A stretch of 64,000 bases of DNA from Gemmatimonadales bacterium (GTDB taxonomy: Bacteria; Gemmatimonadota; Gemmatimonadetes; Gemmatimonadales; GWC2-71-9). This document shows positions 1-64,000 of this stretch, in pieces (positions within the stretch are counted from its first letter, which is position 1; each line of letters starts with the position of its first letter). The position numbers were made by a program, and so were the translations under genes. The stretch lies in assembly GCA_041615815.1 (NCBI GenBank), contig JBFJCP010000008.1, positions 1-64,000 on the forward strand. The letters are read 5' to 3'. The notes below the pieces were generated by a model that was not told the DNA's origin, ran no database searches, and saw nothing but the letters and a program-made list of their open reading frames with translations.

Positions 1-773
1 CAGCGGAAGGTCGCGATCACCGGTGCGTGATCGGAGGGCTTGCTTCCCTTTCGCTCGTCGCGATCCACGAACGCCTCCCGGCATCGGGAGGCCATGGGCT
101 GCGTGCAGAGGATGTGGTCGAGCCGGAGTCCGTTTCCCTTGGGGAAGGCGAGTTGGCGGTAATCCCACCACGAGAAGGGTCCCGGTCCATCGTGATGAAG
201 GCGGATTGAATCTATCAACCCCCATTCCATCAGATCCCGCAGCGCGGCGCGGCCTTCTTCGTGACACAGAACGGACTCCCGCCATTCGTCCGAACGCGCC
301 ACGTCCCGGTCTTGAGGCGCCACATTCAGGTCACCGCAGACCAGGAGATCGTCACTGGACTTGGCATTGCGTTCGAGGAATCCCCGGAGCCGTTTGAACC
401 ATTCGAGCTTTCGTACCCACTTGTCGGTCCCGACGGCGGTGCCGAGTGGCACGTAGGCGCAGATCACGCGCACGCCGTCCACGGTGGCGGCGATGAGCCG
501 GGCCTCGGTGTCCCCGGGATCGTCGCCCAGACCTTTCTCGATGTCCGCCAGCCTATTGGGACTGAGGATGGCGACACCATTGTAGGTCTTTTGACCGAAG
601 ACTGCGGCATGATACCCCGCTGCCTGGAGAACATCTCGCGGGAACTCGTCGTCCTCTACCTTGGTCTCCTGCAGACACAGCACATCTGGTGCTCGGCGGG
701 CCAGCCAATCTAGCAAGCGCTCCGTTCGGGCCCGAATCGAATTGACATTCCAGGTAGCGACGGTAAGGGTCAC
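1..773 (-). CDS. xth: Exodeoxyribonuclease III (AP endonuclease); stop codon falls at the window edge
   Basis: Manual translation from GTG at 773: (M)TLTVATWNVNSIRAR...VLCLQETK...GQKTYNGVAILS...CGDLNVAP...FSWWDYR...GLRLDHIL...KPSDHAPVIATFR. All ExoIII motifs are present. Missing from the ORF track because the stop is cut by the window edge. Confidence 0.95.
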   Translation of the reverse strand, partial: MTLTVATWNVNSIRARTERLLDWLARRAPDVLCLQETKVEDDEFPRDVLQAAGYHAAVFGQKTYNGVAILSPNRLADIEKGLGDDPGDTEARLIAATVDGVRVICAYVPLGTAVGTDKWVRKLEWFKRLRGFLERNAKSSDDLLVCGDLNVAPQDRDVARSDEWRESVLCHEEGRAALRDLMEWGLIDSIRLHHDGPGPFSWWDYRQLAFPKGNGLRLDHILCTQPMASRCREAFVDRDERKGSKPSDHAPVIATFR

Positions 774-943
774 CGCGGCACCCGAATAGCGACCCCAGCA
801 CCCACGAACCAGTCATCTGCGGCACGATTGAGCCCCACGCCCGCGCTAATGTCGAGCTGAACATTGTCCCGAATGCCGAACGTCAGACCGCCGTCCAGCG
901 AGACGGGATCGGGGGCGCCGCTTTCGAGACCCACAGCACCGCT
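770..943 (-). pseudogene. C-terminal fragment of an outer-membrane beta-barrel ('transporter'/phenol-MetA-like) gene
   Basis: 57 open codons SGAVGLESGAPDPVSLDGGLTFGIRDNVQLDISAGVGLNRAADDWFVGAGVAIRVPR*, with alternating beta-strand pattern. Its TGA overlaps the xth GTG (GTGA). No signal peptide or strong start. Confidence 0.6.
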
Positions 944-2116
944 CTAGAAATATGTCGCGACCGAAAACAGAATCCCCGCCATGTCGGCCGGATTGTTGAA
1001 CCGGTCCCGTGCAACTCCGCGCAAGTAATTCAGTTTCAGCACCGTGTCCTGCGTGGGACGGAAGTTGAGTCCAAGCGTCACCCGACGCTCCATGTCACCT
1101 TCCAGGTCTGCATCGAAATCCATGACGTCCAACCGGGCGCCCACCGAGAAGAACGACCGTGGCATCACCGGAATCCATCCCTGGCCGAAGTCGCGCAGCA
1201 CTTCGACGTAGACCCCTCGCTGCCCTCCCGCGAACAGACCGACCAGTGACGGGGGGAGCTCGATATCGGCGAACGCCGCTTCTCCCGTCATTCGGAACCC
1301 CAGCGCTTCGGCGTCCACGTCGACCGCCCAAATCGTGAGGTTGCGCCGGTCGTCGAGCTCGAGCCCCTCGGCTTCGAACACGTTGTACGCGCCGTGGTGC
1401 GCCGACAGCCCGACCTCCAGACCGAGGTTGGGGCTGACCGCCAGCCGCCCGACGAACGCAGGAGAACGGTTGCTATCCTCGAAGTTCGCGCGGCCCTGGG
1501 GGATCCGCGTGCCGTCCTCCGAATCCAGCAGAAGCCCTTCATCGAAGCCGTTGACTGCGTACAGCTCGTAGGTGACCCGGCCCTCCCTTCCGAGGGGGAA
1601 GAGCCCCAGGAATCCCAAACCCGGCTCCGACAGCGCCGTACCGATCAGCTCGGTAGAGACGAGCGGACGATCGGTGAACTCGTTCTGCGGACTGTCGTGG
1701 GCCAGGTTGAAGCGACCGAGGGGCGACAACAGCATACCGGCCCGAAAGATCAGCGACTGATGGAGCGCGACGTCGATGGCGGCGTACTCGAGCTTGATCT
1801 CCTCGGCGCCGTCCTCGAACTCCACCTCGGCGCCTATCCGAATGAAATCGCTCACAGCCGTCGAGGCGAAGATATTCCACCGTTTGGCCTCGAACCCGGC
1901 CTCCTCGTTCGCACCGTCGACCCGCATCAGTCTCGCGTGCGCTTCCGCGTAGCCACCGATGGCGGTCCGTCCCATCAAACGCGTGAGATACGGTTTGTCG
2001 TAGACCCCGCCACGCACGAACGGCCGGTCCGAAGCCTCCGTGGTGTCGGTCTCCTGCGCTCGGAGGGGCGCCGCGACGAGCAGGGCGGCGGCGCCGAACA
2101 TCACGACTGATCTCAT
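944..2116 (-). CDS. Outer-membrane beta-barrel/porin-like protein
   Basis: Signal peptide MRSVVMFGAAALLVAAPLRA, amphipathic strands, C-terminal YF (BAM signal). ATG at 2116 overlaps the Rieske stop (ATGA). Confidence 0.8.
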   Translation of the reverse strand: MRSVVMFGAAALLVAAPLRAQETDTTEASDRPFVRGGVYDKPYLTRLMGRTAIGGYAEAHARLMRVDGANEEAGFEAKRWNIFASTAVSDFIRIGAEVEFEDGAEEIKLEYAAIDVALHQSLIFRAGMLLSPLGRFNLAHDSPQNEFTDRPLVSTELIGTALSEPGLGFLGLFPLGREGRVTYELYAVNGFDEGLLLDSEDGTRIPQGRANFEDSNRSPAFVGRLAVSPNLGLEVGLSAHHGAYNVFEAEGLELDDRRNLTIWAVDVDAEALGFRMTGEAAFADIELPPSLVGLFAGGQRGVYVEVLRDFGQGWIPVMPRSFFSVGARLDVMDFDADLEGDMERRVTLGLNFRPTQDTVLKLNYLRGVARDRFNNPADMAGILFSVATYF

Positions 2117-2535
2117 ACCGGTCTCCGCACGTCGATTTCGATGATGCCGTCCGGGCTCACGCTGGTCGCGAATCGGTCCAGTGGGTGTTCGGTGGGTCCT
2201 CGCCGGACCGCGCCGTCCCGAGCATACCGCGACCCGTGACAGGGACACACGAACTCCTGCCCCTTGAGGTCTACGATGCATCCGAGGTGCTTGCAGACCG
2301 GGGAAAGCGTCACCACCTCACCCGAGGCCAAGCGCACGACGTACAGCGGGGTGGAGCCGCCGTCCGGAAGGATCCGAATCGCCCCTCCGACCCGTTCGAG
2401 CTCCGGATGGTCACGCAGGGGTAGCCGGACGAGGCCGCCCACCGGCGTCACCAGCGTCGTGGGACGCGCGCCGCAGCCGGTGATGATGCCCGCCAAGAGC
2501 ACGGCGCCCGACTCCACGAACCGGCGTCGATCCAC
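2113..2535 (-). CDS. Rieske [2Fe-2S] protein with Tat/lipoprotein signal
   Basis: DRRRFV twin-arginine motif, ITGC lipobox-like site, CKHLGC and CPCHGSRY Rieske motifs. Confidence 0.92.
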   Translation of the reverse strand: MDRRRFVESGAVLLAGIITGCGARPTTLVTPVGGLVRLPLRDHPELERVGGAIRILPDGGSTPLYVVRLASGEVVTLSPVCKHLGCIVDLKGQEFVCPCHGSRYARDGAVRRGPTEHPLDRFATSVSPDGIIEIDVRRPV

Positions 2536-2537
2536 GG

Positions 2538-3764
2538 TTACCTCGACTCGACGAAGTCGAGCAGGGCCGCTCGGTCGTCCGCGGCCAGCGCCCGGAAGGC
2601 GTCTGCCGCCTGCTGCGCTTCCCCGCCGTGTAGCTCGATCGCCTCTTCCACCGAGCGCGCCCGACCGTCGTGCAGCAAGAAGGCGTCGCCGTTCAAGAAG
2701 TCACGCATGATCCGCAATCCCCACAGCGGCGCGGTGCGCCACTCCCGGCCGTCGGCGCTGCCGTCGGGACGATTGTCGGCGAGCACCTCACCCATGTCGT
2801 GCAGCAGAAGATCGGAATAGAGCAGGACGGGCCGGTTGGCCACTGCGGCGATGGGACTCGGGCCGGTTCGCAGCTCGGGCACGTGGCACGCACTGCAGCG
2901 GATCTGCTCGAACACGGCACGCCCCCGCTCGCGTCGCGGGGTGCTCTCGCCGGGTGCCGGCGGGGCCAGCATCCGCAGGTACGCGACGACGGCTCGCACC
3001 GTCGGAGTGGGCAGCTCGGGGTCCTCCACTTCATCGGCAGCCTGAGGATCGCCGCCAGCCTGCGGGTTGAAGTTCTCTTCGGTCAGAAACTCAGTCGTGA
3101 TCCCGATATCCTGATGGTAGGCCTCGACCGTCTGCTGGAGGATGGTGGAGACCTGCGCCTTGCGGCTGAAGCGGCCGAGCTGCGGGCCCGCACCGCCTCC
3201 GGGCTCGGACGTGGGAACCCACTCCGGGGGCGTGACCCAATTAGGCCGTCCGGAAATGCCGTCTCCGTCAGCGTCGCTTGGGTCGGCGAGCGCGGCGATA
3301 TCCTCGTACGGAATCGCCTCGATCAGCCCCACGCCAAACACGGGTGGCGGAAGTCTCACGGAGCGATCGACACCGGGCGGCAGCGTTTCGGGCGTCGCGC
3401 CGGGAATGGCGCGGTCCTGAAGCTGGGGACCTCCGATGTCGAACGCGGGGTCGGCTCCGCGACTGAACCGGGTGAGTGCGTTCTCCGGCCTGCCGCGCCC
3501 ATCGCCGCTGTGGCAGTCGGCGCAGGAGGCATTGTTGAAGATCGGGCCCAGACCGGTCGTCGCCGAGAATCGCTGCCCGAAGGCCTCGTCCCCGCGGGCA
3601 AAGGCCCGTTGCTCTTCCGGAGTGAGTCCGGGGAGCGGAGCGTCAAACAGGTCCTCGTCAACCGGTGCTTCCGTGAGCAGAGTGTCGCACGCCGCCACGG
3701 TAACCATGACAGCGCCTGCAGACAGCCAGCTCCGAAGCGACAATACCCGGCTGCAACGTGCCAT
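2538..3764 (-). CDS. Di-heme oxidoreductase (DHOR) family lipoprotein
   Basis: Two CxxCH motifs (CADCH, CSACH), GLGPIFN, GISGRPN, YSDLLLHDMG, WRTAPLWGL, LLHDGRARS; VAAC lipobox. Confidence 0.9.
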   Translation of the reverse strand: MARCSRVLSLRSWLSAGAVMVTVAACDTLLTEAPVDEDLFDAPLPGLTPEEQRAFARGDEAFGQRFSATTGLGPIFNNASCADCHSGDGRGRPENALTRFSRGADPAFDIGGPQLQDRAIPGATPETLPPGVDRSVRLPPPVFGVGLIEAIPYEDIAALADPSDADGDGISGRPNWVTPPEWVPTSEPGGGAGPQLGRFSRKAQVSTILQQTVEAYHQDIGITTEFLTEENFNPQAGGDPQAADEVEDPELPTPTVRAVVAYLRMLAPPAPGESTPRRERGRAVFEQIRCSACHVPELRTGPSPIAAVANRPVLLYSDLLLHDMGEVLADNRPDGSADGREWRTAPLWGLRIMRDFLNGDAFLLHDGRARSVEEAIELHGGEAQQAADAFRALAADDRAALLDFVESR

Positions 3765-3850
3765 AAGTCAAACCCTCGTAATGACTTGAACGAACGCTTA
3801 CGACTTAGCCAGAGCGGTGACGGGAGTTCGCGCGGGCTTTTGCTCAATAT

Positions 3851-3887
3851 TTTGGTTGTCTAATATATAGATGTTGTGTGCCTAATT
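3851..3887. promoter_or_regulatory. Candidate DtxR/MntR-type metal-repressor operator (two sites 22 bp apart)
   Basis: AT-rich segment with TTGGTTGTCTAAT (3852) and TTGTGTGCCTAAT (3874), upstream of the DHOR operon. Confidence 0.4.
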
Positions 3888-3980
3888 TCAACCCGGGGGG
3901 GCGACCGACTCGTGTAGCGGCAATCGGCGGACTAACTTCTCGTTCGCCGGACCAAGGGGGATACCATCGGGTCACTGGCA

Positions 3981-4757
3981 TTGCGGGGGAAATGCGCGCT
4001 CGTGTGCGGCAGCACGCGCGGAATCGGTCGGGCGGTGGCTTTTGAGCTCGCCCGCCTTGGCGCGCAGGTCACCCTGCTGGCCCGGGACCGGGAGGCGCTC
4101 GAGCGCACCGCGAAGGAGCTCCCACGGACGGGGGGCAGCGCGCACGATGTCTTGCATGCCGATTTTGACGAGCCCTCGCGAGTGGGGGACGCGGCCGCGT
4201 CCTATGTCGCCGCCCACGGGCCGGTGCATGTCCTGGTGAACAACACAGGGGGGCCGCCAGCCGGGCCAATCACCGAGGCCACACCACCCCAGTTTCTCGC
4301 CGCCATCGAGAGCCACCTGATCTGCAATCACCTGCTTGCACAGGCGGTGCTTCCGGGAATGAAGCAGTCCGCCTACGGGCGGATCATCAACATCGTCTCG
4401 ACCTCCGTGAAGCAGCCAATTCCGAACCTGGGCGTGTCCAATACCGTGCGGGGGGCAGTGGCGAGTTGGGCGAAGACGCTCGCGAGCGAGGTCGCACGAT
4501 TTGGGATAACGGTGAACAACGTCCTGCCCGGTGCGACGCTCACCGATCGCCTGCGCTCGCTCATGGAAAGTCGGGCGCGGGCTTTGGGGGTCACCCCAGA
4601 GGAAATCGAAGGGACCATGAAGGCCGAGATCCCCGCGCGACGATTCGCCGAACCCGGAGAGGTGGCAGCGGCTGTTGGCTTCCTCGCGTCACCGGCCGCG
4701 GGCTACATTACGGGAGTGAGCCTACCGGTGGACGGGGGCCGAATCTCCTGCCTGTGA
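3981..4757 (+). CDS. SDR family oxidoreductase with atypical active site
   Basis: CGSTRGIG Rossmann motif, VNNTGGP, NNVLPG. SNTVR replaces YxxxK. Confidence 0.9.
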   Translation: MRGKCALVCGSTRGIGRAVAFELARLGAQVTLLARDREALERTAKELPRTGGSAHDVLHADFDEPSRVGDAAASYVAAHGPVHVLVNNTGGPPAGPITEATPPQFLAAIESHLICNHLLAQAVLPGMKQSAYGRIINIVSTSVKQPIPNLGVSNTVRGAVASWAKTLASEVARFGITVNNVLPGATLTDRLRSLMESRARALGVTPEEIEGTMKAEIPARRFAEPGEVAAAVGFLASPAAGYITGVSLPVDGGRISCL

Positions 4758-4760
4758 GTG

Positions 4761-6236
4761 ATGACCGAACTCAAGAATTACATCAACGGTGAGCTGGTCG
4801 AGCCCATCTCCGGTCGCTTTCTGGAAAATGTGGAGCCAGCGACCGGCGAGGTGTACTCCCGCGTACCCGATAGTGATGCGGGCGATGTGGATAGCGCCGT
4901 GGCAAGTGCAGAGCGCGCGTTTCACGATTGGTCTCGGACGCCTGCCGATGAGCGAGCCCGCGTGCTCCTGCGAATCGCCGATCAAATCGAATGTCGGTTG
5001 GAGGAGTTTGCCCGGGCGGAATCCGTCGATACGGGGAAGCCCCTTGCCCTGGCACGAACAGTGGATATTCCGCGAGCCGTTAAGAACTTTCGCTTTTTCG
5101 CAACCTCCATTCTCCACCTGAAGTCCGACGCGCATCATACGGACTACCGCGCCATCAACTATACGCTACGCCGCCCACGTGGCGTGGTGGGTCTCATCTC
5201 GCCGTGGAATCTCCCACTGTATCTGCTGAGCTGGAAAGTGGCACCGGCGATCGCCGTGGGGAACACGGCGATTGCAAAACCCTCCGAGCTCACACCCATG
5301 ACCGCATTTCTCTTGAGCAAGTTGGCGATCGAGGCGGGCCTCCCGCCGGGCGTGCTCAACATCGTGCATGGGGCGGGCGCCCGAGCCGGAGAAGCCCTTG
5401 TGGTGCACCCGCGGGTCCCAACATTGTCGTTCACCGGTGGGACTGCGACGGGTGCTCGGATTGCCGCGAATGCAGCGCCCAAGTTCAAGAAACTCGCCCT
5501 CGAGCTCGGTGGTAAGAATCCCAACATCGTCTTCGCCGACGCCGACCTGGATGCCGCATTGGAAGGGAGTCTACGCGCCGCATTTGCCAACCAAGGACAA
5601 ATCTGCCTGTGCGGCTCACGCCTCTTCGTAGAACGGCCAATCTACGACGAATTTGTAGACCGCTTTGTGACCGGCGCCAAGGCGCTTACCGTTGGCGATC
5701 CGCTCGACGAAGACACTCGACAGGGTGCGTTGGTCTCGCAGAGCCATTACGAGAAGGTGATGGCATATGTGGACCTTGCTCGGCAGGAGGGAGGGCGGAT
5801 TCGCACCGGCGGCCAACGGCCGCCCGCACTCCCGGCACGATGCCAAAACGGGTTCTTCATCGAACCGACGGTGGTGACCGATTTGAGTGTGGGCTGTCGG
5901 ACCAATCAGGAAGAGATCTTTGGACCGTTTGTCTCGATCGTGCCGTTCGATTCCGAAGGAGAAGTGATCCGTTACGCGAATGCCACCCCCTATGGACTAT
6001 CCGCCTCGGTATGGACCGAGAACCTCTCCCGTGGCCATCGGGTGGCAGAGGGACTCGAGTCCGGCACCGTATGGGTCAACTGCTGGTTACTGCGCGATCT
6101 GCGGGTCCCGTTTGGTGGTATGAAACAGAGTGGCGTGGGTCGAGAGGGTGGAGAAGAAGCGCTCCGATTCTTCACGGAACCCAAGAACGTCTGTGTCCAG
6201 GTCCCCGGGCTGGACCGTGCCGGAGGCGTGGAGTGA
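4761..6236 (+). CDS. Aldehyde dehydrogenase, likely 2-aminomuconate-6-semialdehyde dehydrogenase (ALDH8-like)
   Basis: ISPWNLPLYLLSWK, FTGGT, LELGGKNP, NQGQICLCGSR, EEIFGP motifs; kynurenine cluster context. Confidence 0.9.
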   Translation: MTELKNYINGELVEPISGRFLENVEPATGEVYSRVPDSDAGDVDSAVASAERAFHDWSRTPADERARVLLRIADQIECRLEEFARAESVDTGKPLALARTVDIPRAVKNFRFFATSILHLKSDAHHTDYRAINYTLRRPRGVVGLISPWNLPLYLLSWKVAPAIAVGNTAIAKPSELTPMTAFLLSKLAIEAGLPPGVLNIVHGAGARAGEALVVHPRVPTLSFTGGTATGARIAANAAPKFKKLALELGGKNPNIVFADADLDAALEGSLRAAFANQGQICLCGSRLFVERPIYDEFVDRFVTGAKALTVGDPLDEDTRQGALVSQSHYEKVMAYVDLARQEGGRIRTGGQRPPALPARCQNGFFIEPTVVTDLSVGCRTNQEEIFGPFVSIVPFDSEGEVIRYANATPYGLSASVWTENLSRGHRVAEGLESGTVWVNCWLLRDLRVPFGGMKQSGVGREGGEEALRFFTEPKNVCVQVPGLDRAGGVE

Positions 6237-6679
6237 CCAAGCATGGCGCACGTGGTCCAAAGCCCAGGCCTGAAGAAGTGGTGAGCGACCGTGCCCCTGA
6301 GCCGGTAGGCGCGTTCCCTCACGCCAAGCGGGTGGCCAATCTCCTCTTTCTTTCGGGGATGGGTCCCCGTAAGCGTGGGGCGACCACCATCCCGGGGGTG
6401 ACGATGGACGCCAGCGGCAAGATCGTCGACTACGACATCGAGACCCAATGTCTGGCCGTGTTCGAGAACGTTCGCACGGTGCTCGAGGATGCGGGGTCTC
6501 GCTGGGAAAACATTGTCGACGTGACGGTGTTTCTCACGGACATGAAGCGTGACTTCCCGCAATTCAATCGATTATACGCGGAGCACTTTGCCAGTAACCA
6601 ACCAGCCCGAACCACGGTTGAGGTGACCCGGCTGCCCACCCCCATTGCTATCGAGTTGAAGGTGATCGCGACCGTCTGA
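6233..6679 (+). CDS. RidA/YjgF family protein, likely 2-aminomuconate deaminase
   Basis: GTG overlaps the ALDH stop; APEPVGAFPHA...LFLSGMGPR...PARTTVEV..LPTPIAIELKVIA. Confidence 0.88.
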   Translation: MTKHGARGPKPRPEEVVSDRAPEPVGAFPHAKRVANLLFLSGMGPRKRGATTIPGVTMDASGKIVDYDIETQCLAVFENVRTVLEDAGSRWENIVDVTVFLTDMKRDFPQFNRLYAEHFASNQPARTTVEVTRLPTPIAIELKVIATV

Positions 6680-6725
6680 GCCACCACGCAAGAATACCCC
6701 AACCCACCTTGCCAACCCCGCCCGA

Positions 6726-7343
6726 TCACAGTGTCCGGAGAATGGCCCTCACAGGACTCCCGTCGAACCCCACGAGCTTCAGTGGAAGAGCGATCAGCTC
6801 GTAATGGCCGTCGGGGACGTCGTGGAGCACCAATCCTTCGAGAATCGAAACATCTCGCTCGAGACATTGCTTGTGTGCGGGCAGACGCTTCGAGTCTGAA
6901 GGATCCATGCTCGGTGTGTCGATCCCGACGAGTGTAACGCCCAGGTCGCTCAGGTGTTCGATCGCCTCGGGGGCGAACGCCGCAAAATCTTCGTTCCACT
7001 GCGTGGGATCCGGGAACGTGCCCGTGGCTATGAGGACTCTCGGGGCATCGATTCTGTCCCCGATGATTCGAGGCGTCACCAGCGTCCCGCGACCCACGTT
7101 CACGTGTATCACCTGACACGGGCCCAAATACCGGTCTAAATCGACCCTATCCACCGTGGGTGCGGCCGCCCCGAAGTGGCTCGGCGCATCCGTGTGAGCG
7201 CCCACATGCACGGTGGAACGCACCGTGGAAAGTGTGAGGTGCGCACCGCTCTTCATATCCATCAGCACTTCCCGCGAGAATGGCGTGTCGCCCGGGAATA
7301 CTTTGATTTCTGGCGAGACGGGCGGTGAGATGTCGTAGATCAT
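6726..7343 (-). CDS. kynB: Kynurenine formamidase (cyclase family)
   Basis: MIYDISPPV..FPGDTPF, HVGAHTDAPSH metal motif, GIDTPSMD, DGSPVRAIL. Confidence 0.92.
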   Translation of the reverse strand: MIYDISPPVSPEIKVFPGDTPFSREVLMDMKSGAHLTLSTVRSTVHVGAHTDAPSHFGAAAPTVDRVDLDRYLGPCQVIHVNVGRGTLVTPRIIGDRIDAPRVLIATGTFPDPTQWNEDFAAFAPEAIEHLSDLGVTLVGIDTPSMDPSDSKRLPAHKQCLERDVSILEGLVLHDVPDGHYELIALPLKLVGFDGSPVRAILRTL

Positions 7344-7515
7344 CGGGCGCGGGTGTTCAGGCCCGCAGCGACTGCGGACCGCCTGCGCCCGGCAGACGCA
7401 CGAGCGGGGTGCGGCGCTGCAACGATCGGGAGAGCAACCATGCACCCTCGACCCACTCCTCGGTTCTCGCCGCGCTCTCCCTGTTGCCCTCTGCGCAACT
7501 GGCTGCTCGGTTCGC

Positions 7516-8298
7516 TCACAGTTTCTCCCGTACCGCCCAGAGATCGTGAAACACGGGAAGGAAGAGCGACTGCTTCAGGAAGTCCACGCCCAACGAACCG
7601 CCGGTGCCACGTTTGTGACCGATGGCTCGTTCGGCGAGCTTGACGTGCCGGTACCGCCACTCCTGCATCCCCTCATCCACGTCGGTCATGAGCTCAAACA
7701 GGATGGCCACGTCGGGGCGTTCTCGGTAGAGCCGCAGCACTCCTGCCTGCACCTGCTCATTCGGGCCGGCCGGCAGCAAAGGATCCTTCTCCTTCAGTGT
7801 CTTCGGAATGGCGACGCCCTGCTGCTCGAGGAAGTCATAAAAATGATCCACGATCGTCGGTTGCCGGAGCCGCTCGTCGAGTCGACGCCGCTCGGCTGAC
7901 CCCTTGTCGAAGGCCTCGACCATTTGCGGACGTTTGTAACCCAGCACGAACTCTACCTCGCGAAACTGCCATGATTGAAATCCCGACGCCTTCTCCAAAC
8001 GCTCGCGGAAGCCCATGAACGACATGGGAGTCATCGTCTCAAGAATGTCGAGCTGCCCCACCAAGGTCTTCATCACGGTCCGGATTCGCTTGAACGTCGC
8101 GATGGCGCCAAACAGGTCATTGGCTGACAGATCACGCTTGACCTTCCCCAACTCGTGGAGCAGGAGCTTGAACCACAGCTCGTAGACCTGATGGATGACG
8201 ATGAACAGCAGTTCGTCGTGTTCAGGGGGATCCGACCGGACCTCCTGAAGATCTAGCAGCTTGTCGAGCTTGAGATACGCACCGTATGTCAGGTCCAT
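7516..8298 (-). CDS. kynA: Tryptophan 2,3-dioxygenase
   Basis: LTYGAYLKLD, EHDELLFIVIHQVYELWFK, ASGFQSWQFR, WRYRHVK..ER.IG.KRGTGGS.G. Confidence 0.95.
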   Translation of the reverse strand: MDLTYGAYLKLDKLLDLQEVRSDPPEHDELLFIVIHQVYELWFKLLLHELGKVKRDLSANDLFGAIATFKRIRTVMKTLVGQLDILETMTPMSFMGFRERLEKASGFQSWQFREVEFVLGYKRPQMVEAFDKGSAERRRLDERLRQPTIVDHFYDFLEQQGVAIPKTLKEKDPLLPAGPNEQVQAGVLRLYRERPDVAILFELMTDVDEGMQEWRYRHVKLAERAIGHKRGTGGSLGVDFLKQSLFLPVFHDLWAVREKL

Positions 8299-8347
8299 CG
8301 GCTCTCGTCCAGTTGGTCTCTCGGGCACAAGATCAGCAGCGCCGGTA

Positions 8348-9688
8348 TCAGGAGTCACGCAGGAGCAGTCCAAAAGCCACCACGAGGACGCCAACCAGTA
8401 CCCACCCTACGACTTGCACCACGCGCCATTGGTAACGGTCTCGCTCGACTGCATCTGCGTAGGGAATCCGGCTGAACGTTACCATGGTGTACAAGGGAAC
8501 GAACCACCTTGGAAATACCCGATGAAGGATCTTTTCCAGTCGCTTCCTCGCCAGAAACGCCCGCGACGCCACCCGGTCTCGCATCTCGATGAAGTTGTCC
8601 ACCGCAAGGGTCGCCAGCGCATCGGCATGGGGTTTCCGCTGTGCGCCAAACGTCGCGAATGCCCGCTCCCAGTCCGGTGCCATGTTCCGCAGGCAATGAT
8701 CCAACACAACACAATCCTCGAAGGCCGCATTGGCACCCTGTCCGTAGAAGGGAACAACGGCATGACAAGCATCACCCAGCAACACGATGCGATCCTGAAA
8801 GTGCCACGGACTGCATCGTACCGTGACCAGCGAACTCGTTGGATTCTGGAAGTAGTCCTCTACTAACGTGGGCATGAGCGGCACGGCATCGGGAAACGTT
8901 TCACGAAAGAACCCTTCGACGTCCGCGTCGGTCTTCAAATTGGCAAAGCTATTGGGCCCTTCGAACGGCCAGAACAATGTGCAGGTGAAGGAGCCGTCCT
9001 GGTTCGGCAGAGCGATCATCATGAAGCCACCACGGGGCCAGATGTGCAACGCATTCGGCGCTAGCGCGAATCCACCGTCTGCACGCGGTGGAATCGTCAG
9101 CTCCTTGTACCCGTGGTCGAGATACACCTGCTCATAGTTGAAGCGATCGAGGCGGTACATCTGACGACGCGTGACCGAGAACGCACCGTCCGCCGCCACG
9201 ACGATGCCGCCATCGATGGTCTGCACGGCGCCAGAAACTGTGTCTTCAAAAACGACCGCGGCGTTCTCGAGATCCACGTCCACGCACTTCTTATCGAAGC
9301 AAAGTTGCACGTTCGGCTGCGATGCTGCCGCTTCGATCAAGAGCCGGTTCAACCCGTTGCGGGAAACGGAGTTGATGACTTGAGTTGGGTCCACACCATA
9401 TGGTTGGAAGGTGAGCTTCCCGGTGTCGTCGTGCATCATCCGGCCGCGCATCGGCACTGCCATCTCCAACACCGTCCCGGCGAGATCCACGCCTTCGAGC
9501 GCGTGAAGGCCGCGCGTCGAGATAGCAAGATTGATCGAACGACCACCGGCCAGGGGATCGGTGCGCGGATCGGCCCGCCGGTCGTACACAGCAACGTTGT
9601 ACCCTTGACGACCCAGATAGATGGCCATCAGTGCGCCGGACAGGCCGGCGCCCAAGACCGTGAACTTCGCGTCCGGGCCTCGGGTCAC
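8348..9688 (-). CDS. kmo: Kynurenine 3-monooxygenase (FAD-dependent)
   Basis: GAGLSG, GRSINLAISTRG, GYKELTIP, ALHIWPRG.FMMIALPN.DGSFTCTLF, GDACHAVVPFYGQG. Confidence 0.93.
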   Translation of the reverse strand: MTRGPDAKFTVLGAGLSGALMAIYLGRQGYNVAVYDRRADPRTDPLAGGRSINLAISTRGLHALEGVDLAGTVLEMAVPMRGRMMHDDTGKLTFQPYGVDPTQVINSVSRNGLNRLLIEAAASQPNVQLCFDKKCVDVDLENAAVVFEDTVSGAVQTIDGGIVVAADGAFSVTRRQMYRLDRFNYEQVYLDHGYKELTIPPRADGGFALAPNALHIWPRGGFMMIALPNQDGSFTCTLFWPFEGPNSFANLKTDADVEGFFRETFPDAVPLMPTLVEDYFQNPTSSLVTVRCSPWHFQDRIVLLGDACHAVVPFYGQGANAAFEDCVVLDHCLRNMAPDWERAFATFGAQRKPHADALATLAVDNFIEMRDRVASRAFLARKRLEKILHRVFPRWFVPLYTMVTFSRIPYADAVERDRYQWRVVQVVGWVLVGVLVVAFGLLLRDS

Positions 9689-10992
9689 ACCGTCGCGAGC
9701 GCGTTGCCGACGATCTGGCTGAATCGCCAGACCTCGTGGAAGGTGTTGTAGAACGGCACGGGGGCTACGCGGACGACATCAGGCTCGCGAAAATCAGCAA
9801 CTACGTCCCGCGCCGACATGGCATCGAAGAACGCTCGCCCCTGCTGCGGCAGGCGGATGGACAGCTGACAACCTCGAAAGGCGGGATCGGTGGGGGAGAT
9901 GATTGCGGGCGGATGGGGGATCGTCCGTTGGAGAAGAAACTCGAGATAACCGGTCAGTAGCACCGATTTCTCGCGCAAGCTCAGGATCCCTGCCTGGGCA
10001 AACAGATCGAGTGACGGGCGTAGGGCGGCCATCGACAAGATAGGGGGATTGCTGAGCTGCCAGCCATCCGCCGTCCGTTGGGGGACGAAGTCCCGCTGGA
10101 CGTGCATCTGAAATCGTGTAACGGGATCGTTTCCCCACCAGCCGGCAAAGCGAGATACGGAGGGATCGTGGGTGTGGCGCTCATGCACGAAGCACCCGCC
10201 CACACACCCCGGACCACCGTTGAGATACTTGTACGAGCACCAAACGGCAAAATCGACGTCCCAGTGGTGAAGCAGCAGCGGGACATTTCCAATGGCGTGC
10301 GCCAGATCAAGACCCACTACGCATCCGCGGCGTCGAGCGGCGGCAGTGACCGCCGGAATGTCGAACCACTGACCGCTGTAGTAGTTGACAGCGCCCAGCA
10401 TCACGAGCGCGATCTGGTGCCCCTCAGCATCGAGGAGCTGCTCAATGTCCTCTGTCCGCACCAGATCTTCACCGGGGCGAGGGCACACTTCGAGCAGCCC
10501 GCTCTCCGGATCGAAGCCGTGCCAGGCCAATTGGGACTGCATAGCGTAGCGGTCCGAGGGGAAGGCATTGCCCTCGATGAGGATCTTGTGTCGCTCCGGA
10601 GTTGGACGATAGAACGACACCATCATGAGGTGGAGGTTGACGGTGAGGCCGTTCATCGCCACCACCTCCTCGGGCTTCGCTCCCGCGAGCGCGGCCAGTG
10701 GCGCCCGAAACGCCTCGTGATACGAATACCACGGGTGCTGGGCTTTGAAGTGCCCGTCCACCGCAAGCGCGGCCCACGCGTCTAGTTCATGGTCCAACGC
10801 GGCGGGCACAGCCAACGGCATGAGCCCGAGCGAGTTGCCGCAGAAATAAATCCGTGGCTCACCGCGCTGATTGAGCGGGAGAGCGAATCGCTTCCGAAAC
10901 TCGGCCAGCGCATCCTCCCGATCCAGCTCTAAGGCGAATGCTTCGTCCGGTCGAAAGTGTACCTCGTGCGCCATTGACGGAGCCGAGCTCAT
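9685..10992 (-). CDS. kynU: Kynureninase (PLP)
   Basis: YFCGNSLGL, MNGLTVNLHLMMVSFY, AFPSDRYA, DLAHAIGN, WCSYKYLNGGPG, WQLSNPP. Confidence 0.95.
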   Translation of the reverse strand: MSSAPSMAHEVHFRPDEAFALELDREDALAEFRKRFALPLNQRGEPRIYFCGNSLGLMPLAVPAALDHELDAWAALAVDGHFKAQHPWYSYHEAFRAPLAALAGAKPEEVVAMNGLTVNLHLMMVSFYRPTPERHKILIEGNAFPSDRYAMQSQLAWHGFDPESGLLEVCPRPGEDLVRTEDIEQLLDAEGHQIALVMLGAVNYYSGQWFDIPAVTAAARRRGCVVGLDLAHAIGNVPLLLHHWDVDFAVWCSYKYLNGGPGCVGGCFVHERHTHDPSVSRFAGWWGNDPVTRFQMHVQRDFVPQRTADGWQLSNPPILSMAALRPSLDLFAQAGILSLREKSVLLTGYLEFLLQRTIPHPPAIISPTDPAFRGCQLSIRLPQQGRAFFDAMSARDVVADFREPDVVRVAPVPFYNTFHEVWRFSQIVGNALATV

Positions 10993-12020
10993 GACCCACT
11001 GACGAAATCGTGGGCGTCCAGGGCGAGAAACTCGAGCGCCGTCCCCGCCAGAAGACGGTCTCTCACGTCCACCGGGAGATCCATGGATTCGATGAGGCGC
11101 CCAGGATGCGCCTCGCCCAATGGGAAAGGAAAGTCCGAGCCGAGAGCCACTCGCTGTGGCCCAATGAGTTTCAAAAGATGGACCAACAGGTCCGGGTCAT
11201 GGACCAACGAATCCGTGTAGAACGAACCGAGGTACGTGCGTGGGCTCTTTCGATTATCCACGGCACAGAGATCTGGTCGAACCCGAAAGCCATGTTCGAT
11301 CCTGCCAATCGTGCCGGGAAAGGAGCCTCCACCATGGGCAAACGCGATGCGGAGAGTGGGGAGCCTCTCGAGCACGCCGCCGAAGATGACAGAGCAGATT
11401 GCCAGCGCACTTTCAGCAGGCATACCCACGAGCCAAGGCAGCCAATACTTGGGCATTCGTTCTCTTCCCATCATGTCCCACGGATGCACGAAGACGGCGG
11501 CGCCCAGTTCGGCCGCGCACTCGAAGACAGGAAAGAGCTCCGGGGCATCGAGATTCCAGTCGTTCACGTGGCTGCCGATCTGGACACCAGCGAGTCCTAG
11601 CTCCCGAACACATCGCTCGAGCTCCCGCACCGCCAGATCCGGTGCTTGCATGGGGAGGGTTCCCAAGCCGACGAATCGTGTTGGATGATCCCGGACGACG
11701 CCGCAAATGTGATCATTCAGCAGACCGGCAAGGTCGAGCGCGTGCGCCGGCTGTGCCCAGTAGCTGAACATTACGGGAACGGTGGACAGCACCTGAACGG
11801 AGACACCATGCCGGTCGCACTCCTCGATGCGCCGCTCAGGCGACCAGCAGTTGGGTTCGACCTCACGAAAAAACCGATCATCGATCATCAGCCGGGCGCA
11901 ACCAGGCCCCGTGTGCTCGATGTGTAAGAACCCCCCGTACCCGTACCGTTCACGAAGATCCGGCCACCGTTCCGGGAGGATGTGGGTGTGGATGTCGATC
12001 TTCAGAGATGTGCCCACCAA
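10989..12020 (-). CDS. nbaD: 2-amino-3-carboxymuconate-6-semialdehyde decarboxylase (ACMSD, amidohydrolase)
   Basis: IDIHTHILP, LSTVPVMFSYW, FVHPWDM, YWLPWLVGMPAE, AHGGGSFP, LGSDFPFPLGE. Confidence 0.92.
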   Translation of the reverse strand: MVGTSLKIDIHTHILPERWPDLRERYGYGGFLHIEHTGPGCARLMIDDRFFREVEPNCWSPERRIEECDRHGVSVQVLSTVPVMFSYWAQPAHALDLAGLLNDHICGVVRDHPTRFVGLGTLPMQAPDLAVRELERCVRELGLAGVQIGSHVNDWNLDAPELFPVFECAAELGAAVFVHPWDMMGRERMPKYWLPWLVGMPAESALAICSVIFGGVLERLPTLRIAFAHGGGSFPGTIGRIEHGFRVRPDLCAVDNRKSPRTYLGSFYTDSLVHDPDLLVHLLKLIGPQRVALGSDFPFPLGEAHPGRLIESMDLPVDVRDRLLAGTALEFLALDAHDFVSGS

Positions 12021-12027
12021 CGACGGC

Positions 12028-12558
12028 TCAGCTCGCCGTTGCTGGAGCCGGTACCTCCATGACGGTACCGCATTTCTTGCAGGTTCTTAGCTTCTCATCA
12101 CCGTAGAATTTCTCGATAACGGGCTTGAGCTGGCTTCCGAGATCGACCAGTTCGAAGGACGCGTCGAAAAGAAGACCGTCGCACTTGTCGCAATACCATT
12201 GTAGGTGGTCTCGCTCCCCTGAGCGGCGACGGCGCTCGACCACCAACCCAATGGTGTTGGCCGGTCGCTGCGGTGAGTGTGGAATCTTGGGTGGCAGTAG
12301 AAACACATCGCCCTCACGAATTTTGACGTCCTGCTTCTTGCCCCCTTCGATGATTCGCAGGGTGATGTCTCCCTCAATCTGATAGAAAAACTCCTCACCG
12401 TCCTCGACGTGGAAGTCCTTCCGCTGGTTCGGCCCACCCACGACCATCACGAGAAACTCACCGTCGCCCCATACCATCTTGTTGCCAACCGGCGGCTTGA
12501 GCAGATCCCGATGCTCGTCGACCCACTGTCTCAGATTGAATGCCGTTCGTTGAGACAT
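12028..12558 (-). CDS. nbaC: 3-hydroxyanthranilate 3,4-dioxygenase
   Basis: LLKPPVGNK, VGGPNQRKDFH...EEFFYQ, PHSPQRP, and rubredoxin-like WYCDKC...TCKKCG. Confidence 0.95.
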   Translation of the reverse strand: MSQRTAFNLRQWVDEHRDLLKPPVGNKMVWGDGEFLVMVVGGPNQRKDFHVEDGEEFFYQIEGDITLRIIEGGKKQDVKIREGDVFLLPPKIPHSPQRPANTIGLVVERRRRSGERDHLQWYCDKCDGLLFDASFELVDLGSQLKPVIEKFYGDEKLRTCKKCGTVMEVPAPATAS

Positions 12559-12687
12559 GGTGAACTCCCCCCAGAGCTGATTGTTACCCTTGCTGACGAT
12601 CTTCTGTTTAGCACGTTTGGGACAGCGAAGCAACCCAGGTCCGACACGCCCGCGTGACGTCGACAGGGTTCATGCCCGGACACGTCC

Positions 12688-13359
12688 TCAATCGCCGTAC
12701 TCAAGCCTATCGCCCGGCTCCAAAACGCGAACCGGCACTCCGTCGGGTGTGAAGGCGGAAGCGTCGGCAACCAAGAGCGGCCATGTCTTGTAGTGGATTG
12801 GCACGGCAATGTTGGGATTGATCCACTCCGCAGCTCGCGTGGCGAGCTCGGGACCCATCGTAAACCGATCCCCGATGGGGATGAGGGCGATATCGGGTCG
12901 ATAGATCTCGCCAATCAGCTTCATGTCGCTAAACAACGCCGTATCACCACAATGATAAACGGTCACCCCACCGAGATGGACCACGATCCCACAGGGCATC
13001 CCCATATAGTGCCCATTGTATGACGACGAGTGGAAGGCCTGCGTGAAGGCCACCCAGCCAAAGTCGGTGACGATCTTGCCACCGGGGTTCCCCGGTTCCG
13101 TCTCGACGCCTTGCTCGGCGAGGTACTCGGCAATCTCGAACGCACCGTAGACCGTGGCATCGTTGGCCTTGGCGATGGCGACGGTGTCACCGAGGTGATC
13201 GGCATGCCCGTGTGTCAGGACGATGTGCTGGCAGCGCACGTCACTGGCAGGGATGGTGGCGACCGGGTTTCCCGTCAGGAAGGGGTCGATCGCGAGCGCC
13301 GTATCGCCGGATTCCAAGAGAAACGCCGCGTGTCCAAGAAACGTGAGCGTGACCGCCAT
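12688..13359 (-). CDS. Metal-dependent hydrolase, metallo-beta-lactamase fold (UPF0173-like)
   Basis: FLGHA, IDPFLTGNP, THGHADH, AFHSSS, YHCGDT, PIGDRFTM, PIHY. Confidence 0.9.
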   Translation of the reverse strand: MAVTLTFLGHAAFLLESGDTALAIDPFLTGNPVATIPASDVRCQHIVLTHGHADHLGDTVAIAKANDATVYGAFEIAEYLAEQGVETEPGNPGGKIVTDFGWVAFTQAFHSSSYNGHYMGMPCGIVVHLGGVTVYHCGDTALFSDMKLIGEIYRPDIALIPIGDRFTMGPELATRAAEWINPNIAVPIHYKTWPLLVADASAFTPDGVPVRVLEPGDRLEYGD

Positions 13360-13542
13360 ACTCTTTCCCCATGGATGATGTCCGTACTGCGTGACCCGCG
13401 ATGATCATCGGCAGGCGCACGAAGACGCGCACGACCGGCCATGGTCTCCATGATAACGCGAATGACGGGGATGTGGCGTACGAGCCCCTCGCGGAGGCCG
13501 CGGGGCTACGTCAGAGGGGATACGTGGCGGGTGCGCGGAGGC

Positions 13543-13755
13543 TCAGGCGCTCAACCGGCCAGTGCCGCGGCAATACGGACAGTCGGTGGATGCCGCATAG
13601 CCAAAGGGACCGCCCGCACCTCGTCCCCCGCAGAAGGGACAGGGCTCTGTTCCACGGTTCTTGAACGCGGCGAGCTCACGACCGAGTTCGAGGCGCTTGC
13701 GGTCGGCCAAGCAAGGACCGTCGTGGTCCGCGAGACAGCTGTCACACCATGCCAT
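13543..13755 (-). CDS. Small cysteine-rich protein with DnaJ-type zinc-finger motifs
   Basis: AGGAGG RBS 8 nt before ATG; CPFCGGRG and CPYCRGTG motifs plus N-terminal CDSC...H...C. Confidence 0.7.
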   Translation of the reverse strand: MAWCDSCLADHDGPCLADRKRLELGRELAAFKNRGTEPCPFCGGRGAGGPFGYAASTDCPYCRGTGRLSA

Positions 13756-14199
13756 CGGGGAGTCCTCCTGTCACGTCACGGACGCCCACAGATCCATCGT
13801 GGCGCGCCGCCGCGACACCCCTAAATGAGCGCAATTTCTGGGCCCAAGCGGGGAGCCTCCACAGGGACGTCCGGAGAGCGCTGGTGCGCACGCCTACCCA
13901 TGCCACGCACGGCAACCCCTGCATCCGCTGAGCCGCCCGGCCAGAACAGGTGCCCTCTGCGCCCCCCACGGCGCGCGTCCCATCGAGACCTCCAGACGGC
14001 TGGTCACGGCAAGTGTCCACGTCGACACGCGACAGCGCGACTGCAGACCTCGTGACTGTTGAGCGCTACGACTGCCTCACTTCAGCGGGTGCAGCATCGT
14101 TGCCCTAATGTGACAACTGGCGCCCCCCTCCGACGGAGGCCTGGAGCGAGCGTTTCGAGCGGTTAAGTTGTAGCAGGGTACCTCTCGAGGAGCCGTGCC

Positions 14200-15213
14200 A
14201 TGAAGCCGCTCGTCACGTTCGCCGCAGGATCCATGTTTCTCAGCGCGCTCGCGATCCCACTCACCATCGACCGCGACCCGCCCCCGGAACCCGGCGACCC
14301 GGTGATCCAGGAGTGGACGGTTCCATGGGAGGCATCCCGCCCCAGGGACCCCTACGTCGACCGCCAGGGAATCGTCTGGTTCGTCGGACAGCGGGCCGAT
14401 TACGTGGCGTCACTCGATCCGGAAACCGGTGAGTTCGAGCGGTACGATCTCGAGGAAGGCGCAGGCCCGCACAATCTCATCGTCGACGACGACGGAATAG
14501 TCTGGTATGCCGGGAATCGCGCCGCCCACATCGGCAAGCTCGATCCCAAGGCCCGTTCCATCACCAAGATCCCGATGCCTGACCCTGCCGCCCGCGATCC
14601 CCACACCTTGGTGTTCGACTCGGCTGGGGACATCTGGTTCACGGCTCAGGGCGCCAACTTCGTCGGCAAGCTCACGGTGGCAAATTCCGAGGTGCACCTC
14701 ATCCCGGTTGCCACTCCTCGTTCGCGACCGTATGGCATCGTCGTGGATGCCAATGACCGACCGTGGATCGCAGAGTTTGGAACCAACAAGCTCGCGACGG
14801 TGGACCCGGGGACGATGGAGATTACCGAGATCGACCTACCCCGTTCCGGCGCTCGCCCGCGGCGACTGGGGGTCACTTCGGACGGCGCGGTGTGGTACGT
14901 GGATTATGCGGAGGGATTCCTCGGCCGGTACGACCCCACCACCGGCGGTTTTCAGGATTGGCCCGCTCCGGCAGGAACCGCCTCCCGGCCGTACGGCATG
15001 GCGGTCGACGACCGTGACCGGATCTGGTTCGTGGAATCGGGCCCCGACCCCAACCGGTTCGTGGGATTTGACACGAAGGTCATGGAGTACGTCAGCGTGA
15101 CCGAAATCGGCAGTGGAGGTGGCACGGTGCGCCACATGATGTTCCATGCGCCCACTCGGACCGTGTGGTTCGGCACCGATACCAATACGATTGGCCGGGC
15201 GCGCTTACCGTAG
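14200..15213 (+). CDS. Vgb (virginiamycin B lyase)-like secreted beta-propeller protein
   Basis: Signal peptide; repeated PxG/H-x-x-D-x-x-G-x-WF/Y blades (RPRDPYVD, GPHNLIVD, DPHTLVFD, RPYGIVVD); GAGGAG RBS. Confidence 0.85.
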   Translation: MKPLVTFAAGSMFLSALAIPLTIDRDPPPEPGDPVIQEWTVPWEASRPRDPYVDRQGIVWFVGQRADYVASLDPETGEFERYDLEEGAGPHNLIVDDDGIVWYAGNRAAHIGKLDPKARSITKIPMPDPAARDPHTLVFDSAGDIWFTAQGANFVGKLTVANSEVHLIPVATPRSRPYGIVVDANDRPWIAEFGTNKLATVDPGTMEITEIDLPRSGARPRRLGVTSDGAVWYVDYAEGFLGRYDPTTGGFQDWPAPAGTASRPYGMAVDDRDRIWFVESGPDPNRFVGFDTKVMEYVSVTEIGSGGGTVRHMMFHAPTRTVWFGTDTNTIGRARLP

Positions 15214-15793
15214 CGGGATCTGGGGCTGCCTCCTAGGCGGCGCGGTCATCGGCCTGGGATCGGTTGTCGCATCCGAGCCCAGGCCGTATGCCGACGGGCC
15301 ACCGGCCGGCCATACGGGAGGCTTCGGCGAACCGACATGTCATCAGTGTCATGCCGACCGCCCGATCAACGACGTGAGCGCGCACCTCCGGGTCGCCGGC
15401 GTGCCGACGCGCTACGTGCCGGGGACGTGGTATACGATCACCCTCGGGCTCCGTCATGCGGAGATGGGGCGTGCCGGCTTTCAGCTCGCAGCCCGATACA
15501 TCGATCCCGGCTTTGCCGGGACGCAAGCCGGCACATTCCGTCCCGTGGACGACCGTGTACAGATCCAGCTCGATAGCGCCACGTCCGTGCAGTACGTTGC
15601 CCATACCCAGCCAGGTACGTCGCTCAGTGGCACGGGCGAAGCGATATGGACGGTGCAATGGCTCGCCCCGGCTACTGCCGGCACGATCACCATTCACGTC
15701 GCGGCAAATGCGGCGAACGACGACGATTCGGAGTTTGGTGACGTCATCGTTGCGCAACGTCTGTTCACGCGATCGACGTACCGGGAACCTTAG
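15191..15793 (+). CDS. Secreted Reeler/choice-of-anchor-V-like protein with CxxCH motif
   Basis: GPPAGHTGGFGEPTCHQCH, YVPGTWYTITL, GFQLAA, WTVQWLAP, HVAANAAN. Start uncertain (TTG 15191 chosen). Confidence 0.7.
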   Translation: MAGRAYRSGIWGCLLGGAVIGLGSVVASEPRPYADGPPAGHTGGFGEPTCHQCHADRPINDVSAHLRVAGVPTRYVPGTWYTITLGLRHAEMGRAGFQLAARYIDPGFAGTQAGTFRPVDDRVQIQLDSATSVQYVAHTQPGTSLSGTGEAIWTVQWLAPATAGTITIHVAANAANDDDSEFGDVIVAQRLFTRSTYREP

Positions 15794-15826
15794 CGCCGCT
15801 TGCCGTCTCGAATACGGCCAATCCGA

Positions 15827-16039
15827 TCAGCCGTGTCCACCTACGACAAACGAAACCTTTGCGTTGACTCTGTACTCCTGGATCTTGCCCTTCTCCACGG
15901 TACACGAAAAATTGTCGATCCACACCGACTTGATGCCCTTTACAGTCTTCGACGCCTCCGCGACCGCATTCCGCGTTGCGTCTTCGAAACCCTTTTCTGA
16001 CTGAGCGATGATCTCGATAACCTTCACGATCGAACTCAT
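15827..16039 (-). CDS. Dodecin family protein
   Basis: MSSIVKVIEIIAQSEKGFEDA..NAV.EASKTV...EYRVNAKVSF; GGAGG RBS. Confidence 0.9.
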   Translation of the reverse strand: MSSIVKVIEIIAQSEKGFEDATRNAVAEASKTVKGIKSVWIDNFSCTVEKGKIQEYRVNAKVSFVVGGHG

Positions 16040-16084
16040 GGCACCTCCATGCACCTGACGTTTCGAGGGGATTAGCGGAGCTCG

Positions 16085-16621
16085 TTACCCAACCGGAATG
16101 ACTGTGCTCGCTTGTGGTCCCTTTTCGCCCTCTTCTTGCACAAAGCGTACAGCCGCCCCAACGGCGAGCCGCTCGAATGCTCCATCGACCACGCTCCGCG
16201 CATCGAAGTAGACGGTGTGCCCGTCCGGGGTCCCGAGAAACCCGTACTCTCCGAGGGGGTAGATCTCCCGGACCTTGGCCACTGGCTGGGGTGATTCATG
16301 CGATTTCACTTCACCACGTTGTCTCGCCGCAAACTTCCTCAGCTTCCGCTCTGCGGCCGCGAATGCCTTTTGAATGGCACTGATGAGTGTATCACCCGGT
16401 TTACGATCCACGATCAATTCACCGCCCGGGACGGTGATATCGACACGTACCGTGTAGGAAGCCCCTGACCGACGATGCCGGTGTGGGACCTCCACAGCGA
16501 CGCGACAGCTCATGAGCCGCCCGTAGATCGCCTCGAGTTTCGAGGCCCGTTGCTGGATAGCTTCTTCTTCAGCGGGTGAGATCTCGGTGTTCCGTGCGGT
16601 GATTTTGAGGGGCACCTGCAT
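16085..16621 (-). CDS. HPF/RaiA ribosome-associated domain fused to a cold-shock domain
   Basis: MQVPLKITARN...SCRVAVEVPHRH...VRVDITVPGGEL; C-terminal YGFL.TPDG..VYF...GEKGPQASTV. Confidence 0.88.
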   Translation of the reverse strand: MQVPLKITARNTEISPAEEEAIQQRASKLEAIYGRLMSCRVAVEVPHRHRRSGASYTVRVDITVPGGELIVDRKPGDTLISAIQKAFAAAERKLRKFAARQRGEVKSHESPQPVAKVREIYPLGEYGFLGTPDGHTVYFDARSVVDGAFERLAVGAAVRFVQEEGEKGPQASTVIPVG

Positions 16622-16791
16622 CGGATGTCCTTTCCTCATCAACAGAGAAGGTGTGGGGATACCGGGGAACGGGGCCGGCGACTCGGTCGTGAGCAGCGAC
16701 GAGGGAAACCCCCATGCTGTGCAGATACCGCCCAAACCAAGAGACGGCAAGTCTCGCCCCGTTGCGAGGCGGCCATGCGTTCCCCGGGGGG

Positions 16792-17463
16792 TCACGAAAC
16801 AGCGACCGAGGAGCCGTCTGGACTGAGGGACTGCCGGCGTTTGAGCAAGCGACACACCTCTTCGTTGGTCGTGGGCGTAAAATCGACGTAGTGCTCGCCC
16901 ACCGAAACGAAGCCCGGGGGACTCTCGAGGCATATCACCTGATCCGCCCGCTGGCTTAACTTGTGCACCGCCGGCTGGGAAGCCGTTGGGAGAGCGACAA
17001 TGACTCGTGCGGGACCTTGCCGGCGCAGGAGGTCGATCGCCGCCTGCATGGTGCTTCCCGTGGCCGCGCCATCGTCCACCAGGACCACCGTCTGGCCTCG
17101 GGCATTGAGGGTCGGTCGGGCTCCCCGATACTGCGCGGCGAGGCGAGTAGCCTCGGCACGAGCCTGTTGAATCGCATACTCGACGTAGGTCTCCGGAACT
17201 CGCAGCGACACGAGGATGTCTGGATCCAACACCACCACTTCGCCCGAAACGGCGCCAATGGCCAGTTCTTCGTGGCCCGGTGCGCCGAGCTTGCGAACCA
17301 CGAGCACGTCCAATGGTGCGTGGAGTTTGAGGGCCACCTCGTACCCCACCGGGACCCCGCCTCGAGGCAGGGCGAGCACCATGGGTGTTTCGCCCGGGAG
17401 AATCCGTCGCTCGACTTCCATGCCCAAACGCCGACCGGCGTCAGATCGATTCGCGAATGCCAT
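16792..17463 (-). CDS. Phosphoribosyltransferase (Rv0571c-like)
   Basis: FANRSDAGRRL, LALPRGGVPVG, VRKLGAPGHEELAIGA, VVLVDDGAATGSTM PRPP motif. Confidence 0.9.
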   Translation of the reverse strand: MAFANRSDAGRRLGMEVERRILPGETPMVLALPRGGVPVGYEVALKLHAPLDVLVVRKLGAPGHEELAIGAVSGEVVVLDPDILVSLRVPETYVEYAIQQARAEATRLAAQYRGARPTLNARGQTVVLVDDGAATGSTMQAAIDLLRRQGPARVIVALPTASQPAVHKLSQRADQVICLESPPGFVSVGEHYVDFTPTTNEEVCRLLKRRQSLSPDGSSVAVS

Positions 17464-17682
17464 TGGTCCTCCTCGCCACTCCACCACCTGCAATGTCCAC
17501 CGATCGCGGTGAAGGAAGCGTGAAGCGACGCTCATGACCGCTTTACCGCCAAGTACCACCGTCCAGCGTTGGCGTCTCGATCAGTCTAAAGGCGATTTCA
17601 CAGCCGATTCGCGCCCTGTAGGGGTACCGAGCGCTAAACCTCCGGCTGGGTGGCCCGCGTTCAGACGTCTGTGGAGGTGATC

Positions 17683-18585
17683 ATGACATCGAATACCATC
17701 CTCGTCCCCCTAGACGGCTCGGCATTCGGCGAGGCAGCAGTCCCGGTTGCTCTCGGGCTCGCGCGGAGCCTGGACTTGGGAATCGAGTTTGTCTCCGTCT
17801 TCGAGGACGAGCCCGTGGTGGCCACATGGCAGGTGTCAGCAGTCGAGATGCGCTCCCTGCTCATCGACTATCTCAAAGCCATCTCGGACCGCGTTGCGGC
17901 GGATTCGGATGTCCCGATCAAGTCGACCGTGCTCGGGGGTTCGGTCACCGGGACCCTGGAGGCCCACGTCAGCGCCAAGAGCCCAGCCCTCGTCGTAATG
18001 GCGACCCACGGGCGCGGCCCCGTGAGCCGCGCGTGGCTCGGTAGTGTCGCGGACCATGTCACGCGTCACGTATCCATGCCCGTGCTCCTCGTCCGACCCG
18101 AGAACGGTGAAAAGGTCGAGCTCACCGACGCACACCAATTCCGCCACATTCTGATCCCGCTCGACGGATCGGACCGTGCAGAAAACGCCCTGCCGTGGGC
18201 CACTCGCATCGCCAGCGGCACCGGTGCGGCGATGACGTTGATGCGCGTCGTGCCTCCCCCGGCGTCACTCACCTCCCCCTACCTGCCCCACGCCATTCAG
18301 GACGTGCAGGAGGCCCTGCGATCGGGGCAGCGTGAAGCGAGTGATTACCTCCTCGGCGTCGCGGCGCGACTCGTGCGAGAGGGATTACCCAAGCCGAAGG
18401 ACGTGGTTGCCGTCGGAGTTGCAGCGGCATCCGCCATCATCCGACAAGCCGAAGAATCCGGTGTGGACCTGATCACCATCACTACGCATGGCCGCGGCGG
18501 ACTCCCGCGGCTCGTGCTGGGCAGCGTCGCCGACAAGGTGGTGCGCGGAGCCCATGCGGCGGTTCTCGTGAACCGGACCAGGTAA
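17683..18585 (+). CDS. Universal stress protein (tandem USP domains)
   Basis: Two ILV/IPLDGS ... THGRG...LGSVAD repeats; GGAGG RBS. Confidence 0.93.
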   Translation: MTSNTILVPLDGSAFGEAAVPVALGLARSLDLGIEFVSVFEDEPVVATWQVSAVEMRSLLIDYLKAISDRVAADSDVPIKSTVLGGSVTGTLEAHVSAKSPALVVMATHGRGPVSRAWLGSVADHVTRHVSMPVLLVRPENGEKVELTDAHQFRHILIPLDGSDRAENALPWATRIASGTGAAMTLMRVVPPPASLTSPYLPHAIQDVQEALRSGQREASDYLLGVAARLVREGLPKPKDVVAVGVAAASAIIRQAEESGVDLITITTHGRGGLPRLVLGSVADKVVRGAHAAVLVNRTR

Positions 18586-18659
18586 CAGCTGTTTCCCGCC
18601 CGATTGCCCTACCGGACAACTTCCGGCAGTTTGGACGGACCTCCAGCAGGGAACGTCCC

Positions 18660-19064
18660 ATGCCTACCAAGCCTGTCCTCGGATTCGTGATGCTCTGGAT
18701 CATGGCCTGTAGTGGGGGTCGAGCGTTCGGCAAGGTCGATGGAGGAGAGGTCCAGCTGGTCGGGCAAGTGGATGCGGATTACTTCGTCGCACAGCTCGAC
18801 CAACTCGATCCCTGGTTTGAGGCGTGCTACGTGCGTGTGCTGCGCCGTGATCGCGCAATTGAAGGGGTGATTCGACTCGGGATGCGGGGCGGCGGCGGCC
18901 AGCTCGTGCCCGCAATTCTGGAGAACGGCACGAATAGCGAGGAACTCGCGCAATGCGTGGAGAACGCATTCACCGACGTCACATTGGTGGAGCCCGCCGG
19001 GTCGGAGCCGTGGGACTTCACGGCCGAATGGCCGGTTACGTTCTCACAGATCCGCCGCCCGTAA
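18660..19064 (+). CDS. Hypothetical lipoprotein with AgmX/PglI (TonB-C-like) domain
   Basis: IMAC lipobox; ACYVRVLRRDRAIEGVI...ELAQCV...WPVTF pattern. Confidence 0.6.
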   Translation: MPTKPVLGFVMLWIMACSGGRAFGKVDGGEVQLVGQVDADYFVAQLDQLDPWFEACYVRVLRRDRAIEGVIRLGMRGGGGQLVPAILENGTNSEELAQCVENAFTDVTLVEPAGSEPWDFTAEWPVTFSQIRRP

Positions 19065-19322
19065 CCCGCGACGACGAATGACCTTCCTCGTTTCGACTGA
19101 GGGGGTTCGGTCCTTGCTTCATCATGCGCCGTATTCTTCTCTCAACGACCCCAGGCTTCGAGCAGATACGGCTGCGCCCTAGCGTCAACGCACGCTGCTT
19201 GATTCGTGACTCCCCAAAAACCGCAACACCAAAGTCGTTTTCTGGCCCACAGCTCGATCACCGGGGCGCAACAGCGCGACAGCGACACATCTCGGCCCCT
19301 CCAGTGGTACAGATCTGTTACT

Positions 19323-19337
19323 TGGCATGGGTACTGC
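19323..19337 (+). promoter_or_regulatory. Candidate sigma-54 (-24/-12) promoter
   Basis: TGGCAT-GGGTA-CTGC with exact GG-N10-GC spacing, 56 nt upstream of the ORF at 19394. Confidence 0.5.
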
Positions 19338-19393
19338 CTGGGGCAGCGCGACGTTAGCATCCTCACCGACCCGTTCTGCGGAGTGCCGGACTG

Positions 19394-19567
19394 ATGCGAA
19401 TTGCCAACTCGATGTTGCAGCGTGGAACCAGAGTGATCACCGACAACGGGGTGGTGGGACAGTTGGAACGCTATGTGAACCCGGAGGTCTTGGAGCTGCT
19501 ACTCGATCGACCTGCAGGCTGGCGCGCGCTCGTCTACGCCCGCGACGTGCGATTGATCACCTCGTGA
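19394..19567 (+). CDS. Small hypothetical protein (57 aa), SH3/KOW- or YajC-soluble-domain-like
   Basis: MRIANSMLQRGTRVITDNGVVGQLERYVNPEVLELLLDRPAGWRALVYARDVRLITS*; GGAG upstream; fills the intergenic gap; below the ORF-track cutoff. Confidence 0.6.
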   Translation: MRIANSMLQRGTRVITDNGVVGQLERYVNPEVLELLLDRPAGWRALVYARDVRLITS

Positions 19568-19578
19568 CCCTGGGCGAT

Positions 19579-21216
19579 TCAGTTTCTCCGAAGCGACCGA
19601 CCTGGACGCGCTCCCGTCAGATCGTTGTCCAACAGCACGGCAATGCCGTTCACGAAGACGTATCGAATACCCACGGCGTATTGGTGCGGCTGCTGAAACG
19701 TCGCACGGTCCATGACGGTTTCCGGATCGAGAACCACGACATCCGCCATGGCCCCCACCTGCAGCCGCCCGCGATCGGAGATCCCGAGTCGCTGCGCCGG
19801 GAATGTGGTCATCTTTCTCACCGCCTCACCGAACTCGAGTATCCCGCGCTCTCGCACATAGTGCCCCAAGACCCTGACAAACGCTCCATAGTTGCGGGGA
19901 TGCGGGAATCCCGTGCCGAACTCGGGGATCCCACCGTCCGATGCGACCATCGTCTGCGGATGACGCAAGATGCGCTCAACGTCGTGCTCTGACATGGCGA
20001 AGAAGATTCCCTGGGAGCCTCCCTGTTCTTGCAGCTCCATCACCAGTTCCGCCGCGTGGAGAAGCGTTGGTGTCTCCCCCCGCTCGCGGAGGATCTGCGC
20101 GAGATTCTTCCCATTCAGCATCGTGTTCCATGCGCAGTAGGCTATCCATACGTTTGCCGCATCACCGCCGCCGCGGTCACGCTCGAGGTTATAGACAAGG
20201 ACCTCCTTGATCTTCGCGCGACTCTCCGGATCTCGCAGCCGCGCTCGTAGAGCGTCCTCGCTGCCCTCCATGGCCCACGCCGGGAACAGAATGGTAAGGC
20301 CGGTGCTGGAAGCCACATAGGGGTACTGATCGATCGTGACGTCGACACCCCGGCGTCGCGCTTCCTCTACCAATCGAAGTGTCTCGGCACTACTCCCCCA
20401 CATCTGTTTGCCCACGACTTTGTGGTGCGTGATCTGCGTGGGCAGCCCGCCCTCGGCGCCTATCCGGATCGTCTCTCGCACACTCTCGAGAAGATGCTCA
20501 CCTTCCTCCCGCATATGACTGACGTGGATACCGTTGTAGCGGGCAGCGACCTGCGCGAGAGCAATGACTTCCTCGGTGGTGGCGAAGACACCGGGTACGT
20601 ACTTGAGCCCGGTAGAGAGACCAAAGGCACCGTCCAGCATGGCCCGCTCCACATGATCTTTCATCTGCGCGAGCTCCTCAGGACTGGGGGCACGATGTTC
20701 ATTGCCGACGACTGCACGCCGGATCGTGCCGTGCCCGACGAAGGTGCCGAAATTGATCGTGGCGGGCTCGAGAGCAAATCGGGCCAGTAGTTCGCCAACC
20801 GGAAGGGCAGATGTGCCATCGGGACCGCCGATCACGCTCGTCACTCCCTGCCGGATGTAGTTTTCCGCTTCGGCGCGTAGGAAGAGGCCGCTGCGATCGG
20901 CGGGAAGCCGTAGGGCGTGACTGTGAATGTCGATGAACCCGGGAACAACGGCGAGCCCACGAGCGTCCACCCGCCGACCGGCCCGACGCCCAGCGAGATC
21001 GCCAATGGCTGCTACCCGGTCGCCGAGGAGACCCACGTCCGCCATCCGACTGGGGCCGCCAAACCCGTCGTACACGGCCCCGCCTTCGATGATGACCGTG
21101 AAGACCGTGTCACCGATCTGGCCATGCCCAGACTGCCACGGGGCCACTACGGCAACGATGAGTACGGCGAGCGAACGGGCCGCCGTTCGCAGAAACGCGT
21201 TGGTCAGGCGCTGCAT
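19579..21216 (-). CDS. N-acyl-D-amino-acid deacylase (D-aminoacylase) with signal peptide
   Basis: PGFIDIHSH, GLSTGLKYVPG, SHMREE, DQYPYVASST, ASDGG, PHPRNYGAF. Confidence 0.9.
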   Translation of the reverse strand: MQRLTNAFLRTAARSLAVLIVAVVAPWQSGHGQIGDTVFTVIIEGGAVYDGFGGPSRMADVGLLGDRVAAIGDLAGRRAGRRVDARGLAVVPGFIDIHSHALRLPADRSGLFLRAEAENYIRQGVTSVIGGPDGTSALPVGELLARFALEPATINFGTFVGHGTIRRAVVGNEHRAPSPEELAQMKDHVERAMLDGAFGLSTGLKYVPGVFATTEEVIALAQVAARYNGIHVSHMREEGEHLLESVRETIRIGAEGGLPTQITHHKVVGKQMWGSSAETLRLVEEARRRGVDVTIDQYPYVASSTGLTILFPAWAMEGSEDALRARLRDPESRAKIKEVLVYNLERDRGGGDAANVWIAYCAWNTMLNGKNLAQILRERGETPTLLHAAELVMELQEQGGSQGIFFAMSEHDVERILRHPQTMVASDGGIPEFGTGFPHPRNYGAFVRVLGHYVRERGILEFGEAVRKMTTFPAQRLGISDRGRLQVGAMADVVVLDPETVMDRATFQQPHQYAVGIRYVFVNGIAVLLDNDLTGARPGRSLRRN

Positions 21217-21287
21217 GGTTGCACGTCCTGGCATCGAGGTCGCAGGAAGATACAGCTGTTCACTGCCGAGTGACGGTGGGATACCGG

Positions 21288-22025
21288 CTAGCGCGGCGTC
21301 GAGAGCACGCCGGAGATTTCCTCGGTAGTGGGAGGACTCGTGGGTATGGCAGTAGGAGCGCGCACGTTCCACCGGTAGCCCAGCCAGATGAGAATAATGC
21401 CGAAGAACTCCATGACGTAGAGAACTTCGGTGTGCCCCATTCTCGTAGCCATCCCACCGATACCCGGCAGCAGTGCGCCGACGGCTATGAGTGTGTTACC
21501 AATGAATCTGTGGTACGTGTCGCTGCTCTTGCTGTAGCGGTATGCCGAAAGCGCTGCTCCGCCCACGAGAAAGATGAACGCGTAGGTATTGATGAACGGA
21601 CTGAACAGACGTACCCACGTCCACTCCATGACTCGCCCGGTAAGCCGATGGGGCTCAACGGCCGTGTAGTCGATGGGTGTCAGCACGACGAAGATTGCAG
21701 CAATGAAGATGAACGGGAGTAGCACGGCCGTCAGACGATTGGCGGTCTCCCGTCGGAGCAGCAAGTACACGGTCCCCTGCGCGAGCGGAGCCCCACCGAG
21801 CAGCGCGCCGGAGATGTACCAACCCCGGAACATCGGTTCGGTCCAGCCGAGGAGCGTCACCATGGACTCGGTGAACGTCCCAACCCCATAAAGGAAGGCT
21901 CCCGCCGCCCACCAGGCGAGGTGGGGCCCGGATCGGCGCTCGCGATATCGCTGGAAGATGACGTACGCAAAGGCCAGCGCGATGATCGTCGTCACGATCG
22001 GAATGAAGTGGACGGGTGTTCTCAT
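21288..22025 (-). CDS. Hypothetical multi-pass membrane protein
   Basis: About 7 hydrophobic helices; HLAWWAAG, WYISGALLGGAPLAQGTVYLL. Confidence 0.8.
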   Translation of the reverse strand: MRTPVHFIPIVTTIIALAFAYVIFQRYRERRSGPHLAWWAAGAFLYGVGTFTESMVTLLGWTEPMFRGWYISGALLGGAPLAQGTVYLLLRRETANRLTAVLLPFIFIAAIFVVLTPIDYTAVEPHRLTGRVMEWTWVRLFSPFINTYAFIFLVGGAALSAYRYSKSSDTYHRFIGNTLIAVGALLPGIGGMATRMGHTEVLYVMEFFGIILIWLGYRWNVRAPTAIPTSPPTTEEISGVLSTPR

Positions 22026-22046
22026 ATGGTCTGCGCTTATACCGAA

Positions 22047-22132
22047 GCGTCTACTGCCGCCGCTGCCGCCGCTCCCACCCCTGCCGCCGAGCGCGCGGCA
22101 GAGGTGGAGGCGGCAGGGGCGGCAGTAGACGC
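22047..22132. repeat. Long intergenic inverted repeat (REP-like hairpin)
   Basis: GCGTCTACTGCCGCC at 22047 pairs with GGCGGCAGTAGACGC ending at 22132; inner arms also pair. Confidence 0.75.
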
Positions 22133-22145
22133 CAGCAGGGATCTC

Positions 22146-24377
22146 TTAGAAACTCATTTCCCAGTTCAACAGGAGGCTTCGACCGGGTTCGGGTCGGAAG
22201 AAGCCGGCATTGGCGAATTCAGCGTACAGTTCGTCCGTCAAGTTGACAACCGTCACACCCAGCCGGTGCGTGTGGGCGCCGCGCCGGAACACGGTCACGC
22301 CACTGCGAATGTCGTGCACCGTGAATGATGGCAGGACGTCGCCGACCGGATTCCCGATGAGGAGTTCGGCGTCTTTGCGCTCACCATTGTGGCGCACACC
22401 GTACTCCAGCCAAAACCGGTCGCTCGGGTGGTTGTAGCGAACCCGGCCGGTGATCTTCTCGTCGAAAGAGTCTCCCACCGGATTGTTTTCATCCAGCACG
22501 TCCTTCGAGTCCAGATATGTGTACGTACCTCCAACGGAGAACCCGCGGGGGAGCCGCACGGTTCCCTGTAGCTCCACCCCCCAGAACCGCAGCTTTCCGA
22601 CGTTGATGTTCTGGAACGCGGGCAGTCCTTGAACGCTGTCACCTGTGCTTGCGATCCGGATACCATCGCGAATCTCGTTTCGGAACACAAAGCCTTCGAG
22701 ATCGACGAGCCGGTCTCGATACCGCAGGCCAAAATCCAGATTCAAGCTGGTCTCGGGCTCCAAGTTCGGGTTGGCCTGTTGAAACGCCAGGCCTTCTGGT
22801 GTGGGACCGTTGAAGAACCGCTCCACGAGGTTGGGAGACCGAAATGCACGTCCCACAGCCACCACGGCCGCCAGATTATCGGTGAGCTGGTAGAGACCAT
22901 TGGCGGCGGCAACCACGGTGCGGTCCGTGTCCGTGAGAGGGGTCACGTCCAGACCGGGCGTGCTTTCAGTGCGAGCGCGGACATCCTGGTACCGCACACC
23001 CAGAATGAGCGATGCCCGAGTGGTGAGCTGAATGTCGCCCTGGGCGAACACCCCGATGCTCCGAAGGCTGGCGAACGGTACCTGCGGCGTGGTGCTCGGC
23101 GGAATCGGTGGGGCCGGCACGCCGGGGATGATGATCTCGACCAGACTGGAGTCGGTGTTCTCCGAGTCGTCTCGGAAGAAGTCCGCACCATACGTGAGAA
23201 GCACACGCCCCGCCACGAACTTCGTCGCCTCCACCCGAGTGCCAAACGTCGTAAGGTCGGTGAAGTTGGTCGACGTAGTGCGAATGTCGCCCATGAGGCC
23301 CGGACCAAACGGTATATCCGACACCAGGACGTCCAGGTTGAATCGGCGATCGTTGTCCTGGTAGTACCCGATTACGTCCAAGCGGTCCGCCAGCGGGGTG
23401 TTCAGGTCGCTTGCCTGGTATCCCACCGTCACCTTGTCGAATCGCTGGAACGGATAGTCGATCTGAATAGCCGGTAACTCCGGCGCGTAGGCAGCCGGAT
23501 CGACGTATCCAAAGCCCGTCGTGTCCGCACGGTATCGTTCGTACTTGGCAAACACACGATGAGTGCGCGCCACCTCGTACGCTGCATACAGATCGAGACT
23601 CTCGTCCTGAACACCTGTGCCAAACACGGGGGTCTCGTCTGCGAGGCGAATGGCGCCGAACTGGCCCGACGGCGCGTCGTACGGATCGGCATTGCGATAA
23701 GACCCCGTGCCAATGAACGAAAACGCACCGAATCTTCCCGAGAGGGTGCCCGTCGCCTTGCTCTGGGTGTCGTGGGTGCTGTACCGATAGCTGGCACCGC
23801 CGTGCAACCCCTCACCTTCGGGCGTACGCGTGATGATGTTCACGACGCCACCGATGGCATCGCTGCCGTACAGCACCGATGCCGGCCCCCGCACAACCTC
23901 TACCCGCTCCACGGACGTCACATCGATGAGCGCCGGAATCTCTCCGAAATCTTGTTGGCGTCGGGAGTTGTTCAGGCGCATCCCGTCCTCGAGCACGAGA
24001 ATACGCTGACCACGCTGGCCGCGAATGATCGGACGTACTTGATTCACCCCCACGCCTGCCACGTCCAGCCCAGCGAGATCGCGAAAGAGATCGCTGACAT
24101 TGTTGGACAGGCGACGCGAGATAGCCAAACGATCCAGAACATCGACCGGATTGGGCGTAAGAAAGACGTCCTTGGCCGTGCGCGTCGCCGTCACCGTCAC
24201 TGGTCCCAGCAGGACGGGTGCCCGGTCGCCGGTGGAGTCGGGAATGGTATCCTGGCTGGACGCTTGTGCGCGCCCCAAGGTGGGAACGAGCAAGATCATC
24301 AAGGTGCTCCACAGAACGGCGCGCACGGATGCGCGCCACCACGAGCCCATCGAGGGGAGTTGCCTCACCGGTTTCAT
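22146..24377 (-). CDS. TonB-dependent receptor (heme/siderophore type)
   Basis: VTVTATRT, plug motif VERVEVVRGPASVLYGSDAIGGVVNIIT, FRSP and NPNLEPE motifs, terminal F. Confidence 0.92.
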   Translation of the reverse strand: MKPVRQLPSMGSWWRASVRAVLWSTLMILLVPTLGRAQASSQDTIPDSTGDRAPVLLGPVTVTATRTAKDVFLTPNPVDVLDRLAISRRLSNNVSDLFRDLAGLDVAGVGVNQVRPIIRGQRGQRILVLEDGMRLNNSRRQQDFGEIPALIDVTSVERVEVVRGPASVLYGSDAIGGVVNIITRTPEGEGLHGGASYRYSTHDTQSKATGTLSGRFGAFSFIGTGSYRNADPYDAPSGQFGAIRLADETPVFGTGVQDESLDLYAAYEVARTHRVFAKYERYRADTTGFGYVDPAAYAPELPAIQIDYPFQRFDKVTVGYQASDLNTPLADRLDVIGYYQDNDRRFNLDVLVSDIPFGPGLMGDIRTTSTNFTDLTTFGTRVEATKFVAGRVLLTYGADFFRDDSENTDSSLVEIIIPGVPAPPIPPSTTPQVPFASLRSIGVFAQGDIQLTTRASLILGVRYQDVRARTESTPGLDVTPLTDTDRTVVAAANGLYQLTDNLAAVVAVGRAFRSPNLVERFFNGPTPEGLAFQQANPNLEPETSLNLDFGLRYRDRLVDLEGFVFRNEIRDGIRIASTGDSVQGLPAFQNINVGKLRFWGVELQGTVRLPRGFSVGGTYTYLDSKDVLDENNPVGDSFDEKITGRVRYNHPSDRFWLEYGVRHNGERKDAELLIGNPVGDVLPSFTVHDIRSGVTVFRRGAHTHRLGVTVVNLTDELYAEFANAGFFRPEPGRSLLLNWEMSF

Positions 24378-24596
24378 CACCGAACTCCTAACTTGGAAAG
24401 TCCCTGGAGCTGGGGCCCAGACAGGAAATACAGGGCCCGGACGCCGCACAAAAGCAGAAAGAAGGCCTATCTCACCACGAAGCTAACCACCAACATGAAG
24501 GCGGACATTCGGACTACTACTCGACCGGGAGTCCGGGGAACTACGGAGTTTGTGAAGGACGTGTGGTGCGCGGATAATGGTCCGGTGAAGAGGCCT

Positions 24597-25256
24597 TTAA
24601 GGCTCGACGATTCCCATCTCGAGCGCAAAACGGGTCAGACCGGCGATCGTTCGAATCTGGAGTTTGCGCATCAGGCTCTCGCGATGGGACTCCACGGTGC
24701 GATGACTGATCCCAAGTTCAGACGCGATCTCCTTATTGGTACGACCATCTGCGATTCGCTCAAGGACGTCACGCTCGCGCGTGGTGAGCTGGTCCAGTAA
24801 CTCCCGCTGCTCCCGTTGTTGCGCCTCGACTCGCACCGCTGCCCCGAGCTGCTTGGCCACCGTGGCCGAATAATACGTTTCGCCCCGCTGAACGGACTGA
24901 ACCGCCGCCCGCACCTCTGCCGGACGAGCATCTTTGAGCACGTATCCGTCGGCGCCCGCGCGAACAGCCTCCATGACATATTGTGGATGATCGTGCATGC
25001 TGAGCACGAGGACCCGGACCGAGGAATGCCGAACCTTTAATTGCGGCAGGATCTCGAGCCCAGACGCACCAGGCATCGTAATGTCGAGCAGCACCACGTC
25101 CGGCCGGCTCTGCTTGACCAACTCCAGCGTTTCCGGCCCAGAGGCCGCTTCACCCACGACGTCGAAGCCGGCCGCATGACTAAGTACATGGCGAATGCCC
25201 TCTCGGACCACCGCATGATCGTCTGCCACCACCACTCGAATCGCTTGCGAGGTCAT
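24597..25256 (-). CDS. NarL/LuxR family response regulator
   Basis: VVADDHAVVREG, LLDITMP, GYVLKD; LTTRERDVL...NKEIA..LGISHRTVESHR HTH. Confidence 0.95.
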   Translation of the reverse strand: MTSQAIRVVVADDHAVVREGIRHVLSHAAGFDVVGEAASGPETLELVKQSRPDVVLLDITMPGASGLEILPQLKVRHSSVRVLVLSMHDHPQYVMEAVRAGADGYVLKDARPAEVRAAVQSVQRGETYYSATVAKQLGAAVRVEAQQREQRELLDQLTTRERDVLERIADGRTNKEIASELGISHRTVESHRESLMRKLQIRTIAGLTRFALEMGIVEP

Positions 25257-27028
25257 GCTGGCAACTCGGCGCTCACCGGCACGCGCACTTCCAGCCGCGC
25301 ACCGCCTGTGGGTCCACGCCTCAGGGCGATGTTCCCACCCAACGCCGTCACCCGCTCGCGCATCCATGGAAGCCCCATATGGCCACGCCGCTCCAGCGAT
25401 TGGAGCTCGTTCTCGGCGGGCGGACCGCGCCCGTCGTCGTCCACCAACAGGATCATGAGACCGTCTTCCTGTGCCAATCGCACCGCCACGGTCCGTGCCT
25501 CCGCGTGTCGAGCAACGTTCGCCAGCCCCTCCTGTAGGGCCCGAAACAGCGCGAGCTCTGCTTCATCCGTGATGGGGGGCACGGAACGCGGCGCCTCCAG
25601 TTCCACTTGCAGCTGACTGCGCTCGCGAAAGTCGTGCACCAAGGCTCGCATCGCCGGCAGCAGGCCGAGATCGTCGAGGAGACTGGGGCGGAGATCATTG
25701 AGAACGTTGCGAATGCCCTGGATGCCGGTGTCCATGAGTGACATCGAGCGGTCCAAGCGGTCGGCGAGGTTGGCTTCGGCGGTTTCTCGCATCATGCCGA
25801 GCTGAAGCTGGACCGCGGAGAGCACCTGGGCCGTTTCGTCGTGCAGCTCGCGGGAGAGGCGTCGGCGTTCCGCCTCGTGTTGCCGGACCATTCGGGCGGC
25901 CAAGCGCTCCAGCTCCGCGGTGCGCTCCTGCAACTTGCGGTTGAGGTTGGCCCCCTCCAGTGCGGCCCCCACCTGTTGGCCGAGCGTCACCAAGAATCGT
26001 GTGTCGAGGGCGGTGAACGGGTCACGTGCGTCCCCAACAATGAGCAACGCGCCCGTGACCCGCTCTCCCTGAAACACCGGAAGCGCCGCCGCATAGGCGA
26101 ATGTCGCTTCGTCGGGCTTGCCACCGTCGTGAACGATCTCCGGGCGGCCACTCGCCACAGCGCGGGAAATCGCCTCCTGCGCGGCGCCCCGAGGTGGCTG
26201 ACCGGCCCAGGTCTCGCACACCCCAACTCCCGCCGCGAACAGGCCTCCGGGATTCTGTGACAGATACATCGCGCTCCCGCGAACCCCGGCAAGGCTGAGC
26301 GGGCGCTCCAAGAGTTGCCGAAGCACATTTTGCCCCGCTCCATGCACACCTCGCTGCAAGTCGCCGGAGAGCGCCGACAAGGTGCCCAGCGCCCGATGCT
26401 GGTCTTCGAGAACAAGCATGAGAATTCCCGCTCCCATCGCCAACACGAACACGAGATCCAGATAGTAACCCCAAGGGACCCAGGCACCCCGGGCGCGGAG
26501 AAACGGGTAGTCGAGGTGATGCAGGCTCCAAAGACCGAGCGCGATCGCCAAGCTCGCCGCCGCCGGAGAGCCCACCTGCCGATGGTGCCGGAAGAAAACC
26601 CAACCCGTCCATAGGGTAGCGCCACTCAAGAACAACACCGCCGGTCCGGCTGCCAAGAGAAAGTTCTCGAGCCGATAGATCGCCACATATGACCAGATCA
26701 CCGGGAACGCCAGCAGCACCAGATACCGGCGGCGAAGGCGCAACTGCTGCGAAAACACGAGCGCCGCCCACAGCAGCGCCAGCGCTGTCCAGCCCGTGGT
26801 GACCTGATGCCAATACAGCCACGTCCGATCCGTCGTTTCGAGAAAACTGATGATGGCACCAATTCGGAGCCCGTAGAGTGTCCACGCCAACGCCCACCAC
26901 GCGAAATAGGGTTTGCGATAGCGGTGGTAGAGAAACGCACACAGCGCCGCAATACCCAAGGTGACCGCGGCTTGGAGGAAGGCCGCTGCAAGCTCGGTCG
27001 CCGCGGAGCTGGGTATCCCTAAATCCAT
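25253..27028 (-). CDS. Sensor histidine kinase (7TM input, GAF, HisKA_3, HATPase)
   Basis: ERRRLSRELHDETAQ H-box, LRPSLLDDLGL, QEGLANVARHA, DDDGRG; N-terminal TM bundle. Confidence 0.93.
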   Translation of the reverse strand: MDLGIPSSAATELAAAFLQAAVTLGIAALCAFLYHRYRKPYFAWWALAWTLYGLRIGAIISFLETTDRTWLYWHQVTTGWTALALLWAALVFSQQLRLRRRYLVLLAFPVIWSYVAIYRLENFLLAAGPAVLFLSGATLWTGWVFFRHHRQVGSPAAASLAIALGLWSLHHLDYPFLRARGAWVPWGYYLDLVFVLAMGAGILMLVLEDQHRALGTLSALSGDLQRGVHGAGQNVLRQLLERPLSLAGVRGSAMYLSQNPGGLFAAGVGVCETWAGQPPRGAAQEAISRAVASGRPEIVHDGGKPDEATFAYAAALPVFQGERVTGALLIVGDARDPFTALDTRFLVTLGQQVGAALEGANLNRKLQERTAELERLAARMVRQHEAERRRLSRELHDETAQVLSAVQLQLGMMRETAEANLADRLDRSMSLMDTGIQGIRNVLNDLRPSLLDDLGLLPAMRALVHDFRERSQLQVELEAPRSVPPITDEAELALFRALQEGLANVARHAEARTVAVRLAQEDGLMILLVDDDGRGPPAENELQSLERRGHMGLPWMRERVTALGGNIALRRGPTGGARLEVRVPVSAELPA

Positions 27029-27183
27029 ATTGAAGACCTGGTTACCGACATGGGTAGCTCAACGATAAATAGAATCCCGGGGACAGTCGCGGCGCAATCG
27101 TCGCGGCGCGGCCACGGAAATCTCGGTCGACAACGCGCCGCCGGAACCCTACTTTCGCTCCCAACCCCTCCTGGAGCTCCTCC

Positions 27184-29208
27184 ATGACGCGAAAAACTGC
27201 ACGGTGCATCGGAATTGTAGCGTTCGCGTTGGCGATGACCGTGATGCCGCTGCGCGCACAGTCAGCGCCACGAGCAATGAACATCGAGGACGTCCTCGCA
27301 ATGGACCAGGTGGGCGAGGTGGCCATCAGTCCCGATGGCCGCTGGGTCGCCTATGTGGTCACCGAACGGAATTTCGAGGATGATCGAAACGAGTCGGCTA
27401 TCTGGATCGTCTCCTCGGACGGCGGTGAGCCCTACCGTTTGACCGGCGGCCAAGGCAGCGACAACGCTCCACAATGGGCGCCGGATGGCTCCTGGTTGGC
27501 GTTCTCATCCGATCGCGAGGAGCGCCGGCAGGTCTACGGCATTCGACCAAACGGAGGAGAGGCCTGGAGGATTACCGCTTCGGCAACGTCGGTAAACGAA
27601 TTCGAGATCGCTCCGGATGCGTCTCGCATCGCCTATCTGGCCGCTGCGGAGCGGGCCGACGCGGACAAGGAGCTCGAGGAGCTTCGAGGAAGACCCATCG
27701 TGTGGGACAGTGCGTACGCCGATCAATGGCAGCGGCTTTGGATCGCACCTCTCGCCGACCGCCGTGCAAGCGACGCAGTGCGGTGGTCGCCGGACACCTT
27801 GCACGTCACCACGGTAGTATGGAGGCCCGACGCCGGGGCGGTTGCGTACGGGGCGCGGCCTTCTCCCGTGCTCCGGACCTTCCGTCGAGCGGCAGTCTAC
27901 GTGCAGGACGAGTCCACCGGTCCGGCCCGTCGGGTCACGGGATCACCGGGACCGAAGACACCGGTGGCCTGGACGAGCGCCTTGGGCCTCATCGTGTCCG
28001 GCCCGAGCTCGGACGATTTCACCGTAAACCGATTACTGTGGCAAGTCTCGCTCGCGGACGGTACGGTACGACCGCTCACCGCTGAGCTGGACGAGAACGC
28101 ATCATACGTGACGGCCACCGATCGAACATTGCTGGTGGAGGCGAGCCATCGGACGGGACGCAGACTGTATAGATTCTCCGTCCGGGACGGCGAGACAGCC
28201 GGCGCCCCCGTGGCGGTGAGTGACGACGGGGCGTTCTACACGCGGTTCTCGGCCACGCGCGACGGGACAACGATCGCGTTGCTCGCGGAACGACCCACAG
28301 CGGCGCCCAACGTACACGTGACGTCCACCAGGCGCTTCGCACCCCGACGGCTCACGGATATCAACCCATCGCTGGCCAACCTCGCTCTGGGCTCTCATCG
28401 CGTGGTACAATGGAGCTCTCGCGCGGACGGAGAGCAAATCGAAGGCGTCCTGACGCTGCCCGTGGGTTACCGGGAGGGGGAGCGGGTCCCGCTGTTGCTC
28501 GTCATTCACGGCGGCCCGGCCGGCGTCTCGAGCAATCGTTTCAGCCCAACTCGCGGGGCGTACCCCATCCAGGTGTTTGCGGGACTCGGCTACGCGGTGT
28601 TGCAGCCCAACTACCGCGGCTCCACCGGCTACGGCGAGCGGTTCCGGGGGCTCAATCGCGGGGACATCTCGGGACGTGATTGGGTCGACATCGACTCAGG
28701 CGTCGACGCGATGATTCGAGCCGGCATCGCCGACCCACGTCGGCTCGGCATCATGGGCTGGAGCTTTGGCGGTCACCACACCTATTGGGGAATCACGCAG
28801 ACAGACCGCTTTGCCGCCGCGAGTGCCGGTGCGGGCGCCAACGACCTCATCTCCATGTACTCTCAGACCGACATTCCGGAGTTCTATCACGTTTACCTGG
28901 GACCCAAACCGTGGGAGGATTTCGAACTGTACGAGGAGCGATCGGCGTTTCGAGGAGTGGCGAAAGTGACCACGCCGCTGCTCATTCAGGTGGGGGAGAA
29001 AGACGAGCGGGTCCCCGCAGAGCAGAGTATTCAATTCTTCGAGGCGATGCGCGCGATTGGCAATGCACCCACTACGCTCGTGCTGTACCCGGACCAACCG
29101 CACGGAGTGCGTGCACCGCGGCTCGTGCGAGATCTCCTGAGCCGCAACGTGGAGTGGTTTTCGAAATGGATTCCGGTAGAGAAGGATCGTGCGGCGGGAG
29201 GAACATAG
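27184..29208 (+). CDS. S9 family peptidase (propeller plus alpha/beta hydrolase)
   Basis: Signal peptide, PD40-like SPDG repeats, IHGGP, PNYRGSTGYG, GWSFGG nucleophile, D..VP and H catalytic residues. Confidence 0.93.
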   Translation: MTRKTARCIGIVAFALAMTVMPLRAQSAPRAMNIEDVLAMDQVGEVAISPDGRWVAYVVTERNFEDDRNESAIWIVSSDGGEPYRLTGGQGSDNAPQWAPDGSWLAFSSDREERRQVYGIRPNGGEAWRITASATSVNEFEIAPDASRIAYLAAAERADADKELEELRGRPIVWDSAYADQWQRLWIAPLADRRASDAVRWSPDTLHVTTVVWRPDAGAVAYGARPSPVLRTFRRAAVYVQDESTGPARRVTGSPGPKTPVAWTSALGLIVSGPSSDDFTVNRLLWQVSLADGTVRPLTAELDENASYVTATDRTLLVEASHRTGRRLYRFSVRDGETAGAPVAVSDDGAFYTRFSATRDGTTIALLAERPTAAPNVHVTSTRRFAPRRLTDINPSLANLALGSHRVVQWSSRADGEQIEGVLTLPVGYREGERVPLLLVIHGGPAGVSSNRFSPTRGAYPIQVFAGLGYAVLQPNYRGSTGYGERFRGLNRGDISGRDWVDIDSGVDAMIRAGIADPRRLGIMGWSFGGHHTYWGITQTDRFAAASAGAGANDLISMYSQTDIPEFYHVYLGPKPWEDFELYEERSAFRGVAKVTTPLLIQVGEKDERVPAEQSIQFFEAMRAIGNAPTTLVLYPDQPHGVRAPRLVRDLLSRNVEWFSKWIPVEKDRAAGGT

Positions 29209-29317
29209 GGGATCGGGGTTAGGGGTTAGGAGATAAGTCCTCTAGAGCAACTGGGACGCCGGTTCAGAGGCCGGCGCCGAATGAGCCCTGGCCCCGACCC
29301 CCTAACCCCGAATTCCT
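29208..29317. repeat. Inverted heptamer tandem repeats between convergent genes (possible terminator)
   Basis: GGGGATC-GGGGTTA-GGGGTTA on the left; CCTGGCC-CCGACCC-CCTAACC-CCGAATT on the right. Confidence 0.7.
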
Positions 29318-30728
29318 AGTTGTCGTAATACAGGAAAAACTCGTGCGGATGCGGTCTGAGCCGGATCGGATCCACCTCGTTCTCCATCTTGTAATCGATC
29401 CACGTCTCGATCAGGTCGTCGGTGAAGACACCACCCTTGGTCAAGAAGGCGTGATCGTTTTCGAGAGCGCTCAGCGCCTCCGGCAGCGAGCCGGGCGTAT
29501 GGCGGTACGCCGCTAGTTCCTCGGGTGTCATGTCGTAGATGTCCCGCTCCAGCGGCTCACCCGGATCGATCTTGTTCTCTATGCCGTCCAAGACCGCCAT
29601 CAACATTGCCGAGAACATCACGTAGCCGTTACAGCTCGGGTCGGGGCACCGAAACTCCAGGCGTTTGGCCTTGGCGCTCGCCGAATACATAGGGATTCGA
29701 ACGGCGGCCGATCGATTTCGCGCGGACATGACCAGATTGATCGGCGCTTCAAAACCGGGAACGAGACGACGGTACGAGTTGGTGGTCGGGGCAGCAAAAG
29801 CCAATACGGCAGGCGCGTGTTTGAGCAGCCCCCCGATACCGTAAAGGGCCAGCTCACTCAATCCCGCGTACCCATCGCCACCGAATAGGGGCTTCCCCTT
29901 CTTCCACAGCGACAGATGTGTGTGCATGCCGCTGCCGTTGTCCTGAAATACGGGCTTCGGCATGAACGTCACCGTCTTGCCGTGTCGCTTGGCGATGTTC
30001 TTGATGATGTACTTGTACCACATGAATTGATCGGCCTGCTTCAGCAGCGGCGCATATTGCATATCGATTTCGCTCTGTCCGGCCGTCCCCACTTCGTGAT
30101 GGTGCGCCTCGACGACGATGCCGATCTTTCTGAGCGCGTAGACCATCTCACCACGCAAATCGTGATACGTGTCCGTGGGGCTCACGGGAAAATACCCACC
30201 CTTGTAGCTCGGCTTGTAGCCCAGATTGGGTTCCTCGAAGCGAGCGGTGTTCCACGCCCCTTCAACCGAATCGATTTGATAGAAGCCCCGGTGTTCATTC
30301 TGTTCGTACCGGACCTCATCGAAGATGAAAAACTCGGGCTCGGGGCCGATGTAGCACACATCCGCGATTCCGGTCTTGTTCAGGTACTCCGTGGCTTTCC
30401 GCGCGATGTGCCGGGGATCTCGCGTGTAATCCTCGTGCGTGACGGGGTCGACGATGTCCGCGATCACGCTGACAGTAGGTTCCTTGAAGAAAGGATCGAG
30501 CACGGCGGTATCGGGATCGGGTACGGCCAGCATGTCCGACACGTGGATCCCCTGCCACCCTCGGATCGACGAGCCGTCGAATCCCACCCCGTGCTCGAAG
30601 GTGTCCTCATCCCAGGTATCGATCGGGAACGAACAATGCTGCCACGTGCCGAGGAGATCGACGAATTTGAGATCGACCATCTCGGCGTGGTTCTCTTTGG
30701 CGAACGCGAAGAACTCTGCCGGGGTCAT
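29316..30728 (-). CDS. glnA: Glutamine synthetase type I (beta-type)
   Basis: [65 protein letters not shown] adenylylation-site Tyr. Confidence 0.97.
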
Positions 30729-30765
30729 GGAGGCCAGCTCCTTCGGTCTGGATTTTGGGGGCGGG

Positions 30766-30784
30766 AAATGTGACGGCCGTCAGA
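30766..30784. promoter_or_regulatory. Candidate CRP/FNR-family operator upstream of glnA
   Basis: AAATGTGA-CGGCCG-TCAGA: one mismatch to TGTGA-N6-TCACA; perfect 12-bp palindrome TGACGGCCGTCA. Confidence 0.35.
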
Positions 30785-30835
30785 GCTTAGTGCGGCAATG
30801 CCTCCCAGCGCAAGCGGGAGGGGCTGGGACCTAAG

Positions 30836-31519
30836 TCAGTTGGTCGTGTAGGCCCGTCCGATCGTGGCGGCAGCGGCGGCGTATCCGTCAGCGGTGAGAT
30901 GTCCTATGAAATCGCCATAGTCATCACACGCGCGGACCTCGGGAGAAAACCCGGCCACGATATCACCGCCGATGACTCGAGCGATTCCGTCGTCAATCAC
31001 CGGGTGATTGGTGGACGCACGTTCACCGTCAGGAGTACATACCTGGTGGCTGGGGCCTCCAACCACTGGCTGGAGCAGGATGGGGCCGGCGCTCGGGAAC
31101 CGGTCGCGAATGTGGCCAATCACCGTTTGGATATGACCCGCCCACCAATCCGGATCGCTCTGAAAGTTCGCGCTGATGGTCAGCAGTACGCGGTCCGGAG
31201 CATTCGAGTTGGCCACACACGGGGATTCGATGGGGCGCGACCAGCCATCGAAATCGGGGTCGGCCCAGAGATCGATGGCGCCACCGCTGCGCCACACCAG
31301 CTGCCATGCGTCGTCGTCCACCACCGCTTCGAAGCCCGCGTCGTACCAGCCAGCGGTCTGGCTGTACCCGATCACCTGGGTGCAGGTGAATTGCGAGCTC
31401 GGAGGCGGGGTCGGTGGGTCTCCTGAATCGTTCGGCGCCTCCGGCGCCGTGATTCCGGTGGTGCAGGCCCATGACGCGCAGACCAACACGGCCGCCGTGG
31501 CCACATAGCGTGTAAACAT
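30836..31519 (-). CDS. Hypothetical lipoprotein, possibly SGNH/GDSL-like hydrolase
   Basis: SWAC lipobox-like site, Pro-rich linker, VIGYSQT and C-terminal DFIGHLTADGY. Confidence 0.65.
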   Translation of the reverse strand: MFTRYVATAAVLVCASWACTTGITAPEAPNDSGDPPTPPPSSQFTCTQVIGYSQTAGWYDAGFEAVVDDDAWQLVWRSGGAIDLWADPDFDGWSRPIESPCVANSNAPDRVLLTISANFQSDPDWWAGHIQTVIGHIRDRFPSAGPILLQPVVGGPSHQVCTPDGERASTNHPVIDDGIARVIGGDIVAGFSPEVRACDDYGDFIGHLTADGYAAAAATIGRAYTTN

Positions 31520-31691
31520 CGTGACTCGTTTGAGAGTAAGCAAAGATGCTCGCAAGGACTGTCACCGGCCGTGACCAGGCTCACATCGGGCAGATCGACA
31601 AACGGGACTGTCGCGGACGTATGTTCTACCTACCAACCACCGCCCGAACCCGCGCTCGCCCCCTTCAAAAGGAGACGATCCCTTGAACAAC

Positions 31692-32513
31692 ATGAATGAG
31701 CTTGCCGCCAACCTCCCACTCCTCCTCATGCCATGGGGGCTCAAGGTCGTCGCCGCCGTTGTCATCCTCTTCATCGGTCGAATCGTGGCCGGGTGGGTGC
31801 GGCGGAGTGCCCGGGCGCTCCTCGAGCGGCGTGAAATGGATCCCACACTCATCCCATTCCTGGCTTCGCTCGTCTATTATCTCGTCCTCGCGTTCGTTGT
31901 CATTGCGGTTCTCGGCGCCGTTGGGATCGAAACAGCCTCGCTCATCGCGCTCCTCGGCGCTGCGGGGTTGGCCGTGGGCCTGGCATTACAGGGAACGCTG
32001 TCGAACTTCGCCGCCGGCGTGATGCTCTTGGTCTTTCGACCGTTCCAGAAGGGCGATTTCATTGAAGCCGTTGGGGTCTCCGGTTCCGTGGATGCCGTCG
32101 GTATCTTCACGACGACGCTCAACACCCCGGACAACGTGCGGGTCATTTTGCCGAACGCGAAGGTGTGGGGTGACACCATCAAGAACTTCGCGGCGAACGA
32201 CATTCGCCGTATCGACCTACTGGTGGGGATAGCCTACGACGACGATATCGGCCTAGGCATGAACACCATTCGCCGCGTGCTGGCGGCCGAGAGCCGGGTC
32301 CTCAAGGATCCGGAACCCACCGTCGCCGTCGGCGAGCTCGGAGATTCGTCGGTGAATCTCGTGGTTCGTCCTTGGTGCAAGCGCGAGGAGTATTGGGCGG
32401 TACGGTGGGACCTGACGAGAGCGTTCAAAGAGGAGCTTGAGCGCGCGGGCTGCTCGATCCCGTTCCCTCAGCGGGATGTGCATGTGTTTCGGGAGAAGGA
32501 GTCCGCGGCCTAG
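31692..32513 (+). CDS. mscS: Small-conductance mechanosensitive channel
   Basis: GAAGLAVGLALQGTLSNFAAG, RPFQKGDFI, ELGDSSVNL, IPFPQRDVH. Confidence 0.95.
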   Translation: MNELAANLPLLLMPWGLKVVAAVVILFIGRIVAGWVRRSARALLERREMDPTLIPFLASLVYYLVLAFVVIAVLGAVGIETASLIALLGAAGLAVGLALQGTLSNFAAGVMLLVFRPFQKGDFIEAVGVSGSVDAVGIFTTTLNTPDNVRVILPNAKVWGDTIKNFAANDIRRIDLLVGIAYDDDIGLGMNTIRRVLAAESRVLKDPEPTVAVGELGDSSVNLVVRPWCKREEYWAVRWDLTRAFKEELERAGCSIPFPQRDVHVFREKESAA

Positions 32514-32553
32514 CCCAGATGACAAACCCCATGCAATGCATGGGCTTACGAGA

Positions 32554-32625
<72 letters not shown>

Positions 32626-32738
32626 GCGTAGGAAAAACTTGGGTGGCTCGGGGCGGAATCTCAAGGGCCAAAGATTGCGCACCCGTCTCGAGGGGAAAGT
32701 CGGCGCGGACGGGCGAGCGCAGAGGGGGAGGACAGAAC

Positions 32739-32767
32739 TTGTCTCCGCGAACCGTTCGGGCTAGGAT
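32739..32767 (+). promoter_or_regulatory. sigma70-like promoter for tRNA-Arg
   Basis: TTGTCT-N17-TAGGAT ending 8 nt before the tRNA. Confidence 0.55.
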
Positions 32768-32775
32768 TTGGGCCC

Positions 32776-32849
32776 GCGCCCGTGGCTCAACTGGATAGAG
32801 CATCGGACTTCGGATCCGAGGGTTGGGGGTTCGAGTCCCTCCGGGCGCA
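32776..32849 (+). tRNA. tRNA-Arg(TCG)
   Basis: GCGCCCG/CGGGCGC acceptor stem, GCTCAACTGGATAGAGC D-arm, TCGGA-CTTCGGA-TCCGA anticodon arm, GGTTCGAGTCC T-loop. Confidence 0.95.
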
Positions 32850-33032
32850 TCCTCACCAGCTAGAGGTGCGGGTCAGCGGCGCACCCTTCCGCAACGAGAA
32901 CCACCCACACGCGTGTACCCCGTGTGGGCGGTGCGATGCCGAGGTCCCCTTCTCTTGCCGAAGCTGACCGCCACGCATCACCGTCCAGTCTCCTCACCCG
33001 CTACCTCACGGCAACCCGTCGTCCCGGACGAG

Positions 33033-33605
33033 CTACGGATTGTAGATCAACCCTCCCCGATCCCGATACAGCTGCAACACCGCGCGCGCTTCCTCACGCA
33101 TCACTCCGCGCACGATCTCGATACCCCGTTCCTCGAGATATCGGTACGACTGCGGAAATACGGGCCCCTCATCGAAGTTGAGGCGCGTCGCGTCCTCCCG
33201 GTTGGCCCCGGTGACCAGTCGATTGACCCCGCTCCACAGCACGGCTCCCAGACACATGGCGCATGGATCGCACGACGACACCAGCTCGTGTCCCGGAGGG
33301 GTGTCAGCACCCAACGTGTGAGACCCGACACGCCGCTGCGCCATCATCACCGCGACGATCTCGGCGTGGAGGGAGGAGTTCATGAGCGGCACGACGCGGT
33401 TCATTCCCGCGCCCACGAGCTTCCCCGACTCCGCTTCGAACACCGCCGCACCAAACGGTCCTCCAGTGTTATGAAGCACGTTCTCCCGCGCGAGTGTAAT
33501 CGCCAGCCCCATACGATCTTCCCGAGTGGCATACATCCGATCCCACTCCACCACCGCGTCGATCCACTCGGGATAGATGACCTGCACCACCGGTCGCTCA
33601 GTCAC
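33033..33605 (-). CDS. Nucleoside deaminase (CDA superfamily), guanine-deaminase-like
   Basis: GGPFGAAVF, HAEI, DPCAMCLGA zinc motifs, FDEGP, C-terminal IYNP. Confidence 0.88.
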   Translation of the reverse strand: MTERPVVQVIYPEWIDAVVEWDRMYATREDRMGLAITLARENVLHNTGGPFGAAVFEAESGKLVGAGMNRVVPLMNSSLHAEIVAVMMAQRRVGSHTLGADTPPGHELVSSCDPCAMCLGAVLWSGVNRLVTGANREDATRLNFDEGPVFPQSYRYLEERGIEIVRGVMREEARAVLQLYRDRGGLIYNP

Positions 33606-33729
33606 GTTCCACCTCAGGCTCCTCGGTGCCATCGAATCCCGTCGCTCGCCGCCCCATTGCACCGCCTTCCTGTACGTCCATCATTCCGTATCTTCCTCCA
33701 GCCCCCGAAACCCGCGGCGGGAGGTTCGT

Positions 33730-34194
33730 ATGAGCGATGTTCACGGCGTCGCCTCCACGCTACCGTATGGTGCGTGCGTGCTCGATAGCATCTTGACCGC
33801 CGGACAGCCAGAGGAAGCGCAGTTTGCCGCCGTGGCAACCGCCGGCTGCAAACTGGTATTGGATTTGCGCGGTCCTCATGAGCCACGTCCCTGCAACGAG
33901 CCCACCTGCGTGGCCGCAGCCGGCATGGAATACTTGAATATCCCCATTACGCCCGAGACGCTCCAGGATGACACCTTCAACCAGTTCCGTTCGGTGATGC
34001 GTGACACCACCAAGCGTCCAATCCTGATCCATTGCGCCAGCTCGGATCGCGTGGGTGCGCTCCTTCTTCCCTACTTCATTCTGGATGAGGGCAAAGACCG
34101 CGACACTGCCCTCGGGCTCGCAATCCAGGCGGGGTTGCGAACTCCCCTCCTCGCTGAAGTGGCCCTGGACTACGCAGAACGCGCCGCAACCTGA
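33730..34194 (+). CDS. DUF442/Blh-like PTP-fold sulfurtransferase/phosphatase
   Basis: [33 protein letters not shown] (CX5R); GGAGG RBS. Confidence 0.82.
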
Positions 34195-34220
34195 GCACGG
34201 CGACATCAACGGGAACCACC

Positions 34221-34550
34221 ATGATCATCTCGACGACCCCACGGATCGACGGCCATGAGATCACCCAGTACTACGGCATCGTCACCGGCGAGGCTATCCT
34301 GGGTGCCAACATCTTCAAGGATTTCTTCGCCGGCCTCCGCGACATCGTGGGCGGGCGCTCCGCGGCCTACGAGGAGGAGCTCCGGAAGGCCCGCGATATC
34401 GCGATCGACGAAATGGCCTTGGAAGCGGAAGGCCTCGGCGCGAATGCCGTGGTGGGCGTCGATCTCGACTACGAGACCATTCAGGTCGGCAGCAGCGGGA
34501 GCATGCTCATGGTGAGCGCATCGGGGACGGCGGTCAAAGTCCTGATGTAA
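34221..34550 (+). CDS. YbjQ/UPF0145 heavy-metal-binding domain protein
   Basis: [35 protein letters not shown]...[13 protein letters not shown]. Confidence 0.93.
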
Positions 34551-34641
34551 GAGGCATAAAAGGCAGGTGGCAGAGGGCAGCGGGCGGCGCAGAGTGGCGG
34601 CGGGGAAGGGGGATTGACGCGTCTCCGGCCTCTCACGCCCG

Positions 34642-36228
34642 CTAGAAGAAGAACCCTCTCCCAAACACCACCACCCAGCGGCGACCATCGAACCCGTCGC
34701 CAAAGCGGTATGCGACGTCCAACCTACCAACGTTGGGGCCAGCGGATCTCGTGGCCCCAAAGCGGATTCCGGCTCCAACATCTCCACCAAATCGTGCGTC
34801 CTGATCTGGATACCACGCGCCTCCGTAGTCCACGAAAGCGGCGAAGCCCAGACCCATCACACCCAGGACCTCGTCGATGACGAAAGCGCGATGCTCCAGT
34901 GATCCCCAGATCCCGCGCGTTCCAGTAAACGCGTGAACGTCGAACGCCCGGGGCCCAATCCCATGCCCAAGGTCGATCTCCTGTCCCGGCGGGGTGCCCC
35001 GCCGGGACATCGCCTCGACGTGAAACACGGTCGCGTTCTTCTCGAAGGACTGCGAGACGAAGGTGAAACCCGCCCACACCTGTCCCGAATCGGGCTCGAA
35101 CGACGTCGTGAAGAGACCGTTGGCCCGCGCAGCGAGTCTGAGCCAATGCTTCCCGAGGATCGCCCCCGTCTGAAAGAACGCCCGAGGACCGATGCCCGTT
35201 CGCTCATAGCCAAAGGCACTCGGCGCAAGCCATGCACCGAGGACGAGCCTCGTGCTCAGGTCCACGTCCACATCTCGATCGAACCCGATGTAATGGGTCG
35301 TCACCTTGAAGCGCGCGAGTGCGAAGTCCGCGAACACCCCCAGCGCGCCCGTCACGGTGTCGGGGATGGCAAGCGGGCTATCCGCTTTCGGGAAGAACTC
35401 CTCCCGCTTCACCTGCGCTGTTAGCCCTACGCGGATGTACCCCGTGGGACTCGCGACAGGGGCATACGCAATGCGCGCTTGTTGCCAGAAGAGATTTCGT
35501 CGAAAGGTCTGCGACAAAACCCCATCGCGAAACTGCAGCATGTCCCGCTGTGCCGTGGCTCCGGACAAGTCGAACGCGTACCGCTCTTCGAAGGCGCGAA
35601 ACGGCCTGGCGACCGTCCACTCTCCCACCTGCCCATCACTGAGATCGTCGTACAGCCCGGACACGAGGAGCCGCGATCCCAAGGGCCGGTCCCACCGACC
35701 CAGCACGGTCACGGCCGTTCGATCAGGCTCGTCCCGATACGTGACCCCGGCCTGTGCGCCTGTACCGAAGAGGTTGCGCTCGAGGAGTCCGGCCGCCCAT
35801 GAGAACGTCCCACCTGTGGACCGCCCCGTGAGATTGAGGTCCGTAGTCCAACCGTCGCCCGTCTGCAGATAGACCGTCACCGAGTCGCCTCGATGCAGCG
35901 TGTCGACCGCGACGTCACGAAAGATCCCCAGCGTGCGGAGGTTCCGGAGCGACTCTTCCACCCGCGCGGAATCGTAGGCGTCGCCCACATCGAAGAGGAG
36001 CTCGCGACGGATCACGTAGGGGCGGGTGGTAAAATGGAGCGCGTTGGCAATGCGGAAGAACAGACTGGTGCGGGCTTCCGCCGGATCGTACACGTCGTGG
36101 TTGATCACGATGATGCTGTCGATGACTGGGGCCTGAGCCCCCGTGCCATCTTGGGCGGCTACGATCCACAGCGGCATTACCGCAAAGAGAACGGACAGGA
36201 ATACCGATCGCGTCACCGGCGCGTACAC
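34642..36228 (-). CDS. Omp85/BamA-TamA-like outer-membrane protein with one POTRA domain
   Basis: Signal peptide; TTRPYVIRRELLF..GD.Y...EESLRNLR POTRA; ERNLFGTG; AAFVDYGGAW; terminal F. Confidence 0.82.
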   Translation of the reverse strand: MYAPVTRSVFLSVLFAVMPLWIVAAQDGTGAQAPVIDSIIVINHDVYDPAEARTSLFFRIANALHFTTRPYVIRRELLFDVGDAYDSARVEESLRNLRTLGIFRDVAVDTLHRGDSVTVYLQTGDGWTTDLNLTGRSTGGTFSWAAGLLERNLFGTGAQAGVTYRDEPDRTAVTVLGRWDRPLGSRLLVSGLYDDLSDGQVGEWTVARPFRAFEERYAFDLSGATAQRDMLQFRDGVLSQTFRRNLFWQQARIAYAPVASPTGYIRVGLTAQVKREEFFPKADSPLAIPDTVTGALGVFADFALARFKVTTHYIGFDRDVDVDLSTRLVLGAWLAPSAFGYERTGIGPRAFFQTGAILGKHWLRLAARANGLFTTSFEPDSGQVWAGFTFVSQSFEKNATVFHVEAMSRRGTPPGQEIDLGHGIGPRAFDVHAFTGTRGIWGSLEHRAFVIDEVLGVMGLGFAAFVDYGGAWYPDQDARFGGDVGAGIRFGATRSAGPNVGRLDVAYRFGDGFDGRRWVVVFGRGFFF

Positions 36229-36419
36229 CTATGCCATGCCACCCGCCGAATCGAGGGCACTGTGGGGCGGTTCGTCACCAACGTCGCAGACATTCCTTCG
36301 AGATTCCCCTCGTCCCATGGGTTGCTGAGTCCCGGCAGTGGCCGGGTCTTCGTAACATAGCGGAAACGCTTGTGAGATCGGATGGCGGCGCGAGGACTGT
36401 GGAAACCCGAGTTCAGTGA

Positions 36420-36755
36420 TGATTGCAGAGTACAGATTGCAGGCATCGGAGCAGGATGGCGCTATTCTGCACCCCGTCGCGCCCTTCTGGACCCCACGCG
36501 GCAGTGAGAAGGACCATGATACGGCGTGAAGGCAATCCCGCCGAATCGGCCTAACGGAGCTCCGCGAAGCCCGACTGTGGCTACCGTTGCTCTCCGAGGT
36601 CGGTTATGAAAACCCGCCTGGGTCCATTGACACTGCGCCAAGTGGATGAGCTAATCTCTCGACCTTCGTTGTCAGTATCAAGTCGGCAAAGCACAGACTC
36701 GAGACCTCACCAGACGCGCGTACTATCCGCAATCTGCATTCTACAGTCTGCAATC
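36420..36755. repeat. Inverted heptamer tandem repeats flanking a decayed gene
   Basis: GATTGCA-GAGTACA-GATTGCA at 36421 versus TATCCGC-AATCTGC-ATTCTAC-AGTCTGC-AATC at 36724-36755. Confidence 0.75.
36520..36705 (+). pseudogene. Frameshifted remnant of a four-helix-bundle (23S rRNA IVP/TIGR02436-like) gene
   Basis: Three frames join to QSR-RIGLTELREARLWLPLLSEVGY / TRLGPLTLRQVDELIS / TFVVSIKSAKHR, matching the family pattern I.LKELRET.YWL.LL...E.DELI.I...SIK.AK. Confidence 0.7.
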
Positions 36756-36772
36756 GAAGAATCCGGGGTCGA

Positions 36773-38182
36773 TCAGTATTTCCCCAGATACTTTTCGATC
36801 TCCCATTGGCTCACCATCGCGGAATACTCCAGCCATTCCTGCCGCTTGGCTTCCACGAATCGCTCGTAGATGTGATCACCGAGCGCTTCACATATGACGG
36901 GATCTTTTTCCAGGTAGTCGAGCGCCTCATGCAGGTCACGCGGCAACTCGTCGATCCGGTGCCGGCGGCGTTCCCGATAGCTCATGGTGAAGATGTTCTT
37001 GTTCACCGGGTCGGGAGGAGTCAGGTTCTCGCGAACTCCATCTAGCCCGGCGGCCAACTGCACCGTCAGCGCCAGGTACGGGTTCGCCGAGGGATCGGGC
37101 ATGCGGAGCTCACATCGGGTACCTTGACCGCGCCTGTCGGGAATCCGGATCAATGGTGACCGGTTGCGCATGCTCCATGCGACGTTTGTGGGCGCCTCGT
37201 ACCCGGGCACCAGACGCTTGTAGCTGTTCACCTGAGGATTGGTCACCGCACAAAACCCGCGCGCGTGTTTGAGCAGCCCCGCGATGTAGCCCAGACCCTC
37301 CTTCGAGATTTCCCACTTGGCCGTAGGATCGTAGAACGCGTTCGTACCGTTTTTGAACAGCGACTGGTGCGTGTGCATCCCGGAACCGTTCTGCCCCTGA
37401 ATGGGCTTGGGCATGAACGTCGCCAAGAAGCCATGCCGATAGGCGATGTTGCGCACGACGAAACGGAAGGTGGCGATGTTGTCCGCCGTCGTCAGGGCGT
37501 CGGCGTACCGGAAGTCGACCTCATGCTGGCCTTGTGCCACCTCGTGATGACCCGCCTCGACCTCGAACCCCATGTGGACGAGGTCGTGAATGATCAAGCG
37601 TCGAATTGGTTCGGCACGATCCACCGGCGCGAGGTCGAAATAGCCGCCCTGATCGTGTGTTTCGAGCGAGGGATCACCGCGCTGATCGAGGTGGAAGATG
37701 AAAAACTCCGCTTCGCACCCCGCCATCATCTCATACCCAATCTCCTTGGCCCGGGCAATCTGCCGCTTGAGTGTGAGACGCGGACAGCCCGCGAATGGAG
37801 AGTCATCCGGATTGTAGATGTCGCAGATGAGGCGGGCCACTCGGCCGCCCTCGTCATCGTAGGGGAAGATCTCGAACGTCGCGAGATCCGGCTTGAGCAC
37901 CATGTCGCTCTCTTCGATCCGGACGAAGCCCTCGATAGACGAGCCGTCGAACATCACATCGCCCGAGAGCGCCTTGTCGAACTGGCTGCTCGGCACCTCG
38001 ACGTTCTTGTTGACACCGGTGATATCGGTGAACTGGAGTCGGAGAAAATCGACGTCGAAGTCCTGCGCCAGCTTCAGGACGTCACTCTTGCTGGCCCCTT
38101 CAGTGTCGAGGGACGCGCCTCGCACCCGGGGCTTCGTATCTTCGACCGGTACCGTCAACGCCTTGCCGCGAGCCACGTTCAT
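36773..38182 (-). CDS. glnA: Glutamine synthetase type I (alpha/Bacillus-like)
   Basis: LRLQFTDITG, MFDGSSIEGFVRIEESDM, HHEVAQGQHEVDF, NGSGMH, NSYKRLVPGYEAP, NRSPLIRIP; NIFTM lacks the adenylylated Tyr; AAGGAG RBS. Confidence 0.96.
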   Translation of the reverse strand: MNVARGKALTVPVEDTKPRVRGASLDTEGASKSDVLKLAQDFDVDFLRLQFTDITGVNKNVEVPSSQFDKALSGDVMFDGSSIEGFVRIEESDMVLKPDLATFEIFPYDDEGGRVARLICDIYNPDDSPFAGCPRLTLKRQIARAKEIGYEMMAGCEAEFFIFHLDQRGDPSLETHDQGGYFDLAPVDRAEPIRRLIIHDLVHMGFEVEAGHHEVAQGQHEVDFRYADALTTADNIATFRFVVRNIAYRHGFLATFMPKPIQGQNGSGMHTHQSLFKNGTNAFYDPTAKWEISKEGLGYIAGLLKHARGFCAVTNPQVNSYKRLVPGYEAPTNVAWSMRNRSPLIRIPDRRGQGTRCELRMPDPSANPYLALTVQLAAGLDGVRENLTPPDPVNKNIFTMSYRERRRHRIDELPRDLHEALDYLEKDPVICEALGDHIYERFVEAKRQEWLEYSAMVSQWEIEKYLGKY

Positions 38183-38341
38183 GCTCCTTCCGAAAGAGGG
38201 GTTACCCGGCGGCACAGGGCACCGGGCGCGCGGAAGGATATTTGGTCAGTGCCCTGGTGTCAACGATCTGTGGCCGCTTTGGCAGATGGAGGCTAGTATG
38301 AGGACGTCGAATAGAGGGAAAACGCAGAAACGTCGCTTATT

Positions 38342-38360
38342 TTGTGCAGATTTTTCACAA
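38342..38360. promoter_or_regulatory. Candidate palindromic operator upstream of the second glnA
   Basis: TTGTGCAGATTTTTCACAA; contains TGTGC-N7-TCACA, one mismatch to the GlnR/TnrA box TGTNA-N7-TNACA. Confidence 0.35.
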
Positions 38361-38385
38361 TTTAAGGATCACTCGAGATCCTCAA

Positions 38386-38712
38386 TCATCCCCCTTTGAG
38401 CGAGTCGAGGAGATTCCACAGCTCCTGAGCCGAGAACTCCGAAAAGCGGACCTGGACGTCGGATTCCGACCACTCCAGAAAGATCCAACCAGACAGCCGG
38501 TGGACGTTGCTGGAAATGAAGTGGATGCGGCCGCGAATCGCGCCGACCTCGCGATCCTGTACGGTTTCGAGCAGCACCTCCCACCGGGAGTCCCCTCGCT
38601 CCAGCGTCCCCATCTGTCGAGCCTTGATCTGGCTGAGTGGGGGGTTGAACCCCGAGGAGGTAGGCCGGGCATCCGAACCGGAGGGCATGCCCGCTACAGT
38701 AATGCGCTCCAA
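38386..38712 (-). CDS. Hypothetical protein
   Basis: Globular-looking 108-aa ORF (WEVLLET...RGRIHF...GWIFLE...ELWNLLDSL) filling the gap. Confidence 0.7.
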   Translation of the reverse strand: MERITVAGMPSGSDARPTSSGFNPPLSQIKARQMGTLERGDSRWEVLLETVQDREVGAIRGRIHFISSNVHRLSGWIFLEWSESDVQVRFSEFSAQELWNLLDSLKGG

Positions 38713-38860
38713 GGGGCTACGCTAGCTGGGCAATGAGGACGTCGTGCGATGGCCGCGGGGTTGGGGCAGTCAAACGGGTGCCCCGATAAGGCCACCGGCG
38801 ATACTTTCCTTACGACCCGACTTTCGGCCCTTCACGACTCGCGATTCGAGACCAGTTCTT

Positions 38861-39637
38861 GTGAGCACAACGTCACAGCCCGCCCCCGATTCCCAACGGT
38901 CTTGCCCCAACTGCGGCCAACCGGCGGACGGAAAGTTCTGCAGCAGCTGCGGCGCTCCCCTCCTGGGAGCAGCCTGCCCAGGATGTGGCACCCCATTGAG
39001 CCCGGGCGCCCGGTTTTGCCACTTGTGCGGTACACCCATGGGCCCCCGACGCCCGCGGACACCGGCGGCTGCGTGGTTGGTGGCAGCCGCAGCCGTCGCC
39101 GCATTGGTCGTGGTGGTGATCTTCGCGGCCGTTCGCGGGCCCGCGACGCCACCCCCCGCCGCCGCAGCAGCGACGCCGCCCGCCGCGGCCAGCGGTGGGG
39201 CCACTGACATTTCCTCGCTCACCCCGCGCGAGAGAGCCGACCGTCTGTACGATCGGATTATGCGCGCACACGAACGCGGCGACACGAGTGAGCTCCGATT
39301 CTTCACGCCCATGGCGCTGCAAGCGTACGCCATGCTGGGCGGTCTCGACAGCGACGCTCGGTATCACGTGGGTCTGATCCATGCCATCCGTGGCGACGCG
39401 GCGGCGGCTCGCGCGCAGGCCGATTCCATGCCAACCGGCCACCTGCTTGCGGCCATGCTGCGCCAACGCGCGGCCATCGCCCTCGGAGACGCGAGGGCGA
39501 GCGAGCAGGCATACCGGGATTTCTTGAGCAATTTTACGCGGGAGATCGCAACCGACTTGCCGGAGTACACCGCCCATCGGCCGCTTATCGACAGCTTTCG
39601 CACCGAGGCAGAGCGTGTCACCGGAGGAAGCCAGTGA
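38861..39637 (+). CDS. Double zinc-ribbon membrane protein with helical/TPR-like C-terminus
   Basis: CPNCG..KFCSSCG..CPGCG..RFCHLCG, one TM helix, helical tail; stop overlaps the mqnD start. Confidence 0.82.
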   Translation: MSTTSQPAPDSQRSCPNCGQPADGKFCSSCGAPLLGAACPGCGTPLSPGARFCHLCGTPMGPRRPRTPAAAWLVAAAAVAALVVVVIFAAVRGPATPPPAAAAATPPAAASGGATDISSLTPRERADRLYDRIMRAHERGDTSELRFFTPMALQAYAMLGGLDSDARYHVGLIHAIRGDAAAARAQADSMPTGHLLAAMLRQRAAIALGDARASEQAYRDFLSNFTREIATDLPEYTAHRPLIDSFRTEAERVTGGSQ

Positions 39638-40488
39638 CCACCATCCACGTAGCCCACAGTCCGGACTCCGACGACGCGTTCATGTTCTACGGCTTGGCGG
39701 CGCACAAAGTCGCCACGGACGACCGCCGCTACGTTCACGAGCTCGCCGACATCGAGACGCTGAACCGGCGGGCGTTGGCGGGGGAACTCGAGGTGACGGC
39801 GGTGTCCATCCATGCGTATGCCCATGTAGCGGACCGCTACGCGCTGTTGCCACACGGGGCCTCGATCGGTGATCGCTATGGTCCACGGCTCGTGGCCCGC
39901 GAGCCCGCGCCCTCCGACGTGGCAGCCGCCCTGAGGGGGCGGCGGATCGCCATCCCTGGGACCCTCACCACGGCAGCGCTCACGTTGCGGCTGTTCCAGC
40001 CGACAATTGAAACGATGGTCCTGCCGTTCGACGAGATTGAGGACGCCGTCGCGGACGGAGCGGTCGACGTGGGACTGCTCATCCATGAGGGCCAGCTCAC
40101 GTTCGCGGACCGGGGGCTCCACTTATGGGCGGACATGGGAGTGTGGTGGCACGAACAGACCAACCTTCCCCTTCCGCTGGGAGGAAACGTGGTGCGCCGC
40201 GATCTCGGCGAGGAGCTCATTCGGGCCATTTCGCGAGATCTGCGGGCAAGCATCCTCTACGCCTTGGCGCACCGCGACGAGGCCCTCCGGCACGCGATGC
40301 AGTACGCCCGAGGACTGAGGCCCCCGCAGGTGGATCGCTTCGTCGGTATGTACGTGAACGACTTCACCGTCGACTATGGGGAGTCGGGCCGGCTGGCTGT
40401 CCAAATGCTGCTCGATCGAGCGGCCGCCGCGGGTGTCCTGCCCAAGCGCGTGGAGGTCACGTTCGTGGACGATGGGGTGATCGTATAG
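39634..40488 (+). CDS. mqnD: 1,4-dihydroxy-6-naphthoate synthase (futalosine pathway)
   Basis: HSPDSDDAFMFY, DIETLN, YGP.LV, PG.LTTA, GLLIHEGQLT, LPLPLGG, MYVN. Confidence 0.88.
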   Translation: MTTIHVAHSPDSDDAFMFYGLAAHKVATDDRRYVHELADIETLNRRALAGELEVTAVSIHAYAHVADRYALLPHGASIGDRYGPRLVAREPAPSDVAAALRGRRIAIPGTLTTAALTLRLFQPTIETMVLPFDEIEDAVADGAVDVGLLIHEGQLTFADRGLHLWADMGVWWHEQTNLPLPLGGNVVRRDLGEELIRAISRDLRASILYALAHRDEALRHAMQYARGLRPPQVDRFVGMYVNDFTVDYGESGRLAVQMLLDRAAAAGVLPKRVEVTFVDDGVIV

Positions 40489-40581
40489 GGCGGCACACCG
40501 CGGGGTTGCGCGCGGCGGGATGGCGCCCATAGTCACAAGAGTCGAAGTTCCTCGACGCGGTGACCCCGGAGCCCGGGGACA

Positions 40582-41682
40582 GTGCCTGGAGCGAAGACCG
40601 TGACCGCAGCAGAGCAGATAGAACAGAGATCCGCGATCCTCATCGTGGACGATGAGGTGGCACTGCGCGAGGCGTTGGCTCGATTCCTTCGCGAGCAGGG
40701 CTACGCGGTCACGACCGTCGCATCCGGTGTGGCCGCGCTCGAGGAACTCCGTGGCGCAAAATACCAACTGATGCTGCTCGACATCCGAATGCCTGGCATG
40801 AGTGGCATCGATGCCGTCACGGAAGCCCTCGATATCGATCCCGATCTCGCCATCATCATGCTCAGCGCCGTGGGAGACGCGACGAGTGCCGCCAACTGCA
40901 TGCAGCGCGGCGCAATGGATTATCTCACCAAGCCGCTGGAGCTCACCGATCTCATGAGTGCCGTGCATCGCGCGCTCCGGCGGCGTGATACGCAGATGCA
41001 AGATCGCGGCATCACGAATTGGCTGCGTGATGAGGTACAGCGGCGCGGTGAGGAGATCCTTCGTGAGCGGCACAAACAGGAACAGATTACACTGGCAACG
41101 CTCGAGGCCCTCATCAACGCCCTCGAGGTGAAGAACCAGTACTTACGCGGTCACTCGGCTCGGATCGCCGCCCTCGCGGCGACCATCGCCCACCAGCTCG
41201 GCTTGTCTGATGAGGATATCGAGTTCGTGCGCATGGCGGGCCGGCTGCACGACTTGGGGAAGATCGGTATTCGCGAAGAGGTCCTGAACAAAGAGGGTCC
41301 CCTCACCGAGGAGGAGTTCGAGCACGTCAAAGAGCATGTCGTCATCGGCTCCCAAATCCTCGCCCCCCTCACCCATCTCGGTCCGGTGGCCCGGTTCGTC
41401 CGAGGACACCACGAACACTGGGATGGCTCGGGATACCCCGACGGCATCTCAGGCGAGGCCATTCCGCTGGGGGCCCGCATTCTGTGCGCCGCCGAAGTCT
41501 ATGACGCCCTTACCCAGCGCCGACCGTACCATGAGAAACTCGCCCCTGAAGAGGCCACCGAGCGGATGCGGCTACTCGCCAGCAGCGTCCTCGACCCCGA
41601 CGTGATGGAGGCCTTGGCCGCCGCCGTGGCCCGTCGCAAGACCCTCGTGTTCCTTGACGAGGACCACGCCCGAGCGGAGTAA
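40582..41682 (+). CDS. Response regulator with HD-GYP phosphodiesterase domain (RpfG-like)
   Basis: ILIVDDE, LLDIRMP, YLTKP receiver; GHSARI, HDLGKIG, HHEHWDGSGYPDG. Confidence 0.93.
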   Translation: MPGAKTVTAAEQIEQRSAILIVDDEVALREALARFLREQGYAVTTVASGVAALEELRGAKYQLMLLDIRMPGMSGIDAVTEALDIDPDLAIIMLSAVGDATSAANCMQRGAMDYLTKPLELTDLMSAVHRALRRRDTQMQDRGITNWLRDEVQRRGEEILRERHKQEQITLATLEALINALEVKNQYLRGHSARIAALAATIAHQLGLSDEDIEFVRMAGRLHDLGKIGIREEVLNKEGPLTEEEFEHVKEHVVIGSQILAPLTHLGPVARFVRGHHEHWDGSGYPDGISGEAIPLGARILCAAEVYDALTQRRPYHEKLAPEEATERMRLLASSVLDPDVMEALAAAVARRKTLVFLDEDHARAE

Positions 41683-42739
41683 TCCGTCGGCGCTCGCGAT
41701 CACCGCGACTGCGCTCATCCTCGCTGCCTGCACGCCCACGACACGCGTGGTCGCCGTCGCCGGCGATCGAACCGTGACCTTCCTCGATCGCAACCTCCAA
41801 CCACGATCCTCCCTGCATGCGGAAGTTCCCGCGCTGCCAGATGCCGCGGTCGTCGACCTCCGGGTGAGCGGCGACGGCACGCATCTGACCCTCCTACTCC
41901 ACGAGAAAACCGGTGGGTGGCTCGTCCAAGCTCGGCGCACGGACGCCGCCCCCATGCGCCGCATCTCTCTCGGCGACACCGATCCGGAACGGCTCCTGCC
42001 GTTTCGCGACGGCATTCGCTTCGTCACCCTCAGCACCCGAGTGACCGCTGAATCGATCAGCGCCGTGGCGCATCTCGTGTCCCTGAGCCGGCGGAGCGCC
42101 GCGGCCCGCGCGTTCGAGGTCTGTGCCGGCCGCGCCGCAGCGGGCATCGTGTACGAGGAGACCGACCGGGTGTTCGTGATCTGTGACGACGACCATATCA
42201 CCGAAATCGACGCCACGTTGCAACGAATCGTTCGCCGGGTCCGCATCGAGGAAGCCGACGATGCATCGTCTTGTCGGCCGCGTGGGGCGGCCCTGACCGG
42301 GGGGAGTGGAGCGCTCCTCTTGTCGTGCCGCATGAGGGCACAGTTGGTCCTCGTGGACCGTGTCACTCTGACGCCGTTCGACTCGATCTCGCTTCCCACG
42401 CCAGGTGACCTCATCGTCGCGCTCACCGGACACGAGGTCCTGGTAACGCACGAAAACGGGACCGTGACCACTGTGGACCTTCGGCGACGGCGGGCGTTGG
42501 AGACCGTCACGCTGGGTGGCGTCCTGCGTCAGCTCGTGCCCGGTTCCGAGCGATCCGTCGCGTTTGGGCTGCTACAGGTTGAGTCCGATCGAACCATGGT
42601 GGCGCGGCTCGTGGAGGGAGCGGTGGAGGCGAGGCAACCCGCCCCCCGCGGGACACGCGCGCTTGCCGTCTGGCCTAGCATCCTGCCCCCGGTACCCGTG
42701 TGGATCGCTCCTACCGCTCGACCCGATGAGAAGCCGTAA
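41654..42739 (+). CDS. Hypothetical lipoprotein, YncE/YVTN-like beta-propeller
   Basis: LILAAC lipobox and repeated beta-blade pattern. Start uncertain. Confidence 0.65.
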   Translation: MTRTTPERSNPSALAITATALILAACTPTTRVVAVAGDRTVTFLDRNLQPRSSLHAEVPALPDAAVVDLRVSGDGTHLTLLLHEKTGGWLVQARRTDAAPMRRISLGDTDPERLLPFRDGIRFVTLSTRVTAESISAVAHLVSLSRRSAAARAFEVCAGRAAAGIVYEETDRVFVICDDDHITEIDATLQRIVRRVRIEEADDASSCRPRGAALTGGSGALLLSCRMRAQLVLVDRVTLTPFDSISLPTPGDLIVALTGHEVLVTHENGTVTTVDLRRRRALETVTLGGVLRQLVPGSERSVAFGLLQVESDRTMVARLVEGAVEARQPAPRGTRALAVWPSILPPVPVWIAPTARPDEKP

Positions 42740-42745
42740 CAGAAG

Positions 42746-42775
42746 ACAACCCGGGACCTTACGGACCCGGGTTGT
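42746..42775. terminator. Hairpin/probable intrinsic terminator
   Basis: ACAACCCGGG-N10-CCCGGGTTGT just after the stop at 42739. Confidence 0.55.
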
Positions 42776-42899
42776 TGGCCGAGCGACGCCGCCGTCACAC
42801 GCCGCGCACGGCCGCTTTTGCGAGATTGATGAGGAGGTGAGACAAAGCCTCTCGCACGCTCCTCCGAACATAACAGCCCCCGCGACCAGGAGGTTCCCA

Positions 42900-43325
42900 T
42901 CAGGGCCACCGTTTCAGCCGGCCGAGCCGGGATGTCGTGAGCGATTCGGCACTGGCTCCCCGCCTGAGCACGAGCGTGGTATTGGCCGCCCCCCAACCGA
43001 GCCCCGTGGGACCCACGCGAATGACCGCTCGAGACGCCTCGAGCGTGACACCATGGCGCCCGGGTCCCGGAGCGGCGACGACCAGGGAATCGCGTTCGTC
43101 GATGACCGCGCGCAGGGAATCCTCGGCGAACACGAGACGCACACGTACACCGTGAAAAACCGCGGACAGGCGTGCTCGGTTGTAGAACGACGCCACCTCC
43201 AACGCGGCCCGATTGGTCGCACGGACGTCACGCGAAGACCCGATGTGCGGGCTCCAGATCACGAGCACCAGTCCGGCGATCGCGATGGCCAGCAAGGTTT
43301 CTACGACGGTTGTCCCCGCTTGCAT
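42900..43325 (-). CDS. Type IV pilin-like protein (FimT/GspH family)
   Basis: Class III signal MQAG|TTVVETLLAIAIAGLVLVI with Glu at +5; ARLSAV; C-terminal TTSRLGRLK. Confidence 0.75.
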   Translation of the reverse strand: MQAGTTVVETLLAIAIAGLVLVIWSPHIGSSRDVRATNRAALEVASFYNRARLSAVFHGVRVRLVFAEDSLRAVIDERDSLVVAAPGPGRHGVTLEASRAVIRVGPTGLGWGAANTTLVLRRGASAESLTTSRLGRLKRWP

Positions 43326-43757
43326 GACGAAACGTGCGGTGGCCAGCCCAGCCCGCGGGAACCCAAACCACGCGTCGTGGCACGAAATCGCGGCCTCGCC
43401 ACGGCTGTCCCAATGGTCCCACAATCGGGGCGATTTGCACGGACCTCACTGTTCCGGCCCCGATTCCAGACGGCTGATGGACATCGTAAAGTGTTTTATC
43501 AAAGTAAGTTACGTATCTCTTGCGCCACCCCCTTTATAAGGTATGCAACTTGCTCCCTCGGAGATGTTTACACGGATTCGTCGGCTCCGCCCGGGCGGTC
43601 TCGGGTATGCGCCGAAGTCGGGTCCGGAGCCCGACGCCGCCGTTGTGAGACGGCTGGGACAGGCAAAGTGATCGTCACCCTTGCCCGACCCCCGCAGCGG
43701 CGCCCATACTTGCTGGGGCCAGCATATGTTGAGCATCGATCGAAGAAAGCCGCTCTC

Positions 43758-45044
43758 GTGACCACCAACGGTTCACGCCGTCGGCTCACCACTCCAAGCA
43801 CGTTCCACGAAGCGTTCCTGACCCGGGCCGCGAAGGCACAGGATCAACGCTCCAAGGCACGTGCCATGGGTGGTTTTCTCGCCATGCGGTTGGTGGACCA
43901 TTTCGCCGATGGACGGATCGTCGAGACGAGTCGATCCGCGCGGGAATACCAGGTCAAAGCCACATCGGAATTCGTGGCGCAGCTGTTCCCCAGGACCGTC
44001 GAAGTGAACCATCTCTCGGAGATCGTGCGGGTGGCTGCCGGAGCCGCACGGACGGGCACGGTCCGGGTCATGTGGCCGCCCCTGCTGGCATTTGCCTACT
44101 GGCTCGAGCAGGAGGTTCGGTACGACGAGGCGTTGGACGTACTGACCACCGCGCTGCGGTTGCAGGATGGGGGGAAGGGGGAGGAGGAGGTGGCCGCGAG
44201 CCTGCAGCGAGCACGGGTGCTGCGCCGCGCCGGCCGGTTCGACGAAGCGTGCGAGGGATATGCGGCCGCCGGGGATCTCGCCGTGCAGCTGGCGGATCGA
44301 CGCTCGGAGCTGTTGAGCAGAATCGGGCGTGCGATCGTGCTGCAGAAGACGGGCAACTTGCCTGAATCCGAGCGGCTCCTCCGTCGGGTCCTGGAGGACG
44401 CCCGGGCCTTGGGCGACCGCGACGCCGAGGCGCGCGCGTGTCACGATCTGGCCATCGCGATGGCGCTGCGGGAGCGCTTACCGGAGGCGGTACCGCTCGC
44501 GTTCCGAGCGTTTGAACTGTACGACCGCCCAACTGATCGAGCGCGGGCGCTGCATGACACCGGCGCCTTTCTCAAAGAGCTGGGGCACTATAGCGCAGCG
44601 AGCGATGCGTTCCTGGAGGTGCTTGCGGGGGCGCCGCCGACCGAGATGCTCCTGCTGGTCGAGCTCGAGCTGCTCGAGGTGAGCGCGCTGATCGGTGACC
44701 GTCTGTCGTTTGAGCGCTGGCGTCGGGAGTTGCAGGGAGATCATGACCTGATGGCACCCGAGGTCCGCGTGGACTTCGGCATCAAGCTCGCAATGGGATT
44801 GGCGTCGTTTGAGCGGGAGCCGGAGGCCGAGAGAGCGTTACGGCGCGCGATCGGGCTGGCCGAGCGTCATGGATTGAACGAACATGTGTTCCGGGCAGAG
44901 CGCCATCTCCTGGAGCTGCAGGAGCGGCGCGCGGCGCGGCGCGAGGCCGTCAATCCGCCGACCCCCGCGCCCGAAGTGCACCGCACGATCGAAGCGGTGC
45001 AGGCCCTCCGGGCGGAGCGGGAGGCAGCGGCGACGACGCCTTGA
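43758..45044 (+). CDS. Tetratricopeptide-repeat protein (cytoplasmic, no clear HTH or enzyme domain)
   Basis: Serial TPR-like helices YDEALDVLTTAL, FDEACEGYAAA, LPESERLLRRVL, LPEAVPLAFRAF, YSAASDAFLEVL, PEAERALRRAI. Start uncertain (GTG 43758 or later ATG). Confidence 0.8.
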   Translation: MTTNGSRRRLTTPSTFHEAFLTRAAKAQDQRSKARAMGGFLAMRLVDHFADGRIVETSRSAREYQVKATSEFVAQLFPRTVEVNHLSEIVRVAAGAARTGTVRVMWPPLLAFAYWLEQEVRYDEALDVLTTALRLQDGGKGEEEVAASLQRARVLRRAGRFDEACEGYAAAGDLAVQLADRRSELLSRIGRAIVLQKTGNLPESERLLRRVLEDARALGDRDAEARACHDLAIAMALRERLPEAVPLAFRAFELYDRPTDRARALHDTGAFLKELGHYSAASDAFLEVLAGAPPTEMLLLVELELLEVSALIGDRLSFERWRRELQGDHDLMAPEVRVDFGIKLAMGLASFEREPEAERALRRAIGLAERHGLNEHVFRAERHLLELQERRAARREAVNPPTPAPEVHRTIEAVQALRAEREAAATTP

Positions 45045-45194
45045 TTACGTGTCCGAGTTTGCGTAACCCGCGTTGAAGCAGCTCGTGGTCTCGTCGCCGC
45101 AGTCTGGCGGGGCGACGGGGTTCGCACAGGCGGCGGCGCTGAGCGCGACCGACGCCAAGAGCGCGAACGCGTAGAGTCGTATGCGACGCGACAT
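45045..45194 (-). CDS. 49-aa secreted/lipoprotein pro-peptide
   Basis: MSRRIRLYAFALLASVALSAAACANPVAPPDCGDETTSCFNAGYANSDT*; AGGAGGAG RBS; basic n-region, hydrophobic h-region, AAA-C lipobox; TAA abuts the TPR gene TGA. Confidence 0.8.
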   Translation of the reverse strand: MSRRIRLYAFALLASVALSAAACANPVAPPDCGDETTSCFNAGYANSDT

Positions 45195-45260
45195 GGTGCT
45201 CCTCCTGAGCGCATAAGGAGTGGATGTGCTGCTGGGGTTGCGAGATGGCGCGAAACCGCC

Positions 45261-45332
45261 ATTCTAAAGCTCAGCGGGAGTCCTGGAGGTTTTTAGTCCC
45301 TTTTTGGGACTTTACGTGTCGTTTTTGGGACA
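45261..45332 (-). promoter_or_regulatory. Peptide-gene promoter with tandem AraC-type direct repeats
   Basis: Minus-strand -10 TAGAAT at 45266-45261 with a poor -35; TTTTTGGGAC repeated at 45301 and 45322 (21-bp period); palindrome AGTCCC-N5-GGGACT at 45295-45311. Confidence 0.55.
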
Positions 45333-45335
45333 TTC

Positions 45336-46136
45336 ATGAACGTCCTCTCAGCGGTACCCGACGATTTCGCACGGCGTTTGCAGCGGGCGGCCGGACAGCG
45401 GTTCACGTTCCGGTCCACCCGCGGGTGGTCGGAGACCATCGACGCGATTCGGCAGGAGCCGCTCGAGCTTGCGGTGGTGGACCCGGGACTCGAGGGCATT
45501 CCCCGGGCACATGAGATCGAGCGGATTCGGGTACTCTTCCCGTCGCTCCCGCTCATGTTGTACACCAAGCTGTCGCCCCGCATGGTGCCGGTGCTCCTGC
45601 AACTAGGCCGAGCCGGGATCCGTAACGTCGTGGTGGAAGGCCATGACGATCACCCCGATCGCCTGCGGCAGCTTCTCATCGAGGAGGCCGCTGGTTCCGT
45701 CTCGCGGCGGTTGGTGGCGCAGCTGGATGACGTGCTTGGGGATTGTCCCGGCGAGCTTCGTTGGGCGATCGAGACGGCGGTTCGGGAACCGGCTACGCTC
45801 CACACGGTGGGTGATCTGGCGCGGCGGGCCCGCATGGACCGGCGCACCTGTGTGCGGTGGTTCACCAAGGCGCAACTACCGCCCCCAAGCGTTATGTTGA
45901 TGGTCTTTCGGGTAGTCTATGCGCACCGTCTGTTGCTGGATCCGGGCTACACCGTGGAGGATGTGGCGACCAAGTTGGGGTACGCGAAGACTCGGTCGTT
46001 TGCGCAGAACGTGAAAGAGGTGTTCGGCATGACGCCTGGAGAGCTGCGGGTATCCCTGGCGCCGGAGGACGCGTTGAGCGTCGTGCGGGATCGGTATTTC
46101 CGGCAGGCTACCCTGTCTCTCTTGACGGCGTCATGA
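45336..46136 (+). CDS. AraC-family regulator with N-terminal receiver-like domain
   Basis: LELAVVDP...LPLMLYT receiver-like region; TVGDLARRARMDRRT and YTVEDVATKLGYA..RSFAQNVKEVFGMTPGELR double HTH. Confidence 0.88.
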   Translation: MNVLSAVPDDFARRLQRAAGQRFTFRSTRGWSETIDAIRQEPLELAVVDPGLEGIPRAHEIERIRVLFPSLPLMLYTKLSPRMVPVLLQLGRAGIRNVVVEGHDDHPDRLRQLLIEEAAGSVSRRLVAQLDDVLGDCPGELRWAIETAVREPATLHTVGDLARRARMDRRTCVRWFTKAQLPPPSVMLMVFRVVYAHRLLLDPGYTVEDVATKLGYAKTRSFAQNVKEVFGMTPGELRVSLAPEDALSVVRDRYFRQATLSLLTAS

Positions 46137-46531
46137 AACAAGGGCTCATGGTGTTGGTGGTGGACGATGACCCCAGCGTCCGCCGCGTGTTGGAACGGGC
46201 GCTCCAGCTGCGGGGCCACACGCCGCTGGTGGCGGCAACCGGTGACGCGGCCTTCGAGTTCCTCCGGCGCCATGAGATAGACCTGGTCCTCATGGACCTG
46301 CGCATGCCCAGCATGTCCGGGCAGACGCTGTATCATGTGATCGCGAGCCAATGGCCGAGGCTGGCAAGTCGGGTCATCGTTATGAGTGGCGATCCCGACG
46401 CTCGGGACCACGAGGAGTGGCTGTCGCTGAACCAACTACCGGTCATCAACAAGCCGTTCGATCTGCCTGAGTTGTATGCCATGATCGATCGGCTGATGTC
46501 TGACGAACGCCGTCGAGCCAACGGAGGCTGA
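46133..46531 (+). CDS. Stand-alone response regulator (receiver only)
   Basis: VLVVDDD, VLMDLRMP, VMSG, INKPF; ATGA overlap with the AraC gene. Confidence 0.92.
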   Translation: MKQGLMVLVVDDDPSVRRVLERALQLRGHTPLVAATGDAAFEFLRRHEIDLVLMDLRMPSMSGQTLYHVIASQWPRLASRVIVMSGDPDARDHEEWLSLNQLPVINKPFDLPELYAMIDRLMSDERRRANGG

Positions 46532-46532
46532 G

Positions 46533-47252
46533 TTGACCCCACCGGGTGGCGAACACGATCCCCTGACCGTGCTGCGGGAGTACCGGCAGCTGGCCCCTTG
46601 GAACTTGCGGGACCTGGCGACGCTCGCCGGGGCCATTCTCGATGCGTCCAGCGTGCGGCCCATCAATGCCGCGGCCAGCGTCCATCCCAATGAACGGACG
46701 ATTCGATTCTATGTGACCCGTGGTCTCGTCACCCCGCCCGAGGGCCGGGGCACGGCGGCGATCTACTCCTACCGCCATCTCCTCCAGGTACTGAGCATCA
46801 AGCTCCGGCAGATGGAGGGAGCTACCCTGGCGGCGATCGCGTCAGAGCTCGAAGCGCTTTCCGGCGATGTGCTGGAACGCCGGGTCGCGGGGGCGCTGGG
46901 TCCCAGTCTCCCCGCGCCCGATCATCTCGCACTCGGCGACGCCCAGGCCGCACCTCGCGGCCGAGCGGGCCGACTCTATCGGACATCTTCACCCGATTCG
47001 TATGGTCCGCCGGCCGCCGCCGAGCCCGCGGAGACACCCCGACAGCCCTCCACCTGGTATCGCGTACCCATCTCGCCGGGTGTCGAGCTTCATCTCACGG
47101 CGGATCACCCGCTGGCGCGCGCCCGCGAGCGCGGCACGGAGCTCGCCGACGCCGTCCGGGTCGCCCTCTCGCGCGTACTCGCCCGAGGTCGCACGGTCCC
47201 CGAAAAGTCGGCGGCGGCCGATCGCGCCGACGCCGTTCGCGCTCGCCAGTAA
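46533..47252 (+). CDS. MerR-type HTH transcriptional regulator
   Basis: PNERTIRFYVTRGLVTPP.GRG..AIYSYRHLLQVLSIK..Q.EG..L..I; C-terminal WYRVPISPGVELHL. Confidence 0.85.
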   Translation: MTPPGGEHDPLTVLREYRQLAPWNLRDLATLAGAILDASSVRPINAAASVHPNERTIRFYVTRGLVTPPEGRGTAAIYSYRHLLQVLSIKLRQMEGATLAAIASELEALSGDVLERRVAGALGPSLPAPDHLALGDAQAAPRGRAGRLYRTSSPDSYGPPAAAEPAETPRQPSTWYRVPISPGVELHLTADHPLARARERGTELADAVRVALSRVLARGRTVPEKSAAADRADAVRARQ

Positions 47253-47303
47253 CCCCCGCGGGTCACTCCCGCGACGTGCCGACAACAAGGAGGCGTTCGC
47301 CCC

Positions 47304-47891
47304 ATGTCCTGGATTTTCCTCGTGCTGGTCGTGGTGGTGCTGCTGTGGGCGATCTACGCGTACAACATGTTAATCAATCTGAAGGGGCAGACGCTCAACG
47401 CGTGGAAGCAGATCGACGTACAGCTCAAGCGACGCCATGATCTGATTCCCAATCTCGTGGAGGCGGTGCGCGGGGCAATGGAGTTCGAGCGGGAGACCCT
47501 CGAGGCCGTGATTCAGGCTCGGAACCAAGCGGTGAAGATCCAGGCCTCGGCGGCCCCGACGGGCGGCGTGCAGCAGCTGGCGCAAGCGGAGGCTGCGCTG
47601 AGCAGCGCCCTGGGTCGCCTCAACGTCGTCGTGGAGCGGTACCCCGAACTCAAAGCCACCGCCAACGTGGGTCAGTTGCAGGAAGAACTCACGTCCACGG
47701 AGAATCGCGTGGCGTTCGCGCGGCAATTGTACAACGACACGGCCACGACGTACAACGTGAAGCAACACCAGATTCCATGGAATCTGGTCGCCGGGTTCGC
47801 AAAGGCGGAGCCGGTAGAGCTGTGGGAGATCGTCGACGAGAGCGAGCGCGAGGTCCCACAGGTCGATCTTTCCCTGAAACCGAAGCAGTGA
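47304..47891 (+). CDS. lemA: LemA family protein
   Basis: N-terminal TM, AWKQIDVQLKRRHDLIPNLVE.V, ERYPELKA, TENRVAFARQLYN. Confidence 0.95.
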   Translation: MSWIFLVLVVVVLLWAIYAYNMLINLKGQTLNAWKQIDVQLKRRHDLIPNLVEAVRGAMEFERETLEAVIQARNQAVKIQASAAPTGGVQQLAQAEAALSSALGRLNVVVERYPELKATANVGQLQEELTSTENRVAFARQLYNDTATTYNVKQHQIPWNLVAGFAKAEPVELWEIVDESEREVPQVDLSLKPKQ

Positions 47892-48907
47892 CCGACGCGA
47901 ACCTCTTTGCGCAACAAGCCGCCAATCGCCGCCGTTCGACGATCCTTGTAACGCTCTTTCTCCTCTTCTTCGCCTGGGTCGGGTTCGGCGGCGATCTCGC
48001 GTTCAATCTGGCCACGGCGGACGCGCCGCCGGATGCCTATCACCACACCGTACCATGGTTCGGCATCGGGGCGACGCTCCTGGGTGGCGCCCTGGCATGG
48101 GTGAGCTGGAAAACCGGCCCCAAGCAGGTCCTCTGGGCCACTGGGGCGTGGCAGCTCCTCGAAGCGGACACCGACGCCACGAAGCGTCTCGTGAACATCG
48201 TCGAGGAGATGGCAATCGCTTCCGGGTTGCCCGCACCCAAGATCTGGATCCTCGCAGACAAAGACCCCAACGCGTTTGCCACCGGCACCGACGAGCACCA
48301 TGCCCATGTGGCCGTCACTGAGGGCCTCTTGGAGCTCCTGAACCGGGACGAACTGCAGGCGGTCGTGGCGCACGAAATGGCCCACATCCGAAACCACGAT
48401 GTCAAGCTGATGACGTTGCTCGCGGCGTTAGTGGGCGTCATCCTCCTGATCTCCGACGGCGCGTGGCGATTCGTCTGGTTCGGACAGGGTCGCGCCCCCA
48501 GGCCGCGCGGAGGTGGGAAGAAGGGGGGCGGCCTGGCCCCCGTCGTCTTCGTGTTGTGGCTCCTGACGCTCCTGCTTGCGCCGATCATCTCCCGCCTGCT
48601 CGCGCTCGCCGTGAGCCGCAAACGGGAGTTTCTCGCCGACGCCACTGGAGCTCAATTCACCCGCAACCCGGGGGCCCTGGCATCCGCGCTACGACGGATT
48701 GAGGAGGCGGCGGGGCCCACGAAGTCGATCAAGCGCGGCGCCGCCCATCTGTGCATCGCGGACCCGTTGGGACGGCGCCTCACCCACAAGCAAGGCCTGG
48801 TGGCCAATCTCTTTGCCACCCACCCCCCCATGCCGCTCCGCATCGCCCGCCTCAAGGCGATGGCCTACCAATTCGACAAAACGGGAGTGATCCCGGAGGA
48901 GGTCTGA
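47888..48907 (+). CDS. htpX: M48 family zinc metalloprotease (HtpX-like)
   Basis: PNAFATG, VTEGLL, VVAHEMAHI, SRKREFLADA, LFATHPP; GTGA coupling with lemA. Confidence 0.9.
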   Translation: MTDANLFAQQAANRRRSTILVTLFLLFFAWVGFGGDLAFNLATADAPPDAYHHTVPWFGIGATLLGGALAWVSWKTGPKQVLWATGAWQLLEADTDATKRLVNIVEEMAIASGLPAPKIWILADKDPNAFATGTDEHHAHVAVTEGLLELLNRDELQAVVAHEMAHIRNHDVKLMTLLAALVGVILLISDGAWRFVWFGQGRAPRPRGGGKKGGGLAPVVFVLWLLTLLLAPIISRLLALAVSRKREFLADATGAQFTRNPGALASALRRIEEAAGPTKSIKRGAAHLCIADPLGRRLTHKQGLVANLFATHPPMPLRIARLKAMAYQFDKTGVIPEEV

Positions 48908-50415
48908 TTCTCACGGTGGGGGACTGGGCGCTGCTCACACTCGCAGCGCTCCTCGCCGGCGGTCTCACCCTCTGGTCCATCCGACGGACACGCCGCGCGA
49001 TTCAGCGCTGGACGAATCGCGCCGTCGTACGGTCCGTGCACCGGTTTCGGGTCCACATCGATCGGTACAAGCTCGTCCGCAAGCAGGTCATTCGTGAAAC
49101 ATTGCTCCGGGATCCTCATGTCCTCGAGGCCGTCCGTGATCACACGCACCGGCATGGCGTGAGCGAGATGGACGGGCGCGTACTCGTCGAGCGATACATT
49201 GACGAGATCGTTCCTTACTTCAACATCCTCTCGTACTACAAGCTGGGGTACAACCTCGCCCGACTACTGATCAATCTCCTCTATCGAGTCACATCGGAAT
49301 ACCAGGATGTCGAGCGGCTCAACGCCATCCCGCGGACCGACGTGGTCGTCTATCTCATGAACCATCGGTCCAACGCGGATTACGTCGTCGTGGCGTATAC
49401 GTTGGCCCGGAGTGTGAGCATCAGCTACGCCGTGGGCGAGTGGGCGCGCGTATGGCCACTCGAGTACGTCTTCAAGACCTTCGGCGCCTACTTCATCCGC
49501 CGCGGGTTTCGCGATCCCCTCTATCACATGGTTCTCGAGCGATACGTGCAGCTCATCACGCGAAATGGCGTGACGCAGGGAATCTTCTTGGAGGGCGGTC
49601 TGACTCGTGATGGTCGCTTCCGGCCGGCCAAGATCGGTCTCCTCGATTACATCGCACGGACGCTCCACGACCCTGAGTTCCGACGGGATATCTGGCTCGT
49701 CCCGGTCGCGATCAACTACGACCGCGTGCTCGAAGACCGATCGCTCATTCGCGAGCTCGTGGACGAGCACGATCGTCCCAGTCGGCTGCGGCAATTCCTC
49801 TCTGTGATTCACTACGTTTCGGTCAATCTGCTCCGGTTGGTCACCGGAAACCTCAAACGTTATGGGCGCGTCGCCGTGAACTTCGGCACGCCACTCTCGC
49901 TTCGTACCTGGCTCGCCGAGGATCTGGATGCGTTGCGACGACCCAAAGAGGAGCGCCTTGCGACGCTTCAGACGCTGGCCGACGAGATGATGCTCCGGAT
50001 CGCAACCATCATCCCGGTCACGTCGGTGCCGTTAACCGCAGCTGCGCTGCTCTCCTTCGGAGAAAGTGTCGTGGATCGTGCACGGCTCCTGGAACGGCTG
50101 GAGCAGTACCGCGATCATTTGCACCGGCAAGGCGCGAAGCTGGTACGCCCCGAGCGCGATGCAGCGGCGATACTGGCACGAGCCTCCCGCACGCTCACCA
50201 TGCGCCGTCTGACCGTTCATGAAGGCAACCGGTACGTCGTGCTTCCGTCACAGCGGCCACTCCTCGAGTATTATGCCAACTCCATTCGACATTTGCTCCC
50301 CGCCGACAGGGGCGGGGAACCGATCATGCATCCGGCCAAGGAGCCGGACCGTTCCCTACCCAGGCTCCGCGTCTGGACCCCCGCCCCCAAGCGCGGTCCG
50401 AACAACGCGCGTTGA
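48904..50415 (+). CDS. Glycerol-3-phosphate/lysophospholipid acyltransferase (PlsB-like)
   Basis: NHRSNADY (HX4D), GAYFIRR, FLEGGLTRDG, VPVAINYDRVLE. Start uncertain (CTG 48904 or GTG 48916). Confidence 0.85.
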   Translation: MILTVGDWALLTLAALLAGGLTLWSIRRTRRAIQRWTNRAVVRSVHRFRVHIDRYKLVRKQVIRETLLRDPHVLEAVRDHTHRHGVSEMDGRVLVERYIDEIVPYFNILSYYKLGYNLARLLINLLYRVTSEYQDVERLNAIPRTDVVVYLMNHRSNADYVVVAYTLARSVSISYAVGEWARVWPLEYVFKTFGAYFIRRGFRDPLYHMVLERYVQLITRNGVTQGIFLEGGLTRDGRFRPAKIGLLDYIARTLHDPEFRRDIWLVPVAINYDRVLEDRSLIRELVDEHDRPSRLRQFLSVIHYVSVNLLRLVTGNLKRYGRVAVNFGTPLSLRTWLAEDLDALRRPKEERLATLQTLADEMMLRIATIIPVTSVPLTAAALLSFGESVVDRARLLERLEQYRDHLHRQGAKLVRPERDAAAILARASRTLTMRRLTVHEGNRYVVLPSQRPLLEYYANSIRHLLPADRGGEPIMHPAKEPDRSLPRLRVWTPAPKRGPNNAR

Positions 50416-50459
50416 ACAACGGGCGAGGGAGCACCAACGTCCTTAGTTTACGGATCGCC

Positions 50460-51437
50460 ATGGCGCAACCGACCGATATCAAGACACTCCCCGTTGGCGC
50501 ACGCGTCGAGGACACGTTCCTGGTCGTCGATCTGCGGGACCGGACCATGGATACCGGAGACGTCTACACGATTCTGACCCTCGGCAACAGCACCGGAAGA
50601 ATTCCGACAGAGCCGTTTTGGCCCACTCGGCAAACAGAGATCGCCGGATTGCGAAAGGGCCACGTGGTTCAGGTCATCGGTGAGGTCGCGACGTTTCGAG
50701 ATCGCCGGCAGCTCAAGGTCGTGTCCCTGCGACCGCTCCCCACAGAGTCGGTCAATCTCATCACGCTGCTTCCGTCCATCGGGACCGTCGACCGTTACTG
50801 GGAGACCTTGGACCGATGGCGCAGGGAGATCCGCCGGTCCAGCATCCGGGCCGTTGTTGATCTGTTCTACGAAGACCATGAGTTCCGCGCCCGATACGAG
50901 CAGTGCCCCGCCGCCGTCTCAGGGCATCACGCCTCCATCGGCGGACTGCTCAAACACACCACGGAGGTGGCTGCGATCGCTCGCACCATCGCCCGCGCCT
51001 GCGGCGCCGATGAACAGCTCGTCCTCGCCGGCGTCTTGCTGCACGACATCGGCAAGATCGAGAGCTATACGTGGGACGGCATCTTCGACTTTACCGAGGC
51101 GGGTCGGCTGGTGGGACATGTAGTCCTCGGTGCGCTGCTACTCGAGCGCCGACTCGGCGAGCAGCACCCGCCCCTCTGTACCGACGACGAGCGCAAGCTG
51201 TTGCTGCACTTCGTGCTGTCCCATCACGGTAAGCTCGAATGGGGAAGCCCGATTCCGCCCATGACGCTCGAGGCGGAGGTCCTGCACTGGGCTGATAACG
51301 CGAGCGCCAAGACGGCGAGCGTGGCGGAGGCGCTGCAAGACGACGACAACTTCCCCGAGGGCCGTGTCTCGATGGCCATTCGGAGGCTGGATTGGCGACG
51401 TCTGTTTCGCAACGGCGTGCTCGACGCCCCCGATTAG
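50460..51437 (+). CDS. yhaM: YhaM/Cbf1-like 3'-5' exoribonuclease (OB-fold plus HD domain)
   Basis: N-terminal OB-fold, PAA...HHA..GGLLKHT, LLHDIGKI..Y, LVGH, LSHHG..EWGSP..P...EA..LH.AD. Confidence 0.85.
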   Translation: MAQPTDIKTLPVGARVEDTFLVVDLRDRTMDTGDVYTILTLGNSTGRIPTEPFWPTRQTEIAGLRKGHVVQVIGEVATFRDRRQLKVVSLRPLPTESVNLITLLPSIGTVDRYWETLDRWRREIRRSSIRAVVDLFYEDHEFRARYEQCPAAVSGHHASIGGLLKHTTEVAAIARTIARACGADEQLVLAGVLLHDIGKIESYTWDGIFDFTEAGRLVGHVVLGALLLERRLGEQHPPLCTDDERKLLLHFVLSHHGKLEWGSPIPPMTLEAEVLHWADNASAKTASVAEALQDDDNFPEGRVSMAIRRLDWRRLFRNGVLDAPD

Positions 51438-51697
51438 TCGAGACGGCCGAGCGCACGTTCCGCTCGGTCCAGCACCCGCGCCAACATGTCTACCAGTGCC
51501 CGGTGCCGGGACGTACCGGGCACGGCGAACATGCACAGGAGACAGCGGGCACCGGCAAGGGCGAGTTCGAGCTCCCGGCGCGTGGCCTCCCGCCTGGCAG
51601 CAGAACCGGTAGGCATGCGTAACCAGGGCGTCATGCTGCCACGGTAACCACCATCGGTCAGAACGCCCGGATCCTCCGGGCGCCCGAGGGAGCAAAA

Positions 51698-52111
51698 GTG
51701 TCGTACCGTCATCTCCCGCACACCGCAGACATCAAGATCGAGATCACGGCACCGAGCTTGGAACAGGTATTCCAGGACGCGACCGCGTTGTTGAGAGAGT
51801 TGACGGTGGGAAGTACCGGGGTGGAAGTCCGAGAACGGCGCGATGTCACCGTTCGGGGGGACACACCCGCAGAGCAATTGCTTCAGTTCTTGAAGGAGGG
51901 ACTCTACCTCTTCGCTGTCGACGGCTTCGTCCCGGCCGGATGGGTCAGCGATTCGATCACACCCACCGAAATACAGGGCGCTTTCGAGGGTGAATCGTTT
52001 GACCCGAATCGCCACGAAACGCAGCCCGAGGTCAAAGCCGTCACCCGCCACGACCTTGCACTCGATCGGACGCCGGACGGCTGGCTCGGTACCATCGTGT
52101 TCGATCTCTGA
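51698..52111 (+). CDS. Archease
   Basis: YRHLPHTADI, F..A..LL, GE.FDP.RH...EVKAVTRH.L, terminal VFDL; directly upstream of rtcB. Confidence 0.93.
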   Translation: MSYRHLPHTADIKIEITAPSLEQVFQDATALLRELTVGSTGVEVRERRDVTVRGDTPAEQLLQFLKEGLYLFAVDGFVPAGWVSDSITPTEIQGAFEGESFDPNRHETQPEVKAVTRHDLALDRTPDGWLGTIVFDL

Positions 52112-52172
52112 ATCCTTCTCGAGAGCGCCGACGAGTCCTCCAACGCTCGTGCAGCGACGTTAACTTTCATCC

Positions 52173-53618
52173 ATGAAGCTCAATGACGTCCGCGTCGAGC
52201 AAATCGATGAGTTCCGGTGGCGTGTACCGCAACACGGCGGCATGCGTACCTACGGCCTCATCTTCGCCGATGCCGCATTGATGCAAGACCTCGCGGGCGA
52301 TCAGTGCGTCCAACAAGTCATCAACGTTGCCCACCTTCCAGGCATCGTCGGGCCCTCGATCGCGATGCCGGATATCCATTGGGGATATGGTTTTCCCATT
52401 GGTGGCGTGGCCGCATTTGACGAGAAAGAAGGAGTCATTTCGCCCGGCGGTGTGGGATACGACATCAACTGTGGGGTGCGCCTGCTGCGTTCTCCCCTCT
52501 CCATGCACGATGTTCGTCCCCACCTCCGCAAGCTGGTGGACGAGCTGTACGAGGGAATTCCCTCCGGCGTGGGGTCATCTCGCGCGGACGTCCGGCTCAC
52601 CGATTCCGAGCTCGGCCACGTGCTCAGGCGGGGAGCGCGGTGGGCCGTGGAAGAAGGATTCGGCGTGCCGCGTGACCTCGAGTGTATGGAAGGCGGCGGC
52701 GCGTTGGACGGCAACCCGGACACCGTGAGCGCCCGAGCGAAGAAACGCGGCAAGAACCAGCTCGGCACGGTGGGTAGTGGTAACCACTTCGTGGAGGTCG
52801 GTTACGTCTCCGCCATCTATGACGATGTCGCCGCCACCCGGCTCGGCCTGTCCCTCAACACCGTCACGTTCTTCATTCACTCCGGCTCCCGCGGTCTCGG
52901 ATACCAGGTCTGCGACGACTACCTCGATCTCATGGTGCAAGCCTCACGCAAGTACGGTATCGAGCTCCCGGACAAACAACTCTGTTGCGCACCGCTCACG
53001 AGTCCCGAAGCCCGCGACTATCTCGGGGCCATGAATGCGGCAGCGAATTACGCCTTCGCCAACCGCCAACTCATGAGTCACTATGTCCGCCGGGCAGTCA
53101 CCGACGTGTTTTCCGGCGACGCCGCGGACCAGGTGGACCTCGTGTATGATGTGGCTCACAACATCGCCAAGTTCGAGACACACGAGGTGGCAGGACAGGG
53201 CCGCCGCCTCTGCGTGCACCGCAAGGGGGCCACCCGTGCCTTCCCACCTCGGCACCCGGAACTCGCCGCCCGATTCCAAGACATTGGACAGCCGGTGTTC
53301 ATCCCCGGCGACATGGGCCGGTACTCCTATGTGCTGGTTGGCACTCCCGGTGCCTACGACGAGACGTTTGGTTCGACGTGTCACGGCGCTGGGAGACGCA
53401 TGAGCCGTACACAAGCCAAGAAGGAGGCCCGTCCCCGCAACGTGCCGAAAGAACTCGCGGCCCGCGGAATCCTGATCCGAGCCGCCAGTCGACGCACGGT
53501 GGACGAAGAGATCCCCGAGGCCTACAAAGATGTTCGGCAGGTAGTGGACGTCGTGGACGGAGCGGGAATTGGTAAGAAGGTGGCGCAACTCAAACCGATG
53601 GGAGTGGTGAAAGGGTAG
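52173..53618 (+). CDS. rtcB: RtcB RNA ligase (archease-dependent, archaeal/eukaryotic-like)
   Basis: MPDIHWGYGFPIGGV, GVGYDINCG, GTVGSGNHF, HSGSRG, YDVAHNIAK, HRKGATRAF, STCHGAGR, E.PEAYKDV, VVKG. Confidence 0.97.
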   Translation: MKLNDVRVEQIDEFRWRVPQHGGMRTYGLIFADAALMQDLAGDQCVQQVINVAHLPGIVGPSIAMPDIHWGYGFPIGGVAAFDEKEGVISPGGVGYDINCGVRLLRSPLSMHDVRPHLRKLVDELYEGIPSGVGSSRADVRLTDSELGHVLRRGARWAVEEGFGVPRDLECMEGGGALDGNPDTVSARAKKRGKNQLGTVGSGNHFVEVGYVSAIYDDVAATRLGLSLNTVTFFIHSGSRGLGYQVCDDYLDLMVQASRKYGIELPDKQLCCAPLTSPEARDYLGAMNAAANYAFANRQLMSHYVRRAVTDVFSGDAADQVDLVYDVAHNIAKFETHEVAGQGRRLCVHRKGATRAFPPRHPELAARFQDIGQPVFIPGDMGRYSYVLVGTPGAYDETFGSTCHGAGRRMSRTQAKKEARPRNVPKELAARGILIRAASRRTVDEEIPEAYKDVRQVVDVVDGAGIGKKVAQLKPMGVVKG

Positions 53619-53699
53619 AAGCTGGGAAAGCGAGGAGGCTGGACGGAACTGGCGGCATCACCTTCACACCGTCCGTCCTACGATCGAGTACCATAAATG

Positions 53700-54120
53700 C
53701 ACAGACGGCCGGGCATCCAAACGGATCCCGGCCGTCTATCGCACTGGTTACCCGGAGCCAGGGGATTAACTCCCTCTGTTCTTCTTCCCGGTGCCGCCGC
53801 GGCTGTTTGCACCTTGCGGATAAGCATTCCGGGAGCTCCGGCTTCCATCCACCTGCGGCCTGGCCTGGCCGCGGGCTTCGCCAGTGCGGGCGCTGCGAGT
53901 CGGATCGGGTCGCGGACCGACCTCTCGCACTGCACACCGAGGCGCCGCGTCGGTGCGGGCGAGGCGCGCGACTGGCCTCGCCGACCCAAGCCAAGGTGAC
54001 CACCTGGATCATCGAACGCCTGAGCTCTTGAGTTCTCGGCGTTCTCCCCAGAATTCCCGCTTGGGTCCGCCACGCTGGGCGTGGCCAAGACTCGAAAGTC
54101 CCGACCCGTCCCCGTGTGGC
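53700..54120 (-). ncRNA. Candidate large structured non-coding RNA of unrecognised family
   Basis: Own promoter, continuous stem-loops with UUCG and GCAA tetraloops and G-U pairs on the minus strand, terminal hairpin, no credible ORF. Confidence 0.55.
53703..53737. terminator. Strong hairpin, probable (bidirectional) terminator
   Basis: AGACGGCCGGG / CCCGGCCGTCT 11-bp stem, extended by ATCC/GGAT. Confidence 0.65.
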
Positions 54121-54126
54121 GAGATC

Positions 54127-54154
54127 AATATAGGGGGTCCCTAAAACCGCGCAA
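54127..54154 (-). promoter_or_regulatory. sigma70-like promoter
   Basis: TTGCGC (54154-54149)-N16-TATATT (54132-54127) on the minus strand. Confidence 0.65.
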
Positions 54155-54197
54155 GCGCCGATATTTCTTCGGCTTACGAGCTTTCGTGTGGGCCTGC

Positions 54198-54291
54198 TGT
54201 GGAAACGTAATATCCGACGAAACGGCTACTTGCCCGACTTATCCACGCGGTGTGGACGTGTGCAAAACCGGATTCCCCACACTCATCCACA
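54198..54291. promoter_or_regulatory. DnaA-box cluster
   Basis: Matches to TTWTNCACA: 54259-67 (minus, TTTTGCACA, perfect); 54239-47, 54283-91 and 54198-206 (1 mismatch each); 54273-81 (2 mismatches). Confidence 0.65.
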
Positions 54292-54293
54292 TC

Positions 54294-54914
54294 TCATTCC
54301 CGAGTCCCCACTTCCTCGTATACGTAGGCATCGCCGGTCACGGAGGGGGCGAACAACAGACCGCCACCACTAGTTGCGAACCAACCGCCCAGGAGGACGT
54401 GGGACACCTCGGGCGCCGGTGGCTGAAAAAGTGCCGCGAGCCAGCGCCGCACGTGCATGAGTTCCGGGGCGCGCCGCGACAACAGTGAGAGGACACTCCC
54501 AACGCCTTGCGTCGCACGGAGAAAATGTGCGATCGCGTGGACGCGCTGCGCGAACTCATAGGCCCTCACGCCGGGTTCGTCGTAGAGCAGCGTACCCTCG
54601 TACGGGTCCGCGGGCGGTGCGTCCACCCGGGGACCGAGATAGACGTAGACCCGACGTCCCTGGCTGCGCCGTTCCACGACCGCGGCCGCCGTCTCGCCGG
54701 ACAGACGAGCGGCGTGCAGCTGGTCCGTGTCGTTCAAAATCCCCACGGTCACGGTCCATTCGAGCGCCGCCAGAGCGTTGTACAGCGGACACCCCAATTC
54801 CTCGTCGTAGGCGATGAGTCGAGGGGCCTCGCCTGCACGTTGGAAGAAATGGCCCCAAGCGTCGGCACGATCGGGGGCCGTGTGGGTGGATCGGGAGATA
54901 GCGGGTACCGTCAT
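54294..54914 (-). CDS. Hypothetical protein
   Basis: 206-aa ORF with GAGG RBS and globular composition; no motif recognised. Confidence 0.75.
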   Translation of the reverse strand: MTVPAISRSTHTAPDRADAWGHFFQRAGEAPRLIAYDEELGCPLYNALAALEWTVTVGILNDTDQLHAARLSGETAAAVVERRSQGRRVYVYLGPRVDAPPADPYEGTLLYDEPGVRAYEFAQRVHAIAHFLRATQGVGSVLSLLSRRAPELMHVRRWLAALFQPPAPEVSHVLLGGWFATSGGGLLFAPSVTGDAYVYEEVGTRE

Positions 54915-55065
54915 ACCTCGCTCAAGATAACCGGACCCGGGAGGGGCGCCTAGGTGCGGAGCCTCTCGACGGTGCTGGGGTACGGGCAGATGGGGCTTGC
55001 GGGCCTCGCAAGGTGTGCGTCCTATTTAGTCAGGCACGGCGGTTGCTAGACCAACATGTGAGCTC

Positions 55066-55653
55066 ATGCGAAACCTCTTCTGTCTGCTGGTCGTCCTCGC
55101 GCTGATCCCACCGCTGCCCGACCAGGGCGGCGATCGGCTACACCGCCGGTGGGTAGGGACGCATACCGGTGGTTCCCTCCATCTCGATTTTTATGGGGAC
55201 AGCCTACTCGTCGTCAACGATCAATACGCCCTCAATTATCGCGCCACCCGCGACTCGATCGTCGCCACCGGCGATACGACGCTGGCGGTATCGTACTGGT
55301 TTGCGCTGGACCGCCTCCTGCTCCGGACCACAGGGGATGAGGTCATCACGATGTCCGAGCAGAGTGCGCTCGCTCGACCCCTCCAAGGACGCTGGCGTGG
55401 CTCCCCCACCGCCTGGACGGATCGAGAGGTGGATCTCGTCATGAGTCGTGGCGGAGGCGCGCGGTGGCGAGCGGTTCCCCGCGGGGGTTGGACACAGGGA
55501 GAGTGGGATCGCGCCACTCGCGTCATCACGTTCACCTGGCTACCGGACTCCACCCAGTGGATCGGACAATACGACCCCGTCGGCAACGCGATCCTCTTCG
55601 AGGATGCGCCGCCCGAAAACGGGATCCTGGTCCTCCGGCGGGTGTTTCGCTGA
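55066..55653 (+). CDS. Hypothetical secreted protein with two lipocalin-like repeats
   Basis: Signal peptide; LHRRWVG and LQGRWRG begin two similar beta-rich halves. Confidence 0.7.
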   Translation: MRNLFCLLVVLALIPPLPDQGGDRLHRRWVGTHTGGSLHLDFYGDSLLVVNDQYALNYRATRDSIVATGDTTLAVSYWFALDRLLLRTTGDEVITMSEQSALARPLQGRWRGSPTAWTDREVDLVMSRGGGARWRAVPRGGWTQGEWDRATRVITFTWLPDSTQWIGQYDPVGNAILFEDAPPENGILVLRRVFR

Positions 55654-55719
55654 GCATCCATCCCCTTCCTCCCAACCGTTGGCCATGTGAGAAGGCGCAC
55701 CCACGGCCGGGGGCCCGCT

Positions 55720-56637
55720 TCAGATCACGACGACCGGTGTCACGACCTCGCGCTCGCGCGCGAAGACCCGTTCAGCAGCATCGAGCGCCTCCTGGACCTC
55801 GGGGGTTTCCGCATCGGGGTATTTGACGCTGGGCTCGATCTGCCCGCTGAGACGCCGTACCATTACCAACGCCCGCGTGACCTCGCAACGCGCTGGGTCG
55901 GGATCCGTGAATCCCGAGGTCAACAGGTCGCGGAAGAAGGGGAGCGTCCTGACATCCTCCAGCACGTAGAGCGATTCCAGAATCCTCGGACTCAGGAACG
56001 CGCGCAGGTGCAGATCGCGGCGAACCTCGTCGAACAAGGCAACCAGATACAGGGCCGCGTCCTGCTCGGGATAAAAGCGAGCTGCCTCGGCCGCCGCGCC
56101 GACGAACGCGTGGTGGGCGTCCGGCGTGAGATACCGAACAAAGAGAGGCCACTCTCGCCGACGATGCCGCTCCGCCAGCGCCAAGAACGCAAAATATCGG
56201 CGGGGAATCGGCGCCGCCCCATCGGCCACGACGGTTCGGAGTCCGGCGGGACCGAACCGCTGGGCGACCAACGCCGCCGCGGTGGCGTGCTGGAGTCGTT
56301 CGAGCTCGGGCAGCCGAAAGGTTCGGACTCGGAGGGCCGCGGACTCCCCACCCGTGGCCAAGGGGGGCAGCTGCCGTAGGAGACCGAGCAGAAGGGAGTC
56401 CACTTCCTCCAATGCGAACTCCCACACGCGAACATCCCGACGTCGGGGCGCGGCGAGCGCCTCCCAGCCCAAGCGTGTGACGTCCAGGTCGTCCCACCGG
56501 GTCTCGAGCACGGAGGGGGTTTGCGCCTCGGAAAGTCGACGCAACGCCTCGGCAAATCGGAAGAGGGCGTCAGGCACCGAAGGCAATGTAGATCGCGGGC
56601 GAATGGGTGGCGAGCCTCCGGTGCATATTGCATTCAC
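55720..56637 (-). CDS. Hypothetical helical (HEAT-like) protein
   Basis: Helix-rich ORF (RRYFAFLALAE, AAAEAARFYP, ILESLYVL). Start may be downstream of 56637. Confidence 0.7.
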   Translation of the reverse strand: MNAICTGGSPPIRPRSTLPSVPDALFRFAEALRRLSEAQTPSVLETRWDDLDVTRLGWEALAAPRRRDVRVWEFALEEVDSLLLGLLRQLPPLATGGESAALRVRTFRLPELERLQHATAAALVAQRFGPAGLRTVVADGAAPIPRRYFAFLALAERHRRREWPLFVRYLTPDAHHAFVGAAAEAARFYPEQDAALYLVALFDEVRRDLHLRAFLSPRILESLYVLEDVRTLPFFRDLLTSGFTDPDPARCEVTRALVMVRRLSGQIEPSVKYPDAETPEVQEALDAAERVFAREREVVTPVVVI

Positions 56638-56686
56638 GCTTCAGCGACATTGATTTATCCTGCGGTTTCAACACCACTGATATCCT

Positions 56687-57850
56687 GTGCAATTCCGGGA
56701 CCGTCCGTTGCAGCGAGCTGAAGCCTTGCGAGTTTTCACACGGCGACCGCCCCTTCTTGTTCTCCTCATCGCGCTGATTGGGGCGTGCGCCTCGGGCACC
56801 GATCCTATCCTCCTCGGTCTCGCCGGGCCACTGAGCGAGACCCGGGGCGAATCCATGAGACTGGCGGCGGAGCTGGCAGTGCAGGAGATCAACGCCCAGG
56901 GTGGCGTACGGGGCCGGCCGCTCCGGCTGGTGGCTCGCGACGACAGTGCGATGGCGGAGGTCGCGGTTCGGGTGGCCGAAGAGCTCGCCGAGACCCCAGG
57001 ACTGGTGGCCGTGATCGGGCATCTCACCAGTACCGCCACGCTCGCGGCAGCCCCCATCTACAACCGCAGTCGCAACCCCGTGCTGGAGATCTCGCCGTCG
57101 GCGTCGAGTCCCGCTGTCACCGACGCGGGGGCGTTTACGTTTCGGGTCTGTCCCGACGATGGCGTCCACGGCGCGCGTCTCGCCGTGTGGGCCTCCGACC
57201 GAGCGCGCAGCGTCGGCGTCATATACCAGAACGACGATTACGGCCGGGGGATTCGCACCACCTTCGTGCAAAGCTTCACCGCCCTTGGAGGCATCGTCCG
57301 TTCTCAAGACCCCTACGTGGATGACGTAGCGGAGTTCGAGCCCTTTCTGCGGCGGGCCCGCGGCTTGGGTGGGGTGGACGCCGTGCTCATTGCCGGGACC
57401 CGGTTCGGGGCCGAAGGGGTCCTCGCAACCTTGGATTCGTTGGGAATGTCCCCGGTCGTGTTTGGCGGAGACGGACTCGTGGGACTCGAGCAGTCCACGA
57501 GCGTGAATTCGGAGGGCACGTACGTGTCCACGGCCTACCTACCGGACCGGTCAGGCGGGCGCAATGCCACTTTCGTGGCGTCGTATCGACGGGCCTACGG
57601 TGACCGGACACCCGATCACCGTGGCGCTGGCGCGTATGACATCGTCCATCTGCTCGCTCGGGCCATCGAAGCCGTAGGGCCGGATCGAATGGCGCTTCGG
57701 GCCTATCTCGCGGGGGTGGGCTCCACCACGCCGCCGTTCCGCGGTGTGACCGGCAGCATCGCCTTCGATGCCAACGGCGATGTCCCGGACAAGGAGGTCG
57801 TCATCGGGGTGATTCAGGATGGCCGCCTGGTGACGATGACCGATCAATGA
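56687..57850 (+). CDS. LivJ/LivK-family branched-chain amino-acid substrate-binding lipoprotein
   Basis: LIGAC lipobox, [57 protein letters not shown]. Confidence 0.9.
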
Positions 57851-59550
57851 GCATGTGGCGACAGCTGAACACGGTTACCGCACGCATCGCGCTCGCGCAG
57901 GGCCTCCTGCTCGTCGGGTTGCTCGTGGTGGCGCTCATCGGCGTCGCGGCCCTCAAGACGGTGAGCGAGAGTGTGTCCGCCGAGCTGCAGGATCTCGCCG
58001 AGATGTCAGAAGTCAGCAACGGGCTGGTGGTTGCCCTCTTCGACGAGATCCGGGCGGCCGAGCAATACCTCACGGACCGCTCGCCCAATGCGCAGGAGTC
58101 ATACCGGACGTCGGGCGAGACCGCGTACGAATTCCAGCGACGGCTCCGCTCACTCCAGGGGCTGAGCGAGGTGGACCGTTTGATGGTCAACCGCATTGCC
58201 TCTTTGCAGTCGCTGGTGGAGGTGTGGTACTCCCTGGCGCACGCCCAGCTGGACCTCAATCGGCGGCCCGAGGGTCTCGCCGCGGCAGCGGGAGCTCGCG
58301 ACCCGGCGGGAGAGCTCATGCGCCTGGTGCGAGACTTCGCCACTGTCCAGCGGGCACGGACCGAGAACACGGCCCGGAACCTCCAAGCCGCCGCCGATGA
58401 CCGTCGCCTGCTGGTTTGGACCGTCCTGGCGGTTTCGGTGCTGCTCGCTGTGGGCGTGGGCATCGCGACGCTCCGCTCGGTGCAGCAGCCGCTCCTCCGA
58501 CTCGAGGCAGCCGCAACACGCTTCGGCGACGGCGACCTGAGACCGTTCGACCTCGGAAACGTACCGGGCGAGCTCCAGGCCTTGTCTCACGCGATTGGCC
58601 AAATCGGCGCGAGACTTCGATCGCTCATAGCCGAAGTCGTCGCGGAGGGAGAACGGATCGCCGGCACCGCTGCAGATCTCTCGACCATCAGTGAGGAGCT
58701 TGCTGCCACCTCCGGACAGGTGTCCACGGCGATGGTAGACATGTCGCATGCGGCGGAGCGACAGGTCACAGGACTCGAGCAAACGACGGTCGCGGTGGAG
58801 CAGCTCCGGGCCGCGGCGTTCGAGAATCAGGAAATAGGCCAACAGGTGGTCCACCTGGGCGGCGATATCAGGCGGTTGGCGGAACGCTACCGCCGAGACG
58901 TGGGTGGCGCGGCTACTGCCCTGCTCGACTTGGGAAAGGTCGTCAATACCAGCGCCACGCAAGTGGGACACCTGGACCGACTGTCCGTTGCCGTCGATGA
59001 TTTCGTGGACCTCATCAAGCGGATCTCGTCGCAGACGAATCTGCTCGCGCTCAACGCCGCCATCGAGGCGGCGCGGGCGGGCGAGCATGGGCTCGGCTTT
59101 GCCGTCGTCGCCGACGAGGTCCGGCAGCTCGCCGATTCGAGCTCCACGGCCGCGGAGGAGATCAGCGGCACCCTCGAAACGGTACGTGGTAAAGTGAGCG
59201 AGGTCTCGGCAACGATGGCGGCGGGCAGTAGCAGCGTGGAGGGCGTCGAGAGCGTTGCACAGGGCGCCGCAAAGGCGCTCGAGACCATCGTCACCGCCGT
59301 CAGGCGGATCGAGGATGCCGCCCACGGTGTGGAACGGGCGGCCCGCCAAAACCTCGAAGCCGCCGAGAGGATTCAGGGTGTCCTGGCCGGGGTGTCAGAA
59401 ACGGCGCAGGGCTACGCGTCGTCCAGTCAGCAGGTGTCCGCGGCAGCCCAGCAGCAGGGCGCGTCAACGCAGGAAATGGCGGCACAAGCAGCACAGCTCA
59501 ACGAGGCCGCGGCGCGACTCCGTACGTTGGTGAAAGGCTTCCGGGTGTAG
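57847..59550 (+). CDS. Methyl-accepting chemotaxis protein
   Basis: Two TM helices, [41 protein letters not shown] hairpin tip. Confidence 0.95.
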
Positions 59551-59557
59551 AGAAGCC

Positions 59558-60022
59558 CTAGCGGCGCTTCCGGGCCGTGGTCCGGGCGGTTGAGGCCGCT
59601 CGCTTCTTTCCCTTCTTCTTCGCGGTCTTCTTGGCGGACCGCTTCGCGGACTTTTTGGCAGTCTTCTTGGCAGTCTTCTTGGCAGGCTTCTTGGCAGGCT
59701 TCTTGGCGGTGCCCTTCTTTGCGCTCTTCTTCGCGGCCTTCGGCGTAGTCTTGGAGCGCGTCTTGGCGGTGCCGCGACGTCGCCCTCGGCCAGTCGCCAT
59801 CACCTCCCGGAGGACTTCATCGCCTTCATCGGCCCCGATGAGACCACGTCGGACCGCATACTGGATCAGTTCCTCGGCGTCGTCCTGGGTGAATTCGCCG
59901 ACTCCGGCTCCCGCCCGGATCATGTTGACCAGGGCATCGGCCACGGGACTCCGTAGCACGCTGGCGATCCCCGGAACCGACTCCAGGAGTGCTGAGATTT
60001 GCGAGCCGCCCAACTCCGCCAT
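59558..60022 (-). CDS. Protein with histone-H1-like Lys/Ala-rich tail
   Basis: Acidic helical N-domain, then AAKKSAKKGTAKKPAKKPAKKTAKKTAKKSAKRSAKKTAKKK. Confidence 0.85.
   Translation of the reverse strand: MAELGGSQISALLESVPGIASVLRSPVADALVNMIRAGAGVGEFTQDDAEELIQYAVRRGLIGADEGDEVLREVMATGRGRRRGTAKTRSKTTPKAAKKSAKKGTAKKPAKKPAKKTAKKTAKKSAKRSAKKTAKKKGKKRAASTARTTARKRR
59620..59740 (-). repeat. 12-bp coding tandem repeat (xAKK)
   Basis: GCAGTCTTCTTG x2 and GCAGGCTTCTTG x2 plus degenerate copies. Confidence 0.85.
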
Positions 60023-60153
60023 GGGTATCCTTGCGATTCTGCGGTAACGGGCGGCAAGCTAGCCAGTGCGCGGACCAACGTCAAGCGGGCCCCCTGGCCC
60101 GGCCGAGCGTAGTCAAGCTATTGTATTGCTTGGGCTTAGGGACTTCTGAAGTG

Positions 60154-60423
60154 CTAGCTCACGGGCTTCCGAGGACGGCTGGCAGCCTGTCGGAGCGAGC
60201 GCGGCGCCCTTCTCCAGAGTCGGACCTCGGACTGGGAGAGCAGCTCACCCAACACGGCGCGGGTGCGCTGGTCCACCGGCAGCTCGAGCCGCATCTCGAG
60301 GCGGTAATCGACCCGATCCTGCCCGCGACCGGTCAGCACGAAGCCTGTCCGGACCGGCTCGACGGCGTCGACCTCGATGTCGGCCACTGGGACGAAATCC
60401 TCGGCGTTGGACTGGGGGGACAT
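60154..60423 (-). CDS. Hypothetical protein
   Basis: 89-aa ORF with GGAG RBS and beta-rich composition. Confidence 0.7.
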   Translation of the reverse strand: MSPQSNAEDFVPVADIEVDAVEPVRTGFVLTGRGQDRVDYRLEMRLELPVDQRTRAVLGELLSQSEVRLWRRAPRSLRQAASRPRKPVS

Positions 60424-60554
60424 GGGCTGCTCCGGGAAAGAGGCCGTCGTTACAGGAGAGTGCCGCTCGAAGGGAGGGGAGTCAAGGGTCGGCCTTGGCG
60501 CACCCCCGTGGACCTGGGTAGATTACACCGGATTTCTGCTGGGAGTCACGAGTC

Positions 60555-60812
60555 GTGGGACGTCGAGGAATCAAGGAATACCGCGCAGCCGAAGCCCTGC
60601 AGCTCATTCTGGCGGATCGTGATCGCGAGGATCTGAACTGCCCGTCCTGCGGACATGCCAGCATCCAGCGGGTCCCCAAACGACGCCTGCCGAAGTCGCG
60701 GCGAGAAGCCCACCGCCGGGTGACGCTCCGCTGCTCGAAGTGCGGCCGACAGGCCGTCTACGTGCCTCGCAACGTCACCCAGCCATCGGACAAGGAACTC
60801 CTGGCCCAGTAG
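60555..60812 (+). CDS. Small zinc-ribbon protein
   Basis: CPSCG...RVTLRCSKCGRQAVY; GGGAG RBS. Confidence 0.65.
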   Translation: MGRRGIKEYRAAEALQLILADRDREDLNCPSCGHASIQRVPKRRLPKSRREAHRRVTLRCSKCGRQAVYVPRNVTQPSDKELLAQ

Positions 60813-60836
60813 AGGCGCGACACAGCCCCGAGCACG

Positions 60837-61283
60837 CTACGCCAGCGGCAGACCCCAACGATCGACCGGACTCTCCAGGGCAAAGTCCACCGTCACGGTG
60901 CAGCCAGCCGAGCGCGCAGCATCGACATGTGCGACCAAAGCCCGAATCTCTCCCAGGCGTAACTTGAGGAGAAAGCCTCCGTCACTGCTCAGACGGTGAC
61001 ACTCGAGAATCTCGTCTACCGCGGCCCATTGCTTGACGAGGCGATCCACCCGCACACTCACACCCGGGATCACCCTGAGGTATGCCAAGATCGGACGCCC
61101 CACCGGCTCCGGCGCCACCCGGGCGTGATAGCCCGTGATTACCCTGGCACCCTCGAGCTTTCTGACCCGCTGAAATGCGCCTGGCGCACTCAAGCCGATG
61201 GCCTCGCCAAGCTCCAGGTAGGCCATCCGGCCATCGGCTTGGAGCAACGCCAGCAAACGTCGGTCCAGAGCGTCAAGATCCAT
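60837..61283 (-). CDS. Lrp/AsnC family transcriptional regulator
   Basis: LDALDRRLLALLQADGRM...ELGEAIGLS.....QRVRKLE...VITGYHA; ILECHRL. Confidence 0.92.
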   Translation of the reverse strand: MDLDALDRRLLALLQADGRMAYLELGEAIGLSAPGAFQRVRKLEGARVITGYHARVAPEPVGRPILAYLRVIPGVSVRVDRLVKQWAAVDEILECHRLSSDGGFLLKLRLGEIRALVAHVDAARSAGCTVTVDFALESPVDRWGLPLA

Positions 61284-61501
61284 AATGAAGTAATGTAAAA
61301 GCTTTCGTATACAAAATCAGCTTTTTACAGTATTTCGTTTTACATAATAATATAAAACACCGGTGTCATTGAAGTTACTCTTCTTGCACGATGCTCCGTC
61401 GGCCACTGCCCCGATCGAGAGGCGCATCGTCACTCCTCTTTTTCACCGGAGAGCGGGACGTTGCAGTATGAGGGTGGGGGATCTTGCAGTCTGCCGTCCT
61501 C

Positions 61502-61534
61502 AAAACGAAGCGCCGGACCAATCGATCCGGCGTT
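61502..61534 (-). terminator. Probable intrinsic terminator after lepB
   Basis: Minus strand CGCCGGA-N8-TCCGGCG followed by CTTCGTTTT. Confidence 0.5.
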
Positions 61535-61569
61535 CACATCGGACTGATCGGCTACTTCGGAGCGGCAGT

Positions 61570-62349
61570 CTAGTCGGGGGTCGAGAAGATCCGTTCCCAA
61601 CGGATGTTGGTCAGGAAGGGCAGGGGTAAGAGTCCGTTGCGATCGAAACTGTAGTAGATGAGCAGGGGCCGGCCGGAGATCCGATCTCGCCCCAAGAACC
61701 CCCAGTACCGGCTGTCATAGGAGTTGTCCCGATTGTCCCCCATGACGAAAAACGAGTCCTGCGGGACCACCACGGGGCCCCAGTTCTTGAGGGTCGGCCG
61801 GTACGTGCGGCGATCCCGTCCGACGAGATACTTCACTTGCCACGCCCGCATGCGGGGATCCTCGGGATCCGACAGGGGATCGGTCCGGGTCACGTACGGC
61901 TCGTCCAGCGGACGCCCGTTGACCTGCAGGATGTTCGATTCCATGGAGAGCGTGTCACCGGGCATCCCAACGAGCCGTTTGACGACGTTCACCCCCGCTT
62001 CGACCGGTGACTCGAAGATCACGATATCGTGCCGGTTGGGCTCGCGAAACGCCGGCAGCCGCCGGTGCACGATCGGGATCTCCGCGCCGTAGAGCGCCTT
62101 GTTGACAAACAGGAAATCACCGATCAGCAACGTGTTTTCCATACTACCGGACGGGATACGGAACGCTTCCACGAGCAGTGCTCGGAGGAAGAACCAGATG
62201 ACCAGCGCGATGACGATCGACTTCACCCATTCTCGCGTGGTCTGGGAACCCGACTTGGTCTTGGTCTCCCCCTCCTTTGCCGGAGCGCCGTTGGAGGAAC
62301 CGCTCGATGCTGCTTCGGTCTTGCGGCGTGTCTCGTTCTTCCTGGGCAC
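61570..62349 (-). CDS. lepB: Signal peptidase I
   Basis: AFRIPSGSMENTLLIGD, VVKRLVGMPGD, FVMGDNRDNSYDSRYWG. Confidence 0.96.
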   Translation of the reverse strand: MPRKNETRRKTEAASSGSSNGAPAKEGETKTKSGSQTTREWVKSIVIALVIWFFLRALLVEAFRIPSGSMENTLLIGDFLFVNKALYGAEIPIVHRRLPAFREPNRHDIVIFESPVEAGVNVVKRLVGMPGDTLSMESNILQVNGRPLDEPYVTRTDPLSDPEDPRMRAWQVKYLVGRDRRTYRPTLKNWGPVVVPQDSFFVMGDNRDNSYDSRYWGFLGRDRISGRPLLIYYSFDRNGLLPLPFLTNIRWERIFSTPD

Positions 62350-62355
62350 TCTCGC

Positions 62356-63453
62356 TCAATCCTCCGATTCGGAAGCCGGTTCTACCCAATCTGCAATGAA
62401 AAGATTCGTCTCTCCCGTAACACGCCCGTGGCGGTTCGAGGCAAACACGAGTTGCCTTCCATCGGGCGAGAACATGGGAAACCCGTCAAAGTCTCCATGG
62501 GTGGTGACCTGGGTCAGACCGGACCCATCCAGGTTGACGAGATACAGGTCGAAATTCCGGGACCGTGGGTCGCGGTGGTTGGACGCGAAGATGATGCGGC
62601 GTCCATCAGGGTGGAAAAATGGCGCGAAATTGGCACCGCCCAAATTGGTGACTTGCCGCTGATCGGTGCCGTCCGCGTTCATGACCCAGACCTCCATCCG
62701 GCTGGGACGCACGAGGTTTTGGGCCAGCAGCGCTCGATAGTCCGCGATCTCCTCGTCCGTCTGCGGGTGCCACGAGCGATACACGATCCGGCTGCCGTCC
62801 GGCGAGAAAAACGGTCCCCCGTCGTAGCCAAGCGTGTTTGTCAGCCGTGTCACTGCCGTCCCGTCTACGTTCATCACGTAGATATCGAGGTCACCATCCC
62901 TGAGCGACGTGAACACCACCCGCTGTCCATCAGGCGAGAGCGTCGCCTCCGCATCGTAGCGCGGCGAGCGCAGCAACGGTGCGATGCCGCTTCCGTCCGC
63001 GTTGGCCTGATAGATGTCGAAGTCGTGTAGCCCCCAGACGTATCCCCGTGAGAGATCTGGAGGGGGAGGGCATTGGTCGTCGACATGAAACGTGCTGGAA
63101 TAGAGGATGCGGCTCCCACCGGCGAAGAAATACCCGCAGGTCGTGCGGCCCAACCCACTGGAGACGCGACGTAAGTGCCGCCCGTCCACGTCGATCACGT
63201 ACTGTTGATCGCACGTGGAATCGCCCTCCTGACGTTGGAAGATGAGCTGGCGACCGTCGGGCGAGAAATATGCCTCCGCATTCTGTCCGCCAAACGTGAG
63301 CTGACGCAGATTGGCAAAGAACCGCTCTCCTTCGGAGAGCTCGTGCTCGATGGCCGGCGATTCACTGCCGGCTCCACAGGCTCCCGCCACGAGCCCGAGC
63401 GCTGTCACGAGCGCCATCGGCACCGCTTTTGGAATGGCCGATATCGTACGCAT
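62356..63453 (-). CDS. TolB-like PD40 beta-propeller lipoprotein
   Basis: AGAC lipobox; NLRQLTFGGQNAEAYFSPDG and repeated FSPDG/FHPDG blades. Confidence 0.88.
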   Translation of the reverse strand: MRTISAIPKAVPMALVTALGLVAGACGAGSESPAIEHELSEGERFFANLRQLTFGGQNAEAYFSPDGRQLIFQRQEGDSTCDQQYVIDVDGRHLRRVSSGLGRTTCGYFFAGGSRILYSSTFHVDDQCPPPPDLSRGYVWGLHDFDIYQANADGSGIAPLLRSPRYDAEATLSPDGQRVVFTSLRDGDLDIYVMNVDGTAVTRLTNTLGYDGGPFFSPDGSRIVYRSWHPQTDEEIADYRALLAQNLVRPSRMEVWVMNADGTDQRQVTNLGGANFAPFFHPDGRRIIFASNHRDPRSRNFDLYLVNLDGSGLTQVTTHGDFDGFPMFSPDGRQLVFASNRHGRVTGETNLFIADWVEPASESED

Positions 63454-63680
63454 CCCAATAGTATAACCGCCTCGGCCAGGGCTCACGACGCTCCAGTGAC
63501 ATATGCCACCCACCCACGTTGCCGCCAAACGGGGATTGTGCGACCACTCTGGCGGCCTGGGTTACCGAGAGCTCTCATTGTACCCGTCGGGACCACGTAA
63601 GACGTTATTTTGCAAACATTTATATATACTGGCACCCACCTTGCTCTCTCAGAGGATGGAATCAAACCGAGGATACGACG

Positions 63681-64000
63681 ATGAGGCGAGAGGCACGCAA
63701 GGCGGGAGCGTTCCGAGTCGATGGACTCGGGAAGCTGTGCCTCGAGGGACAGGAGGTTGCGAGCTATCTGTTCCAGGTCCCCCATGACGAGGGCCAGTGG
63801 GCACGCCTCGAGGAGATCGTGAACGGGATCGTCGAGCGATCGGCGACGACGCCGCTCCGAGAGCTGCCGGCCATCGCCAAGGAGATGCAGCACGTGTTGG
63901 CCGCGCCGCCGTCGGTCGTGGCGGCGGATCAGCTGAACGCCGCGTTCGACCGCATCATCAAGCTCTTGAAATCTGCGCGCAGTGGGTTGTTCGTCGCGAT
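63681..64000 (+). CDS. Hypothetical helical protein, runs off the window
   Basis: GAGG RBS; MRREARKAGAFRVDGLGKLCLEGQEVASYLFQVPHDEGQWARLEE... open to the window end. Confidence 0.6.
   Translation, partial: MRREARKAGAFRVDGLGKLCLEGQEVASYLFQVPHDEGQWARLEEIVNGIVERSATTPLRELPAIAKEMQHVLAAPPSVVAADQLNAAFDRIIKLLKSARSGLFVA

Follow-up and report, generated by a model that had tools for sequence, protein, structure and literature searches.

A conserved pseudoknotted RNA of Gemmatimonadales, very probably of an uncatalogued class, with DnaA-box-like sequences upstream

Results

The locus and its RNA gene

The window, that is, the whole analysed stretch of 64,000 nucleotides from a Gemmatimonadales bacterium, contains an intergenic stretch (54120–53700, minus strand) that lies between the gene of an orphan protein and the convergent rtcB gene (Table 1). 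This stretch is almost certainly a real, stand-alone non-coding RNA gene. On the minus strand, TTGCGC (54154–54149) and TATATT (54132–54127) are separated by 16 nt, exactly as described in a first-pass annotation, which took them for the RNA's own promoter. The two hexamers are conserved among the homologues, although a simple promoter scanner makes no call here. The same annotation regarded the reading frames as noise, and no reading frame is conserved among 50 homologues: at most 10 of the 50 are free of stop codons in any anchored frame, and their lengths modulo 3 split 17/15/18.

The only Rfam matches in the whole window are two tRNAs. Over the region of the RNA, the best matches to Rfam 15, including its riboswitches, ribozymes and OLE, ROOL and GOLLD RNAs, had E values of 0.86 and 5, far below the gathering thresholds, and no credible family was found for 13 variant loci either. 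The annotation's suggestion of a possibly undescribed large RNA is therefore backed by conservation, covariation, the lack of an Rfam match and the presence of the RNA in RNA libraries. Membership failed for every family tested, and the RNA very probably constitutes an uncatalogued class, albeit one that can be counted among the loosely defined large orphan RNAs of bacteria.

Table 1. Coordinates of the RNA gene, its parts and its neighbours in the window
Feature	Position	Strand	Basis or remark
ncRNA gene	53700..54120	-	~425 nt including terminator; start estimated from the -10 box
Variable 5' stems, including the UUCG-capped hairpin of this genome	54068..54120	-	Weakly conserved; missing in core-only variants
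5' arm with K-turn-type internal loop	53983..54067	-	Helices 2-5 covary
Universal core, ~95 nt, three hairpins and two pseudoknots	53889..53982	-	Covariation; sole part in 7 short variants
3' domain	53740..53888	-	Helices 12-19; missing or remodelled in short variants
Intrinsic-terminator-type hairpin and tail	53695..53737	-	Stem 53737-53703 covaries; hairpin and T-rich tail in 94 of 99 loci
Sigma-70-type promoter	54127..54154	-	Sequence and conservation in homologues; no call by consensus scanner
Promoter-proximal 26-nt element running into the -35 hexamer	54151..54176	-	Pattern conserved
Row of TCCACA/TGTGGA boxes (DnaA-box-like array)	54186..54300	-	Position-conserved in 30 aligned promoters
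Orphan 206-aa protein gene	54294..54914	-	Most constant neighbour; candidate partner
rtcB	52173..53618	+	Pfam PF01139; converges on the RNA gene in this genome; given for context, outside the system

Architecture of the RNA

Most of the pairing proposed earlier is present as described, namely the UUCG-capped stem, the nested arm GACCCAAGC/GCTTGGGTC (54067–53983), the helices GGCGAGGC/GCCTCGCC, GCACCGA/TCGGTGT and GCGGCC/GGCCGC, and the hairpin GGGA-GTTAA-TCCC. The terminal stem is also present, and we read it as an intrinsic terminator, with a weak T-run in this genome. Neither the UUCG nor the GCAA loop turned out to be conserved in the homologues. The CAGTGCG/CGCACTG helix had to be revised: the partner of CGCACTG is the far 3' CAGTGCG, and 9 of 9 pairs of this helix (helix 12) covary.

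The internal loop of the 5' arm consists of G54046-A54045 and G54010-A54009 plus the 3-nt bulge 54013–54011. Judged by what we take to be the K-turn consensus, the signature (tandem G-A/A-G pairs, 3-nt bulge and flanking canonical helix) is found in 42 of 50 sequences, with a G-U pair next to it in 43 of 50. The core folds into the hairpins 53982–53958, 53957–53933 and 53929–53894. Its loop–loop pseudoknot 1 (6 bp) joins 53972–53967 to 53914–53909, where CGCGAC is the partner of the loop GUCGCG (96% of cells paired), and its loop–tail pseudoknot 2 (5 bp) joins 53946–53942 to 53893–53889. The core also contains invariant unpaired residues. The 3' domain is composed of a closing helix (53888–53880/53748–53740), a hairpin with a self-complementary GGCC loop (43 of 50 copies) and a three-way junction, in which the linkers GAA, GGAU and AGAAGAAC and the unpaired purines are conserved.

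Covariation and strand

The 426-nt minus strand folds with a z-score of -7.4 (0 of 100 shuffles were as stable), which falls to -3.4 once the terminal stem is removed. Since the opposite strand also reaches -4.2, single-sequence folding cannot assign the strand. The assignment to the minus strand is made because of the excess of G-U over A-C cells at the modelled pairs (429 vs 105), the conserved -35 and -10 hexamers upstream and the T-rich tails downstream.

RNAalifold predicted 124 pairs from 29 sequences, 87 of them with compensatory change. In a curated 100-pair model of 50 sequences, 93.7% of the cells are paired and two-sided changes occur at 80 pairs, counts that are inflated by related sequences; none of 500 shuffles reached this model, and slid controls gave at most 43.4%. 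Under our own tree-aware null, from which 4 partial copies were left out, 9 pairs reached E≤0.05, and each was canonical in at least 85%. Seven of them lie in modelled helices or the terminator, and two are non-structural cross-correlations. The alignments A2, A3 and A5 omit at least 3 divergent or partial rows.

No pseudoknot pair reached E≤0.05 under the tree-aware null, and the pseudoknots rest on pair counts: 97.8% of their cells are paired, with two-sided change at 8 of 11 pairs, a level that none of 500 shuffles attained and that compares with 55.9% or less in slid controls. In pseudoknot 1, the first pair shows independent swaps from G-C to A-U, U-G and C-G, and a swap from C-G to U-A is found in pseudoknot 2.

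Distribution and natural variants

The survey covered genomes of the phylum Gemmatimonadota and 80 metagenome loci. By BLAST, the RNA sequence was found in 47 of 61 genomes. A covariance model of 146 positions detected the RNA in 71 of 72 genomes of the window's family (f1) and in both genomes of the sister family f3, and in none of 31 genomes of family f2 or 45 genomes of nine other families (0/76 other genomes of the phylum). The core-only model R2, which recovers the loci L001 and L136 in a separate run, gave no match in filtered searches of 39 f2 genomes and 39 genomes of another order. The syntenic yhaM-like loci of f2 and the phage and plasmid collections likewise contained no match to the RNA, and the records matching the RNA or the orphan protein are titled Gemmatimonadales or Gemmatimonadota. 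The retention of the RNA resembles that of a housekeeping gene.

Each genome with the RNA carries one to three copies. The three in the window's genome are that of the window (contig C8), C46:9267–9699 and C2:201906–202280, the last of which has lost pseudoknot 1; this pseudoknot is also degraded in a few other copies (L136, L140 and L040). Most of 99 loci measure 410–435 nt from estimated start to terminator, and those without the 5' arm or the 3' domain, as judged by the distance to the terminator, 289–398 nt. Seven variants (L139, L140, L142–L144, L146 and L147) consist of promoter, core, short linker and terminator, with a length of 154–181 nt. Given that these seven keep the core alone, the part with three hairpins and two pseudoknots is the indispensable one. 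Judged from the sequences of the variants, the K-turn arm and the GGCC hairpin are dispensable. A contig from a viral collection (L323:2990–3099) ends in a core fragment fused to unrelated sequence, and is probably an assembly chimera with an abundant RNA.

The upstream box array

About 150 bp upstream of the RNA are conserved as well as the RNA itself, with boxes at fixed spacing; in the window, the box cores lie at 54291, 54281, 54263, 54255, 54247, 54202 and 54191. The pattern of the 26-nt element occurs in 108 of 113 f1 genomes, 3 of 3 f3 genomes and 0 of 134 other genomes of the phylum, and the reversed-pattern control found none. The boxes match those of the lineage's oriC and are clustered above background, at 46 per kb in the arrays vs 19 per kb in the dnaA–dnaN gaps of f1 and f3 and 5.2 per kb genome-wide. 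As the TCCACA core was fixed in the search, the box profiles resemble each other partly by construction, and the information lies in the density. An 8-bp tandem box pair is present in 16 of 30 arrays and 9 of 29 dnaA loci, as compared to 8 sites genome-wide, and the exact tandem pattern is absent from the oriC of the window's own genome. The two densest box clusters of that genome both sit at copies of the RNA. The array is missing at 12 of 99 copies, and is retained where the RNA shrinks to its core. We infer from these box sequences that the array would be bound by DnaA.

In 29 genomes of the order, most dnaA–dnaN gaps hold CTA-trio repeats, which we take to mark them as oriC, together with the TCCACA box core. 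The likely oriC of the window's genome is located between dnaA and dnaN (C8:102160–102390) and has degenerate TCCACA boxes and CTA trios. A survey of boxes and trios in the array and the dnaA–dnaN gaps found no CTA trios at the array, implying that the array is not a replication origin. The distance between the RNA and dnaA is 36–67 kb in all 7 genomes with both on one contig.

The same type of box-array cassette as at the RNA precedes small ORFs at three further places (G000:C16:46066–46237, locus L072, in the window's genome; L327:179–294; L328:201–343), and the cassette therefore behaves as a regulated promoter. The ORF behind the C16 cassette encodes 93 aa with two CxxC-like pairs, and those in the two other genomes roughly 75 aa. 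These small protein genes may form a small regulon of one common factor. A partial array without the -35 element (G000:C46:2727–2818) lies upstream of a gene pair that is presumably of a zinc-peptidase-like family. MraZ (PF02381), which we assume from its motif to be a rival binder of such boxes, was not found in 5 of 5 carriers (G000, G019, G009, G033 and G038) by a search that recovered 7 of 14 controls.

A second class of copies (L021, L040, L043, L046–L048, L145, L149, L154 and L156–L158) has no array and different 5' ends, and mostly lacks the GGCC loop. Upstream of several of these copies there are TCAC repeats, and the class may thus be under another regulator. Inspection of the class II promoters for CRP-like sites revealed none that was clear.

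Neighbouring genes and the orphan protein

Neighbours were counted in flanks of 1.5–2.5 kb, with the proteins beside the RNA in the window as queries and after removal of 10 duplicate loci. The orphan 206-aa gene adjoins the RNA in 80 of 87 array-bearing loci; in 68 of them it lies upstream on the same strand, and in 12 downstream and convergent. A gene for a yhaM-like HD-domain protein is found beside the RNA in 39 of the 87 and rtcB in just 7, a rarity that speaks against the link to RNA repair via yhaM, archease and rtcB raised by the first-pass annotation.

At the level of families, the orphan protein and the promoter are equally distributed (108/113 f1, 3/3 f3 and 0/134 others). One genome (G024) lacks RNA, promoter and orphan protein alike, and four others (G020, G239, G264 and G219) have the promoter and no match to the protein. 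A single control, another orphan near the RNA (305 aa; window 55720–56637, minus strand), is present in 24 of 55 f1 genomes. The adjacency of orphan gene and RNA could also be explained by linkage in an origin-proximal block. An 85-aa zinc-ribbon-like ORF with weak Pfam matches lies at 60555–60812 (plus strand) of the window.

The 206-aa protein belongs to no Pfam or NCBIfam family, and the searches found no solved relative, no Atlas match and no distant homologue among 118 matches. It is acidic (median pI 5.7). Its predicted model (pLDDT 84; best fold match Z 5.5) matched no fold clearly and has no recognisable RNA-binding fold. By eye, the model appears to have a two-fold internal repeat of strand–helix–strand units (residues 6–35 and 116–142), for which a BLASTP self-comparison gave no match. 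An L7Ae-family gene was found, and G057, a genome without the RNA, has one as well.

Presence in RNA libraries

This stretch was found in 13 sequencing runs, 12 of them RNA runs. Four RNA runs of one study (metatranscriptomes) hold 25–46% of its words and the other runs (X5–X13) small shares. The contigs of the four, aligned to the window at 85% likeness, pile up on 53772–53988 with a summed depth of 740 to 160,000; at high depth they stay within 53739–54104 of the RNA gene, and bins wholly outside the RNA have depths of 0–14. The runs were picked because they contain this stretch, and their contigs carry neither strand nor ends nor level. Contigs cover the flanking genes sparsely or not at all, a comparison that cannot rank expression. 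Over 144 nt, one contig matches the window exactly, and another has one difference in 159 nt; most stem from relatives. The RNA contigs cross the core without an evident break. The pile-up is consistent with a discrete, abundant RNA. In run X2, one contig of depth 17 leads from 53901 back to 53739 across five intervening letters, possibly from a circle of the 3' part or as a library artefact.

Tests against known RNA families

RNase P RNA, tmRNA and SRP RNA have canonical copies elsewhere in the genome (C8:105464–105828, C1:50779–51136 and C3:132708–132805), so the RNA is none of these, in agreement with the first-pass annotation. It neither matches the 6S model (RF00013) nor has the rod with central bubble at zapA. 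RF00013 found no 6S RNA in 55 f1 genomes, in the one f3 genome searched or in the window's own genome. It found 6S in 9 of 121 genomes, all of families without this RNA and 8 of them beside zapA. The zapA–rny gap of the window's genome (G000:C16:91616–91852 and downstream, locus L322) is ~75 nt long and has no 6S. Outside family f8, none of 102 genomes of the class matched RF00013, nor did the window's own; a large lineage is possibly without detectable 6S.

Membership in the raiA motif family (RF03072) was rejected, with no match in the genome at E≤10 and none in 13 loci that include core-only variants. In one and the same search, RF03072 matched 14 of 15 raiA candidates and 0 of 4 homologues of this RNA. 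Models R1 and R2 of this RNA fail to recognise raiA motifs, and the raiA HMM scored at best 1.3 bits on this family, as compared to 2.9 bits on shuffles. A raiA-like alternative pairing does not covary (78 of 500 shuffles were as high); the CAC that follows the first hairpin has a local partner, and the core-only variants lack the entire 3' region. A raiA-type pattern scan of metagenomes listed at least 120 stretches. Among the 80 loci screened from these listed matches, 7 are this RNA by R1, 14 of 15 candidates are raiA by Rfam and the rest are neither; no intermediate of the two was seen among the matches listed. None of 32 viral-contig matches to the pattern was raiA by Rfam. The C. acetobutylicum raiA sequence was taken from the supplement of PMC10861870. 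The RNA is not a raiA member, and remote descent from raiA is possible.

No description of this RNA was found in the freely available literature searched. The main text of PMC11109978 does not contain "Gemmatimona", and the main texts of bioRxiv 10.64898/2026.10.21.760802 and 10.64898/2026.09.22.753630 mention no Gemmatimonad, raiA, DnaA, yhaM or rtcB; their supplements could list the family.

Discussion

Proposed role and alternatives

We tentatively read the RNA as an abundant, DnaA-controlled, trans-acting RNA that binds protein. Its working part would be the compact ~95-nt knot of three hairpins, locked by the 6-bp and 5-bp pseudoknots, and the 5' K-turn arm and the 3' multi-way junction would be optional add-ons, probably for protein docking. 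DnaA on the upstream boxes would make the output of the RNA follow the replication or growth state. The RNA could then serve as a protein-binding scaffold or regulator, as the raiA and OLE RNAs are thought to do, and, at growth transitions, might adjust a housekeeping process. The most likely protein partner would be the neighbouring orphan protein, and an L7Ae-family protein at the K-turn would be a possible further one. The RNA's own promoter and terminator, its variable flanks and its two orientations fit action in trans. A bolder version, which we consider doubtful, is that this is a new housekeeping-like class wired to DnaA, whose core forms with the orphan protein a ribonucleoprotein (or ribozyme) linking the replication state to physiology, and which is perhaps a strongly diverged sister of the raiA core.

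That the RNA is a remote, remodelled descendant of raiA, still doing what raiA does, is rather unlikely. The common GCCAGUCGC(A/G) loop and the UCCAC and GUGCG motifs favour such descent, as do the abundance, the natural minimal forms and the independent transcripts of both RNAs, but covariance models and HMMs do not cross-match in either direction, P1, P4 and PK2 are missing and the raiA-like pairing lacks covariation. It is quite unlikely that the core is a self-cleaving, processing or ligating ribozyme, whose products the HD nuclease, sometimes with RtcB and archease, would trim or seal. A compact double-pseudoknot build is typical of several small ribozymes, and such a build with invariant unpaired residues, the HD-domain gene convergent at 39 of 87 loci and the back-joint from 53901 to 53739 in one low-depth contig suit this idea. 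Against it, no ribozyme family was matched, the RNA contigs cross the core with no evident break, rtcB is seldom adjacent, and the back-joint, seen in one contig only (depth 17), may be an artefact. A dedicated substrate or guide of RtcB/archease RNA repair is very improbable: the RNA is convergent on archease–rtcB here and at 6 further loci, but the flanks of 80 of 87 array-bearing loci contain no rtcB, the genes lie on the opposite strand, and there is no Y-RNA or tRNA-like domain.

It is also quite unlikely that the RNA replaces 6S by binding RNA polymerase, as Ms1 does in Actinobacteria. The absence of detectable 6S from f1 and f3, the 9 genomes of other families that have it, the short zapA–rny gap and the apparent abundance of the RNA all point this way. 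The RNA is, however, a multi-branched knot instead of a rod, its core-only forms of 154–181 nt lack a promoter-mimic shape, and f2, f6 and f7 have neither a detectable 6S nor this RNA, indicating that the loss of 6S does not require it. Finally, the locus could be mainly a DNA element, a DnaA sink or recharging site of the datA/DARS type that transcription of the RNA, or its local action, would switch. In support, the array is kept as well as the RNA, even where the RNA is core only, the genome's two densest box clusters lie at copies of the RNA, and the locus is origin-proximal. This reading, which we hold to be distinctly improbable, leaves two covarying pseudoknots and 12 array-less copies unexplained, and the cassette also stands ahead of ordinary small ORFs, with no CTA trios at the array.

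Significance

According to PMC10861870, large well-conserved bacterial RNAs without known function are rare, and those that have been solved often proved fundamental. Two families of a little-studied phylum, both made up of environmental bacteria, have the RNA described here almost without exception, and it seems abundant in RNA libraries from soil and sediment. Its distribution is narrow, and our searches point to no genetic system. The natural minimal core of ~95 nt should lend itself readily to synthesis, probing and structure determination. If the RNA is under DnaA control, replication initiation would be tied to a structured RNA; if the RNA is a remote relative of raiA, the few shared nucleotides would point to the functional site of raiA.

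Comparison with known systems

DnaA-regulated promoters and the datA/DARS sites are DnaA-box clusters outside oriC. The array shares with them phased boxes in both orientations, the core of the lineage's oriC and a place near the origin, and differs in that it abuts the -35 hexamer of a large structured RNA gene, an arrangement for which the literature listings searched, as far as these go, gave no precedent. Like 6S and Ms1, the RNA is an abundant single-locus RNA, here in a lineage without detected 6S, whereas 6S and Ms1 form a rod with a central bubble and this RNA has a pseudoknotted core away from the zapA locus. It resembles OLE, ROOL and GOLLD in being large and highly paired and in having kissing loops, and its self-complementary GGCC loop could form intermolecular contacts like those that PMC12286853 describes. 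Unlike these, it is smaller and chromosomal, with no Rfam match and no match in phages or plasmids.

The raiA motif RNA occurs in Bacillota and Actinomycetota, between comFC and raiA, and this RNA in Gemmatimonadales, in the window between the orphan gene and the HD/archease/rtcB genes; this RNA is about twice as long. In both, the hairpin loop GCCAGUCGC(A/G) takes part in a 6-bp pseudoknot, with UCCAC shortly after and GUGCG just past the next hairpin, a likeness biased by the choice of the compared raiA loci by their shared motif. The pseudoknot itself is GUCGCG/CGCGAC here and GUCGCA/UGCGGC in raiA, and its partner differs in context, being a hairpin loop in this RNA and a linker in raiA. 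The closing helix P1 between the 5' and 3' ends, the long-range P4 and PK2 are present in raiA and lacking here, and PMC12968392 reports natural minimal forms of raiA, and P1, P4 and PK2 as essential to raiA. The two RNAs are alike as abundant, stand-alone structured RNAs with two pseudoknots and a conserved core surrounded by optional peripheral stems.
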